Part shown: positions 1 through 57,855 of the stretch, in pieces
Layout of the letters: every line of letters begins with the position of its first letter
Numbering within the stretch: the first letter of the stretch is position 1
From: an uncultured bacterium
GTDB lineage: Bacteria; JAGOEH01
Length of the DNA: 57,855 nt
Direction: 5' to 3'
NCBI GenBank assembly: GCA_964632485.1
Contig: CAZWDO010000023.1
Location: 1-57,855, forward strand
Translations under genes and position numbers: made by a program
The notes under the pieces: generated by a model
Database searches by the model: none
Seen by the model: only the letters and a program-made list of their open reading frames with translations
What the model was told of the DNA's origin: nothing

Positions 1-1
1 C

Positions 2-796
2 ATGACCGCCAATGCCATGGAACAGGATTTGGAGCTTGCCCGGAAGGCCGGAATGGTCTCTCATGTCGCCAAGCCGGTGAATCCTGAAAAATTATACCGG
101 ACCCTGGCCGAGTTTATCGCGCCGGACCCCTTAAACCCGTTGGCTACCGAGTCTATGCCCGTCAATACCGAACAATCGATAGGGGGATTCGCTCTGCCAG
201 AAAAACTCCCCGGCATCGATATTGAGGAGGGCCTTTTCCACCTCGCCGGGAATGTGTCTTCCTATCTTCGGATTCTGCGAATCTTCCCTGAACGGCAGAG
301 AGACTCAGTGGCGTCTATCCGTCAATCTCTGAAAGAAAATCGGTTGCAGGAGGCGATTCGGCTGGCCCATTCCCTCAAATCGGTCGCGGGCAACATCGGG
401 GCGCGGCATCTGTTCGCCGCGGCGCGTGATATGGAAACAGCCCTCAGAAAGGGTCAGCCTTTCCAGGAGGAGCTGGTGATGATGGAAGTGACCCTGAAGT
501 CGGTGGTGGATGGATTGGACGCATGGTTATCCTCCCTACTGCCAGTAATACCGGCATCGGCTCCCTTGGTGGATACAATTGAATTGACAAACCGGATAAA
601 CGAACTGGAACAGCTTGTCAATGACGAAGATACTGCCGCGCTTGATATTGTAAACGAACTTTGCGCGCTGCGAATACCGGCTATCGAACCTATACTGTCA
701 GCTATTCGCCGCGATGCTGAAAACTACGATTTTGAATCCATACTTCCCCGTTTGACTGAACTGGGTGATCTGATCAATGCGATTGGGCGCCAGTAG
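2..796 (+). CDS. 3' part of hybrid sensor kinase (end of REC + Hpt domain), truncated by window edge
   Basis: MTANAM...HVAKP end of a receiver domain; Hpt motif AHSLKSVAGNIGA; paralogous to the C-terminus of 5287-8667. Confidence 0.85.
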   Translation: MTANAMEQDLELARKAGMVSHVAKPVNPEKLYRTLAEFIAPDPLNPLATESMPVNTEQSIGGFALPEKLPGIDIEEGLFHLAGNVSSYLRILRIFPERQRDSVASIRQSLKENRLQEAIRLAHSLKSVAGNIGARHLFAAARDMETALRKGQPFQEELVMMEVTLKSVVDGLDAWLSSLLPVIPASAPLVDTIELTNRINELEQLVNDEDTAALDIVNELCALRIPAIEPILSAIRRDAENYDFESILPRLTELGDLINAIGRQ

Positions 797-954
797 GTTG
801 TATTCATCAGGCCAGACTGTGATTTGATGCGCCACCGGCGGAGGAACCCTTTGATTTGTGAAAAGTTGCTGCAGCTTGTTTCCCCTAAGCCGCAAACGAT
901 TCCGAATAAGGAAACAGATACTATTTTTTTGCCGTTTTGAAAGGAGATTTTTTC

Positions 955-2025
955 ATGACCCATTTGCAAAAACGGTCTTCTTTGCTGATTGTCGATGATA
1001 CGCCGGACAATATAACGGTATTGACCGGAGTTTTATCCGGAATGTACAAAATCCGCGCTGCGACATCCGGAAGTAAAACTCTTGCGATTTGTCAGGGCTC
1101 TAATCCGCCCGATTTAATCCTTTTGGATATCATGATGCCTGAAATGGATGGCTTTGAAGTGTGTCGCCAACTCAAAAACGATGTTCGCTTGCGGGATATC
1201 CCCGTGATTTTCATCAGCGCTCTGACGGAAACACTGGACAAGGTCAAGGCGTTCACCTCCGGCGGCGTAGATTATATCACTAAGCCCTTCGAACCGGAGG
1301 AAGTCAGAGCCCGAGTCGCCACTCATCTCAAACTGCGCGGCTACCAGATTTATCTTGAGGAACTCGTGAATGAGAAAGTCAGGGAAATCTCTGAATCACA
1401 ATTATCGACGATATTCGCCCTGGCAAGACTTTCCGAATCGCGCGACCATGATACCGGAGCGCATCTGGAACGAGTTCAGTCATTCTGCCGCATTCTGGCG
1501 GAAACCCTCTTTCGGAATGAGGAGTATCGGGCGGAGATCGATGCGAATTTTATCCGAAATATTACCAATGCCAGCATTCTGCACGATATAGGCAAAGTGA
1601 GCATTCCTGATTCTGTGCTTCTGAAACCCGGAAAGCTTGATCCTCAAGAGTTCAGTATTATGAAAACTCACACGATTATCGGTGAAAATACCTTATTGGA
1701 GGTAACTCAACTTTATCCGGGAAACAGCTTCATTACCATGGGAGCATACATGGCGCGGAGTCATCATGAACGTTGGGATGGCGCCGGATATCCAGATGGT
1801 ATCCCCGGTTCCGCTATCCCGTTAGCCGCTCGCATTATGGCGGTTGCTGACGTCTATGATGCCCTGCGATCCAAACGATGTTATAAAAATGCCATGGACC
1901 GCGATCATGCGCGGGAAATTATTACTCAAGGGCGAGGCTCTCAGTTCGATCCCATCCTTGTCGATGTGTTCGCAGCGGTAGAGAGTGAATTTGACCATGT
2001 TTGGCGGACACTGAATTCTATGTGA
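955..2025 (+). CDS. Response regulator with REC + HD-GYP phosphodiesterase (RpfG family)
   Basis: LIVDD/LLDIMMP receiver; LHDIGK and HHERWDGAGYP motifs; AAGGAG upstream of ATG 955. Confidence 0.92.
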   Translation: MTHLQKRSSLLIVDDTPDNITVLTGVLSGMYKIRAATSGSKTLAICQGSNPPDLILLDIMMPEMDGFEVCRQLKNDVRLRDIPVIFISALTETLDKVKAFTSGGVDYITKPFEPEEVRARVATHLKLRGYQIYLEELVNEKVREISESQLSTIFALARLSESRDHDTGAHLERVQSFCRILAETLFRNEEYRAEIDANFIRNITNASILHDIGKVSIPDSVLLKPGKLDPQEFSIMKTHTIIGENTLLEVTQLYPGNSFITMGAYMARSHHERWDGAGYPDGIPGSAIPLAARIMAVADVYDALRSKRCYKNAMDRDHAREIITQGRGSQFDPILVDVFAAVESEFDHVWRTLNSM

Positions 2026-2043
2026 GTTAAAGGAGATTGTTCG

Positions 2044-5000
2044 ATGGAATGCCATGAGATCACTTCCCGCGCAATTTTAATCGTTGAAGATGAAATCCTG
2101 ATCGCTTTGATGACCCAGCGCGAGCTTGAGAGGAAAGGTTATCAGGTTTGCCTGGCTGCCAGCGGTGATGCTGCCGTGGCAGCGGCGCTCGATCCCGATT
2201 CAAGTATCGATTTGATATTGATGGACATCGATCTGGGCGCTGGTATGGACGGAGTGGAAACTGCTCAACGGATTCTGGCGGAGAAAGATATACCGATCGT
2301 ATTCGTTTCATCTCACACTGAACCGGAGATTGTCGAGAAGACCGAGGCCATAACGTCTTATGGTTATGTAGTTAAAAACAGTGGTGTTGTAGTACTTGAT
2401 GCTTCGATTAAAATGGCATTCAGACTTTTCGAGGCCCAAATAGAAGAGCAACGCAAAGAGCATGCTTTGCGCGAAAGCGAAGAGCGACTGAGGCTTGCCC
2501 ATAAAGCTACTAACGATGTCGTTTGGGACTGGGATATCGTCAAGGATATGCAAATGTGGAATGAAGCGGGCGCAGTAGTTTTCGGATGGACGGATATCAC
2601 GGAATCTCCTCAGACAGCCAACTGGTGGTTGGAACGTGTCCACCCCGAGGATCGGGAGCGTATGGGGGAGGGCTTTTTCAGGGTTGTTAATTCTTCTGAT
2701 TTGGACCGATGGCAGGACGAGTATCGATTTCTGAGGGCTGATGGAAGCTATGCCCAGGTGATTGATCGTGGCTATTTAGTGCGGGATAGAGATGGAAAGC
2801 CAGTACGCATGATCGGCGCTATGCAGGATATTACCGACCAGCGCCGCGCCGAGGAAACCATTCTGGAAGGCAAAAACAATTTGACTGCGATCATCGAAGC
2901 CAGTCCGGAATCGGTGATCCTGATCGATGTCAATGGCGTTCTGATTGCCTGTAATCAAATCGCCGCATATCGTCTGGGTGTTAAAACGGAAGAGGTGATC
3001 GGAAAGAATATTTTTGATTATTTGCCGTCGGATGTAGCGGAAAAACGCCGCGAATATATCCAGCGGATCATCACCACCCGTCAGCCACTGCAATCAGATG
3101 ATGCGCGTGGCAACTATTATTTCCGAAATTTTTTACAACCCATTTTCGAACCGGATGGCCGGTTATCACGCATTGCGATATACGGCCAGGATATTAGCGA
3201 ATACCGTCGAACTGAGGACCAGCTTAACCGGCGGAGCCGGCTGCTGAGCGCGGTGCGGGACGCCCAGGACCTGTTTATATCGGGCAAAGAACCGCACGAT
3301 GCATTCGAGAAAGCGCTCCATATCTTAATTGAGACAACTGATAGCGCCTATGGATTTTTAGATGAGGTGCTGTTTGATCCGGATGGGACGCCCTATAAAT
3401 TCAGTCTGGCTATGTCGGACATCTCCTGGGATGATGATTCCCAGCGCCTTTATCAGGAATTGTTGACCCGGAAATTGGAGTTCCGTAATTTGAATAATCT
3501 GTCCGGGGCCCCGGTACTGGAAAAACGGGTTATTATCACTAATAATGCCTCTGCCGATCCCCGTTTCAGGGGTTTGCCACACGGTCATCCGGCGATTGAT
3601 CGCTATATGGGTATACCGCTTGTGTTTAGTGGACAGATGATCGGCGTGGCGGGCATCGCTAATCGTTCCGAGCCCTATACTCTTGAAATGGCGGAAGAAG
3701 TAGCCCCGTTGCTACAGACGTGCGCGGTGATGATTTGGTCGGCCCGTTTGTTCCGGGAGAGGGAGAAGAATCTGGCCGATCTGAAAGCCAGTGAAGAGAA
3801 GTACCGTTGCATTGCCGAAACCGCAAATGAAGGAAGCTGGGCGATGGATGGCCAGTACCGCACGACCTATGTCAACCAGCGCATGGCGGATATGTTGGGT
3901 TACACAATTGAGGAAATGGTTGGAAAAACTGTTGATAGTTTTATGACCTCCGACCAGCTTGTCGATCATCAACATAAAATGGAATGTCGTCAATTGGGCC
4001 GAAATGACGTCTATGAAAGACAGTTTCTCAATAAGGCCGGGGTTCCGGTCTGGATGCAGGTTTCCGCGATGGTACTGCAAAATGAACAGGGACATTTCAT
4101 AGGTTCGTTTGCTATGCTGACCGATATCACAGAACGCAAGCGAGCCGAAGAGGCACTCAAAGCGCTGGCCATGCATCAGCAGTCGTTGCTGGACACCATT
4201 CCGGATATTATTATGGAAGTGGACAGCAGCAAAATGTACACCTGGGCCAATCCGGCGGGATACGAATTTTTCGGTAAGGATGTGATCGGCCATGAAGCCG
4301 CGTATTATTTCGAAAGGGAACAGAAAACCTATGAAATAGTAAAACCATTATTTAATGGCGTCGAAAATGTGACCTATCTTGAGAGCTGGCAGCGTCGTCT
4401 GGACGGAGAAGTCCGCTTGCTCGCCTGGTGGTGCCGGGTGCTAAAGGATGAAAATGGGAACGCTATTGGCGCAATTTCCACTGCCCGCGATATCACGGAA
4501 CAGCGACGGAACGAAGAAGCGGTAGAAGTTCAGTTGCGGGAAAAAGAGATTCTTCTACGCGAAGTACATCATCGGATCAAGAATAATATCGGCACCATTC
4601 GGGGATTACTCGCTCTTCAGCTTGAATCTACTACGAATACGGAAGTGAAAACCAGTTTGCTCGAAGCCGTCGGCCGTCTGGAAAGTATGCGCGCTATTTA
4701 TGAAAAATTGCTGGTAACTGAAGATTTTGGTGAAATTCCGGTTAAAGCATATTTAGAGGGATTGACATCCGCGTTAACGTGTTATTTCCCGAAAGAGCTG
4801 CAAATTGAATTCGTGCAACAGATCGATCAATTTTATCTTGATTCAAAACGATTGTTTCTTCTCGGCTTGATCGTTAACGAACTGGTCAGCAATTCTGTAA
4901 AATATGCCTTTACGGAGAGAACTCAAGGCGCGATTCGTCTTGTCCTGGTTAAAAATGAAAAGAAAGTTATACTGATATCAAATGATAATGGCCAGGGTCT

Positions 5001-5139
5001 TCCCCTTGATTTCAACCTCGAAAGCCGGAGTGGTTTCGGTTTGCGGCTCGTCAACATGATTGCTCAGCAGTTGAACGGAACATTTTCAATCATGTCAACG
5101 GGAAATGGTACAGAATGTATGCTAATGTTTTATCTTTGA
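2044..5139 (+). CDS. REC-PAS-PAS-GAF-PAS-PAS-HisKA_2/HATPase sensor kinase
   Basis: N-terminal receiver (IVEDE, LMDID); PAS/PAC ends (QDITDQRRAE, TDITERKRAE); H-box EVHHRIKNN; N-box NELVSNSVKYA; DNGQG and GFGL. Confidence 0.9.
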   Translation: MECHEITSRAILIVEDEILIALMTQRELERKGYQVCLAASGDAAVAAALDPDSSIDLILMDIDLGAGMDGVETAQRILAEKDIPIVFVSSHTEPEIVEKTEAITSYGYVVKNSGVVVLDASIKMAFRLFEAQIEEQRKEHALRESEERLRLAHKATNDVVWDWDIVKDMQMWNEAGAVVFGWTDITESPQTANWWLERVHPEDRERMGEGFFRVVNSSDLDRWQDEYRFLRADGSYAQVIDRGYLVRDRDGKPVRMIGAMQDITDQRRAEETILEGKNNLTAIIEASPESVILIDVNGVLIACNQIAAYRLGVKTEEVIGKNIFDYLPSDVAEKRREYIQRIITTRQPLQSDDARGNYYFRNFLQPIFEPDGRLSRIAIYGQDISEYRRTEDQLNRRSRLLSAVRDAQDLFISGKEPHDAFEKALHILIETTDSAYGFLDEVLFDPDGTPYKFSLAMSDISWDDDSQRLYQELLTRKLEFRNLNNLSGAPVLEKRVIITNNASADPRFRGLPHGHPAIDRYMGIPLVFSGQMIGVAGIANRSEPYTLEMAEEVAPLLQTCAVMIWSARLFREREKNLADLKASEEKYRCIAETANEGSWAMDGQYRTTYVNQRMADMLGYTIEEMVGKTVDSFMTSDQLVDHQHKMECRQLGRNDVYERQFLNKAGVPVWMQVSAMVLQNEQGHFIGSFAMLTDITERKRAEEALKALAMHQQSLLDTIPDIIMEVDSSKMYTWANPAGYEFFGKDVIGHEAAYYFEREQKTYEIVKPLFNGVENVTYLESWQRRLDGEVRLLAWWCRVLKDENGNAIGAISTARDITEQRRNEEAVEVQLREKEILLREVHHRIKNNIGTIRGLLALQLESTTNTEVKTSLLEAVGRLESMRAIYEKLLVTEDFGEIPVKAYLEGLTSALTCYFPKELQIEFVQQIDQFYLDSKRLFLLGLIVNELVSNSVKYAFTERTQGAIRLVLVKNEKKVILISNDNGQGLPLDFNLESRSGFGLRLVNMIAQQLNGTFSIMSTGNGTECMLMFYL
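2099..2116 (+). repeat. 18-bp direct repeat, copy 1 (TGATCGCTTTGATGACCC)
   Basis: Exact match to 5137-5154. Confidence 0.8.
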
Positions 5140-5154
5140 TCGCTTTGATGACCC
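5137..5154 (+). repeat. 18-bp direct repeat, copy 2, overlapping the kinase stop codon
   Basis: Exact match to 2099-2116; extends to 22/24 identity. Confidence 0.8.
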
Positions 5155-5286
5155 GGCTCGCGCCATGAAACCCGGGTATGTTATGATGAGCGCGGTAAAA
5201 AAAGGTTTCGTATTTATTTTTTTGATTGCTTTCACCAATCGTTGAATTGCGTCAGATTGGGGAAACGAGAGAGGAAGAGGATTGTA

Positions 5287-8200
5287 ATGATCGATCATCT
5301 TGAAGAACGATTGATTCATGAATGGCGGTTGAGAGTCTTTAACCGCTTTGTCATGATTCTGGCTGTTCTGGGCTTTTTAGCGTCTGTTCCCATCGTTTTC
5401 TCCATTATTGGCCATACTGTTGATTGGAGTTTGGCTTCAATATATCTCGCCGCTGAATTGCTGCTGCTCATCGTTGCTCTGTCCCGCGGTCTCAATATGC
5501 ATCTGCGGGTAGGAGCTGTTCTCATGGTGGGCTATGGGGTTGCCATTCTGAATACATTGATGTTTGGAATATCGGGACCCGGTATTTCCTATTTTCTGGT
5601 TATCCCGATCATCGCGCTGATCTTCGCCGGTAAACGCGCCGGTATTATTATCGCAATTTTCAGCGCTGTTGTGATGACTGCTGCATTTTTCCTGATCAAC
5701 TTCCGAGTGATTACTCCGTTTATGAGCGTGAATCAACTCGGGATGGGCATCGCGCGGGCGCTGAGCGGTTCCGGAACCTCTCTTCTGCTTCTGGGAGCCG
5801 CGGTTGTCCCCTTGATCCTTTTTTATAATTTTCAGGAATATTTAATGAACAAGAAACGGTATGCCCAGGACGCGCTGAGCCATGCCCAGGATTTGCTGAG
5901 AGAGCAAAATGCCAATTTGGAGAAAAAAGTCCGTGAACGCACAGAAGAATTAAATCTCAAAAATCTTCAGTTGGCCATGGCCATGGATGTGGCCCAATTG
6001 GTAACCTGGGAAATCGATCTCAATACTTGCTGTTTCATATTCAACGATCAATTTTTTGCGTTGCTGAAGACGTCGGTGGAGCGGGAGGGTGGCTATCAGA
6101 TGCCGCTGGATCACTTTTTTCATGAATTTGTTTATCCCGACGATCTCCAACCTGCGCGTGAGAAAATAAAAAATCTGATTGCTGTTCAAGATAGTGAGCG
6201 CTTTCATTATGAACTCGAATTGCGGGTCATTTGTCGCGACCGCGAACTGCGCAGCCATTTAGTAAGAATTGTTGTCCTGCGTGATCGACAGGGTGAATTA
6301 TCCCGAATCTATGGGATCAATCAGGATATTACTACCCTCAAGCAAGCGGAACGGGAAATGGCGGAAGCCAAGCGGACTGCCGAAGAGGCAAATCGCCTCA
6401 AGAGCGAATTTTTAGCTAATATGTCTCATGAAATTCGGACGCCGATGAATGCCATTATCGGAATGTCGCATCTGGCGTTGAAGACCCCGCTGGATCCGAG
6501 ACAGCGCGACTATCTGCAAAAAATTGATCAAGCCGCTCATAATCTTTTGCAAATTATTAACGATATTCTCGATTTTTCCAAGATCGAAGCCGGGAAACTG
6601 GAAATGGAGAGCGTTCCATTTCAGCTTGATGAGGTTTTGGGAAATCTTTCCGCAATTATTGGGGTAAAAATTCAGGAGAAAGGCCTTGAATTCATATTTG
6701 ATATCTCTCCCGATTTACCAAATCGGCTGATTGGAGATCCCATGCGCCTGAATCAGGTTCTGGTCAATTTGTGCGGAAATGCCGTAAAATTTACCGAAAA
6801 GGGAGAAATCGTTCTTCGAGTTCGTCTGCTGGAACGGCATGATCAGAAAATTCGTATTGAATTTGGAGTCACCGATACCGGAATCGGGATGACCGAAGAG
6901 CAAATAGGCAAATTATTTCAGGCTTTTTCTCAGGCGGACAGCTCAACCAGTCGAAAATACGGAGGAACTGGTTTGGGACTTTCCATATCGCATCGGCTTG
7001 TCTCAATGATGGGTGGATCGATTGCTGTCGAGAGTAGGTATGGGCAGGGAAGCGCCTTCCGCTTTGATGCCGTTTTCCGACTGCGACAAGAATTAGAGGA
7101 AAAACTTCCGGAGCGTTTCGGGGAAATGACCGGTATTCGGGTTTTGATCGTTGACGATAATTCCAGCGCCCGTGAGGTGCTGATGAACATGATGATTCGT
7201 CTGGGATTTGTTGTAGGCGCGCGCCCTTCGGGAAATGCTGCTCTCCAGGAGTTGGAACGGGCTTCCCTCTTTGGCGTCGGTTACGATTTAGTACTGATGG
7301 ACTGGAAGATGCCGCAACTGGATGGCGTGGAGACCAGCCGGTTGATTAAATCCGATATAAAGCTGAAAAAAATTCCAAAAATATTAATGACTTCCGCTTA
7401 CGGAGCGGAAGAGCTGATTCATCTGATCGAAGAATATGGCTTGGATGGGCTTTTGCTGAAACCAATCAATCCGTCAACTTTAGTTGATACTTTGATGAGT
7501 CTGTTTATGCGCGGCGCGGATGAAGAGTCTGGAATACGGAAATCGTTTTCTCAGGAAGATCCGGAATGGATTGTACGGGAAATCCGGGGCGCCAGGATTT
7601 TGTTGGCCGAAGACAATGACCTGAATCAGCAAGTGGCTTTTGAATTGCTGATGGAGGCCGGGTTTTCAGTGACTCTGGCCGTGGATGGAAGAGATGTGAT
7701 TGAAAAGATGCGACCTGATTTCCATGCGGTACTGATGGATGTTCAAATGCCGTATGTCGATGGCTATGAGGCAACCCGTCAAATCCGCTCCCGTCCCGAA
7801 TTTGATGGAATTCCGATTATTGCCATGACTGCCAATGCGATGGAACACGATCTCGAATTGGCATACCGCGCCGGGATGGTTTCCCATGTCGCCAAACCGG
7901 TGGAGCCGGTAAAACTGTTTCAGACACTTCTCAAGTTTATCCGGCCCGATCCCGCAAAACCCTTTGATGCCCCCGCAATCCATGACTTCATCGAACGGCG
8001 GAGGAAAGATTCTGAAGATACTGAAAATTTAATCTGGCCGGAGAAGTTGCCCGGAATCGATATGGAGGATGGATTGTTCCACCTGGCCGGTAAGCGGACG
8101 GCATATCTGCGTCTGTTACGGCAATTCCCGAAACATCATGCCGCTGCGGTAGGTTTGATTCGCGAATGCCTGCAACGCCGGGAAACAGGCGAGGCTATTC

Positions 8201-8667
8201 TCATGGCTCATTCACTGAAAGCTGTCGCCGGAAATCTGGGCGCAAAAGCCCTGTTCGCTGCCGCTCAATCATTGGAGTCTGCTCTGAAATCGGAGCGGCC
8301 GTTTCAATCCGAACTTATTAAGCTGGAATATTCTCTGGATGAAGTTTGCAATGGATTAAGCGCCTGGGCCGAAGCTCATCCCGAAACTGAACCTGCCGCC
8401 GGAGTGATTACGATCGATATAGAGAATTTAAAAAAACGGGTTGATGAACTGCATCGCCTCGCTCGGGAAGATGATACGGATTGCCTGCTGCTGATTGATG
8501 AATTATGCGCCATGAAAATTCCGCTTCTGGAGGGCAGTTTGAATTCGATTCGCAATGCATTGCATCAGTATGATTTCATATCGGCCCAGCCATTGTTGAA
8601 AGAGTTAAAAAAACAAATTGATTCTGATAAAAACACCATACTCTCTTCAGTTTCTTCTGGTTTATAG
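5287..8667 (+). CDS. Membrane hybrid sensor kinase (TM-PAS-HisKA-HATPase-REC-REC-Hpt)
   Basis: Hydrophobic N-terminus; [16 protein letters not shown]-box; NAVKFT, DTGIG, GGTGLGL; two receivers; Hpt [13 protein letters not shown]. Confidence 0.92.
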
Positions 8668-8878
8668 GCAGCGCCGTAATCAGTTTCCTTTACGACCAGG
8701 TCGGAATCATCTCATTAACAGCATCTTCGGTAGTTGCGCAAACCGCCGCATTTATCGTTTTTCTGCAAATTTTTCAATATGGAAATCCAGTGGAAACTTG
8801 TTGATTGCTAATTGTAAAACAAATTTTTAGTTCGAAGACGAAAGGATACTCCCCGATAAAAATCGAAAGCGACAATCG

Positions 8879-8940
8879 ATTCCCGCTGGCGCGGGAATAA
8901 CAGCCATAATGGGACATCCCTGACTCGGATCCGGGGCTCC
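8879..8940. repeat. REP-like palindromes: ATTCCC-N8-GGGAAT (dRS3-type consensus) plus a degenerate CATCCC...GGGG hairpin
   Basis: 8879-8898 reads ATTCCCGCTGGCGCGGGAAT; 8913-8940 reads GACATCCCTGACTCGGATCCGGGGCTCC. Confidence 0.5.
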
Positions 8941-8957
8941 CCAGTTAGGAGAAATTG

Positions 8958-11900
8958 ATGAAATTTCGTATCCGCAGCCAATTTAGTATTTTTTTTATCC
9001 TGGTAATCGTATGGGTGGGAGCGGTTTCGACCAATGGAGATCATCATCAGTTGTTTCGTAGAGGAATGATCCATATCAAACTTAGAGCGGAGGTTCAGCT
9101 TTCCCCTTTGCTGAAATCGGGAAACACGCTGGGATTGGCCTCGCTGGACCGAAGGTTCAGCCAGTACGATATTCGGCAAGTGGAGAAAACTTTTATCCAT
9201 CGTCCGATTCCGACAGGTTCCAACTTGCCGGACTTGACGCGGATTTATACGATTTATTTTCCCGAGGAAAAGGATGTCGAGCGGATGGCTCGCGAATTCG
9301 CCCTGGACCCCTCCGTGGAATATGCCGAACCGGTCATACTGGATCGTGTCTTTGCCATGCCGGACGATTCGTTATATTCGTCGCAATACTTTTTTGAGTT
9401 GATTCGGGCGGAAGAGGCCTGGAACGTTCATCGGGGAGAGAGCGGCGACAGCGTGATCGTGATTGGTATTGTTGATTTGGGGGTTGACTGGCATCATCCG
9501 GATTTGATCGACAATTTGTATCGGAACCTCGGGGAGGATGCCGACGGCGATGGACGGGTGTTGGAGTATATCGACAGCGTCTGGGTGTTCGATCCCGGAG
9601 ATATCAACAGCATTGACGATGATGGCAACGGGTATGCGGATGATTTCATCGGTTGGAACTTTTGCGCCAGCCATGATTGGGATGCCCTTCCGAGTAATGA
9701 CCCTGACGATCCCCAGGGACATGGCACGCATGTAGCTGGCGTCGCTGCCGGCGTTACTGACAATGGGAAGGGTATTTCCAGTATCAGTTGGAATGTCAAG
9801 TTTTTACCTACCGCTCACGCAATTTATCTAACTGAATATGATGATTATTTCATGCTGGATGCTTACCAGGGCATGGTTTATCTGGCGGAAAACGGCGCGG
9901 ATATCATCAATTGCAGTTACGGTAGCAGTTCCGAAAGCCAGGTGGCAAAGGAAGCGCTGGATTATGCCGCGGGACTGGGCAGCATGGTCGTCGCCTCTGC
10001 AGGCAATGAAGGCAGCTCTTCGCCTCAATTCCCGGCCGCTTTTCTGAAAGCCATTTCCGTGGGGGGAACTAATCGCGACAATCAACGTATCTATTTTTCA
10101 AATTATGGGATCACTGTCGATATCAACGCCCCCGGTACGAACATTCTGAGTTCCATACCGGACGGTCTATACAGATCGCTAAGTGGCACGTCCATGGCCA
10201 GTCCCATCGTGGCCGGGTTACTGGGATTGATGAAGTCACGTCACCCCGATTGGGAGAATCGACGGCTACTCGCCCGGTTGTTAGCGACAGCTATCAATAT
10301 CGATTCACTCAATATCAACTATGCCGATCAGCTCGGCTATGGCCTGATCGATGCCTTTCGGGCGATTTCCGATACTGAAGCTGTTCTTCCCCAGGAGTAT
10401 CTGCTGGTGTGGGGAAGTGAGGTGAATCTCCATGCCCCCGGAACTGATAGTCTGGTAGCGCTGGAGCGCGGGCAGCTCGCCTCACTGGATTTCACGGTGA
10501 CCAATTATCGGTATTACGGCGATAATGAACCCGTTATCTTTAACCTGTCCTGCGACTACCCGGGGGTTGACATCATCGACGGCGTTCATTCGGCCGTTAT
10601 TCCAGGCAGCGCGGAAACCGCGGTAACCGATGCCTTTCGGATTCGCATCCGGGATGATTCAGAAATGGGTTATGCCAGTTTTAAAATTTCGGTCGAGACA
10701 TCTGCCCGTATCGTTCAGGGAGGAGAATTTCAATGCGAACTTCTGGTGGCGCCGGAAGGATTTCTGGTTTGGGAACCGGTGGAAGGAGTGACCGATTGCA
10801 GCGGATCATTTATTCGCGATTTTTTACTGGATCAAAATTTGCCGGTTCTATATATAAACAAATTTCCAGTATCACTGACGGGGTTCCAGGGCGTTTTTCT
10901 ATCCTGGGGAAATAAATGGCGTCTTTACCCGTTGCTATATGGACCCGTTACCGGATTTACCCTTGAATCCTGTTCGGAGCTGCTGGAAGATTATCTTGCG
11001 GGCGGCGGATCGTTGTTCATGGATGGCGATGCCATTATTTCCAATTTAAACGAGTTTGGAAATCTTGCCTCGCTGCTGGGTATTTCCGATATTGAACAAA
11101 GCCCTCTGGGTTTTTTTCCTGACACTTTGATCGGCGGGACAGGGAGCGTCTGCGATGGGATGCTTTTTCCAGCAATGACCTGTTTTTCGTCGTACAGGAC
11201 TGATCTGTATCTTCCCGGAACCGGGGGGAGCGCCGCTTTGCGAGTCAATGATACGACCGTTGTCGCCATCCAGGGCGAGGGAGTATATGGCCAGAAAACG
11301 TTTTGCTACTCCCCGCCGCTGTCGGCTCTGCTTGACGGCTCTTATCCTTCATCCCGTCGGTTACTGTTGGCCAATGTGCTACAGTTTTTCGGCTTTTCGC
11401 CGTCGCCCTTTGCGGATTTTCGCATGGAATCGGTAGAAAACTCACTTTCTTCCGAAGTCCAATTCCATGATCTATCCTGGATCGGCCCTGATAGCGCCCA
11501 TTGTGTGTGGTATTGGGATTTTGACAATGATGGCCATGTTGATTCCAATCAACGCCATCCTCGATGGTCCTATCGTCTGGAGGGCGTTTACGATGTGGGA
11601 TTAAAAATTAACACCGGCCGGGACAGCGCTGAATACACGCAAGGGAATGCTCTATATCGGAGCGCTGCCGGCGCGGCGCTCAAATTCAACGATGCGTCAA
11701 AGCCATTGTATATCGCAACGGATTCCAAACTCGATTTGTCGCCCAATCTGACCGTCGAATTCTGGTTAAAAATTGATTCCTCTTTTCTCCAGAATTCCAA
11801 CAATACAGCCCTTTTTTCAAAACAAGGCGCGTTGAATTTGTATCTCACCGAAAAATGTGGAATTAACGTGTCCCTCAATTTTGAAGGCGGCCATTCGGCT

Positions 11901-12632
11901 TTATTCGTGTCTGAAGACAACCTGCTCACCTTAGATCATTGGCATCATGCGGCTATAGCGTTGGATGCCCGTGATTCGCTTTTTTATCTTTATCTTGACG
12001 GCTCTCCGGTTCTCGCCATGAAGAATGAAAACCCGGATTTGGGTTTGAATTGGCTGATCGAAGATAGCGGAGTTGATATGGAACTGGGGGATCAGTTTCC
12101 CGGAACAATCGATGAATTACGTATCTGGAATTATGCGCGAAACGGGGAGCAGATCGCAGCCAGCATGTTTGAGAGGCTGACCGGATCCGAATCCGGGCTT
12201 GTCGGCTGCTGGCCCATGGATGAAGGGTGCGGCCAGTGGATTACCGATATTGCCGGTCAAGGCCTCTGGGGAGTCGTAAACAATCCGTCCTGGGTAGCAG
12301 GCGTTCCCTTGCATACATCCGGTTTAGGCGAGGTTGTTGAGACGAGCGACCGCGCTTCGCTTCAACTCTCTCCGGCATATCCCAATCCTTTCAATCCCCA
12401 CACGATGCTGGAATACCGCCTGCCGCGGGCCGCGGACACCCGGATAGAGGTTTTCAACATTATGGGACAGAAGGTGCGGGAATTGGTCAATGGCCGAAAA
12501 ATGGCGGGTGTTCATCGGGTAGTATGGGACGGGAACGACGATGCCGGCGCTTCGTTGGCTTCCGGCGTCTATCTTATGCGGCTGCGAGTAGGCGCGGAGG
12601 AGAGAATTCGTAAGGTAATGATGATGAAATGA
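8958..12632 (+). CDS. Secreted S8 (subtilisin-like) serine peptidase with PKD, LamG and C-terminal sorting/FlgD-Ig domain
   Basis: Catalytic motifs IVDLG, HGTHVAG, GTSMAS; WYWDFDNDG (PKD); IDELRIWN (LamG); C-terminal YPNPFNP...WDG...ASGVY. Confidence 0.9.
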   Translation: MKFRIRSQFSIFFILVIVWVGAVSTNGDHHQLFRRGMIHIKLRAEVQLSPLLKSGNTLGLASLDRRFSQYDIRQVEKTFIHRPIPTGSNLPDLTRIYTIYFPEEKDVERMAREFALDPSVEYAEPVILDRVFAMPDDSLYSSQYFFELIRAEEAWNVHRGESGDSVIVIGIVDLGVDWHHPDLIDNLYRNLGEDADGDGRVLEYIDSVWVFDPGDINSIDDDGNGYADDFIGWNFCASHDWDALPSNDPDDPQGHGTHVAGVAAGVTDNGKGISSISWNVKFLPTAHAIYLTEYDDYFMLDAYQGMVYLAENGADIINCSYGSSSESQVAKEALDYAAGLGSMVVASAGNEGSSSPQFPAAFLKAISVGGTNRDNQRIYFSNYGITVDINAPGTNILSSIPDGLYRSLSGTSMASPIVAGLLGLMKSRHPDWENRRLLARLLATAINIDSLNINYADQLGYGLIDAFRAISDTEAVLPQEYLLVWGSEVNLHAPGTDSLVALERGQLASLDFTVTNYRYYGDNEPVIFNLSCDYPGVDIIDGVHSAVIPGSAETAVTDAFRIRIRDDSEMGYASFKISVETSARIVQGGEFQCELLVAPEGFLVWEPVEGVTDCSGSFIRDFLLDQNLPVLYINKFPVSLTGFQGVFLSWGNKWRLYPLLYGPVTGFTLESCSELLEDYLAGGGSLFMDGDAIISNLNEFGNLASLLGISDIEQSPLGFFPDTLIGGTGSVCDGMLFPAMTCFSSYRTDLYLPGTGGSAALRVNDTTVVAIQGEGVYGQKTFCYSPPLSALLDGSYPSSRRLLLANVLQFFGFSPSPFADFRMESVENSLSSEVQFHDLSWIGPDSAHCVWYWDFDNDGHVDSNQRHPRWSYRLEGVYDVGLKINTGRDSAEYTQGNALYRSAAGAALKFNDASKPLYIATDSKLDLSPNLTVEFWLKIDSSFLQNSNNTALFSKQGALNLYLTEKCGINVSLNFEGGHSALFVSEDNLLTLDHWHHAAIALDARDSLFYLYLDGSPVLAMKNENPDLGLNWLIEDSGVDMELGDQFPGTIDELRIWNYARNGEQIAASMFERLTGSESGLVGCWPMDEGCGQWITDIAGQGLWGVVNNPSWVAGVPLHTSGLGEVVETSDRASLQLSPAYPNPFNPHTMLEYRLPRAADTRIEVFNIMGQKVRELVNGRKMAGVHRVVWDGNDDAGASLASGVYLMRLRVGAEERIRKVMMMK

Positions 12633-13015
12633 TGATGCGAATAAACAATTTTTCAGATCTGAAAAAATTATTACTGTTGGTAATCGGCGCGCTTTCTGCG
12701 GTATTGGGCATTGTTGGCATTTTTCTGCCATTACTGCCTACCACACCCTTCTTATTGCTGGCGGCTGTCTGTTTTACCCGCAGTTCCAGGAAAATGTACT
12801 CCTGGCTACTGACTAATTCCCTTTTTGGCGAACAATTTAGTGATTATCTGGTTTGCCGGGCGATATCGCCGCGATTGAAGGTCGGGTCGATTGCTTTCCT
12901 GTGGCTGGCGATGGGTTTGTCTATCCTCAAGATAACAAACTCATCCGTTCGCATCATACTGGTGTTGATCGCCATTTCAGTAACCATCCATCTCTGTTGT
13001 CTGAAAACTAAGTGA
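12629..13015 (+). CDS. ybaN: YbaN/DUF454 inner membrane protein
   Basis: GIVGIFLPLLPTTPFLLLAAVCFTRSS signature. Confidence 0.85.
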   Translation: MMMRINNFSDLKKLLLLVIGALSAVLGIVGIFLPLLPTTPFLLLAAVCFTRSSRKMYSWLLTNSLFGEQFSDYLVCRAISPRLKVGSIAFLWLAMGLSILKITNSSVRIILVLIAISVTIHLCCLKTK

Positions 13016-13290
13016 AAAAAAACCCATGTAATGATTGTTTATTGCGATCATAGCGTTGATAGCAGTATTCTGTTCCCTGGCGCTGAAAGCGGATGTACTG
13101 CAGCGCATTTTGGCCGTTGCTCCGCTTTACGGCTATCACCGTAATAAGAAGATTCATTCCGAATACCAGGTGGGAATGCCTAAAACAGTTTCGACCAAGG
13201 TGGCGGATACCAGACCGGCATTTCCCTGCAGATGGTTGTTGGCCGTTTTTACCTGACGGGATATCCCTTTCAGACAACAGGCCAGTTTAT

Positions 13291-13476
13291 ATGATTCGCG
13301 GTAAAGAATACGCCAAACGTATGGTGAATCTCTTTAATAGCTGGTACTCGCTCAAACTGGATGATGAGATCGCTAAATGCGTCAAATGCGGCGCATGCGA
13401 GCGCAAATGCACCCAAAACCTGCCTATTATGGAACGCTTTGAATTCTTTAATAAAGAGATTTTCGAGAAATCTTGA
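13291..13476 (+). pseudogene. C-terminal fragment of an aldo/keto reductase with 4Fe-4S tail
   Basis: CVKCGACERKCTQNLPIMER; no catalytic domain upstream. Confidence 0.6.
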
Positions 13477-13564
13477 ATCTATCGTTACCGGTTTTCTACC
13501 AGTTTTTCGATTGTTGCCGCAATAAGGTTTAAACGGGTTGCGTTTCAGTAAAGCAGTTGGGGGG

Positions 13565-13573
13565 TGATATAAT
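13565..13573 (+). promoter_or_regulatory. Extended -10 promoter element
   Basis: TG-A-TATAAT 23 nt before ATG 13597. Confidence 0.45.
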
Positions 13574-13596
13574 GTTTTGTTTTACGAGGAGTTGGT

Positions 13597-15642
13597 ATGA
13601 GTAATGAATCTGAATGTTGTTTTGAAAATGATCCGCTACTCTTGAGAAAGCGGATTGAATCCCTGAGTCGGGAGCTAAATGATTGTAAACGCGAATTGAA
13701 AAGATTGGAGTCGAATTCCTGCGGAATGGAGCGAAGCTCTGAAAATTCAGAGCGGGAAAGCGATGAAAAATATCATTTCATCGCCCAACATATTCAGGAA
13801 GTGGTTTACATTTTGGATCAGAATGGCCGAATTACGTTTTTGATCGGTAATATACAGAATCTCCTGGGCATATCGCCTGAAAAAATGAAAACCATGAACC
13901 CGGTGGAATTGATGGAGTATTTCAAGGTGCCGGAGGAGTATAAAAAATTAACATTCGACAAGTTCTATCAAGCGGTTGAAAATCGTGAACCGTCGGTGAA
14001 TTACCACTATCCGATTGAGTTGAACGGGGAATGGCGTTATTTCGAGAATCAGGAACAGTTGATCTACGACTCATCCGGCGCCTTGCTGGAGACGATCGGT
14101 GTGATTCGGGACGTTACCGAGCGCCAGAAAGCCATTGATGCGATCCGGGCTGAGAAAATGTTTTCGGATATGCTGATCGAAAGTTTGCCGGGTATATTCT
14201 ATATGTTTGACGCCAATTTCCGTCCGTTACGCTGGAATCGCAATAAGGCGCGTTTGCTGGGTTTGAGCGATGAAGAGATGAAAACCCATAATACGTTGAA
14301 TTTTATCGCTGATTCCGATAAAATGAAACTGGTAGAGTCATTTAAAAAGGTTATGATAGAAGGGGAGGCGGAAGAGATTGTCCGAATTATCGACCATCAA
14401 GGTCAGCAACACGCCTATCTGCTAACTGGTAAACGGCTCGATACCCCGGGTGGACCGTTACTGTTGGGGGTTGGCATCGATAACAGTGAGCAATTTCGCA
14501 TTCAGGAAGAATTGAAAGTTGCCAAGGAAAAGGCTGAAGAAAGCGACCGTTTAAAATCGGCCTTTTTAAACAATATTTCGCATGAATTCCGAACCCCCAT
14601 GAACGCTATCCTTGGGTTTGCCGAATTGCTATGCCAATCGAGCGCGTCTAAAGAAAACTGCGATTTTTATGCCTTCCGTATCCGGGAAAGTTGCATGCGA
14701 CTACTCGATATTGTTTCCGATATTGTCGAGATTTCCCAGATACAGAGCAATCCTCCGCCACTGATGGAGCATTCCGTCGATATAGAGGAAATGATACGTG
14801 AAATTATCGATCAGTTTACCCTGAAAGCCGATTCAAAATCTCTCCAACTGGATTTTGAGATTCAAAGTTCAGAAGGGAAACTAATGGTCAAGGCTGACCG
14901 CTACAAGCTGTTTCGCTCGGTGAAGCATTTGGTGCACAACGCGATAAAGTTCACTCCCCAAGGGTTCGTCAAGGTAGGTTGCTATTGCGATGGAAAATCG
15001 TTAGTTATCAGCGTCAAAGATAATGGAGTTGGTATCTCGCCGGAAATGCAGGCGCTGATTTTTCAACCGTTTAAGCAAATTAATGCCCTTGCGAGCCTGA
15101 ATAGCAGTGGAAACGGTATCGGCCTGGCACTGGTCAAGGCCTATATTGAACTGATGAATGGAAGAATTGAATTGGAGTCGGAACCTGGCAAGGGCTCCGT
15201 ATTCTCTATTTATGTGCCTGTGGAGGGCAAGCAACTGGTTCCGTCGATGCCGAATTTTAATACCCAGGAGACAAAAACGATCAGAAAAACTATTTTAGTG
15301 GTTGATGACGAGGAAATTAATTTTCTATATTTGGAATCTCTGCTCAAACCGCTGGGAGCTGAAATCCGATATGCCGCTAATGGGCAAGATGCCATCAGTT
15401 TTTTAGCAGAAGGCTTGAATGTGGACTTGGTGTTGATGGATATTCGCATGCCCGGACTTGACGGTTACCAGGTGACCCGTCGCATTAAGGAGCTATATCC
15501 CCGATTGCCAGTGATTGCGCAGACGGCTTATATTATGCGACAGGAGCTGAACCGGGTGATTGAAGGCGGGTTTGACGATTATATCGAAAAACCGATTGCC
15601 AAGGATCAACTTTTACGGGTAGTATCCCGATTTATAGTTTAA
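13597..15642 (+). CDS. PAS-PAS hybrid histidine kinase with C-terminal receiver
   Basis: FLNNISHEFRTPMNA, NAIKFT, DNGVG, GNGIGL; VVDDE/LMDIRMP receiver. Confidence 0.9.
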   Translation: MSNESECCFENDPLLLRKRIESLSRELNDCKRELKRLESNSCGMERSSENSERESDEKYHFIAQHIQEVVYILDQNGRITFLIGNIQNLLGISPEKMKTMNPVELMEYFKVPEEYKKLTFDKFYQAVENREPSVNYHYPIELNGEWRYFENQEQLIYDSSGALLETIGVIRDVTERQKAIDAIRAEKMFSDMLIESLPGIFYMFDANFRPLRWNRNKARLLGLSDEEMKTHNTLNFIADSDKMKLVESFKKVMIEGEAEEIVRIIDHQGQQHAYLLTGKRLDTPGGPLLLGVGIDNSEQFRIQEELKVAKEKAEESDRLKSAFLNNISHEFRTPMNAILGFAELLCQSSASKENCDFYAFRIRESCMRLLDIVSDIVEISQIQSNPPPLMEHSVDIEEMIREIIDQFTLKADSKSLQLDFEIQSSEGKLMVKADRYKLFRSVKHLVHNAIKFTPQGFVKVGCYCDGKSLVISVKDNGVGISPEMQALIFQPFKQINALASLNSSGNGIGLALVKAYIELMNGRIELESEPGKGSVFSIYVPVEGKQLVPSMPNFNTQETKTIRKTILVVDDEEINFLYLESLLKPLGAEIRYAANGQDAISFLAEGLNVDLVLMDIRMPGLDGYQVTRRIKELYPRLPVIAQTAYIMRQELNRVIEGGFDDYIEKPIAKDQLLRVVSRFIV

Positions 15643-15799
15643 AACGGAGAAATGGAGAATCTTTCGGACAGCGTTGCGGACAATCCAGTCAATGAGCGCG
15701 GTCATTGACGATTTGCGCTGCTGTTCTCACGTTGAATGGTTAGCTTAATATTGTGTTATATCCCCATTATTATTGGTGTCGAATCAAGGAGAAATTGTC

Positions 15800-17317
15800 A
15801 TGAAAATTGAAATCATGGATACCACGTTAAGAGATGGCGAACAGACACCGGGTCTCGCCTATACGGATATTGAAAAGCTGAACCTCGCGCAGTTCCTGCT
15901 TGAGGAAGTCCGGGTGGACCGCTTGGAAGCCGCCTCGGCCCGGGTGTCCAAAGGCGAGTTGTCGGCGGTTGAAAAGGTCGTTTCCTGGAGCGAAAACAAC
16001 GGTTACATCCATCGTATCGAAATCCTGGGATTTGTGGATAACGGCAAATCGATCGACTGGATACGCCATGCCGGGGCAAAAGTCGTAAATTTGCTGTGTA
16101 AGGGGTCGTTGCGTCATGTGCGCTTTCAGTTGAAAAAAACGCCCGAGGAGCATCTGGCGGATATCCGACGGGAGATCGCCTATGCTCATCAGCATCATAT
16201 CGGAGTGAATCTTTACCTCGAAACCTGGTCCAACGGGATGCAGGACTCCCCCGATTATGTGTTTCAATTCATGGACTCTTTGAGGAATGAGGGGATCATG
16301 CGCTTTATGCTTCCGGACACACTGGGCATCTTGAATCCACAGCAGGCCTACGAATATAGCAAAATGATGGTGGAACGTTATCCGGAGTTGAAATTCGATT
16401 ATCATGCCCATAACGATTATGATATGGCGGTTGCCAATTCCTTTATGGCTGTCAAGGCCGGCATCACCGGGTTGCATACCACGGTTAACGGTTTGGGGGA
16501 GAGAGCCGGCAACACTACTTTGTCCAGTATTGTCGGAGTGTTGACGGATCATTGTCAGGGCATTGAGATGCGGATCGATGAATCAAAATTGCATATTATC
16601 AGCAAGATAGTGGAAACTTTTTCCGGTATTCGTATTCCGAATAATAAGCCGATCATCGGTGAGAACGTTTTTACACAGACCTGCGGCGTTCATGCCGATG
16701 GCGACGAGAAGGCTGATCTTTATTGTAACAATTTGGCGCCTGAACGATTTGGACGGCTGCGAAAATATGCGCTGGGCAAGACTTCGGGAAAAGCCAGCAT
16801 TATCAAAAATCTTAGGGAACTGGGTATTCATTTGGATAACGAATCGATTGCTCGTGTTACGGAGCGGGTAGTGGAACTGGGTGATAAAAAAGAAAGCATC
16901 ACTACCGAGGATTTGCCCTTTATTGTATCCGACGTTTTGGGAACATTGGCTACTGGTAACAAAGTGAATTTGGTGAATTATTATATCTGTCATGCCCAGG
17001 AGCTGAGCCCGGTGGCGATGCTCAAGGTCGAGATCGACGGCAAGCTTTATGAAGAAACAGGCACAGGTGACGGACAATACGATGCGTTCATGAGGGCGCT
17101 TAGCAAAGTTTACCGCCATTTAGGCCGAAAATTGCCCGAATTGATCGATTATATCGTGACTATTCCCCCCGGTGGAAAGACCAACGCCTTGGTGGAAACT
17201 GTTATTACCTGGAAAAACGATAAAGAATTCAAGACGCGGGGATTGGATTCTGATCAGACCGCATCGGCCATTAAAGCGACCTTGAAGATGCTGAATATGA
17301 TTGATAAAGAGTATTAA
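15800..17317 (+). CDS. cimA: (R)-citramalate synthase (LeuA/CimA family)
   Basis: DTTLRDGEQ, HAHND, NGLGERAGN; GVHADG...LAPERFGR typical of Leptospira/Bacteroidetes CimA; C-terminal regulatory domain. Confidence 0.8.
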   Translation: MKIEIMDTTLRDGEQTPGLAYTDIEKLNLAQFLLEEVRVDRLEAASARVSKGELSAVEKVVSWSENNGYIHRIEILGFVDNGKSIDWIRHAGAKVVNLLCKGSLRHVRFQLKKTPEEHLADIRREIAYAHQHHIGVNLYLETWSNGMQDSPDYVFQFMDSLRNEGIMRFMLPDTLGILNPQQAYEYSKMMVERYPELKFDYHAHNDYDMAVANSFMAVKAGITGLHTTVNGLGERAGNTTLSSIVGVLTDHCQGIEMRIDESKLHIISKIVETFSGIRIPNNKPIIGENVFTQTCGVHADGDEKADLYCNNLAPERFGRLRKYALGKTSGKASIIKNLRELGIHLDNESIARVTERVVELGDKKESITTEDLPFIVSDVLGTLATGNKVNLVNYYICHAQELSPVAMLKVEIDGKLYEETGTGDGQYDAFMRALSKVYRHLGRKLPELIDYIVTIPPGGKTNALVETVITWKNDKEFKTRGLDSDQTASAIKATLKMLNMIDKEY

Positions 17318-17344
17318 TGCGCTTTGCGGTCGAAATCCACTCTT

Positions 17345-17386
17345 TTCCCCTCGCCCCCTTGGGGGAGAGGGTTGGGTGAGGGGGAG
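17345..17386. repeat. BoxC-like palindromic repeat, possibly also a terminator
   Basis: TTCCCCTCGCCCCCTTGGGGGAGAGGGTTGGGTGAGGGGGAG: GC-rich hairpin with pyrimidine-rich/purine-rich halves. Confidence 0.6.
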
Positions 17387-17441
17387 ATGAATGCCGGGTT
17401 AAGTCCGCTGTGGCACTTTTAAACGAAAGGCTTAAATAAAA

Positions 17442-18053
17442 ATGGTAGAATGGCTGATTAATAATCCGTTTATTTTTGGTGTGATAACTTTTATTTTAAT
17501 GCACGTAGATTGGTTTCTTACTATACTCCAGGAAACTGAAAGAAAAGAACACTATTTTAAGCATTATCAAAGCTATCCAATTAACACAATTGAAGGGAGT
17601 CCTTCTTTTCAGAAAGGAGTTGCAAAGCGACAACTGATAAATCCTAAGCATTTTATTGCCTCAGTTATAATTGGGACTGTTGTATCATTCGCTTTAATGC
17701 TAATTCCCCGCGCATTTAGCGCTTTATTTATTGGCTATATTTGGGGACTATTTATCATAGTTTGCGCTCAGCACTTGAATAATTTGTTCGGATACATAGC
17801 CAGTCGTAAAGGACTTCATGGAAAATTGTATTTGCATCAAAGAACTGCCTATTTAATACAATCTGGACGCTATTTTACAATTGCATTACTTCTCCTCACT
17901 TTATCGATTCTTTCAGGTTCTGAGATAATATTTGGAGTAACAATTGCAGGGTTCACTTCTGCTTTAAGACAAATCATTTGGTTGAGAAAAGTAGCTTTGA
18001 TTGATAAAAGTGATTTACCTCCAGGTTTAGGATTTCCACAAAATGAGAATTAA
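17442..18053 (+). CDS. Hypothetical membrane protein (AT-rich)
   Basis: 203-aa ORF with several hydrophobic segments. Confidence 0.7.
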   Translation: MVEWLINNPFIFGVITFILMHVDWFLTILQETERKEHYFKHYQSYPINTIEGSPSFQKGVAKRQLINPKHFIASVIIGTVVSFALMLIPRAFSALFIGYIWGLFIIVCAQHLNNLFGYIASRKGLHGKLYLHQRTAYLIQSGRYFTIALLLLTLSILSGSEIIFGVTIAGFTSALRQIIWLRKVALIDKSDLPPGLGFPQNEN

Positions 18054-18286
18054 ATACAGATTTGCAAGTTGATAAAATGTTCTACTTTAAGTACCCACTA
18101 CAAGATAAATCTATTTTAGCAAATCGTTTTGTGTTCTGCAAATACAACCGTGGACTGCTAACCGCTTTTATTCGGGCGTTTGCCGTGCTGAATAATCAAA
18201 AACAGGGGATTTCCGCCATAAAAACAAGTTTGTCCAACGTCAGTCGCTGATCCATACCGATTTTGATCAGCAAGAAAGGATATTCA

Positions 18287-18649
18287 ATGAAGGATATCAT
18301 CTCAAATGTAGAATTCGTAGCATACTGCGGCTTATACTGTGGCGCGTGTGGTTCATATCTGAAAGATCGTTGTCCAGGCTGTCACGACAACAGAAAAGCT
18401 TCATGGTGCAAAGTGCGAACCTGTTGTATTGAAAATGGTTATTCTTCCTGCGCTGACTGCCGGGAGTTCTCAAATCCTGGCGAATGCAAAAAGTACAATA
18501 ACTTTTTTTCCAAAATCATCGGCTTTGCGCTTCGTTCCGATCGAGCTGCCTGCATAATGCAAATTAAGGAAATAGGAATTCAGGGCCATGCCGACACCAT
18601 GTCAAAACAAAAAAAACAAACAATCAAGAAAAATTCCGCTCGACCATAA
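18287..18649 (+). CDS. DUF3795 Cys-rich protein
   Basis: AYCGLYCGAC...CPGC...CKVRTCC...CADC pattern; AAAGGA upstream. Confidence 0.8.
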   Translation: MKDIISNVEFVAYCGLYCGACGSYLKDRCPGCHDNRKASWCKVRTCCIENGYSSCADCREFSNPGECKKYNNFFSKIIGFALRSDRAACIMQIKEIGIQGHADTMSKQKKQTIKKNSARP

Positions 18650-18880
18650 CTTCTACTGATCAGCTTCTGTCGTCGGTGATGCGTAATGTTTGACCTAAAC
18701 TGAAAACCCTGATTTTAAGATTTACTTTTGTATTAATCAAAACTCATTCCACGATATTTATCAGGCTTGGCGATCACTGGCTATGCAATCATATTCCAGG
18801 GAGCTTCCATTTTTTAAAGTCCAGGTCAATTGTATGCCAGGAATTAACCATATTTTTAATGGAGAGGTAACTACATTATT

Positions 18881-20110
18881 ATGAAAAACCATACTTTAAA
18901 ATTGGTAGTACCTATTTTTTTATTATGTACCCTACTGCTATTTTGTAAAAATAACAAATCAGGAAGACCGACAATTCCCTTTACGCTCGATCATAACCGT
19001 ATGTTGGTGAGTGGTGAGATCCAGCGAAAGGATGGAAGTTGGAAAGAAACGGTACTTTGGGTAGATACCGGTAACCCGGATTTCTTTATGAGCGAAGAGC
19101 TGGCGATAGACCTTGGGATTACCCTGCCGGCGGATAGTTTGATACCCTCAAATGGGAAGCTGGAACTACCCTTACCTGATGGTGTTCGAATAGGGGGAGT
19201 CCAACTTAATTTTGATAGTGTCAAATGCTTTGTTGTCTATAAACCACGCTGGCTTTTTACAGCTTCTCACAATGATGCGAATATTCCTTCCAAGGTGTTG
19301 CAACATTACGATGTCGTCTTTGACTATCCTGCAAAAACAATGACGCTGTCTAATCCCGGGAACCTCCCGTTTATGGGTATTAGCGCGCCGGCTCGTATTC
19401 ATCCGGGAACAGGTATTGTACAAATTGACGGCGTCATGCTTAGTGATAGTCTAAGTTTTGCCATTGATATCGGCGCATCCTATTGTTTCGGTTCAAGCGA
19501 ATTTCTTACTTCATTCATGAACGCCTATCCGGATCAATTCTCTTGCCATGGAGCTGTCGGTTGCGCAAATATTTGGGGCTGGCTTCCAAATGAGGATAAC
19601 TGGACAATGGTTCGAATCCCGGAAATATCCTTTGGCGAGCTTGCTTTGAAAAATTTTGGGATGACAATTCCTCCGGATTATAATGATATGGGATTTGGTA
19701 TGATGGACTGGTACTCGCAAAAAACAGAACATCCTGTTGATGGGTTTTTGGGCCCCAATGCATGGGCTGATTATTCTGTCGGCATTGATTATTTGAATAG
19801 CAGAGTTTATGTTGACAAAAAGAGATCTTCAGATTACTATGATATGGATTTGGTAGGTTTAATATTAAGACCTGAAGCTGATAGTTCATTCAGTATATTA
19901 GGAGTGGCCGTTAAAGATGTAGTTCCTTTAGTAGATAATGTCAAATCCGGGGATCTGCTTTTACAAATTGATGATTTTATCGTAAAAGGTAAAACAATGG
20001 GTACTGTGATTGATGCATTAAGAGGCAAGCCCGGAGACATAAAGAATCTGCTTCTGGAGCGTGATGGAAATAAAATCTCAGTGAAAGCAAAAATTAATCG
20101 GATAATTTAA
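18881..20110 (+). CDS. Secreted aspartyl-protease-like protein with C-terminal PDZ domain
   Basis: Signal peptide; VDTG and IDIG motifs; GDLLLQIDD...LRGKPG PDZ. Confidence 0.7.
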   Translation: MKNHTLKLVVPIFLLCTLLLFCKNNKSGRPTIPFTLDHNRMLVSGEIQRKDGSWKETVLWVDTGNPDFFMSEELAIDLGITLPADSLIPSNGKLELPLPDGVRIGGVQLNFDSVKCFVVYKPRWLFTASHNDANIPSKVLQHYDVVFDYPAKTMTLSNPGNLPFMGISAPARIHPGTGIVQIDGVMLSDSLSFAIDIGASYCFGSSEFLTSFMNAYPDQFSCHGAVGCANIWGWLPNEDNWTMVRIPEISFGELALKNFGMTIPPDYNDMGFGMMDWYSQKTEHPVDGFLGPNAWADYSVGIDYLNSRVYVDKKRSSDYYDMDLVGLILRPEADSSFSILGVAVKDVVPLVDNVKSGDLLLQIDDFIVKGKTMGTVIDALRGKPGDIKNLLLERDGNKISVKAKINRII

Positions 20111-20119
20111 AAAGGAGGA

Positions 20120-20222
20120 ATGATCTTTGGCGAAATCAGGCAAAGCGGAATGAAGGGCGTGGTCATGATTACGAGAGAAAAGGTCTGGCTTGCCGATAAT
20201 CGGATGCTGGTAGAGCATGGTT
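20120..20222 (+). pseudogene. Possible fragment of a YoaP-type GNAT acetyltransferase
   Basis: EIRQSGMKGVVMITREKVWLADNRMLVEHG resembles an internal segment of that family (recalled, unverified). Confidence 0.3.
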
Positions 20223-20348
20223 CTCAATGGACGTTTTCTCAGCTATCACTACCTGTTGGAGAAGGAGCTTATGCCGCTTCTATTCGGAACAAATTAAAAT
20301 CCATATTAAATTGTCATAAACTTTGCTTCCCACTTCCCGCTGAATGCA

Positions 20349-20948
20349 GTGATATCTTTAACAGAGATTCTCCAGAAAGTTACAAACATGTTCTTTGTAT
20401 TTCTTTTCGTCATATTCACATTGAACGGATGCGCTTCCAAAGAGAAGAGCGTTCACTCAGGTATTGAGGAATATTTATCAAATCCAGTGGGGAAACTTCC
20501 AATGATGGAAGTTCCGGAATCCGGGGTTCCGGCTATTGTCAAATTGCATCTTCAGCATGGCGGCACCACATATAGTTTAAGATGGGGAGATTTATCGAAC
20601 GTAGCGTTGTATGTTGTTTCGTTATACCCTGATCTCGGGCTTATTCTACCTGGAAAGCGTATGGATGAAGCGATACTCTCCCAGTTCATTCAGGAAAACC
20701 GGGAACTTCTGGCTGACCCGCGATGTGTTGTCGGAACGTGGTTTAATCCTGAGGATGGGAATACCTATCTTGACGTGAGCGCCGTATTTTCAGATCGCGA
20801 CGTCGCAATTCAACTGGCGAAACTATACAATCAAATTGCGATCTGGGATTTAAAGAACGGCAAAGAGATTATAATCGGAGGAAGCGGCGCTCCCCCGAAT
20901 AATTTGCCGAAGGCTGGGGACCGTCTTCCCCAAAAGAACGTCAGGTAA
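20349..20948 (+). CDS. Hypothetical protein; start may be 20388 or 20502
   Basis: Open frame with conserved-looking GGTTYS, GTWFN...YLDVS, LAKLYNQIAIWDL...GGSG; lipobox-like LNGC in the long form. Confidence 0.7.
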   Translation: MISLTEILQKVTNMFFVFLFVIFTLNGCASKEKSVHSGIEEYLSNPVGKLPMMEVPESGVPAIVKLHLQHGGTTYSLRWGDLSNVALYVVSLYPDLGLILPGKRMDEAILSQFIQENRELLADPRCVVGTWFNPEDGNTYLDVSAVFSDRDVAIQLAKLYNQIAIWDLKNGKEIIIGGSGAPPNNLPKAGDRLPQKNVR

Positions 20949-20965
20949 CCCGGGATGGAGAGACT

Positions 20966-21262
20966 ATGACACAACGTATTCCAGCGGTCACTGATGCGCG
21001 GATGACGGGACTCAGTGAGGGAACTCCTCCGCTTCTGGGAGTATGTATCCTGGGTGGAAGACATCTTGTGAAATGGCTCCCGGTCTATGATGGCGAGCTT
21101 TTTGAGAGACTTCGACAACAGGTGAATTCAGGAGATATTATTCGTATCAGCACCCTGACTGAGTTGAGGGAATCAGAAGGCCGTCTCATCACCTATCTTA
21201 CTGATTTTTCAATGCCTCTGCCGGGAGTTGACAGCGCAGAGCAAGACGACGGTTCACATTAA
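20966..21262 (+). CDS. Small hypothetical protein coupled to 20349-20948
   Basis: GGAG RBS; 17 nt after the preceding stop; 98 aa. Confidence 0.65.
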   Translation: MTQRIPAVTDARMTGLSEGTPPLLGVCILGGRHLVKWLPVYDGELFERLRQQVNSGDIIRISTLTELRESEGRLITYLTDFSMPLPGVDSAEQDDGSH

Positions 21263-21278
21263 AACAAGGAAACCTATT

Positions 21279-22289
21279 ATGTCAACCCAACATGGTTTAA
21301 GCATCCAGGATATAGTAGCCGCAAACCAACGTATCCACAAATTGGTTAAGCATACACAGATATTGACCTCTTCTTTATTAAATAAATGGTTAGGGCATGA
21401 AATCTTCTTCAAGGCAGAATGCTTTCAAACGATTGGAGCATTCAAGGCGCGGGGAGCATGCAATACAATCGCATGGTTGATAGAAAATAATATTAAACCT
21501 ACGCGCATTGTTGCAAACAGTTCGGGTAATCATGCGCAGGCTGTCGCGTGGGCCGCGAATCAATTTGGCATTCCATCCACGATATATATGCCGTCAAACT
21601 CGTCAAAAATTAAAATACAAGCCACTTCCGGATATGGCGCAAAAGTTGTTTTGTGCGAGTCTCGCGCAATAGCCGATGAAAAAGTAAAACAAGCCTCGGA
21701 GGAGCCCGGAGTTTATTGGATACCGCCATTTAATCATGAGCAAGTGATCGCTGGACAAGGAACCGCAGTTTATGAAGCGCTTATGGAATTAGGGGAAGTT
21801 CATGCGGTCTTTGCCCCATGTGGGGGAGGGGGCCTTTTGTCCGGTTCATTGATAGCTGCCAATGCCTTATCACCCCATGCCGAAATCATTGGTGCTGAAC
21901 CGTTGAATGCCAATGATGCCGCTCAATCCATCCGCTTGAATTCCATTCAAAGACTTCAATCAACACCTGACACAATAGCCGACGGCGCAAGGACTTTGGC
22001 AATTGGTAGCATTACCTTTGAATATTTGAAGAAATTACATAAAATATATGAAATCACTGAATCTCAAATCATTTATTGGACCCAGTGGCTAACTCATTTA
22101 TTGAAAATTCGAGTGGAACCTACAAGCGCTATGGCAATGGAAGCAGCATCTCAATGGTTATCAATCCAATCCGCCAAAAAGCGAGTCTTAATCGCGCTTT
22201 CAGGAGGCAATATTGACCAGGAAACCTCCTTGAAACTTTGGGAGCGCAATTTTTTATTTGATTTGCCAAGTCTAAACAACAAGAAATGA
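21279..22289 (+). CDS. PLP-dependent serine/threonine dehydratase (serine racemase-like)
   Basis: KAECFQTIGAFKARG, SSGNHAQ, PCGGGGLLSG, SGGNID. Confidence 0.9.
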   Translation: MSTQHGLSIQDIVAANQRIHKLVKHTQILTSSLLNKWLGHEIFFKAECFQTIGAFKARGACNTIAWLIENNIKPTRIVANSSGNHAQAVAWAANQFGIPSTIYMPSNSSKIKIQATSGYGAKVVLCESRAIADEKVKQASEEPGVYWIPPFNHEQVIAGQGTAVYEALMELGEVHAVFAPCGGGGLLSGSLIAANALSPHAEIIGAEPLNANDAAQSIRLNSIQRLQSTPDTIADGARTLAIGSITFEYLKKLHKIYEITESQIIYWTQWLTHLLKIRVEPTSAMAMEAASQWLSIQSAKKRVLIALSGGNIDQETSLKLWERNFLFDLPSLNNKK

Positions 22290-22396
22290 TTTTTAATACA
22301 GATAACAGGGCCAGGGATGGGCTAGTGTAATTTTTTTCGCATCATTGTAAATGGATCAGGATTTTGTCAAAATTGAACAGAAAGGATTCTGAGCGT

Positions 22397-24457
22397 ATGG
22401 AATCGAAATTATCTCCAGAAATCGACAGTAAAATGTCAGACCGGCATTCAACTTCATCTCATCCGCTAGTCATCGTGGTTGATGGGTATTCCACCGGCCG
22501 TTTTTATACATCTGAGTTGAAAAAACGCGGGTATCGGTCCTATCATCTGGCTTCAGGCGCTGAGCGAGCGTCAGAAGCTTTATCAGCCTATGTGGCTCAT
22601 GCGGGCGACGATTTGCTACATGATTACGAGGGTTTGCTTGAGCATAACTGCGATATCGAAGAAACCGCGCGGAAGGTTGCCGAGCTTCAGCCAGTGGCGA
22701 TATTAGCTGGATGTGAATGCGCGGTGGAACTCACGGATGCCCTGGCCGAGAAACTCGGCTTAGCGGGCAATTGTCCGGCTTCGAGTCAGGTTCGACGTAA
22801 TAAGGATCTGATGCAGCAGGCGCTTTCGGCAGGAGGGCTTCGATCTATTAGAAGCCTTAAAACTAACAGTTTGTCTGAGCTTTTGGCTTTTGCTAAGTCG
22901 CTGGATTCTCAGGTAGTAGTGGTTAAACCCCTACGCAGTTCAGGCACTGATGGCGTTCATTTTTGCCATACTCCCGAGGAGCTTCAATCCGCTTTTGAAA
23001 ATCTGATGGGTTCGCGATCGTTTTTTGGCGAAGTTAATGATGCAATACTGGCTCAGGAATTTATTCATGGGCCTGAAATTGTCATCAATACTGTATCCTC
23101 CGGGGGACGGCATTGCGTTTCGGATGTTTGGCTTTACAATAAGGTAATCAACGAAGATGCGCCGGTCTATGAACATGTTCGTCTGGCTGTTGAATTGGAT
23201 GCGGAACTCCGGAAAGCTGCAAGCTATTGTATGTCAGTTCTGGATCTGCTGGGAATCAAACAGGGCCCGGCTCACGCGGAGATTATACTGGCCAAAGATG
23301 GTCCTGCGCTTGTGGAATGCGCTGCTCGGCCCATGGGAGGCGGGTTCCCTCAAGACCTGATGCGAGAATCTCTGGGTCATACGCAGATTGAATGGGCCCT
23401 TGATTCTTATCTTGATTTAAAGCGATTTGAGAGTTATCTGAAGATGCCCTATAAAGCGGTTAAACATTACTTAGTTAAGTTTTTTGTCTCTACTCGCCAG
23501 GGTGAATTGACCAGTATCCCCAGCGCCACCCTCCTTTCCGGGCTTAAATCCATGCGTAGCGGTAATTTTGTCTCGTTGTTCGAGAATTATCGCGTGGAAC
23601 GCACTGTGGATTTGTTCACCAGTCCGGCATATCTGTGCCTTTGTCATGAAGATGGCGATATAGTGATGAATGATGCCGCGCTTGTCCGTGAATTGGAAGT
23701 TGAGGGGCAAAACGAGTTGTTTGAGTTAGCGCCCGATGGAAGCAGTGTGGAGATGACCGGCGACTGGTTTGCGCATATTCCCGATGCTTTATGGCTTAAA
23801 AGTGAGGAAGAAGCGCGTCAGGATGCGCTGTTAGTGGCCCGCGCCTTAAACATCGCCGCGGGGATGGAACTGCTCGACGCTCCTTGTGGCGACTGCCGCG
23901 TGGGCATCCATTTAGCGGCTTTAGGCGTGAAATATACCGGACTGGATTTGAATCCCCGTTTCGTCCAGAAGGCCCGGGAGCGTTTTTCTCAGGCCGGAAT
24001 CCAGGCGGATCTCTCGGTTGACGATATGCGCAATATCGACTATGAAGGACGTTTTGATCTGGTCCTCAATTGGTTCAATAGTTTCGGCTATTTCGGGGTT
24101 GAGGAAGATTTCGAGATGCTGAAACGTTTATCCCGATCGTTGAAACCGGGTGGACGTCTTCTCATGGAATCCCCCAACCGCGCCAATATTCTCCAAAATA
24201 TCCGCGGAAAACATGATAACAAGGGAAACGCGCTATCTCCAGTCTGGGATGGGGTAACCGAGCGTGTTCTGATGGAAGTGCCGATGCCTGATGGACAGGG
24301 AATGAAAAGCGTGGTTATTGGCACGCGGATGTATAGCTTAAATCAGCTTAAGCTGCTGTTTCGACTGGCGGGATTGCAAGTGTTGAAGGTTTTTGACGAG
24401 GGTTTGAACGAATTCGGCGAAAAATCGCAACGGGTGATCCTCCTTGCGGAGAAATGA
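22397..24457 (+). CDS. ATP-grasp amino-acid ligase fused to a class I SAM methyltransferase
   Basis: VDGYSTG, RRNKDLM, VVKPLRSSGTDGV, QEFIHGPE, HAEI...VECAARPMGG; then LLDAPCGDCR and WFNSFGYF. Confidence 0.85.
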   Translation: MESKLSPEIDSKMSDRHSTSSHPLVIVVDGYSTGRFYTSELKKRGYRSYHLASGAERASEALSAYVAHAGDDLLHDYEGLLEHNCDIEETARKVAELQPVAILAGCECAVELTDALAEKLGLAGNCPASSQVRRNKDLMQQALSAGGLRSIRSLKTNSLSELLAFAKSLDSQVVVVKPLRSSGTDGVHFCHTPEELQSAFENLMGSRSFFGEVNDAILAQEFIHGPEIVINTVSSGGRHCVSDVWLYNKVINEDAPVYEHVRLAVELDAELRKAASYCMSVLDLLGIKQGPAHAEIILAKDGPALVECAARPMGGGFPQDLMRESLGHTQIEWALDSYLDLKRFESYLKMPYKAVKHYLVKFFVSTRQGELTSIPSATLLSGLKSMRSGNFVSLFENYRVERTVDLFTSPAYLCLCHEDGDIVMNDAALVRELEVEGQNELFELAPDGSSVEMTGDWFAHIPDALWLKSEEEARQDALLVARALNIAAGMELLDAPCGDCRVGIHLAALGVKYTGLDLNPRFVQKARERFSQAGIQADLSVDDMRNIDYEGRFDLVLNWFNSFGYFGVEEDFEMLKRLSRSLKPGGRLLMESPNRANILQNIRGKHDNKGNALSPVWDGVTERVLMEVPMPDGQGMKSVVIGTRMYSLNQLKLLFRLAGLQVLKVFDEGLNEFGEKSQRVILLAEK

Positions 24458-24562
24458 TGAATATGGTGGCGCAACCTTCTCAGAACCAACCGTTCGCGTG
24501 TTGTCATGCAGTGATGTTAATTCCCGGATTCTTACGCTTTTATTAATGATAAGGAGACAATC

Positions 24563-25495
24563 ATGCGCTTATTTAAACTGTGCAAATTTCCTTTTTTCCT
24601 TTCGATGCTGATGGGCATGCTTGTATTTTCCATATCCAGTTGCGGGCGAGAATATGATGGGTTGGATTTGAGCATGTATCAATATCGCGATACGAAAGAC
24701 CTGGTTAAATTTGTCTATGATGCTTCGCTAAAATTGAAAACAGAAGGCCTGAAAAGTCTGGATTATTTTCGAAATAACCGTCGATTATTCAATACGCCCA
24801 ATTATTACCTTTATATCTATGACATGAAAGGGATTAATATTTATCATGCCGGCATGGAAAACTTAGAAGGCAGAAATCTGGGGGATATTACCGATAAAAA
24901 CGGCAAACCCATCGCTCAATTGATTTTAGACGCTCTTAAAGACAGGAACAATCCCCACGCCTGGATGCACTATTCATGGTGGGAGCCTGGCAAGTTTTAT
25001 TCAGTGCCTAAATCGTCATGTCATTTCAAAGTCATGACCCCTGAAGGTCTCGAGCTATTTGTTGGCGGTGGAATCAATTATCCCCATGAAGAACAGGAAT
25101 TCATTCGGATTATCGTGGATGGCGCCGCGGAACTGATCAGGGAAAAAGGATTGGAGGCGCTGGCAAGCATCGCCGATCCGGTTTCGCAGTACAACTACCG
25201 CGACGTCCATGTTTTCGCATTTCGCGCTAATGGCGATATGCTGATTTCACCGGCGATTAATATTACATTTTCTCAAACAAATCTGCTGGATTGTATTGAT
25301 GAAGTCAAGCATAAACCCTTCGCCCGCGCTTTGGAAAAACTGGCGATCGCCGATCACGCCTGGGAGGTTTTTATGGCTAAAAACCGCTATAAACGAGAAC
25401 TGATAAAAAAATCGTTGTATATTCGTAAAGTGAATCTGGTAGAAAATGAGATTTATGTGGCGGCAATAACCGATCTGCCGCAACCCCCCTATTGA
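24563..25495 (+). CDS. Tandem Cache-domain lipoprotein without an output domain
   Basis: Lipobox ISSC; YLYIYDMKG...DKNGK...W.HYSW and a second repeat (HVFAF...GDML). Confidence 0.7.
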   Translation: MRLFKLCKFPFFLSMLMGMLVFSISSCGREYDGLDLSMYQYRDTKDLVKFVYDASLKLKTEGLKSLDYFRNNRRLFNTPNYYLYIYDMKGINIYHAGMENLEGRNLGDITDKNGKPIAQLILDALKDRNNPHAWMHYSWWEPGKFYSVPKSSCHFKVMTPEGLELFVGGGINYPHEEQEFIRIIVDGAAELIREKGLEALASIADPVSQYNYRDVHVFAFRANGDMLISPAINITFSQTNLLDCIDEVKHKPFARALEKLAIADHAWEVFMAKNRYKRELIKKSLYIRKVNLVENEIYVAAITDLPQPPY

Positions 25496-25509
25496 GACAG
25501 GAGTAGCTC

Positions 25510-26865
25510 ATGACCGCTAAAAATAATCAATATGAATATACAGTCAATCAGGTTCCTCCTTTGGGACATTTGTTCATATCTTCGGTACAACATGTCTTGT
25601 TGATGGTGATATCCCTTGCGCTGCCGATTCTTTTTGCCAGTCAGATTAATGGAACCCCGGAATTTGCCGCTACATTTATCGCTTTTTCCATGCTGGCGGC
25701 CGGGTTGGGTTCCATCATTCAATCGCTTCGTTTGCCGTTTATCGGTTCCGGTTATCTCTGCCCTAATTTATGTGGTCCTTCCTATTTCAGTCTTTCCTTA
25801 TCCGCAGCCTGGGTGGGAGGCATTCCACTCATGCGGGGGATGATCATCGTCGCCGGACTGGTTGAAATGATGATAGCGCCTATGATCCAAAAACTGAGGA
25901 AAATTTTTCCCACTTATATCGTCGGGCTGGTGATGGCGCTGGTCGGGGTGAGTGTGATCAAGATTTCGGTTACTTCATTTTTTGGACTGGTGTTTCGCGA
26001 TGATGCCATTCAAAGTCCCGATATTGTCATTGGTGTGTTTTCGCTGATGGTTATGGTCCTGGCGAACATCTGGGGCAAAGGCTATGTGAAGATGTATTGC
26101 CTGATCATCGGTATTGCTTCGGGGTGGATACTGGCGTTGATCCTGGCGCCTGAATACCGGCATTCCCTTGTTACTCTCAAGGATTTTCCCTTATTCTCTA
26201 TGCCGTCCGCCGGCGCAGCTTTCCGGGGAATCAAATTTGAATTCAGATTGGTTGTTCCCTTTATGCTTATTGCCATGATCGGATCGCTGAAATCATTTGG
26301 AAATTTGTTAGTGGCGCAAAAAATATCAGAACCCGGTCTGACGGAACCGAATTTTGTTCCCATCCGCAACGGTTTGATGGCTGACGGTATCTCGACCGCT
26401 CTGGCCGGGTTGCTGGGCGGAATGGCGGTCGATACTTCATCCAGCAATATTGGGCTTGCGGGCGCCACCAAGGTTGTCAGCCGCTGGATCAGCGTGGGCG
26501 CGGGTATTATTTTTGTCGTACTGGCATTTTTCCCGAAGTTTGTCACTTTTCTCTCGCTGACACCGAAACCAATTTTGGGCGCTTCCATTATATTTTCCGG
26601 ATGTTTCATGGTATGCCTGGGATTGCAGGAGACGTTCGGTGAGCAGTGGAATCCGCGTAAAACCTTTGTCGTGGGTATTTCTTTATTTTTCGGTCTCAGC
26701 ACCGCCTTTTTGCCCAGTCTATATGCCCGAGCGCCGCATGTCATCCAAACCTTTTTTACAGATCCATTACCCACGGCGACGCTGCTGGCTGTGCTGTTGA
26801 ATCAGATTTTTAATCTGGATGTAGCTCTGGGCAGTCTGAGAAATAGATATATCAAAAATGGTTGA
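25510..26865 (+). CDS. NCS2/NAT xanthine-uracil permease family transporter
   Basis: SSVQHVL in TM1; NGLMADG; SSSNIGLAGATKVVSR signature. Confidence 0.85.
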   Translation: MTAKNNQYEYTVNQVPPLGHLFISSVQHVLLMVISLALPILFASQINGTPEFAATFIAFSMLAAGLGSIIQSLRLPFIGSGYLCPNLCGPSYFSLSLSAAWVGGIPLMRGMIIVAGLVEMMIAPMIQKLRKIFPTYIVGLVMALVGVSVIKISVTSFFGLVFRDDAIQSPDIVIGVFSLMVMVLANIWGKGYVKMYCLIIGIASGWILALILAPEYRHSLVTLKDFPLFSMPSAGAAFRGIKFEFRLVVPFMLIAMIGSLKSFGNLLVAQKISEPGLTEPNFVPIRNGLMADGISTALAGLLGGMAVDTSSSNIGLAGATKVVSRWISVGAGIIFVVLAFFPKFVTFLSLTPKPILGASIIFSGCFMVCLGLQETFGEQWNPRKTFVVGISLFFGLSTAFLPSLYARAPHVIQTFFTDPLPTATLLAVLLNQIFNLDVALGSLRNRYIKNG

Positions 26866-27040
26866 TTATAACTCGTTCAAAAATTTGATTTTTTTACAAA
26901 CCCACCGTATATCATGATTGAGCATAACTTGCCAATCCATGGGTAGAGCGCTTCATCTCGCTTGTTGACGGAGTTAACCGTCAAGCGATTTGCTCGTAAG
27001 ATGTTGGCCGTTGCCGAATTCATACAAAGGAGATGGCTCT

Positions 27041-29383
27041 ATGTCGGATCCCGGCGATAGAATTGAAAAATTGGTTGAAAAAATGGAACTGCTGTCCCGG
27101 CAGCATGATTTGTTTTCCCAACAAATCATGGCATTGAACCGTGAACTCGAAGATATCAGAAACAAACAAGCCGCGCCTCTTTCCACACCGGCTATTCCAC
27201 TGGAGAGTACCCAGGAATCAGCGCCCACTCCCGCTCCCACACTCACTCCCACTCCCGAGCCCGCCAGGCAAATGCCTGTGAAGGCGAAATCCGATTTAGA
27301 GAAGTATATCGGAGAAAATATACTCAACAAGATCGGCATTGGCATTACAATTATCGGTGTGGCCATTGGCGTTGAATATTCAATCGAACACGGCCTGATC
27401 AGTCCCGCCACACGGATCGCTTTGGCCTATCTGGTGGGGATGCTGCTGCTGGGCTTGGGTTTTAAATTGAAGAAAACAATGCTTAGTTTCAGCGCGGTAT
27501 TAGTGAGCGGAGCTATGGCCATCCTGTATTTGTCCACATTCTCGGCCTATGCGTTTTATAACCTGATCCCGCGAATTCCGGCTTTTGCCCTGATGGTGGT
27601 TTTCACCGCTTTAACGGTGCCGATCGCCATTGGGTACAATCTCTCGGTGATTGCCCATATTGGCCTGGTTGGCGCGTATGCCGTCCCTTTTTTGGTCAGC
27701 GCGGATACCGGCAATGCAGCGGCGCTTTTCAGCTATATGGCGCTCATCAATGGCGGCATTCTCGTTCTTTCTTTGTGGAAATACTGGAAATCCCTTTTTT
27801 ACTCTTCCTTCGCTATTTCCTGGCTGATATATGGCGTATGGGTTGCCGATCAGTACGACGCATCCAGGCATTTCCAACTGGCCTTGATTTTTCTGATCCT
27901 TTTCTTTGCCATTTTTTATACGACATTCCTTGTCAATAAACTTTTCCGGAATGAAATTTTTAGAAACAATGACGTTTTTCTCCTCTTGGCCAATTCATTC
28001 ATCTTTTATGGGTTGGGCTATACCATTCTCCTTTCCCGGGAAAGCGTGGCCCAGTTTGCCGGAATCTACACGGCTCTTAACGCTTTGGTTCATTTTAGTG
28101 TCAGTATGGTGATTTTTCGTCAAAAACTTATCGATAGGAACATTTTTTATTTCGTTTGCGGGTTATCCCTGGTATTTATCACGATCGCCATTCCCGTTCA
28201 ATTTGACGGCAACTGGGTAACTCTTGTGTGGGTAGGTGAGGCGCTGTTGCTGTTCTGGATTGGTAGAGGCAAGCAAACCCCGTTTTATGAAAGCCTGGCG
28301 CGACCTTTGATTATTCTGGCCTTCCTAAGCCTGGTCCAGGATTGGATGACAGTCTATGGAGTATATTCAGCCGATCTTCATAAAACTTATCTTGTTCCTT
28401 TTTTCAATGTCAATTTTTTCAGTTCGCTGATCTGTATCGCCTCCTTTGCCCTGATAACTCGTTTCGATCGTATGGAAACAGCCGCCTCACTGCCTGCATC
28501 GCGATTATCCAGGATATTTTCATTTCTGATTCCCACTGTTTTAATCATATCCATCTATTTTTCCTTACGTATGGAAATCGCTCAATATTGGCATCAATTA
28601 TCTGTCGATTCCACGATATCGGTTACCAGAGACGGAGCGCTGTATCCCGATACCTACTATGATCTGGATTTAGATAGTTTTAAAACAGTTTGGCTTGCCG
28701 CTTATTCTCTGCTGTTTGCGACCGGACTGACCTGGATCAATTGGAAAAAAATCAGGAACCGGCGGCTTGGGATCATCTGTTTGGGGTTGTGCCTGTTCAC
28801 GTTGGTTTTGTTTTTGACCGAAGGTCTCGAGGCCTTGAGTCACCTGCGCGCCAGTTATTTGGAGCAGTCGATGTCCGAGTATTATCACCGGGGCATTGGA
28901 AATATAGCCATTCGTTACGCGTCCCTGGCTATAGCGGCGTTGACAGTCATTACCTGCTTTCAATATTTGCATCAGCGGCTGACTGCCGGCAAGTTGGCGA
29001 TAACGGTCGATCTTTTGCTCCATTTTGCCATTCTGTGGATGCTCAGCAGTGAATGGCAGCATTGGGTGGCGATCATGGAATTCCCCGCGGCAGGCAATCC
29101 GGGACTTAGCATTGTGTGGGGGGGATATTCGCTCCTGCTGATTGCGATCGGCATCCGGCGCCAGAAAAAACACCTGCGTATCGCCGCTATTACGCTGTTC
29201 GGGATTACTCTCTATAAACTCTTTTTTATGGATATCGCTGATTTTGGGACGATCGCTAAAACCATGGCGCTGGTATCTCTGGGAGCCCTGCTGCTGGTTA
29301 TCTCTTTTTTGTATAACCGTTATAATTTTGCTGAGCGCGCGCGCGATGCAATTCAAACTGAAACGGCAAACACTAAAGTGTAA
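27041..29383 (+). CDS. DUF2339 multi-pass membrane protein
   Basis: LEKYIGENILNKIGI; coiled coil + Pro/Thr linker; C-terminal KLFFMDI...SFLY. Confidence 0.85.
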   Translation: MSDPGDRIEKLVEKMELLSRQHDLFSQQIMALNRELEDIRNKQAAPLSTPAIPLESTQESAPTPAPTLTPTPEPARQMPVKAKSDLEKYIGENILNKIGIGITIIGVAIGVEYSIEHGLISPATRIALAYLVGMLLLGLGFKLKKTMLSFSAVLVSGAMAILYLSTFSAYAFYNLIPRIPAFALMVVFTALTVPIAIGYNLSVIAHIGLVGAYAVPFLVSADTGNAAALFSYMALINGGILVLSLWKYWKSLFYSSFAISWLIYGVWVADQYDASRHFQLALIFLILFFAIFYTTFLVNKLFRNEIFRNNDVFLLLANSFIFYGLGYTILLSRESVAQFAGIYTALNALVHFSVSMVIFRQKLIDRNIFYFVCGLSLVFITIAIPVQFDGNWVTLVWVGEALLLFWIGRGKQTPFYESLARPLIILAFLSLVQDWMTVYGVYSADLHKTYLVPFFNVNFFSSLICIASFALITRFDRMETAASLPASRLSRIFSFLIPTVLIISIYFSLRMEIAQYWHQLSVDSTISVTRDGALYPDTYYDLDLDSFKTVWLAAYSLLFATGLTWINWKKIRNRRLGIICLGLCLFTLVLFLTEGLEALSHLRASYLEQSMSEYYHRGIGNIAIRYASLAIAALTVITCFQYLHQRLTAGKLAITVDLLLHFAILWMLSSEWQHWVAIMEFPAAGNPGLSIVWGGYSLLLIAIGIRRQKKHLRIAAITLFGITLYKLFFMDIADFGTIAKTMALVSLGALLLVISFLYNRYNFAERARDAIQTETANTKV

Positions 29384-29394
29384 AGGAGAGTTAA

Positions 29395-30612
29395 ATGAAT
29401 CAACCGACATCCCGGACGCTGGCGTTGACAAAAAAAACAGCTATTGTGTTTATTATACTTTTTGGTATTGTCAGCTTGTTTGCCGACATGAACTATGAAG
29501 GTGGAAGAAGTGTTGTGGGACAGTATCTGAAATTGCTGGGAACCAGTGCGTTCGCCCTGGGTTTAGCGGCGGGGATTGGCGAATTCGTGGGGTATGCGCT
29601 CAGGTTTTTTTCAGGAACAATAGCAGATAAAACCCGTAAGTACTGGCTGCTGATCATAACGGGCTATGCTGTGCAGCTTTGCTCGTTGCCCATGCTCGCC
29701 TTCATCCGGGGTTGGGAGCTTGCGATTGTTTTTTTGTTTCTGGAACGGGTAGGGAAAGCAATCCGGAAACCGGCGAATGATGCCGTTATCTCTTTTGCGT
29801 CCAGGCAGACCGGTAGCGGGTTCGGATTCGGACTACATGAAGCGATGGACCAGATTGGCGCATTTTTGGGTCCCGCTCTTTTTTCGCTGCTGCTTTTTAC
29901 ATCTCATACCGATAATACTCTCGCGACCTACCGCTCCGGCTTGCTGTTACTATTCATTCCCGCCGGGTTGGCGATTTTGGTTACCCTCCTGGCTCGGTTT
30001 CTTTTTCCCAATCCTGAGAAATTTGAGATTCGTTCAAAAACTCCCATGATTTCCGGAAAAGGATACTCTCGTTCCTATTGGATTATTGTGGTCGCTTCGG
30101 GATTGCTGGCTATGGGCATCACTGATTTCCCCCTGATCGGCCTGCATCTGAAAACCGTTGGCGTTTTTACCGAAGAAGCGATCCCCTTGCTTTACGCGGG
30201 CGCAATGGCCGTTGATGCTGCCGCCGCGATCGTATTCGGGTTCCTGTACGACCGAATTGGCATCCAAGCCCTGGCCGGACTGTTTCTGGTTGAAATTTTA
30301 ACCGCGCCGTTAGTTTTCTTGGGTTCATTCGGATGGATTATCGCTGGCATGGCGCTTTGGGGAATCAGCGTGGGCACTCAGGAATCAATCCTGAAAGCGG
30401 CTATCGGGGATCGAGTGCCCGAAGGCAAACGCGCCAGCGGTTTCGGACTTTTCAATACCCTCTTCGGGTTCTGTTGGTTTGCGGGTAGCGCGATCATCGG
30501 ATTCCTCTATGATCGGGTCGGAGTTCTTTCGCTGGTTGGCTTTTCTGTCGTAACTCAATCTGCCGCATTTATCGTATTTCTCCGGATTTTTCATCATGAA
30601 AACGCTAAATAA
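29395..30612 (+). CDS. MFS transporter
   Basis: VSLFADMNYEGGRS, GTIADKT, ERVGKAIRKPAND, GFLYDRIG; about 12 TM segments. Confidence 0.88.
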   Translation: MNQPTSRTLALTKKTAIVFIILFGIVSLFADMNYEGGRSVVGQYLKLLGTSAFALGLAAGIGEFVGYALRFFSGTIADKTRKYWLLIITGYAVQLCSLPMLAFIRGWELAIVFLFLERVGKAIRKPANDAVISFASRQTGSGFGFGLHEAMDQIGAFLGPALFSLLLFTSHTDNTLATYRSGLLLLFIPAGLAILVTLLARFLFPNPEKFEIRSKTPMISGKGYSRSYWIIVVASGLLAMGITDFPLIGLHLKTVGVFTEEAIPLLYAGAMAVDAAAAIVFGFLYDRIGIQALAGLFLVEILTAPLVFLGSFGWIIAGMALWGISVGTQESILKAAIGDRVPEGKRASGFGLFNTLFGFCWFAGSAIIGFLYDRVGVLSLVGFSVVTQSAAFIVFLRIFHHENAK

Positions 30613-30789
30613 AACCGGATGTAAAATTAAAATCCAACCTGTTATTACCTGTATAGGCTGATACGAAAAAAGAGAAAAAACAACGACTTTATGAAATTAT
30701 CTTTCAAACAGTTACCCCTGCGGGCCGGTTTCAATAAAATCTGCATTTTTTTCTCCGCCCTGCGGCTGAATGTCTTAGTAGCTTAACGT

Positions 30790-30897
30790 ATTCGACTAAG
30801 ACAGGCTATCCTGTGAGACCTTTGTATGGAGATGCTGTGTCCGAACAGGACATTCTGGCTGGAACTCGCATCATGGGTTGCTGCTTGGCTATTGAAT
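30790..30897 (+). ncRNA. Candidate structured leader RNA upstream of methyltransferase
   Basis: Nested complementary segments, listed in findings; ends 31 nt before the start codon. Confidence 0.45.
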
Positions 30898-30927
30898 CAA
30901 ATATACAAAATATTCAGAGGAGACTAA
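30826..30927 (+). CDS. Possible 33-aa leader peptide MEMLCPNRTFWLELASWVAAWLLNQIYKIFRGD
   Basis: Stop ends 1 nt before ATG 30929 and the ORF covers the downstream RBS. Confidence 0.3.
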   Translation: MEMLCPNRTFWLELASWVAAWLLNQIYKIFRGD

Positions 30928-30928
30928 C

Positions 30929-31690
30929 ATGAACCAATGGTATGAAAAATTGTTTGAAAACTATGCGCACAAATACGATCAGGAACCTTTTACCCAGGGT
31001 ACGACCGGCGAATGTGATTTTATCGAAAAAGAACTCAATTACGACAAAACACTAAATATCATCGATATTGGCTGCGGAACCGGTCGGCATGCGATCGAAC
31101 TGAGCCAACGCGGATATCGGGTAATCGGTATTGATTTATCTGAATCCCAGTTGGATCGTGCCAGGGAAAAGATGCGGGAGGCCAATCTTCAAATTGAGTT
31201 TCAGAAGCATGATGCCCGGAACTTGCCCTTCAATAGCGAATTTGATGCGGCTATTATGCTGTGTGAAGGCGGATTCCCCTTGATGGAAACCGACGAAATG
31301 AATTTCGAAATTTTGCGAAGCGCCGCCCAATCGTTGAAACCGAATGCCAGATTTATCTTTACTACTTTAAACGGATTGTACCCCCTTTTCCACTCGATTA
31401 ATGAGTTCAATGAATCGGTAAAGGGGGAGGGGATCGCTTCATACGCCAGCACCTCTTTCGATTTGATGACTTTTAGGGATCATAATATCACTACCATTGA
31501 GGATGACAGCGGGAAATCTGTGGAACTGGAATGCAGCGAACGCTATTACTTCCCCAGTGAAATAACCTGGCTCTTGAAAAGCCTTGGATTTAAAGAAATT
31601 GACATTTTCGGGGCAAAACTGGGAGCCTTTTCCCGGGAAGACCGATTAACCGGCGATGATTTTGAAATGCTTGTTATTGCGAAAAAATGA
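30929..31690 (+). CDS. Class I SAM-dependent methyltransferase
   Basis: IDIGCGTGRH motif I; IGIDLSE; GAGGAG RBS. Confidence 0.9.
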   Translation: MNQWYEKLFENYAHKYDQEPFTQGTTGECDFIEKELNYDKTLNIIDIGCGTGRHAIELSQRGYRVIGIDLSESQLDRAREKMREANLQIEFQKHDARNLPFNSEFDAAIMLCEGGFPLMETDEMNFEILRSAAQSLKPNARFIFTTLNGLYPLFHSINEFNESVKGEGIASYASTSFDLMTFRDHNITTIEDDSGKSVELECSERYYFPSEITWLLKSLGFKEIDIFGAKLGAFSREDRLTGDDFEMLVIAKK

Positions 31691-31747
31691 AATAACTTCA
31701 CCCAATGAGTCAATTCGGCTTGTTAAGGCGCGCGAAAGGATATTTTT

Positions 31748-32143
31748 ATGAACGTATTCAGGACCAAATTTGTGTCTGTTTTTCTGGCGACCGTCTGGAT
31801 ATCCGTATCGGAATTTGCCAGAAATGAGCTTTTACTGAAATCCTATTGGGTCGCCCATTACCAGCAAATGGGGCTAATATTTCCGTCCGCGCCGGTCAAT
31901 GGCGCGATTTGGGGACTTTGGTCGCTCTTTTTGGCGTTGGCAATCTTTTTTATCAGCCGACGATTCTCCCTTTGGCAGACTACTTTTATCGCCTGGTGGA
32001 CCGGCTTCGTGATGATGTGGGTGGTGATCGGGAATCTGGGCGCGCTACCGTTGGGCATTATGTGGGCCGCCATCCCCTTGAGCTTGCTGGAATCATTTGT
32101 TGCGGCCTGGATCGTTTATAAATCAAGAGTAAATAGTGTATAA
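31748..32143 (+). CDS. Small hypothetical membrane protein
   Basis: 131 aa, four hydrophobic segments, AAAGGA RBS. Confidence 0.75.
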   Translation: MNVFRTKFVSVFLATVWISVSEFARNELLLKSYWVAHYQQMGLIFPSAPVNGAIWGLWSLFLALAIFFISRRFSLWQTTFIAWWTGFVMMWVVIGNLGALPLGIMWAAIPLSLLESFVAAWIVYKSRVNSV

Positions 32144-32194
32144 TAATAATCAGCATTGAAAACCATTTTTTGATCCACTGAAAAGGAATTTCGT

Positions 32195-32389
32195 ATGAAA
32201 CGAAAACAAACTAAATACCGAGCTATCGATAAGCTGTTTAAAGAGCATCCCTCTCTCAAGAAAGCAATTGTTATCAATGTCGAGGAAAATAAACTTTCCC
32301 AGTCCCTGATCGATGGCGCCGAGCCCGGTTTGAGCGCCGCGCCACCCGCGATGAGTTGCAATGGATCATTGACATTTGGAAACTACTGA
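32195..32389 (+). CDS. Small hypothetical protein or fragment
   Basis: 64 aa with AAAGGA RBS; no recognisable family. Confidence 0.4.
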   Translation: MKRKQTKYRAIDKLFKEHPSLKKAIVINVEENKLSQSLIDGAEPGLSAAPPAMSCNGSLTFGNY

Positions 32390-32434
32390 TCAAACTGATA
32401 ACAAAATCGGTAAATATTTTTTAAGGAGTCGGCA

Positions 32435-34321
32435 ATGCAAAACATTTCTTTTCAAGCCTTGAGGATTATCAGTATACTGATGACTATGCTATTCCCTTTT
32501 CAAATAAAGGCATTGTCTGTCGAAAAACCCGTATTGAGCCATATTTCGGGCACATATCATGCTCCAATTACCGTGACTATTTCATGCGCCACACCCGAGG
32601 CAATTCTCTATTATACCGTCGATGGTACTACGCCAACTCAAGAATCCCGGCGCTATAATGGCGCTCCGATATTGGTTGCTAATCATGCAACAGGCAATAT
32701 ACTCACCGATCAATGTGATAATGATCCGGATTCCCAGGACGATAATGCGCCACTCTCTTTTTCGTCGTTGACGCTTAAAGCCATTGCAGTCAAAGAGGGG
32801 ATGGAGAATAGTTCAGTGATTGAAGCGGTTTATGTGATCGATCTGGTCGAGGCTTCGTTTAATATCGCCTATGATGTTCCTCCCGACAGTGGAGGGGGAA
32901 AACATTGGCTCGATGTCTATCATCCCGTGGGTAAATCAGGTACTCCGGTTATAATGTTTGTTCATGGTGGCGCATGGAAGCAGGGGGATAAAAATATCTA
33001 TCTCGAATTGGGCAACGTTTTTGCCGGATATTATGGATTAACAACGGTCATTATTAATTATCAGCTTTCAGCCGACCCCTGGAATGCTGTTCATCCTACT
33101 CATATTCAGGATGTAGCCAAAGCTTTTGCCTGGATTAAAAACAACATTGAAGCGTTTGGCGGAAATGCTGACAATATTTCCATTTTCGGCCAATCAGCCG
33201 GGGCGCATCTTGTTTCGCTGTTAGCGACCGATGAATCCTATCTTGCCCATTTGGGATTGAACGTTGAAGATATTCAGCAAGTCATCGCTATGAGTGGCGC
33301 TTATGACTTGTATGATCTGGTTTGCTGGCCCAACAATCCACTCAATCTGTCAACTATTGAGGTATTAGAATATAAAAGTCTGTGCCTCAATACATTTGGA
33401 AGCTGGGAAGAAGAAGTTCTGAATGCAGCTTCCCCGGGAGAGTTTGTAAATATAGATCAACCACCCGTGCATCTGATTGCTCTGAATGAAACCGAAACTT
33501 TTAAAGATATGCCGGGCTTCGGAGCAGATGCCGACCATTTTTATCAGCAAATTATCGATTTGAACGCGCCGATTGTAACTCTGGACCGTATATCCGAGTC
33601 GGATATTGACCCGCAGATTTTGGCGCTCGATTTCCCAGGTAATACTGACGGTCACTATCATGAAATTTATGCCATCAACACGCAGTTATGGAACAGTCGG
33701 TCAGCCAAGATGGTTGCGGAATTTGTGGGCAATTATCCGGAAGCCGTTATGCTGATCAGCCCCCCCAATGGTTCTGTTTATTCGGAAGATTCTATTGTAT
33801 TGGAATGGACGGAAAGCTCGAATGCGTTTTTCTATCAGCTCCAAATTTCCGAGTCCGATGGATTTCAGTCGGAAAACATGGTGTGGAATGGAGAAATTGG
33901 ACAGTCAAAGTGGTTGTTTTCCAATCTTTGCAAGGGGATTGACTATTATTGGCGAGTACGGGCAGTGAATGGGCTTGGAGAAAGTGAATGGTCCGAAACA
34001 GGAATGTTTACTGTCGCTGATGCTTCCTGCATCGCTTCCAGCCGATCGGGTTCTCAGTCATTCGCCCTCAGCTCTTTTCCCAACCCATTTAATGCCGCAG
34101 TAATGCTGCAAATAACTGTGCCTCATATTTTAACGGGTTCAGCTTGCTTGACGGTCTATAATTCAGAAGGTTCACTCGTCGATCGGAGATTGCTTGAATT
34201 GCATCAGGGAATACAGAGGGTATTGTGGAGCCCCCATGATAAATTAGCCAGTGGAATTCTTTTTTTTAGAATCTGCTACGGTTCTTTTTCAGCTAATTCT
34301 GAAGCGCTGTATATCAAATGA
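32435..34321 (+). CDS. Secreted alpha/beta-hydrolase (esterase) with Fn3-associated, FN3 and C-terminal sorting domains
   Basis: YYTVDGTTPT; HGGAW and GQSAG; YYWRVRAVN; FPNPFN tail. Confidence 0.85.
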   Translation: MQNISFQALRIISILMTMLFPFQIKALSVEKPVLSHISGTYHAPITVTISCATPEAILYYTVDGTTPTQESRRYNGAPILVANHATGNILTDQCDNDPDSQDDNAPLSFSSLTLKAIAVKEGMENSSVIEAVYVIDLVEASFNIAYDVPPDSGGGKHWLDVYHPVGKSGTPVIMFVHGGAWKQGDKNIYLELGNVFAGYYGLTTVIINYQLSADPWNAVHPTHIQDVAKAFAWIKNNIEAFGGNADNISIFGQSAGAHLVSLLATDESYLAHLGLNVEDIQQVIAMSGAYDLYDLVCWPNNPLNLSTIEVLEYKSLCLNTFGSWEEEVLNAASPGEFVNIDQPPVHLIALNETETFKDMPGFGADADHFYQQIIDLNAPIVTLDRISESDIDPQILALDFPGNTDGHYHEIYAINTQLWNSRSAKMVAEFVGNYPEAVMLISPPNGSVYSEDSIVLEWTESSNAFFYQLQISESDGFQSENMVWNGEIGQSKWLFSNLCKGIDYYWRVRAVNGLGESEWSETGMFTVADASCIASSRSGSQSFALSSFPNPFNAAVMLQITVPHILTGSACLTVYNSEGSLVDRRLLELHQGIQRVLWSPHDKLASGILFFRICYGSFSANSEALYIK

Positions 34322-34516
34322 AATTGGAATTTGATACGTCCATTCCGCTGGTGGATCGATGGAAAAACCATATAGCTTAACCGAAAAGATTACGCATATC
34401 GCGAATAAGACTCAAACCGATCGCGTCAGCTTCGGTTTCTGATCGATAAAAAAGAAATGCTGTATAATGCTGATGTTTATCTTGACAAAAGTAGGTGAGA
34501 GAGAGAAAAAAACGTT

Positions 34517-36877
34517 ATGAATATCAATTGCCAAGTATTGATGATATGCCTGTTTTTGTTCTTATTATCAGGAATGGCTGCCCAAAGCGGGTACGTAACC
34601 TTTATTGCCGAAAATTCGCGGAACCATGCGCCGGTGGAGCTGGATTCGATACGCATCACCCATGATCAGGGCTTGGATACAGTGATCTATAGCGACACCT
34701 TTTGGATTTATCCCGCAAGCGGCATCAGCGAGGGTTTGTCATCGAATATGGAATCCATGTTGGTGCGCAACTATCCCAATCCGTTTCGCTCCCAAACCCG
34801 TTTTAAAATGCGCATTTCTCAACCCGGGTCGTTTCGTATTCGCTTGTTTAATCTTCTGGGTAGCATTCTGCTGGTACAAGAAATCTCATTATCAGCGGGT
34901 GACCATGAATTTTTTCTCGAGGGAGAGGGTCTTTGCCCTGGAATTTACTTTATCAACGTCGCGGGCTCCTCCCATTCTTGGGTTTTTAAAATTCTTAAAC
35001 TTGGCCCCCAATTGGGTCGGGAGGTTCTAATCCACGAAGCAGCGCAGAATTTGTTTTCTCCTAATTCTCCCTCGGGATTGTCCATGTATGGAACCATTCC
35101 GGTTCTGAATTATACATTTACCGCTTTCGCCCGTAATTATTTAAATCAGACTATCAGCGATAACCAGATTCAGTCGGGAAAAATCTATTCATTTGAACTT
35201 GATCCTGCCACCCAGGCGCCAGTGATGGATTCGATCCGCTATCGACAGGATTCGTTGCGGGTCGATTTTTCATTTTACTTTTCGGATCCCGATCGGGATC
35301 TGGCAACCCTGGAACTGGATTCCGGGGGTGATCAGCACTGGGACAGCGTTTTGTCGATTTTACAAACTACCGTTCAGGGCATGGCGGTGATTAGTCATCA
35401 GTATCCCGGGGTTGGTCAATATTGTCTGCAATGGCGACTCATCGATCAGATGGGATTTTTCGTCCGCGACAGTTTAAAATTTACGGTAGAGGAGTCGGAT
35501 ACGGTCACAACGTGGAACCCCTCTGATTTTCAGACGGTATATGATGTAGGACCGGGCCATGAGTTTCCGGATCCCGCCGCAGTACCCTGGGAATCGCTGA
35601 CTCCTTCGACCCTGGTACGGATCTACTGGCAGGAGGAACCCTATTGCTGCAAATGGGTGATCAATACCGAAGCGACTGCCGATTCCCCCTTGGTGATAAC
35701 GGGGATTGCCGATAACGGCCGTTTGCCGGTGATTTCGGGTGAAAATGCCATTACCCGTCTGGAGTTGGACTACTGGAACGAAAACCGCTCCGTGATCAAA
35801 GTCGGGGGTTCCAGTTTACCGGACGATTCCCGCGCTCCAGCCTGGATTTATATCGAGAATCTCGATATCCGCAGCGCCCGGCCGGGTTATGCATTCACGG
35901 ACGATCGCGGCAATTCCGGCCAATATGTCAGCAATGCGGCGGCGATTCATGTCGAGATCGGTGAAAATATCAACATCAAGCATTGTGAACTGCATGATTG
36001 CGGCAATGGGTTGTTCACTACCTATACGACACAAAATATTCGTATCGCCGGGAATTATATCCATGATAACGGCATCGAAGGTAGCTACTACGAGCATAAT
36101 ACTTATACTGAAAGCCAAGGCATTGTCTATGAATACAACCGTTTTAGCCCCCTGCGTCCGGGATGTGGCGGCAATAACCTCAAAGACCGTTCCAGCGGCG
36201 CTATCATTCGCTATAATTGGATTGAAAGCGGCAATCGGCAATTGGACCTGGTGGAGACTTCTCATCAGGAACTTGCCGAGGATCCCGATTATATGGCAAG
36301 CTGGGTCTATGGAAATATCCTGATCGAGCCTGAAGACGCCGGCAACAATCAGATCATTCATTATGGCGGCGACGGCGGCGATACGACGCTATATCGCACG
36401 GGCACTCTGTACTTCTACCACAACACGATCGTCTCCACCCGCAGCGGTAATACGACCCTGATTCGGCTTTCATTGAATGGCATCAGCGCCGATATCCGCA
36501 ATAATATCGTGTACGCCTCGGCGGGAGGGAATCGCATGGCAATCACCGCTGGTCAGGGCCAGGCGCGCCTCTACGCCAACTGGCTATCTAGCGGCTGGAA
36601 AAATACGCATGAAAGCGTCTTCGAGGGAAATCTGGTCCAGAACGGGAATCTGAGCGGGGAGAGCCCGGGGTTTTCCAATCCGGTGCAGCAGGAATTCGGC
36701 TTGGAGGCTGGGTCGCCCTGTATCGATGCCGGTTGGCTCCTGTATGCTCCGTTTAATGCCTGCCCCGCGCTGTATCAGTATGTCAAGCACCAGACAATCC
36801 GGGCGCGTAACAGCGATGCCGCTCCCGATATCGGCGCGTTTGAATATGGTATGAGCAGTTTTGACATCCTCAAGTAA
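34517..36877 (+). CDS. Secreted protein with right-handed beta-helix (putative polysaccharide-active) domain
   Basis: Signal peptide; NYPNPF...PGIYF domain near the N-terminus; beta-helix repeats (HDCGNG, IHDNG, YHNTIV); DIGAFE end. Confidence 0.75.
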   Translation: MNINCQVLMICLFLFLLSGMAAQSGYVTFIAENSRNHAPVELDSIRITHDQGLDTVIYSDTFWIYPASGISEGLSSNMESMLVRNYPNPFRSQTRFKMRISQPGSFRIRLFNLLGSILLVQEISLSAGDHEFFLEGEGLCPGIYFINVAGSSHSWVFKILKLGPQLGREVLIHEAAQNLFSPNSPSGLSMYGTIPVLNYTFTAFARNYLNQTISDNQIQSGKIYSFELDPATQAPVMDSIRYRQDSLRVDFSFYFSDPDRDLATLELDSGGDQHWDSVLSILQTTVQGMAVISHQYPGVGQYCLQWRLIDQMGFFVRDSLKFTVEESDTVTTWNPSDFQTVYDVGPGHEFPDPAAVPWESLTPSTLVRIYWQEEPYCCKWVINTEATADSPLVITGIADNGRLPVISGENAITRLELDYWNENRSVIKVGGSSLPDDSRAPAWIYIENLDIRSARPGYAFTDDRGNSGQYVSNAAAIHVEIGENINIKHCELHDCGNGLFTTYTTQNIRIAGNYIHDNGIEGSYYEHNTYTESQGIVYEYNRFSPLRPGCGGNNLKDRSSGAIIRYNWIESGNRQLDLVETSHQELAEDPDYMASWVYGNILIEPEDAGNNQIIHYGGDGGDTTLYRTGTLYFYHNTIVSTRSGNTTLIRLSLNGISADIRNNIVYASAGGNRMAITAGQGQARLYANWLSSGWKNTHESVFEGNLVQNGNLSGESPGFSNPVQQEFGLEAGSPCIDAGWLLYAPFNACPALYQYVKHQTIRARNSDAAPDIGAFEYGMSSFDILK

Positions 36878-36904
36878 TCGACATCTGACATCCAATAACT
36901 ATCC

Positions 36905-36929
36905 TCATTCCAAGGCTGATCCGGAATCC
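36905..36929. repeat. Degenerate REP-like palindrome
   Basis: TCATTCC-AAGGCTGATCC-GGAATCC with ATTCC/GGAAT arms. Confidence 0.35.
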
Positions 36930-37076
36930 CCGCTTAAATTTGTTCTTGACTTTTTAGCAGTTTTTCGTTCAGATGTTTTTAACCTCATTCTCCGTTTTCC
37001 GTAGAACCAACATAAAAAAAGAATTAAGATAAAAATGAAAAAATCACATGGAACCATTTTAAAAAAGGAAATGATA

Positions 37077-37967
37077 ATGAAGTTTATGAAAATCTTTACG
37101 TATATTATGAGTTTCTTTTTGCTTATATCTTGCTCTTCTAAAAATAAAATGGATGGATTAAGAGTTAAAATTAATGAAATCATCCTAACGAAAAATGCAA
37201 CTTTTGGAATTGGTATTTATGATTTTGAAAATCAAGATACTCTTTTCATCAATAAAGACAAACAATTTACACTGGTGAGTGTCGTTAAATTTCCGCAAGC
37301 TGTTGCGATTTTAAAACGAGTCGATGAAGGAATATTAAATTATGATATGAAAATTCATTTTGAAAAGAGTGATTTACGACCAGATACCTATAGTCCATTG
37401 GCTGATGAAAGAAGCGCAGAAAGCGTTGATATCACATTATCAGAAGCATTAAGCTATACCATCTCCAGAAGCGACAACAATGTTTGCGATAAATTATTTA
37501 AAATATTGGGAGGCACGAAAGTTGCAGAAAATTATATCCAGAATTTAGGCTTAAAAAGTATATCAATCGGTACGGACTATGCGAATATAGAAACGAACAC
37601 AATTCATGCCAATCAGAGTAGTCCAAAAGATATGCTTGAACTTCTTCGATTGTTTTATGACGATGAGATTTTATCTAAAAAAAGTAAAGAATTGTTGTGG
37701 AGAAAAATGGTTGAGACATCTACCGGACCTGATCGGATCAAGGGACTTTTGCATGAAGGGACAGTAGTAGGTCATAAAACAGGGACTTCAGGTACTGATA
37801 AAAATGGAATTACTGCTGCTTTTAATGATATTGGCATTGTTAAGTTACCAAACGGAAGAAGTTTTGCCATTGTCATTTTTATTTCTGACTCAAGGGAAGA
37901 TAAGATTACCAACGCAAAAATTATCGCAGAAATTTCAAAAGCAACTTATGATTATTTAAATAAATAA
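37077..37967 (+). CDS. bla: Class A beta-lactamase, subclass A2 (PER/VEB/TLA-like), atypical omega loop
   Basis: SVVK, SDN and HKTGTSG motifs; lipoprotein-like signal (LISC); AT-rich. Confidence 0.88.
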   Translation: MKFMKIFTYIMSFFLLISCSSKNKMDGLRVKINEIILTKNATFGIGIYDFENQDTLFINKDKQFTLVSVVKFPQAVAILKRVDEGILNYDMKIHFEKSDLRPDTYSPLADERSAESVDITLSEALSYTISRSDNNVCDKLFKILGGTKVAENYIQNLGLKSISIGTDYANIETNTIHANQSSPKDMLELLRLFYDDEILSKKSKELLWRKMVETSTGPDRIKGLLHEGTVVGHKTGTSGTDKNGITAAFNDIGIVKLPNGRSFAIVIFISDSREDKITNAKIIAEISKATYDYLNK

Positions 37968-38033
37968 TAGTAACTATTCAGGCTAATTATTATATTAAAT
38001 AAAAAACTTACCGAAAATCAATATTTTTTGTAA

Positions 38034-38254
38034 GTATTTAGACCAGAAGACCTGGTTGATTTGAAACCCAATCAACGTTATTTAATCCATGTTAAATTAG
38101 AAAGAGAACCTGTCAAAAAACCGAAGGAACTTTTCTTACAAAGGATTTCAGCAAAAGCGATAGATTTAGGTATTCAAGATTTGGCAGAATAAGATGACCA
38201 TTATTTATACTGGACTGAAAAACGATGTATAAACCAATATTCACAGATACTTAA
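38034..38254 (+). pseudogene. Remnant of a DUF104/AF2212-like antitoxin plus the first codons of a PIN toxin
   Basis: VFRPEDLVDLKPNQRY...DLGIQDLAE*DDHYLY (in-frame TAA), then MYKPIFTDT* at 38225-38254. Confidence 0.6.
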
Positions 38255-38545
38255 CATCGGTCATGTCATTGGTCCACAGATGAAAGCGCAACACAGAGAA
38301 CTTCTGTAGCTTTGCATGAATTGGAAAGCAGGCTTAATACATTCAGCCAAGAGCAGATAGCGATGGAAAAGCAGCGTCAGGAATTGGTTGAAAGCTCCTA
38401 ACTACTATTTATAGCCCGCCCGTGTGGGATTCTGCCGGTCAATATTATATCTATGACCATTTGGAGATAAAAATAGCAATCTTTCTCTATTGTTTATTCA
38501 AATGGATTTATAAATAAAAAAAATATAACTGATGAGGTGTTTTTC

Positions 38546-39415
38546 ATGCAACTGACCATTCAAAATCTCGGTAAACAATACAAACGGAATGTCTGGGGTC
38601 TTAAGGACTTTAGCCTCGAGATCAGTCCTGGCATTCTCGGCTTGCTCGGCCCGAATGGCGCGGGTAAATCCACATTAATGCGGATACTCGCCACGATCAC
38701 CAAGCCCACCGCAGGGGCAATTTCGTGGAACGGCGTGGATGTCATTAAATCGCCCGATATGCTGCGCTCTGTACTTGGATATTTACCACAGGACTTCGGC
38801 GTGTACCCCAATCTCACTGCAATCGAATTCCTGGAATATATGGCGGCAATTAAAGGGCTGGATGCCAATTCCACCCGAAAACGGATAGATGAGCTATTGC
38901 AGTTTGTCAACCTCATGGAAGCAGCGAAGCGTCCGCTGGGAGGCTATTCAGGCGGTATGAAGCAGCGCGTAGGCATCGCGCAGGCGCTGCTCAACGACCC
39001 GCAACTGCTGATCGTGGACGAACCCACCGTCGGCCTGGACCCTGAAGAGCGTGTCCGGTTTCGCAATTTGCTCTCAGACTTGTCCGGGGAAAGAATCATC
39101 ATCTTATCCACCCACATTGTTTCGGATGTAGAAGCCACTGCCACGCATATCGTGCTCATCAATCAAGGCCAACTCCTGCGAGAGACCGCCCCCGAAGAGC
39201 TGCTTAAAGAGCTTGAAAATAAAGTCTGGGAGTGGACCGTTCACAGCGACGACCTGCCAGCTCTGAAAAGCAAACATATCGTCAGTGGTACCATCCGCCG
39301 CAGTGACGGGGTGCAGGTACGCGTCGTCAGCGCCACCCAGCCCGAGGCTCAGTCAGAGAACGTTTCACCCAATCTCGAAGACGCCTATCTGTATTTCATC
39401 AGAGGTAGATCATGA
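38546..39415 (+). CDS. ABC transporter ATP-binding protein
   Basis: GPNGAGKST, YSGGMKQR, LIVDEP, STH. Confidence 0.95.
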   Translation: MQLTIQNLGKQYKRNVWGLKDFSLEISPGILGLLGPNGAGKSTLMRILATITKPTAGAISWNGVDVIKSPDMLRSVLGYLPQDFGVYPNLTAIEFLEYMAAIKGLDANSTRKRIDELLQFVNLMEAAKRPLGGYSGGMKQRVGIAQALLNDPQLLIVDEPTVGLDPEERVRFRNLLSDLSGERIIILSTHIVSDVEATATHIVLINQGQLLRETAPEELLKELENKVWEWTVHSDDLPALKSKHIVSGTIRRSDGVQVRVVSATQPEAQSENVSPNLEDAYLYFIRGRS

Positions 39416-40989
39416 ATCAAGTACGCGTCATTTATCATATAGCGCGCGCCGATTTTTACGAGCGCGTGCGTCGCTATAGTTTTCTCATTATGCTCGGATT
39501 GGTGGTCTTTCTTGGATATCAAATTGCGATTGGCAATATGACTTTGGAACTTGGCAAGTACCGGGGCGAATTCAACTCGGCCTGGGTTGGCGCGCTGATG
39601 GCCCTCAACGCCACACTTTTCATTGGCTGGTTTGGTTTTTTTCTGATCAAAGGCTCAGTTGCGCGCGATAGGGAAACCGGTGTCGGCCAAATCATGGCGA
39701 CCACGCCGCTTACGCGTCCGCTGTACATGCTGGGCAAATGGTTGAGCAATCTGGCTGTTTTAATGTCTATGGTGACGGTGCTGGCGCTGCTCGGAATTCT
39801 CCTGCAATTCTGGAAAGGTGAAAGCGCGCGGTTAGACCTGCTGGCGTATCTGACGCCATTTCTTTTCATTGTGTTTCCTCTCATGGCACTCGTTGCCGCC
39901 CTGGCCGTGTTATTCGAAGCCATTCCGTTCCTGCAAGGCGGCTTCGGGAATATTGTCTATTTCGTGGCGTTCATCATCTCCCTTCCAATAACGATGGAAA
40001 ACCTGGGCACAAAATATGCAGTTTTTGAACCCACCGGGATCGGCGTACTGAAGAGCGATATGGGCGCATCTGTACGGGCAGTGTACCCTGATTACGATGG
40101 AAGCTTTTCTTTAGGAAATAACAGACAGGAAGTATCGGGGAGATTCACCTGGACAGGTATACACTGGACCCCGGATCTTATTCTGGGGCGGTTTGTCTTT
40201 ATTGGTGCCGCCATCCTGTTCACATTACTTGCAGCATTTTTCTTTGACCGATTCGATCCTTCACGCACAAAACCCAGGCGGATAAAAACCAGCGCAGTTC
40301 CACCTGACGCTTCGTTCAACCCAGGCCTTCAACCGGCTGCTGTTTCAAAAACGATTCCCACCATTCACTTGACGCCGTTGAACGCTACTTCGAGGCGCTT
40401 CGGTTTCTTCAATGTCCTCCGGGCTGAGTTAAAACTTCTGCTCAAAGGACAACGCTGGTGGTGGTACGTCATTGCTGGTGGGCTCATAATCGCTTGTTTT
40501 GCCAGCCATGCCTCCGACACGTGCGCTATCTTCCTGCCCCTGGCCTGGACCTGGCCGGTGCTGATCTGGTCCTCCCTCGGCAACCGCGAAATTCACCACA
40601 ATGTCCAACAGATGACCTTCTCTTCCGTCTCCCCGGTTTGGAGACAACTCCCTGCGCAATGGCTGGCTGGATTCATCGTTACTCTACTGATGGGAAGCGG
40701 CGCGATGCTTTGTTTGACGATGGCTGGTGATACAACGGGTTTGCTGGGTTTGTTCTCTGGCGCAATCTTCATTCCATCTCTGGCGCTTGCCTTAGGGGTG
40801 TGGAGCGGAACCAGCAAACTCTTTGAAATTGTGTATATCGCCATTTTGTATATTGGCCCGTTCAATCATGTACCTGAATTGGATTTTATTGGCGCAACCA
40901 ATACCGGCCACCCTGAGTTTTTTATCCCGCTCTCACTGGTGTTGATCATCAGCGCTTTTTTTGGCAGAGCGCGACAGTTACGAAATTAA
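39412..40989 (+). CDS. ABC-2 type permease (two membrane halves)
   Basis: 4-nt overlap with the ATPase gene; RDRETGVGQIMATTP; many TM segments. Confidence 0.85.
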   Translation: MNQVRVIYHIARADFYERVRRYSFLIMLGLVVFLGYQIAIGNMTLELGKYRGEFNSAWVGALMALNATLFIGWFGFFLIKGSVARDRETGVGQIMATTPLTRPLYMLGKWLSNLAVLMSMVTVLALLGILLQFWKGESARLDLLAYLTPFLFIVFPLMALVAALAVLFEAIPFLQGGFGNIVYFVAFIISLPITMENLGTKYAVFEPTGIGVLKSDMGASVRAVYPDYDGSFSLGNNRQEVSGRFTWTGIHWTPDLILGRFVFIGAAILFTLLAAFFFDRFDPSRTKPRRIKTSAVPPDASFNPGLQPAAVSKTIPTIHLTPLNATSRRFGFFNVLRAELKLLLKGQRWWWYVIAGGLIIACFASHASDTCAIFLPLAWTWPVLIWSSLGNREIHHNVQQMTFSSVSPVWRQLPAQWLAGFIVTLLMGSGAMLCLTMAGDTTGLLGLFSGAIFIPSLALALGVWSGTSKLFEIVYIAILYIGPFNHVPELDFIGATNTGHPEFFIPLSLVLIISAFFGRARQLRN

Positions 40990-41225
40990 CCGCTCAATCA
41001 TCCAAAAATTTGATAAAAACGAGGCGCAGAGCAAAGCAGATGGCACGACCCCTTAGATTTATTCTTGCCATACGCCACATAGACATGCGCATCAAGTCGG
41101 ATAGAAAAATCTGTTTTATTTTTAATCCGATAGGTCAATGGAATCATATTCAACGCCCGTGACAGTTAGTTTTTCAACCGCTTATTAACAAGTTAGAAAC
41201 GAAGGGTATAGATAGGAAGTACGGT

Positions 41226-44200
41226 ATGACCCTTTCAACTGACAGTCAATTCACTCGAACAGAGCTCCACCGGGGCATGAGCCATCAGGTTTTTCGGATT
41301 GTGACCCAACAGGATGGCGCCGTGATTGTTAAACAGGCCATCGATGATGGCGCTTCCATCTCCAGACTGCGCCATGAGCAAGAGATTTTGGCGCGCTTGC
41401 AGGGAGTTACCGGTTGTCCCAGCTTGGTGCGCTATGACCCGGCGAACCGAAAATTGGTGATGGCGGATTTCGGCGGTGTCACGCTGAGTCAGTCCCACCT
41501 CGCAGGCCGGATGAACATAGAGCAGTTTCTATCCCTGTCCGAGGCGCTGGCGCTTATAGTGGCAGCCATCCATGCGCGCGGCGTCATCCATAAGGATCTC
41601 AATCCCGGCAACATTTTGGTCCGGCTGGACGATCTGCAACCACAGGTCATCGACTTTGATCTGGCAACGACCTTTGCTAAGGAAATGCCTGGATTTGAGC
41701 ATCCCGTCCACATGCAGGGTACGCCGGCGTACATGTCACCGGAGCAGACGGGACGGATGAACCGACCGGTCGACTACCGCGCGGATCTCTACTCTCTGGG
41801 CGCAACCCTGTATGAATTGGCCACCGGCGTACCGCAATTCGAAGAGACAGACACTCTCAGTCTGATGCATGCGCACCTGGCCCGGTCGCCGCGCCCGCCG
41901 TTTGAAATGGCGCCCTGGTTACCGCAGCGCTTGTCTGAGCTTATTCTGACGCTGTTGGCCAAAGAACCGGATGACCGCTATCAGAGCGCGGCTGGGTTAG
42001 CTTTTGATATACGGCGATTACGCGATGCCCTTGGTAACCATGAGTCGTTGGAGCAGGTTCAGCTCAGACTGAATGATATCCCTCTGGCGCCACGCCTGCC
42101 GCACCGTCTGTATGGGCGAGACCGCGAATTGGAAACGCTCCTCGGGGCTTTTGCGAGTGTGACCCAGGGCGGCTCACAGAATCTGTTTGTGGCAGGGTAT
42201 GCCGGGATTGGCAAAACGGCGCTGATTAACGAGATTCACCGCCCGGTCACCCTGGGTCGTGGTCTGTTTGTCAGCGGCAAGTTCGACCAATTCCAGCGCA
42301 ACCGGCCATTTCTAGCGCCAGCCCAGAGCTTGAACCAGTTGTGCCAATTGTTGTTGTCCGAATCCGAGGAAGTGGCGGCGCAGTGGCGTGAACGGATTTT
42401 GGCGGGCCTGGGCCAGGACGCAGGGGCGCTGTTCGGGGCTGTGCCCGACCTGGAACTGCTGCTCGGTCCCCAGCCCGATGCCCCGGAACTCGGCCCACAT
42501 GAAACCCAAATCCGGCTGCGCTCACTTTTGGTCGCGTTCGTGCGACAGGTGGCGGCGCCCGACCATCCGCTGGTACTGTTTCTGGATGACCTGCAGTGGG
42601 CTGACCAACCATCGCTGGAGTTTGTCAGTGCGCTGCTGGGGGAGACCTTTCTCAATGGGTTGCTGCTGATCGGCGCCTACCGCGACAATGAGGTGGATGC
42701 TTCTCATCCCCTCTACCGGTTGCTGCAACAGCCTGTTTTCTCGGGAGAACCCGTCCATCTGCTGACCCTTTCCAATCTGTCGGTTGATCAGATTGCCTTT
42801 CTGCTGGCCGATATGTTACACATGCCGCCTGATATCGTGCAGACTCTGGCGGCAGCGCTCCATGCCAAAACAAGCGGTAATCCGTTTTTTACTGTTGAAT
42901 TTCTCAATTTGCTCTATCGTGAAGGCGTGTTGTATCTTGATCTACCGCAAGGTACCTGGAGTTGGGATATTGAAGCGATTTTTTCGCACCCGGCCAGCGC
43001 CAATGTCGTGGACTTTTTGACAGCCCAACTGGCGGTACTGGCATCAGATACCGCTGGGGCATTGACCGTCGCGGCCTGTTTGGGAAACGAATGCCAATTG
43101 GGAAGGCTGGCGCTGGCATCCGGCGCTGTTCCTGGCGACCTGGTTGGTTGGCTGACTCCCGCCCTGGAGCGGGGCATCCTGGACACGCCCAATACACTGG
43201 CCTTCAATCAGGCGGAAGTTAACGTCCGGCTCAGGTTTTGTCATGACCGGATGCAACAGGCGGCCTATCATCTCTGCGATGATGGCGCGCGGGCTAAGCT
43301 GCATCTTTCCATCGCCCGGCGGTTGTTCCAGGCGGGCATCGATCCTGCTGATCCATTCAGCGTCGCCGGGCATTACGCCGCTGCGGCGCAGCTTATTGTC
43401 GAAACCGACGAACAGGCGCTGGCCCGCGCGTTATTTCTCAAGGCAGCGATCCAGTCCAACCATGTGGGCGCCTTTACCGCAGCGGAACGCTTGCTGCGCC
43501 TGGGGATGAGTTTGCTGGCGACAGATGCATGGACCACCGCCTTTGATGAGTCGTTCGCTTTCAATACTGAACTGCACTTGACGCTCTATCGACAGGCGCG
43601 CTTTTCCGAAGCGGATGAGGTCTATGCCCGGCTGGAAGCCCGGACGGAGGCGCCGGAGCGCCTGGTCGAAGCCACATGCCTGCAGATGAAGAGCCTCGCT
43701 GCCCGTACGGAGTACGATGCGGCGGTTCGGCTGGGTAGCGTCTTGTTGGAGCGGCTCGGTGTGACGGTTCCCCTGGCAGACCCCTCTGTCAGTCTAAGCC
43801 TCGATATGGAGCAGTTATACCGGATCGCCGAATCTGAAACAGAAACCTTTCTCCCGGATCGAATGGCGCCATCTGACCCGCGGCTGATCGGCACGGTCAG
43901 ACTGTTAGAGAGCGTGGCGTCAGCGGCCTCGCACTCCCAGCCATTGATCACTGGTTGGGTATCAGCGCGCTTTGCGCTCCAGTGGACCGAGACCGGCTAT
44001 CTGAATGATTATCTGACCATGATCACCGCGCTTATCATCACCACCATCGCATTACGTGGTGATTTTCACCTCGGTTATCGCGTCGCCCAGCGGGCGCTGG
44101 CGATGGGACTGGCGCACGAGCATGGCAATCAAACCGCCATTGTCCAACACCTCTACGCAATTTTCGTCAACCACTGGTTCAATCCGCTGGAAACGACACT

Positions 44201-46178
44201 GGGGTATGCCCGGGCGGCTTTCAATGGACTACTGCGCTGCGGTGACCTGGACTACGCGTGCATGAGCCTGGTATCGCCCATGACGGTCGTCTTTGAGACC
44301 GGCGCTCAACTTACGCAGATACAGCCGGAAGTCGCTGCGGCTCTAACCTTCGCCCGCAAGACCGGAAACCGGCACGCTGAACAAATTTATCTGCCCTATC
44401 AGCAGGTGGCGCATACCCTGGAGGGTGGCGCAATTTCGTCAGGTAGCTTCGATGACGATGATTTTCGGGAGCAGGATTTTTTGGAGGCCACTCAGGGAAA
44501 CCCTCAGGCCGGGTGCATGTTCCATGTCTTTCGGGCATTATCAGCAGCGATCTACCAGGATGACGTCACCCTGATCCGGGAGGCCGAGGCGGCAGTGAAT
44601 CTGACACCTTATGTTCTTGGCGTTTACATCACGGTTCAGGCCAATGCGCTGCATTCGCTTGCGCTGATCCAGCAAATTCGAACTGCCTCTGAATCCGGCC
44701 GTTCGGCGCTGCGGGAATGTCTGGAGCGCAACCAGGCTTGGTTGGCGGCGCGCGCCGCGGATGCGCCCATGAACTTTGGGCATCTCCACGAGTGGATTGC
44801 AGCAGAGTATCTGGATGCGTTTGATCAACCCTGGGAGGCGCTCCAGGGATTCGAACAGTCCATGCGTCATGCGCAGGGCAACCAGCGCCCCTGGCATTAC
44901 GCGCTCATTACCGAGCGCGCCGGGCAGGCCTATGCGCGGCGCGGGCTGGAACAAGCGAGCCGCTATCTGCTGTCGCGCGCTTGTCAGCTCTATCAGCAAT
45001 GGGGCGCTATCGGCAAGGTGCGGGCGATGCAGCGTGCGCTGCACTTTCTGGAAGTCAACCTGTTCAGGAGTTCGACCAGCAGCCAGGGGGATTCCATGGA
45101 CCATGAGGCGCTTCTGCGTGCTTCGCAGACCCTGGCCTCCGAGATTTCCAAACCGCGCCTGGTAGCGCGTGTGGTAGAACTGGTGGGACAGCTCACCGGC
45201 GCAACAGATACCCGTCTGCTATTGCTGGATGAGAACGATCAATGGCAGTTGGAGGGCGGGGTGCGGGACCAGGAACTATTGGACCATATACCGCTGGCAG
45301 ATGCCCGGGAACGACGGCTTGTTGCAGCCAGCGTCCTGCAATTGGGATTAAAAACCATGAAGCCGATCGTCTCCGATGACGCGGCGGTGGACAGCCGCTT
45401 TGCCGGCGACCCGCACTTTGCAGGGATGCCAATGTGTTCACTGCTGGCCGTGCCGGTGCTGGCGCGCGGTCGCGTCATCGCTTTCCTGACCCTGGAGAAC
45501 CGGTTAGCCCGGGCTGCCTTTACAGAAAGCCGCGTCGAGATGATTTCTCTGCTCTGTAGACAGTTGGCCGTTTCTCTTGAAAATACTCAGCTATACCAGT
45601 CGTTGGAGCGTAAGGTCGCCGAGCGCACTGCTGCGCTCTCCACGGCGAACGATCAGCTACAGCAGTTGAGCGAACGCGACGGGTTGACCAATGTGGCCAA
45701 TCGGCGCAAGTTTGATGCGGCTTATGAGATGGAGTGGCGGCGTGGTGTACGGACACGACAATCACTGGCAATACTTATGATAGATATTGACCGGTTTAAG
45801 CTCTATAACGATCACTATGGTCATCAGGTGGGTGACCGTTGTCTGCAGACCGTGGCGGCTGTTATCCAGGCTTCTGCGCAACGATCCGGCGAACTGGTGG
45901 CGCGCTACGGCGGGGAGGAATTTGTAGCTATTCTGCCTGGTCTGAATACCCAGTCTGCCAGTGAAGTAGCCGAGAAGATGCGCGCCACAGTTGAAGCGCA
46001 GCTCCTTGAACATGCATGTAACACACCTTCGCTTGTGGTCACCATCAGCGTCGGCGTTGCCGCCTGCATTCCGGAGAAAGCAGACCATCCGGGCGGATTG
46101 ATCGCTCAAGCTGATGCCTGTCTTTACCGCGCGAAAAACTCAGGACGCAATCAGGTCATCTGGCAACTGGATTGTTGA
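41226..46178 (+). CDS. Ser/Thr kinase-AAA ATPase-GAF-GGDEF diguanylate cyclase
   Basis: IHKDLNPGN, GTPAYMSPEQTG, Walker A GYAGIGKT, LFLDDLQW, GAF, ARYGGEEF; visibly GC-richer than flanks. Confidence 0.92.
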   Translation: MTLSTDSQFTRTELHRGMSHQVFRIVTQQDGAVIVKQAIDDGASISRLRHEQEILARLQGVTGCPSLVRYDPANRKLVMADFGGVTLSQSHLAGRMNIEQFLSLSEALALIVAAIHARGVIHKDLNPGNILVRLDDLQPQVIDFDLATTFAKEMPGFEHPVHMQGTPAYMSPEQTGRMNRPVDYRADLYSLGATLYELATGVPQFEETDTLSLMHAHLARSPRPPFEMAPWLPQRLSELILTLLAKEPDDRYQSAAGLAFDIRRLRDALGNHESLEQVQLRLNDIPLAPRLPHRLYGRDRELETLLGAFASVTQGGSQNLFVAGYAGIGKTALINEIHRPVTLGRGLFVSGKFDQFQRNRPFLAPAQSLNQLCQLLLSESEEVAAQWRERILAGLGQDAGALFGAVPDLELLLGPQPDAPELGPHETQIRLRSLLVAFVRQVAAPDHPLVLFLDDLQWADQPSLEFVSALLGETFLNGLLLIGAYRDNEVDASHPLYRLLQQPVFSGEPVHLLTLSNLSVDQIAFLLADMLHMPPDIVQTLAAALHAKTSGNPFFTVEFLNLLYREGVLYLDLPQGTWSWDIEAIFSHPASANVVDFLTAQLAVLASDTAGALTVAACLGNECQLGRLALASGAVPGDLVGWLTPALERGILDTPNTLAFNQAEVNVRLRFCHDRMQQAAYHLCDDGARAKLHLSIARRLFQAGIDPADPFSVAGHYAAAAQLIVETDEQALARALFLKAAIQSNHVGAFTAAERLLRLGMSLLATDAWTTAFDESFAFNTELHLTLYRQARFSEADEVYARLEARTEAPERLVEATCLQMKSLAARTEYDAAVRLGSVLLERLGVTVPLADPSVSLSLDMEQLYRIAESETETFLPDRMAPSDPRLIGTVRLLESVASAASHSQPLITGWVSARFALQWTETGYLNDYLTMITALIITTIALRGDFHLGYRVAQRALAMGLAHEHGNQTAIVQHLYAIFVNHWFNPLETTLGYARAAFNGLLRCGDLDYACMSLVSPMTVVFETGAQLTQIQPEVAAALTFARKTGNRHAEQIYLPYQQVAHTLEGGAISSGSFDDDDFREQDFLEATQGNPQAGCMFHVFRALSAAIYQDDVTLIREAEAAVNLTPYVLGVYITVQANALHSLALIQQIRTASESGRSALRECLERNQAWLAARAADAPMNFGHLHEWIAAEYLDAFDQPWEALQGFEQSMRHAQGNQRPWHYALITERAGQAYARRGLEQASRYLLSRACQLYQQWGAIGKVRAMQRALHFLEVNLFRSSTSSQGDSMDHEALLRASQTLASEISKPRLVARVVELVGQLTGATDTRLLLLDENDQWQLEGGVRDQELLDHIPLADARERRLVAASVLQLGLKTMKPIVSDDAAVDSRFAGDPHFAGMPMCSLLAVPVLARGRVIAFLTLENRLARAAFTESRVEMISLLCRQLAVSLENTQLYQSLERKVAERTAALSTANDQLQQLSERDGLTNVANRRKFDAAYEMEWRRGVRTRQSLAILMIDIDRFKLYNDHYGHQVGDRCLQTVAAVIQASAQRSGELVARYGGEEFVAILPGLNTQSASEVAEKMRATVEAQLLEHACNTPSLVVTISVGVAACIPEKADHPGGLIAQADACLYRAKNSGRNQVIWQLDC

Positions 46179-46470
46179 CAGACGATAGGCACTCTATCGA
46201 CAAAAGAATGATAGCATCTGTCATTTCTGGAATTTTGCGGTTTTACAATGGGATTCAGGTTTTGCCATAAATTGCAACTGGTTCTACCGATCTGACGGCT
46301 ATCCCATTAATTCTATAACAACGCCGACATCTCATAAAATAAATCTGTCCGAATTTTATAGTCAATATCTCGGTTTGGGGAAATCCGAAAAAAGAGAAAA
46401 CATATAATCATGCAGCTTATGGTTTTGATGCAAATAAAAACAATATTCTTATGAGTTTATTTACTTTGTA

Positions 46471-46584
46471 TTTAAAAAATTAGAGAAATGAAACAAAAAT
46501 AGTTCCCAAATCCACACCCTTGAAAAACTACGGAATACATTGTTGCCGAAGTTGATGAGCGGAGAAGTGAGGATAAGTTCCTGA
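46471..46584 (+). pseudogene. hsdS: 3' remnant of type I R-M specificity subunit
   Basis: FKKLEK*NKNSSQIHTLEKLRNTLLPKLMSGEVRISS*; LR.TLLPKLMSGE is the characteristic HsdS C-terminus. Confidence 0.8.
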
Positions 46585-47444
46585 GCAAATTTACACTTAG
46601 TAATATAGACACCTCTTTTGAAAGTTATCAACAGATTATCAATCTATACAACGAAAATAAAGACCGTGTGTTTGATAACATTGAAGTTTATTTTCGTCAA
46701 TGGTTTACAGCTAATTTATGCGCTCCACTTGGAGGCATTTTGGATCAGTTGATACAGGGTTTGAATACGATTTATATCAGTTCAATTCCAACTAATATAC
46801 AAACCATTCTTCAAAAAAATAATTTTCTGTCTTATTTCGGATACGATAGTGAATTGGATATAAACCGTACCACTATAAAATATCTAAAACTTAAACCCAC
46901 AGATAGCAGGTTTTTTCATAGGTATGTAGTGGAAGAACTATTGAATCGTCCTGAATTACCTTTAATGTCATCTCCATTAAAGAAAAAAATCACCGAATCT
47001 ATCTATGAAATTTTTGTTAATGCTCAAATCCATAGCGAGACAGGTTTTATTTATACTTGCGGGCAATTCTTTCCCAAAAAACATACGATTGAATTTACCG
47101 TTACTGATGTTGGAATTGGGTTTAAAAAGCGGGTCAATAACAGATTTGCCAGCAATCTTTCTTCGGTACAGGCTATACGATGGGCGATAAAAGACGGAAA
47201 TTCTACCAAACAGGGTATTTCTGGCGGTATTGGTTTAGCTATCCTCAGAGAATTTATTATCAAAAATAGTGGTAAAATTCAAATTATCAGTGACGATGGA
47301 TTTTATCAGCTTGATTCCGAAGGAGAACAAACAAGATTATTTTTGGGTTCTTTCCCCGGAACAATTATCAATATGCAATTTAGAACAGATGATACGGCAT
47401 CCTATTTTCTGAATAGTGAAAATATGCCGGATGATATTTTTTAG
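46581..47444 (+). CDS. GHKL/HATPase_c ATPase or anti-sigma-like kinase; probable CTG start at 46581 (track start 46668)
   Basis: N-box EIFVNAQIHS, DVGIG, GGIGL, FPGT; no HisKA H-box; frame open from 46524. Confidence 0.85.
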   Translation: MSKFTLSNIDTSFESYQQIINLYNENKDRVFDNIEVYFRQWFTANLCAPLGGILDQLIQGLNTIYISSIPTNIQTILQKNNFLSYFGYDSELDINRTTIKYLKLKPTDSRFFHRYVVEELLNRPELPLMSSPLKKKITESIYEIFVNAQIHSETGFIYTCGQFFPKKHTIEFTVTDVGIGFKKRVNNRFASNLSSVQAIRWAIKDGNSTKQGISGGIGLAILREFIIKNSGKIQIISDDGFYQLDSEGEQTRLFLGSFPGTIINMQFRTDDTASYFLNSENMPDDIF

Positions 47445-47458
47445 AGAGGAGTTTTACA

Positions 47459-47806
47459 ATGCAAGAAATTAATATCAGCGTATTTAATACAGTAGGTAAT
47501 CGTTTTTGTGTTGAGTCTGACGATGGACAAAACGTTTACAATTTAATTCAGAAAGCCCTTCAGGAAGGGAAAAAAGTCAAACTCTCTTTTCAGAATATAG
47601 AGATGTTGACATCTGCCTTTTTGAATACCGCCATCGGGCAGCTTTATCGGGATTTTTCCGAGGATAAAATTAAAAACAGTTTAACGGTAGAATATTTATC
47701 ACCCGAAGATAAAGTTTTATTCAAAAGGGTAACCACAACCGCTAAACTTTACTATAAAGACCCGGAAAGAATGCAGAATTCCATTAAAGAAATTTTAGGA
47801 GAATAA
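47459..47806 (+). CDS. STAS-like (DUF4325) protein
   Basis: DGQNVY...VKLSFQNIEMLTSAFLNTAIGQLY; GAGGAG RBS. Confidence 0.85.
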   Translation: MQEINISVFNTVGNRFCVESDDGQNVYNLIQKALQEGKKVKLSFQNIEMLTSAFLNTAIGQLYRDFSEDKIKNSLTVEYLSPEDKVLFKRVTTTAKLYYKDPERMQNSIKEILGE

Positions 47807-47808
47807 TC

Positions 47809-48354
47809 ATGGCAAAACGTTATAATCTGACTGAAATATTTCGGTTGAGTAAAAAACGTATTTTCTTTGATGCCAACATTCTGATTTATCTTTTTTGGCC
47901 CACCAATAGTTCCTGGGAAAGGCAATATTCAACCATTTACAATCGCCTTCTACAACAAAAAAATGATATGGTTGTAGATTTCATCGTTATTTCTGAAGTG
48001 ATTAATCGAGCAATCAGATTTGAATATGATAATTATTGTGAGCAGAATAACATTCCCAAAGATGATTTACCATTCAAGGCATATCGGGATAATCAGGAGG
48101 GGCAGGAAGCTTTAGACGATATTTATCAGATAGTAAAAAGAAAAATTGTTAATAAATTTACGATTGCTGGTAAATCATTCACTAAAACAGATATTGAAGG
48201 TTTTCTGCAAAATGATGGTTTAGATTTTTCCGATAAAGGCATTGCTGCTCTTTGTAAAGAAAATGATTTTGTTCTTCTGACCAACGATAAAGATTTTGCA
48301 ACTGTCAATGTGGAACTTTTAACATCCAACCCGGTGTTATTGATAACGCCATGA
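47809..48354 (+). CDS. PIN-domain ribonuclease
   Basis: FFDANILIY, VISEVIN, LDFSD, LTNDKDF: full acidic active-site set. Confidence 0.88.
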   Translation: MAKRYNLTEIFRLSKKRIFFDANILIYLFWPTNSSWERQYSTIYNRLLQQKNDMVVDFIVISEVINRAIRFEYDNYCEQNNIPKDDLPFKAYRDNQEGQEALDDIYQIVKRKIVNKFTIAGKSFTKTDIEGFLQNDGLDFSDKGIAALCKENDFVLLTNDKDFATVNVELLTSNPVLLITP

Positions 48355-48495
48355 TAAAAACATCGATCCGCTATCGAAAATTTGTATGCAATAGAACTGC
48401 TGGAAAAAAATGGGCGATGGATACGTTTACACACCAGATATCGCCCCAGATAGCGAACCACCCGTGCGTCAATCCTTTGAAGATATTCTGTACAA
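48351..48495 (+). pseudogene. hsdR: 5' remnant of type I restriction subunit R (frameshifted)
   Basis: ATGA overlap with the PIN stop; SAIENLYAIELLEK, shift in the A7 run at 48404-48410, then MGDGYVYTPDIAPDSEPPVRQSFEDILY. Confidence 0.75.
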
Positions 48496-48542
48496 ACTTC
48501 ATAAGTTCTGGTTACCGGGGGAATATTGGTGATCCCGCCAAT

Positions 48543-48588
48543 AAAAGGTTAACTGGGGCTACCGGATGAGCCCCGGTTAACCTTTTTT
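48543..48588. terminator. Probable bidirectional intrinsic terminator
   Basis: AAAAGGTTAACTGGGGCT-8 nt-AGCCCCGGTTAACCTTTT(TT); 18-bp stem with one G-U pair. Confidence 0.75.
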
Positions 48589-48591
48589 GCC

Positions 48592-48696
48592 CGTGACTAT
48601 AGTTTTGGCTTTACTATTGTTGTTCTAACCAACGTTGATCACCCTTTAGTCGCTGAGATAGGAAACGAAATTCTCAAGATACTTGGGTTAGAATAG
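48592..48696 (+). pseudogene. C-terminal scrap resembling a serine hydrolase (beta-lactamase-related)
   Basis: FGFTIVVLTNVDHPLVAEIGNEILKILGLE*. Confidence 0.4.
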
Positions 48697-48729
48697 CATT
48701 TGCAGCTTTAAACAAAAAGCTTGATCAAA

Positions 48730-48820
48730 ATGAAAAAATATTTCTTCCTGTTTTGTATTTTTATCATTACTTCTTATTCAATTGTTGCCCAGTAACTATT
48801 TGATGCAATCCGAAATATAG
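48730..48820 (+). pseudogene. 5' scrap of a secreted (ankyrin-like?) protein
   Basis: MKKYFFLFCIFIITSYSIVAQ*LFDAIRN: signal peptide followed by an in-frame stop. Confidence 0.35.
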
Positions 48821-48990
48821 TTTTTCATTATTTTACTCGTATAGAAGATAAAGAAAGTAAAATCGTAATAATCATCCAACAACTGCTTCAACCTGATATT
48901 CTCTTTGTCACATTTTGCGCTGTCGCATCGCTCTAGTTGCCCATCAGCTTACCCGTGACGATCAGGGAACGTAGTCAGGAGATTACTTCT

Positions 48991-49545
48991 GATGAAGTTG
49001 CAACGGAAAAGCGCGGGTGCCAGAGGAAGTCGATCTAGGTAAAGCATCCTCTTGGACCCCCCGCAAAAAATCCGTATTGGGTGCGGCTTTTTTGTTCACT
49101 TCATCGGGATTCCGATGATCTTTCATAGTCGAGAGTTTCTCGAAGACGACTGGTTTAGCGACGATGCCCGGTTAGACTGGTCGAAGAAAGGACGCTTCGC
49201 GGGCATTTTTCGATTGTACCAGTATCTGATCCGCTTAAGGCTAAATCGCGAAGGACGCGCTCTGAAACTCTGCGGACAAGAACTCAGCCTATAGTATGTA
49301 AACCATGAGAGCAAGATTGTGGCTTATCACCGATGGTAACTTGTTGGACCAGCTAAGCGTTATCACGTTGGCCAATCTCTCCGCGCAACCTCAGCGGGGC
49401 TTTAATATTGGATTCCAGTCAAAAGGGGGAAGGTTTGCGATGGCTAACTTCGTTCTGGGCGTCTCTTCAGGCTTTAATATTGGATTCCCGTCAAAAGTGG
49501 GATGGTTTGCGCGGTTCAACAGCGATAGCAAGAACTATGACAACT
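48991..49545 (+). pseudogene. Eroded C-terminal part of a GH13 alpha-amylase/branching-enzyme gene
   Basis: Pieced across frames: DEVA-NGKARVPEE, GIPMIF..EFLEDDWF..LDWSK, LIRLR, KIVAYHRW, IGFP..GWFARFNSD. Confidence 0.75.
49398..49511 (+). repeat. 42-bp direct repeat x2 (period 72)
   Basis: 49398-49439 vs 49470-49511, 3 mismatches. Confidence 0.85.
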
Positions 49546-49583
49546 GGGTCTTAATGGTTATTTTCAAAAGAAAGGATCAATGA

Positions 49584-49889
49584 ATGATGACCAATGTTTT
49601 AACTGTAGAAATGGTGGATGATGCCGGGCGCTTTAAGCAGCGTCTGGGCATTTTTTTATGTGTGTTTTACGCTCTGGTCTATGCAGGCTTTGTCGTCATC
49701 TCTGTTTATGACGTAACTCTCATGGATACGATCATGCCTTTCGGATTGAATCTGGCAGCTTTTTACGGGCTGGGGCTGATTGTGTTTGCTTTGTTACTGG
49801 CTATGTTGTATAGCAGGGCTTGTACGTTAAAGGAAAGAAGTGTCTGCCCGAAAGCGGATGTTATCACTAAGGAGGGAATTGACGCATGA
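49584..49889 (+). CDS. DUF485 (YjcH-like) small membrane protein
   Basis: RLGIFLCVFYALVYAGFV...GLNLA..YGLGLI; usual partner upstream of actP. Confidence 0.8.
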   Translation: MMTNVLTVEMVDDAGRFKQRLGIFLCVFYALVYAGFVVISVYDVTLMDTIMPFGLNLAAFYGLGLIVFALLLAMLYSRACTLKERSVCPKADVITKEGIDA

Positions 49890-52054
49890 CTTCTATTTTA
49901 ATTTTTGTAGGATTCGTATTATTTTTGTTTTGGTTGTCCTGGTTTTTAGGGAGGAAATCCCAGACTGAGGATGGATTTTTTGTAGCAGGTGGTCAGATTC
50001 ATTGGTTTATCAATGGTATTGCGTTGACCGGAGGGTATCTTTCGGCAGCGTCGTTTTTAGGTATTTGCGGGATGATTGCCTTCAAAGGCTTTGACGGATA
50101 TCTGTATTCCATTGGTTTTCTTTCTGGATGGGTAGTTGCTCTTTTTGTGGTAGCAGAACCTTTGCGGCGTTTAGGTAAGTACACCTTTGCTGATGCCCTG
50201 GAATCTCGATTTCAGTCCAGGACTATCCATCTGGCAGCCGGAATTAGCACTCTGGTTATCTGTATGTGCTATCTGGTCCCACAGATGGTAGGAGCAGGCG
50301 TTTTGATAGAGCCTTTGCTGGGCATCTCACATCACTGGGGCGTGATCCTGGTGGGAACAGTGGTGATTGTAGTGGTTGCCAGCGCTGGCATGTCTTCAAC
50401 CACTTATGTGCAATTCATTAAAGCGGGTATGCGGGTATGCTGATTATCTTTTCTGGCGTATTAGTAGCCGCGGTTTGCATTCGGGGACTGGAGACCACGC
50501 CGAACACAGTCAACGCCCGCGGGGAGATAGTTGCCCACTACTCGTTCCTTACACTGCCCATTGATGAAAGCAAGTCATGGGAAGAAAACCTGGCTGGAAC
50601 GCCTTATGCTTTTGTAGATATTGTAAAGGTGGCAGGCAGGAAGCTCGGTGAAGCTCCACAGAGATGGGCGCTGATGAACGAATGGGTTCCGCTGGAGAGG
50701 GGCGTCGAAGACCCTGCGACTTATTACCTGTTTCGTCATGGACAGCGTTTGCCTGCCATCCATGACCCCAATGGCGCGATTGCTGACTTGGTTATGGCTG
50801 ATACCCTGCAAGAAAAGCAGCAAATTACTATTCAAAACTTACAGGTTAAAAAAATTGATGGCACTCCCTATGCGCTGTTAAAAAAGCTGGTGGCTGTTCG
50901 ATAATATTGCAAAGGGAACTGCAGCTCTGCGGGAAGCTCAGAACATTACAAAATCTTTCCATGGCGATATGTTTATCAATGGTCTGCCTTCCGGTGGGAG
51001 TAATATGTTGGCTTCCATGGGGCGCATTGTCAGATTTGGCTCACGAAGCGGGCATGATGGTAAGGGAGGTCCCATTGGTCCCTTACGGCTGTTATCAGTT
51101 TTTGCAGATCCCGAAACAGAAGTTGAATTGCCTCGAAGTACAACTATTCGCTATGGGGATGACAATGTTACCCTGTACTACCATAAGTTGATTACTGGCA
51201 ATGAACTTATGAGGCCCGGCGGCCATTTTGATATCGCTAAAAATAGCCCATGGGGCAGGCTGGATTTCATCTCTCTTATGATAGCGCTGTTTTTCGGAAC
51301 GGCGGCTCTTCCTCATGTTTTAATCCGTTATTACACTGTTCGTGATTCTACCGCTGCCCGTCGTTCAACTATCGTCGCCATCTCGGCGATTGGTTTGTTT
51401 TATATCCTGACGCTTTTTTTGGGTCTTGGAGCCATCGCAAACGGTGTTTTGAATCCCCTGACCGAAAATATGTTGGCGCCACTCTTAGCTCGAAGTTTCG
51501 GAGGAGCGCTTTTTGCTATCATTACCGCCCTGGCTTTCGCTACGGTATTAGGAACTGTATCCGGGCTGATTGTCGCCGCCTCGGGCGCAGTGGCTAATGA
51601 TTTGATGGACAAGTTCTTTAAAATGGAGATGAGCGGAAAATCAAAGGTTTTCGCTGCTAAGCTTACAGCTATTATAGTGGGCGCTATCTCCGTGGCGCTG
51701 GGCATCCTGTTCCAGGGAGTGAACGTAGGTTTTCTGGTGGGATTGGCTTTTGCAGTAGCTGCATCGGCAAATTTTCCCTCCATTATTATGATTTTATTCT
51801 GGAAACGAACATCGGCAGCCGGAATAGTTTCTTCAATTTTTGTTGGCGCTACGGTCTCTATGGGGATTATTCTGGCGGGACCCGATATGTTTAAACTCTA
51901 CGGATTCTCCAGCGCGGATGCTTGGTTTCCTATGGGGCAACCGGCAATTATTTCTATGCCCCTAAGTTTTCTGACCCTCATTTTGGTATCTCTAATGACT
52001 CCACAAGGAAGAGCGAATAGTAAATTTGTTCGTTCTGAGGGAGAAATTGGGTAG
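49886..52054 (+). pseudogene. actP: Cation/acetate symporter (SSS family) split by two frameshifts
   Basis: NGIALTGGYLSAASFLG; LFFGTAALPHVLIRYYTV; AFAVAASANFP; 8-nt duplication at 50423-50438 and an extra base near the A6 run at 50880-50885. Confidence 0.85.
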
Positions 52055-52212
52055 TATTATCTAAATTTTGAGAGTTATCTGTTAGTCAATCAAAGCGTTA
52101 ATAAAAATTTTAAAAATGTAAAGGCGCAAGTCCGTTTGTTACTTGTTTGGAGTCACTATACCCAGCAAGGTAGCTTGATTTCTTACTATAAAATTTTGTG
52201 GAGGCAATAACT

Positions 52213-52857
52213 ATGAGAGTATCATCTTTTTTTGTCGTTATGATCCTTTGTTCAGGTAATTTCATGGCCTATTCTCAAGAAGGTAATGATCGCAATACTA
52301 TTATAACTAATTTATCCGGCGCTCACTCTGTTTATTTTAGCGCCGGTTTTAAGATGAATTCCAGTACTTCTGCAAGCGTATCAACATTAGAAGTAAAAAC
52401 TGAAACAAATTTCATAGGTTTCATCGGATATCAATATTGGTTTAGTAATGAGGGTGCTGTTAATTTGACTGTAGGATCATTCAGTTCTGAATCTAATGTA
52501 AGTTATATGAATATTAGTTCCAACAGTATCGTTCCAATATTATTCGGATTTAGTTATTATCCAAAAAAATTATCATTGGGTAGAGTTGGGAGAGTGCGCG
52601 TTGGCGCGAATATGGGTATTTATATGGGTAACGCTTCAAAGACTAATGTAAGTTTTGTCAATATTGGAAGTAGCGCAGTCAATGAAACCGTTTTTGGTGT
52701 TGAGCCAAATGCAGGGGTTGACTTTTTTGTTACAAACTGGTTAAGAATTGGGCCATCGATTTCTTATCATTTTATTAGTGAGTTTAAAGAAGTGATTGGG
52801 GATAGGAAAAATTACAGCGGGCCTGTATTCCTATTTAATATTGGAGTCGTCCTTTAA
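52213..52857 (+). CDS. Outer-membrane beta-barrel protein
   Basis: Signal peptide; alternating amphipathic strands; GGAGG RBS. Confidence 0.7.
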   Translation: MRVSSFFVVMILCSGNFMAYSQEGNDRNTIITNLSGAHSVYFSAGFKMNSSTSASVSTLEVKTETNFIGFIGYQYWFSNEGAVNLTVGSFSSESNVSYMNISSNSIVPILFGFSYYPKKLSLGRVGRVRVGANMGIYMGNASKTNVSFVNIGSSAVNETVFGVEPNAGVDFFVTNWLRIGPSISYHFISEFKEVIGDRKNYSGPVFLFNIGVVL

Positions 52858-52960
52858 GATAATCGGGAATATCCGGCAAGCTGGCCTTTGCTTATAGAAT
52901 TTTCAACCAGAGGTCGCTTCAAGTTAAAAATTGTAAGTAAACTATGCTGAGATTTTAAAA

Positions 52961-53042
52961 CCTGACAATCAGAATCGGTTGTGAGGACCCTTCTTGCATG
53001 AGGATGCGCCGTCTGCATAGAATATTCTGATTGATTGTCAGG
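52961..53042. repeat. 82-bp element with terminal inverted repeats
   Basis: CCTGACAATCAGAAT...ATTCT(GATT)GATTGTCAGG. Confidence 0.5.
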
Positions 53043-53154
53043 CAATGAATTGCCGATTCATTATCACATTGAATCCATTTTTCAGCTTGAAAAAAAAACA
53101 TCCAAATCTCTGCAGATCGGAAAATTGCCTGAGATTTTAGAAATTTTTTAAATA

Positions 53155-53182
53155 TTGACACGGAATAAAAAGTGATTATAAT
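53155..53182 (+). promoter_or_regulatory. Sigma70 promoter
   Basis: Perfect TTGACA-16 nt-TATAAT. Confidence 0.7.
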
Positions 53183-53272
53183 GATGAATAAGAAACTCAT
53201 CGGATTGAGTCTTGTTTTTGTGTTTTTAATTCTACAGTTTAACAAGCGCCAACTAAAACAAAGGAGACGGCC

Positions 53273-54166
53273 ATGAACGTGAAAATGAATTCAAACATTC
53301 GAGCAATTGGAATGTGGATTTTGCTGCTATGCGTGATTATTCCCATGAGCAAGTTGATCGCTCAGGAAGGAAAAACAACAGCAAGCGGAAAAAGCGAACT
53401 GCTCGAATTTGTAGTACAGAGCGCTGACGGGAAGGGATATACTGTACCCGGTAAGATAAATACATTTAGTGATGGCGCCAAAGTTGGATTCAAACATAAA
53501 ACCGATGGTTTTGATTTTACAAACGATGAATTTATGTATGAAATGGAATCACCAGCTACAGGCAAAGTGAGCCATTCGTTTAAAATTGAATTTTTTCCGG
53601 GTACTGGCGGATGGTTCATTGTTGATCCAACCGAACTTTATTTCGAGAATCCGAGCGTTACGCATCTGTTTTTACAAAAGCTTTGTCAATTGCCCGCCGG
53701 TAAAACAGAATTAACGGTTAGATTTTATGCGAACAAAAAATTGCATTCTGAAGGTAAAATAACCTACATCAGCGATGGAGTGAATTCCAAGTACAAAAAG
53801 ATAATGGCAAAATTCGGCAATTTAGAGGAAGCCATGAGCGAGGCGGATAATGCGCGCCGACTGGAAGATGAAAAACAGGAGCAGGCCGAAGCCGAGCAGG
53901 AACGTAAACAAAATGCAGCGAAATATTTTTCGGTTAACATTCAAAGCATGAATCCCTCACAAACTGTTTATGTTGTGCAAATTCACAGTGGAAATCTGAA
54001 AAAGGAAGTCCAGGAAGTTTTACCTAAGAAAACGATTACGCTCGAACTCTGGCGGGGTTCTACGTATGAAATCAGAGTATATAATCAAGGGCAATCGATT
54101 GAAAATGCGCGTTTTGTGGCTACGGTTGACCAATCCAAAAATGGTAAGACATATACTGTAAAATGA
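53273..54166 (+). CDS. Secreted hypothetical protein (two beta-rich domains joined by a coiled coil)
   Basis: AAGGAG RBS; signal peptide; E/Q/K-rich linker. Confidence 0.75.
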   Translation: MNVKMNSNIRAIGMWILLLCVIIPMSKLIAQEGKTTASGKSELLEFVVQSADGKGYTVPGKINTFSDGAKVGFKHKTDGFDFTNDEFMYEMESPATGKVSHSFKIEFFPGTGGWFIVDPTELYFENPSVTHLFLQKLCQLPAGKTELTVRFYANKKLHSEGKITYISDGVNSKYKKIMAKFGNLEEAMSEADNARRLEDEKQEQAEAEQERKQNAAKYFSVNIQSMNPSQTVYVVQIHSGNLKKEVQEVLPKKTITLELWRGSTYEIRVYNQGQSIENARFVATVDQSKNGKTYTVK

Positions 54167-54270
54167 TTAGAAATATCAAAAATGACCGGTTTGCTACGCT
54201 TTGCGGTATAGAACTTCTCAAGGTTGAACCTGGATATGCGGTAGCTTTTCTTAATTTTTTATTTCCATAG
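54163..54270 (+). pseudogene. 5' fragment of a PaaI-type thioesterase
   Basis: MIRNIKNDRFATLCGIELLKVEPGYAVA then truncated; ATGA overlap with the preceding gene. Confidence 0.6.
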
Positions 54271-54336
54271 GAAGGGTTTCTTTGAGAACAGCGATAGATA
54301 GTAAATTAAAGGAATTGATGGAATGTTGAGACATAA

Positions 54337-56124
54337 ATGGATAGAGAGATGTTTATGAGTTATCCTTTAATATTGCTGGTTTTCGAGTCTGTAGTTGCTT
54401 ATTTTTTTGTATTATGGGTACATTCACGGCGGCAATATGATGGCTTGGGGCCTTTCTATGCGTTGCTGGGCGGGATTACTGTTATTATGTCGTGGGTCAC
54501 GGACTCCGGTATCCGCATCGAAGCTGCCGGCATTACCTTCATGGTGGGTTCCACTGTTTTCTATACGGCCTTGCTGTTAGGGGTTTTTGTCGTCTATGTC
54601 TTTGATGGCCCGCGTTCTACGCGTATTGCTATTTATACGATTGCCGGTATTTCCATTGTGACTCCTCTGATCGCATCAATTCTGCTTCTTCAGATAAATA
54701 TGAATGATCCAGCTTTTATCGCCTCCATCCCAGCTCCCAGCCTGCGCATTAATACGGCTTCTGTATTAACTACGATTATTGACTTGTTTTTTTTGGCTAT
54801 GGCTTGGGAATTTTTAGGGAAAAAACGGTGGAGAATAAATATATGGGTCCGCGCTTACCTTACGCTTTTAGGAGTGATGTGGATTGATGTCCTCCTGTTT
54901 ACAACCGGCGCTTTTTACTCGACTCCTAATTATTGGGCCATCTTGGAAGGAACCCTTTTAAGCCGATTGGTCATCTCCTTGTTTGCTTATCCATTTTTGT
55001 ATTTTTATTTGATTTGGCAATATCGCAAGAAAGGAGCTGTGATTGAAAATCGTCCGGTGTTGACTATACTGAACGAAATACTGGAAGTACGATCGGAACT
55101 CAGTATGGCCAAACAGGAAATCGAACGTCGTCATCGGGCAGAATCAGCCTTGCGGAAAAGTGAAAACCGCTATCGCACTTTTATCAACGCCAGTGATGAT
55201 ATGGCGTACCTAAAAGATGATCAGCTCCGGTATATTATAGTCAATGAAAAAAATGCCGCATTTTTTAATTTAAATGCTGAAGCGATTATCGGGCATGATG
55301 ATTTCCATTTAATGCCTCATGAACAGGCTCTTGCCTGTAGAAAAAGCGATGAACAGGCGCTCTCTGAAAAAAAAGTCGTTATTACCGAGGAAATTGTTGA
55401 CGGAAGAGTTTATGAAACGCGAAAATTCCCGGTGGACATCGCTGATGACCGGATCGGTATCGGCGCTTTTATTCGCGATATTACCGAACGGAAACGAGTT
55501 GAAGAGAAAATTCAGTCGCTTTTAGCGGAAAAAGAACTCCTGTTAAAAGAAACGCATCATCGGATTAAAAACAATATGAATATCATATATGGCTTTTTGG
55601 TCATCCAAGCCGAGAGAACAACCGATATTCCAGTTAAAAATGTTCTTCACGATGCCGCAGCCAGAGTTGAAAGTATGATGATCCTCTATGATAAATTATT
55701 TTGTTCAGAAGATATTCAGCAATTATCGATAAAAGAGTATTTCCCTGTGCTTATTGACGGTATCATCGCTATTTATCCTGTTCATTCGAAAGTTAAAATC
55801 GATATGGAACTGGAAGATATTATTCTGGATGTGAGAAGGCTTTCCTCTCTGGGGATTATTTTGAGTGAGATGATTACAAATGCAATGAAATATGCCTTTA
55901 TTGGTCGGCATGAAGGGGTTGTCACTATTACTGCCGCCAATAATACGGAAAACATTCGTATTGTTTTTCAGGATAATGGAGTCGGTTTAGCCGATTCAAT
56001 CACCTTTGAAAATTCATCCGGTTTCGGTATGCAGTTGATTTATTTGCTGGTCCAGCAACTCAATGGATCGATTCAGATTGAACGGAATGCAGGTACGACG
56101 TTTATTATGCACTTTCCCGTTTAA
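54337..56124 (+). CDS. Membrane sensor kinase: multi-TM N-terminus (VUT/YhhQ-like?)-PAS-HisKA_2-HATPase
   Basis: About 7 TM segments; RDITERKR; ETHHRIKNN; EMITNAMKYA, DNGVG, GFGM. Confidence 0.85.
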   Translation: MDREMFMSYPLILLVFESVVAYFFVLWVHSRRQYDGLGPFYALLGGITVIMSWVTDSGIRIEAAGITFMVGSTVFYTALLLGVFVVYVFDGPRSTRIAIYTIAGISIVTPLIASILLLQINMNDPAFIASIPAPSLRINTASVLTTIIDLFFLAMAWEFLGKKRWRINIWVRAYLTLLGVMWIDVLLFTTGAFYSTPNYWAILEGTLLSRLVISLFAYPFLYFYLIWQYRKKGAVIENRPVLTILNEILEVRSELSMAKQEIERRHRAESALRKSENRYRTFINASDDMAYLKDDQLRYIIVNEKNAAFFNLNAEAIIGHDDFHLMPHEQALACRKSDEQALSEKKVVITEEIVDGRVYETRKFPVDIADDRIGIGAFIRDITERKRVEEKIQSLLAEKELLLKETHHRIKNNMNIIYGFLVIQAERTTDIPVKNVLHDAAARVESMMILYDKLFCSEDIQQLSIKEYFPVLIDGIIAIYPVHSKVKIDMELEDIILDVRRLSSLGIILSEMITNAMKYAFIGRHEGVVTITAANNTENIRIVFQDNGVGLADSITFENSSGFGMQLIYLLVQQLNGSIQIERNAGTTFIMHFPV

Positions 56125-56206
56125 ACCCTGGATCGAGTTTTAATGTAAATGGATTTTTGATAAATAGTATATTCTGGTTGAAATCCCCTGGGGATAAAGG
56201 AATCGC

Positions 56207-57004
56207 ATGAAATTAATCGCTCTTTTAACTGATTTTGGTTATGGGGATCCTTATGTTGCGCAAATGCTGGGTGTGATGAAGTCGATTGCTCCCGATAGCG
56301 AATTTATCCACATTACGCATAATGTTCCACCACAAAATATAGCGGTCGCACATTTTCTCCTAAGATATTCAGTTGATTATTTCCCGGATGGAACTGTTTT
56401 TTTGGTAGTGGTAGACCCCGGTGTTGGCTCTGAACGCCTGCCAATTATGATTGCCACTGAACGGTTTTATTTCGTTGGCCCCGATAATGGTTTATTTTCC
56501 CGTATCGGCGAATGGGCTTCTCCCGTATCTTCCATTCGCTATTTGACCAATTCCAAGTATTATCGGACTCAAAAAATTTCACATAGTTTTCATGGTCGCG
56601 ATATTTTTTCGCCCGTTGCCGCATGGCTGTCAAACGGAGTGCCCCTCGATAAACTGGGTCCTGTTATGGAATCGACGGTAAGCTTAACGCTGCCGCTCCT
56701 AACGGAAACTGCTGATGGTCTGGAAGCTTCGTTGATTTATATTGATCATTTTGGAAATTTAATGTTTAATTTTTCCAGAGAGGAATGGACAACCCGAGTG
56801 GGGAATCGCTTTTTTCGTATTGATTGCGGAGAATGGCAGATTGATTGTCTCTCAGAAAATTTTCAGCAGAAAACTCCATTGATTGCGCATTTCAACAGTT
56901 TCCAACTTCTCGAAATCGCCGTACCCAACGGCAATGCCGCCCGCTTGTTCGGCCTGGAAATCGGCGATGAATTTTCCATTTCGCTCCATTTGCTTTCTGA
57001 TTGA
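56207..57004 (+). CDS. SAM hydrolase / SAM-dependent halogenase family (DUF62)
   Basis: LLTDFG, VVDPGVGSER, GPDNG, FHGRDIF, YIDHFGN. Confidence 0.9.
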   Translation: MKLIALLTDFGYGDPYVAQMLGVMKSIAPDSEFIHITHNVPPQNIAVAHFLLRYSVDYFPDGTVFLVVVDPGVGSERLPIMIATERFYFVGPDNGLFSRIGEWASPVSSIRYLTNSKYYRTQKISHSFHGRDIFSPVAAWLSNGVPLDKLGPVMESTVSLTLPLLTETADGLEASLIYIDHFGNLMFNFSREEWTTRVGNRFFRIDCGEWQIDCLSENFQQKTPLIAHFNSFQLLEIAVPNGNAARLFGLEIGDEFSISLHLLSD

Positions 57005-57051
57005 GCGCCAGTTTTATGGTATCTTTTAATAATCAGACAATAGATGTGGTT

Positions 57052-57230
57052 TAGTAAATATCCTGACAAAATTGCGCAGAATAATTGCATCGGTTGTCAT
57101 TTCGGCGATGCCTGGCGACTGGTTGCACGGATTTGGTCAGTGGATTCTGATACCAATCATGTTTACCGCCATGTCGAATCAGGATGCACCCCATTTCTTA
57201 AATTATTCTGATTAGGTCGATTCGTTTCAT
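57052..57230 (-). pseudogene. hicA: HicA toxin inactivated by a premature stop
   Basis: MKRIDLIRII*EMGCILIRHGGKHDWYQNPLTKSVQPVARH; TAA at 57200-57198; 3' end approximate. Confidence 0.8.
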
Positions 57231-57418
57231 GCGACCTGCAACTCACCGACTCGATGAATGCAAGGGATTTTGTTACCAATACTATCGGCATAAATATCTT
57301 TGAGATTCTCTTTGAGTTCTTCGAGACTTTCGCCTTGAGTCCGGTAATCCGGGAACTCTTCGAGCCAGCCTATCCAAAGGTCGTTATCCTGATAATAAAT
57401 AAATCGTTTGGTTTCCAT
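57227..57418 (-). CDS. hicB: HicB family antitoxin (short form)
   Basis: WIGWLEEFPDYRTQGESLEELKENLKD; AAGGAG RBS; ATGA overlap with hicA. Confidence 0.85.
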   Translation of the reverse strand: METKRFIYYQDNDLWIGWLEEFPDYRTQGESLEELKENLKDIYADSIGNKIPCIHRVGELQVA

Positions 57419-57541
57419 TGCCAACTCCTTGAATTAAAAAGCATTTCAGCGCCGTCTATTGAATCCATTATCTATCGATTTCATCCGGCAAAAAACCGGG
57501 GGAATGCCATCTTCAAATGCCGGACATTAACTCCAATTACT

Positions 57542-57570
57542 ATAATAACCGTTTTCCAGTTCTATGTCAA
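57542..57570 (-). promoter_or_regulatory. Sigma70 promoter facing hicB
   Basis: Minus strand TTGACA-17 nt-TATTAT. Confidence 0.5.
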
Positions 57571-57633
57571 GCAGGAAATTTGTGATTATTATTCCGCTGC
57601 CGATGGCGCGCATATGAATGAGCTGGAAAAGGC

Positions 57634-57662
57634 TTGACAAAGAAGGGGGCATGGGTTATATT
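57634..57662 (+). promoter_or_regulatory. Sigma70 promoter for the AAA gene
   Basis: TTGACA-17 nt-TATATT. Confidence 0.55.
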
Positions 57663-57684
57663 GCATTAAACAGGAGCGAGAGTC

Positions 57685-57855
57685 ATGGCGAGAAAATTTA
57701 GCAGTTACGGGCCGATCGATACCGACGAGCATTACTATGCGCCGCGGGAAAATTTAATCGAACAGGCGCTGAGCCAGCTCGTGGGCGACAATCCGGACAA
57801 GGGCGGGCATTATTTCACGGTCTGGGCGCCGCGCCAGACGGGAAAGACCTGGATA
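57685..57855 (+). CDS. 5' end of an AAA-like (AAA_35-type) ATPase, truncated by window edge
   Basis: MARKFSSYGPID...HYY...WAPRQTGKT Walker A; AGGAG RBS; absent from the ORF track. Confidence 0.8.
   Translation, partial: MARKFSSYGPIDTDEHYYAPRENLIEQALSQLVGDNPDKGGHYFTVWAPRQTGKTWI

Follow-up and report, generated by a model that had tools for sequence, protein, structure and literature searches.

A probable vapKSC-type toxin-antitoxin and anti-phage module between hsdS and hsdR remnants in an uncultured bacterium

The cassette and its flanks

The window, i.e., the whole stretch of 57,855 nucleotides analyzed here (contig CAZWDO010000023.1 of an uncultured bacterium), contains at 46581-48354 a cassette of three co-oriented open reading frames on the plus strand, encoding a kinase with STAS and GHKL domains (K), a 115-aa STAS-like protein (S) and a 181-aa PIN protein (C). 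The gaps between them are of 14 nt (first and second genes) and 2 nt (second and third genes), and the GC content of the cassette is 0.33-0.36, against 0.55-0.61 in the upstream gene and about 0.46-0.50 in the greater part of the window. The initial annotation had recognized here three closely packed AT-rich genes for a GHKL protein without H-box, a STAS-like protein and a PIN domain with a full acidic set, and this description is confirmed by the open reading frames, the base composition, Pfam and the alignments. The features of the locus are the following:

46492-46584, plus strand: hsdS 3' remnant, the last ~30 codons and the TGA stop at 46582-46584, matching an HsdS profile
46581-47444, plus strand: vapK-like kinase gene, 287 codons, with an N-terminal STAS-like and a C-terminal GHKL Ser/Thr kinase domain
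47459-47806, plus strand: vapS-like gene, a 115-aa STAS-like antitoxin with predicted phosphosite S52 and a C-terminal helical region
47809-48354, plus strand: vapC-like gene, a predicted 181-aa PIN nuclease toxin with a complete acidic site (D21, E63, D139/D142, D160/D162)
48351-48495, plus strand: hsdR 5' remnant, about the first 46 codons, with two frameshifts and then truncated
48543-48586, strand not assigned: terminator-like hairpin, an inverted repeat of 18 nt with 94% complementarity and a loop of 8 nt, then a T run; a pattern match only

Both flanks of the cassette derive from type I restriction-modification (R-M) genes. Upstream, positions 46492-46581 match positions 387-414 of an HsdS profile of 419 positions, derived from related loci (E 5.1e-13), and the TGA of this remnant overlaps codon 46581-46583, where homologues start K; with this profile match, the proposal of an HsdS C-terminus whose stop overlaps the start of the first gene was borne out. 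A further match to HsdS, at 46343-46480 (profile positions 305-334), falls short of significance with E 0.33 and was left uncounted, and no complete copy of hsdS lies upstream of the cassette. Downstream, an ATG at 48351-48353 overlaps the PIN stop (48352-48354) and begins an HsdR N-terminus that continues in two other frames. Inspected by eye as a three-frame translation beside related HsdR N-termini, this remnant closely parallels the HsdR start of a related locus (L001), and it gives a weak match to an HsdR profile (positions 18-46, E 0.009); both observations uphold the frameshifted HsdR N-terminus that had been noticed at this place. As the similarity to HsdR stops near 48495, hsdR is truncated besides being frameshifted. 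No hsdM or hsdR survives at the locus, the latter being present only as a 5' scrap, and since only ~90 nt of hsdS and ~145 nt of hsdR remain, the cassette is now an orphan. Regarding in situ decay versus import, a synteny comparison with 30 other genomes, including one of the same family and one more of the same order, matched the 6-kb locus only by chance-level hits of 35-51 nt. The terminator-like hairpin sits just past the hsdR remnant, and a small open reading frame fragment at 48586-48696 has no Pfam match.

The module had initially been called intact. This holds for its three open frames, which are as well conserved as in typical members, with deviations at family-conserved columns (2 of 115 in K, 1 of 39 in S and 3 of 55 in C) that are no more numerous, but not for the beginning of the kinase gene, whose first codon is CTG (46581-46583). 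Indeed, a methionine stands at the first position of K in all 25 database homologues of the kinase alignment (A1), the closest loci start with ATG (L003, L006) or GTG (L004), and the first canonical start in the window is a GTG at 46668. A GAGGA Shine-Dalgarno-like motif is located ~9 nt 5' of the CTG, and non-AUG starts are usable. Scanning for promoter-like sites, which is weak evidence, returned 8 where 11.0 are expected, i.e., none above chance. Because of the CTG start and of this lack of promoter-like sites above chance, the kinase sensor may be poorly expressed or silent in its host.

The three proteins and the published vapKSC system

K matches the Pfam family HATPase_c (E 3.8e-5) with 24.5 bits, slightly below the cut-off of 26.4, and has no DHp/H-box domain. 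Among its 804 homologues, relatives of 285-287 aa align over the whole 287-codon query, and in A1 the residues of the N, G1 and G2 boxes are invariant, as is F41, while W40 is nearly so (query numbering). The A1 profile found nothing significant among PDB sequences. In the AlphaFold model (pLDDT 87.6), residues 94-271 have SpoIIAB as predicted best fold match (Z 14.0, rmsd 2.5, 132 aligned residues), followed by RsbW (Z 11.6), with the CA domains of histidine kinases below both (Z ≤9.7); the fold matches of residues 1-87 are to STAS antagonists (Z 9.4, rmsd 2.2, 86 aligned residues). The SpoIIAB-SpoIIAA and RsbW-RsbV pairs thus contain the closest solved folds to the modeled kinase domain, and the STAS substrate of the window likewise has a Ser/Thr at the equivalent helix start; the difference is that the window kinase carries its own STAS domain and that no sigma factor appears as regulated partner. 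SpoIIAB also acts as an anti-sigma factor, and its switch is reset by a PP2C phosphatase; no gene for a sigma factor or a PP2C phosphatase is conserved beside the cassette in the neighbor clusters (81 sources).

S belongs to the Pfam family DUF4325 ('STAS-like', E 6.3e-19) and consists of a STAS-like domain and a short helix only, with no winged helix-turn-helix (wHTH) in Pfam or the alignment. Over query residues 7-103 it matches Escherichia VapS in the PDB (9z7o_A, E 5.9e-13), and the two proteins are of similar length (115 aa, versus 116 aa for the published VapS; PMC13373217). In the L-T-S-A-F motif of S, T51 is invariant and position 52 is occupied by S or T throughout the 29 aligned rows, the window included. 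S52 aligns with a Ser of the crystallized chain, which is S48 assuming that this 134-residue chain bears an 18-residue tag, as deduced from the 116 residues given for VapS (PMC13373217).

The third protein matches the Pfam PIN family (E 1.1e-8), and its residues D21, E63, D139, D142, D160 and D162 are invariant in the 29 aligned members, again including the window (alignment A2). Its model (pLDDT 95.2) is predicted to be closest to the VapC, FitB and PAE0151 PIN toxins, which are its best Foldseek matches; 9z7o is not among the matches listed ('pdb' library to 2026-04-08). The crystallized Escherichia VapC was also missed in PDB sequence searches with the window PIN alone and with the 29-sequence A2 profile. 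The window protein shares 29% identity with a PIN protein of a Deinococcus plasmid (E 3e-15), which in turn matches 9z7o_C, 'Escherichia VapC' (E 9.7e-9), with D28 aligning to D21 of the window. By sequence comparison, homology of the window PIN to Escherichia VapC is therefore supported only transitively, through this intermediate. Among PIN domains, the PIN.4 subfamily is treated by Matelska et al. (NAR 2017, PMC5499597) as a matter of classification only.

The predicted S-C complex scored 0.86, against 0.00 for the best control; this mark is reached by 58 of 80 solved complexes and by 2 of 110 mismatched pairs and, as a similar complex has already been solved, it shows likeness rather than proof of binding. 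Prediction runs share at least 93% of contacts, with a partner pLDDT of at least 92. The predicted interface joins S residues 51-57 and 83-115 to PIN residues 23-49, 67-79, 104-116 and 159, the nearest contacts being predicted between S residues 51/52 and PIN residues 28-31; S residues 83-115, at the C-terminus, are predicted to touch PIN residues 67-79, 104-116 and 159.

The initial annotation knew of no characterized system with this composition. This no longer stands, since vapKSC, described by Chambers, Rani, Min, Villa and Corbett (EMBO J 2026, PMC13373217; preprint 10.64898/2026.02.02.703251) with 289 reported instances, matches it. In this system, VapK has a GHKL kinase domain C-terminal to a CapK-like STAS domain and is a predicted ssDNA sensor with a conserved aromatic residue, F54; VapS, whose STAS domain has an absolutely conserved Ser/Thr (S48 in Escherichia), is the antitoxin of VapC, and phosphorylation of this conserved Ser leads to toxin release (PMC13373217). 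The crystal structure of VapS2VapC2 has been solved: VapS binds VapC by the STAS face bearing the phosphosite, places its C-terminal helix near the active site and leaves the active-site Mg2+ in place (PMC13373217). VapC is toxic and is neutralized by VapS, an effect abolished by S48E and by deletion of the C-terminus, and the Escherichia operon alone protects E. coli, by ~2 logs against phage Bas42, the protection being lost in the VapC D28A, VapS S48A and VapK F54A variants (PMC13373217). S and C thus correspond to a toxin-antitoxin pair in the published homologue (PMC13373217).

The window resembles vapKSC in having kinase, STAS and PIN genes on one strand, closely spaced and in the same order, in a K protein modeled as STAS and GHKL kinase domains, in an S protein directly homologous to the crystallized VapS with the phospho-Ser aligned, and in a catalytic Asp (D21) aligned to VapC D28 via the intermediate homologue. 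Moreover, the phosphosite is buried in the predicted S-C interface, where the C-terminus of S comes near the active site, as in the description of the crystal (PMC13373217). It differs in that its subfamily is diverged, with a PIN protein lacking a direct match to Escherichia VapC; in that its lineage is often embedded between hsdS and hsdR, a context unmentioned for vapKSC in the main text of PMC13373217, where 'hsd' has 0 occurrences; and in that the window copy has a CTG kinase start and only hsd scraps around it. Given the gene order, the domains, the VapS homology, the conserved phosphosite and catalytic residues, the predicted interface and the joint travel of the three genes, window 46581-48354 very probably encodes a toxin-antitoxin and anti-phage module of vapKSC type, gated by a kinase, a reading based on homology, modeling and analogy. 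For this copy we infer kinase activity, ssDNA sensing, toxicity and defense, and the CTG-started kinase may still be produced in the host. The earlier proposal that a kinase phosphorylates a STAS protein whose phospho-state would gate a PIN toxin agrees, by analogy, with the experiments on the homologous vapKSC (PMC13373217). The kinase-gated STAS-PIN switch is hence already known from 2026 experiments and this central claim is not new (PMC13373217); what is added here is context, i.e., a diverged vapKSC branch, its taxonomic spread and its recurrent embedding in type I R-M loci (24 of 80), often with translational coupling.

General annotation tools bring little to this locus. Among the PADLOC v2.0.0 models, none recognizes S or C and K is matched only weakly, by DrmA (E 6.5e-4); NCBIfam gives only weak histidine-kinase and VapC matches, far under the cut-offs. 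VapBC type II toxin-antitoxin systems share with the window a PIN toxin whose acidic site is complete, next to a protein inhibitor encoded in the same transcript. The window differs from them by its antitoxin, a STAS protein (DUF4325) in place of the DNA-binding VapB, and by an additional kinase gene serving as trigger.

Related loci and type I R-M context

The three genes travel together, as the initial annotation had proposed to verify: the K-S-C order is complete in 73 of 80 related genome loci, five more being cut by contig ends and two broken, and PIN directly follows S throughout. This diverged branch spans Bacteroidota, Spirochaetota, Planctomycetota, Thermodesulfobacteriota, Pseudomonadota and archaea of the Methanosarcinales. 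A scan of viral contigs (IMG/VR) with A1 gave 111 pattern stretches, 0 of them encoding a relative, and homologues of S were found in one plasmid record and three phage records, one of which covers at least 80% of the query; with so few records, the phages and plasmids of those collections are not typical carriers of the cassette.

A same-strand hsd gene or fragment is present in or beside the cassette in 24 of 80 loci. In five (L023, L025, L048, L065 and L075), the cassette lies exactly between hsdS and hsdR with stop/start overlaps on both sides; more broadly, a full-length hsdS abuts K in eight loci and hsdR starts at most 15 nt from the PIN stop in 12. Intact operons of the hsdS-K-S-C-hsdR type thus exist elsewhere, L025 being an example. 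No same-strand hsd gene was found in the other 56 loci, many of which are on short contigs and some of which may carry other type I families missed by the profiles. The most widespread neighbor clusters other than K, S and C are hsd genes, found in at most 21 of 81 sources. On the kinase tree, a quick tree from which L002 and L039 were excluded because their K is split, the hsd context is scattered and not significantly clustered (19 changes versus a shuffled mean of 21.6, 53 of 500 shuffles being as low). Embedding in type I R-M loci is therefore recurrent and not obligatory.

Other copies are degraded. The closest DNA relative, in a Thioploca metagenome-assembled genome (L002), is pseudogenized, its K being interrupted by a nonsense codon and its PIN by a frameshift, which indicates that orphan copies of the cassette do decay; most of PIN is missing from L071, and both S and C from L006.

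Proposed mechanism, alternatives and cassette exchange

In the mechanism that we favor, the VapC-like PIN protein would be, by homology with vapKSC, an RNase toxin held inactive by the VapS-like 115-aa protein, which would bind through its STAS face around T51/S52 and lay its C-terminal helix beside the PIN active site. The VapK-like STAS and GHKL protein would be a SpoIIAB-type Ser/Thr kinase which, once activated, phosphorylates S52; phospho-S52 would break the S-C complex, and the free toxin would cause growth arrest or abortive infection. The activator predicted for the published homologue is ssDNA arising from DNA damage or phage infection (PMC13373217). The window's cassette lineage is often carried within type I R-M operons, between hsdS and hsdR.

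This last feature suggests a comparison with other second defenses found inside type I R-M operons, such as PrrC with EcoprrI and TgvAB (PMC11411939). PrrC is almost exclusively embedded in type I loci (Payne et al., 2024, 'guilt by embedding', preprint 10.1101/2024.01.29.577857), whereas K-S-C embedding is optional (24 of 80) and the proteins are unrelated. A role as an R-M guard had been advanced for the module. In such a reading, the module would be physically or functionally wired to the type I enzyme and fire on inhibition of HsdRMS (by Ocr, ArdA or Stp-like proteins) instead of responding to a general signal. The slot between hsdS and hsdR with both overlaps (5 of 80 loci), the other close junctions with hsdS (8 of 80) and hsdR (12 of 80), the hsd genes nearby (24 of 80) and the retention in the window of exactly the hsdS/K and PIN/hsdR junctions are consistent with it, and PrrC, which its R-M enzyme keeps latent until that enzyme is inhibited, sits in a comparable slot of the prr locus. 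PrrC combines an ABC-ATPase domain and an anticodon nuclease domain in one fusion protein, and neither is present in K, S or C, for which Pfam and fold searches give GHKL, STAS and PIN. In addition, 56 of 80 loci lack a same-strand hsd gene in the sampled, often short, contigs, the hsd context does not cluster significantly on the quick kinase tree, and the Escherichia operon protects E. coli alone with a kinase predicted to bind ssDNA (PMC13373217). We thus consider the guard role unsupported and improbable.

Even less credible, and indeed very hard to reconcile with the data, is a CapK/CapS-type transcriptional switch in which K and S would control a neighboring gene instead of directly inhibiting a toxin. 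In CapK-CapS, ssDNA induces a GHKL kinase that has an internal STAS domain to phosphorylate a STAS partner, and the pair often follows R-M operons (88 of 443) (PMC13373217); the window shares this kind of GHKL kinase and STAS substrate and the frequent R-M neighborhood. However, CapK has an extra N-terminal HTH, and CapS a C-terminal wHTH and a repressor role (PMC13373217), and the window proteins have neither of these domains: Pfam finds no HTH in them, S is of only 115 aa, and K adopts a STAS fold from residue 1 in the model. PIN always directly follows S, and the high-confidence predicted S-PIN binding suggests, by modeling and analogy, that the output in the window is a directly bound toxin.

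A more serious alternative, although still doubtful, concerns this genome only: the module would no longer be a sensor-gated defense, the kinase being silent and S-C persisting as an addictive toxin-antitoxin remnant in decaying foreign DNA. The CTG start of K, the lack of promoter-like sites above chance, the reduction of hsd to ~90 and ~145 nt, the low-GC segment between sequences of other composition and the degraded copies elsewhere (Thioploca broken in K and PIN, L071 without most of PIN, L006 without S and C) point in this direction. Against it stand the three open frames, as conserved as in typical members, and the GAGGA motif before a possibly usable non-AUG start, the promoter scans being weak evidence. 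Addiction or autonomous function, which the initial annotation invoked for the surviving module, may reasonably be inferred by analogy. As the module in this genome is probably an orphan, the single locus is of small biological weight. We retain the vapKSC-type kinase-gated switch as the preferred reading of the cassette.

If the coupling to type I operons is functional, the vapKSC-type switch would be a concrete case of restriction-generated DNA damage arming a second, abortive layer, an idea raised in the main text of PMC13373217 for CapKS only. More tentatively, and with the odds against it, type I operons could serve as exchange platforms, an 'hsdS 3' end-K-S-C-hsdR 5' end' unit moving from one type I locus to another by recombination at the conserved hsdS and hsdR ends, occasionally to other places as in the window, while the embedded K-S-C would form a second layer triggered by restriction-derived ssDNA. 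This exchange reading comes from footprints around the cassettes, where repeated hsd fragments hint at how embedded defense cassettes get swapped: in L018, K-S-C has on either side a 146-nt stretch of the hsdR 5' end, in direct repeat (97% identical); in L001 and L006, an hsdR 5' fragment adjoins an hsdS 3' fragment back to back, the two separating K-S-C from another embedded cassette; and the cassettes of L017, L009 and the window, none of which lies in a type I operon, keep a scrap of hsdR or hsdS.

The kinase-STAS-PIN cassette and its hsd flanks

Three genes lie head to tail on the forward strand in a segment with a GC content of 34-36%, most of the window being at about 46-50%. Together with their flanking features, they are the following.

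Features of the cassette and its borders
46492-46581, +, hsdS 3' remnant: last conserved HsdS block, positions 387-414 of 419, E 5.1e-13
46581-47444, +, gene 1, vapK-like kinase: Pfam HATPase_c, E 3.8e-5, 24.5 bits, just below the curated cut-off of 26.4
47459-47806, +, gene 2, vapS-like STAS protein: Pfam DUF4325 'STAS-like', E 6.3e-19
47809-48354, +, gene 3, vapC-like PIN protein: Pfam PIN, E 1.1e-8
48543-48586, terminator-like hairpin beyond the hsdR remnant: pattern match

Gene 1 extends beyond the listed ORF, its translation from 46584 aligning over the full length of 285-287-aa homologues. The codon just before (46581-46583) is CTG, at a position occupied by Met in 25 of 25 database homologues (kinase alignment A1); at the same kinase start, the closest loci, with an otherwise very similar junction, have ATG (L003, L006) or GTG (L004). 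At columns with at least 90% conservation among 119 relatives, deviations number 2 of 115 in the window kinase, 1 of 39 in its STAS protein and 3 of 55 in its PIN protein, which falls in the range of ordinary members.

The flanks were searched with HsdS, HsdR and HsdM profiles built from proteins of the related loci; a Pfam check on the Hsd proteins of one of these, L025, returned N6_Mtase+HsdM_N, Methylase_S and HSDR_N+SWI2_SNF2+T1RH-like_C. The hsdS stop overlaps the kinase CTG as C-T-G-A, the relatives having A-T-G-A. On the other side, the PIN stop is overlapped by an ATG, after which two other frames encode an HsdR N-terminus that closely parallels the L001 HsdR by eye; the profile match is weak (positions 18-46, E 0.009) and similarity ends near 48495. 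All that is left of hsdS and hsdR in the window is about 90 nt and about 145 nt, respectively. With this flank evidence and the Pfam matches, the initial annotation correctly described three genes between hsdS and hsdR sequences. The other HsdR-like genes of the genome are on other contigs, with only 31-33% identity to the query HsdR, and the STAS gene is single copy in the genome.

The gene directly upstream of the cassette (41226-46178, +; GC content 55-61%, well above the window average) codes for a 1650-aa product that combines protein kinase, AAA_16 (STAND-like), GAF and GGDEF domains. The stretch 49584-52054 (+) holds a DUF485 gene and then a sodium:solute symporter. The latter is split over two ORFs (SSF profile 1-151 and 202-406) with a 155-aa ORF (50437-50904) in between, so that it is either an interrupted gene or a gene with an insertion.

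Relationship to the vapKSC system

The initial annotation knew of no characterised system with this composition, a claim that falls with vapKSC as described by Chambers et al. (EMBO J 2026, PMC13373217). [quoted passage not shown] VapC is toxic unless mutated (D28A), and VapS neutralises this toxicity whereas VapS S48E and a C-terminal deletion do not. In the VapS2VapC2 crystal structure, the interface buries the conserved Ser48 and the VapS C-terminal helix nears the VapC active site. Against phage Bas42, the reported protection is about 2-log and disappears in D28A, S48A and VapK F54A mutants; single-stranded DNA binding by VapK is an AlphaFold 3 prediction there and, VapK being insoluble, its kinase activation was not directly assayed. 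In 36% of the 289 reported instances, another defence gene lies no more than 10 kb away (PMC13373217). An earlier classification, that of Matelska et al. (NAR 2017, PMC5499597), contains a comparable PIN.4 subfamily.

The window cassette is very probably a member of this system. Residues 7-103 of its STAS protein match 'Escherichia VapS' (PDB 9z7o_A, E 5.9e-13), with S52 aligning on the Ser of the crystallised protein; all 29 of 29 family rows have S or T in that column. Regarding the kinase (model pLDDT 87.6), residues 1-87 are predicted to form an N-terminal STAS fold (TM1442, Z 9.4, rmsd 2.2, 86 aligned), while the modelled C-terminal domain best resembles SpoIIAB (Z 14.0), RsbW (Z 11.6), UsfX and the Rv1364c RsbW domain, histidine-kinase CA domains ranking behind (Z 9.7 or less). 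The PIN model (pLDDT 95.2) resembles VapC, FitB and PAE0151. Escherichia VapC was not found among PDB sequences with the window PIN or the PIN profile; the link is transitive, through the PIN encoded on Deinococcus gobiensis plasmid P5, which shows homology to the window PIN (E 3e-15) and finds the VapC chain 9z7o_C at E 9.7e-9. By this route, VapC D28 lies opposite window PIN D21.

The predicted STAS-PIN complex scored 0.86 against 0.00 for the best control. Of 80 solved complexes, 58 attain this mark, as do 2 of 110 mismatched pairs. At least 93% of contacts agree between runs, and the partners have a pLDDT of at least 92. The tightest predicted contacts join STAS residues 51-53 to PIN residues 28-31 and 40-41, and the STAS C-terminus (83-115) would run along PIN residues 67-79, 104-116 and 159. 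As a like complex has already been solved, this prediction shows likeness rather than binding. The kinase-STAS-PIN mechanism initially proposed was right in kind, and others have validated it experimentally on a homologue (PMC13373217).

Distribution and type I restriction-modification context

At E <= 0.001, relatives number 360 of 394 candidates for the PIN, 353 of 356 for the STAS protein and 804 of 1343 for the kinase. One genome per species was scanned with the kinase alignment and the best 80 of 106 relatives were retained as loci. The three genes travel together: the kinase-STAS-PIN order on one strand is found in 73 of these 80, five more meet a contig end yet are consistent in the part present (L004, L007, L013, L039, L078) and two are broken (L006 without STAS and PIN genes, L071 with a PIN tail only). 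No other effector accompanies this kinase family among these 80. By record title, their hosts are mostly Bacteroidota, further ones being Spirochaetota, Brocadiaceae, Desulfobacteraceae, Neisseriaceae, Burkholderiales, Clostridia, Cloacimonadales and two archaea. Far more diverged (29-34% identity) is the copy on Deinococcus gobiensis plasmid P5 (L086:4560-6912), annotated 'ATP-binding / STAS-like / PIN' and downstream of an HTH regulator gene; GIY-YIG nuclease genes lie nearby.

Among the same 80 loci, the kinase start lies within 7 nt of the end of a full-length hsdS in at least 8. The PIN stop and the hsdR start are no more than 15 nt apart in at least 12, and hsdR begins 185-1268 nt after the cassette in at least 3 more. 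Both genes directly abut the cassette in at least 5 (L023, L025, L048, L065, L075) and any hsd gene or fragment lies on the same strand in at least 24. These are lower bounds, the profiles having been built from proteins of the same loci and the sequence stopping less than 300 nt past the last recognised cassette gene in 11 loci. In a quick tree built from 79 kinases, the hsd context is scattered (19 changes versus a shuffled mean of 21.6; 53 of 500 shuffles as low). The rows nearest the window there, L001, L006 and L003, all have hsd links and represent three phyla. The main text of PMC13373217 makes no mention of hsd genes or type I embedding for vapKSC, which its Dataset EV3 may contain.

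Other defences embedded in type I operons are well known, such as TgvAB (PMC11411939), and are reported by Payne et al. (2024). Genes embedded in or adjacent to the related loci encode GmrSD (embedded in L048), RhuM (after the PIN gene in L003 and L034), Schlafen-AlbA_2, a type IIG enzyme, an AAA+subtilase pair and YhcG/DUF1016, a PDDEXK nuclease (cluster c14) recurring in cassette-bearing type I operons (L001, L003, L006 and L007, e.g., L007:4835-5944).

Possible cassette exchange and status of the window module

L018 has a duplicated hsdR 5' end, with 146 nt (4268-4413) about 130 nt upstream of the kinase being 97% identical to the full hsdR start (6296-6441). Direct repeats thus flank the cassette inside a type I operon, which looks like the footprint of integration via recombination where hsdR begins. 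Short ORFs or fragments in L001 (9745-10005) and L006 (8250-8740) join an HsdR N-terminal piece, from the hsdR 5' end, to an HsdS C-terminal piece, from the hsdS 3' end. They lie between the cassette and another embedded one (AAA ATPase and subtilase in L001), as though two type I loci had been fused. With no type I operon in view, L017 keeps only 25 hsdR codons after the PIN gene and L009 only an hsdS tail before the kinase. The window arrangement is the same unit with hsd ends; its operon may have decayed in place or the unit may have arrived as a fragment. Such repeated fragments suggest how these cassettes move and, with the recurrent, translationally coupled hsdS-cassette-hsdR arrangement, are of modest remaining interest.

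The window module is an orphan in its genome. As its kinase gene lacks a canonical start while the STAS and PIN genes are intact, the module may simply be an addictive toxin-antitoxin remnant; the initially proposed role as a restriction-modification guard is unproven and not needed to account for the data. The sole DNA-level relative, in a Thioploca MAG (L002:9993-11754), is 72% identical strictly within the cassette and consists of pseudogenes, with an in-frame stop in the kinase and a frameshifted PIN; it has no hsd flanks and follows an ITPase-like gene.
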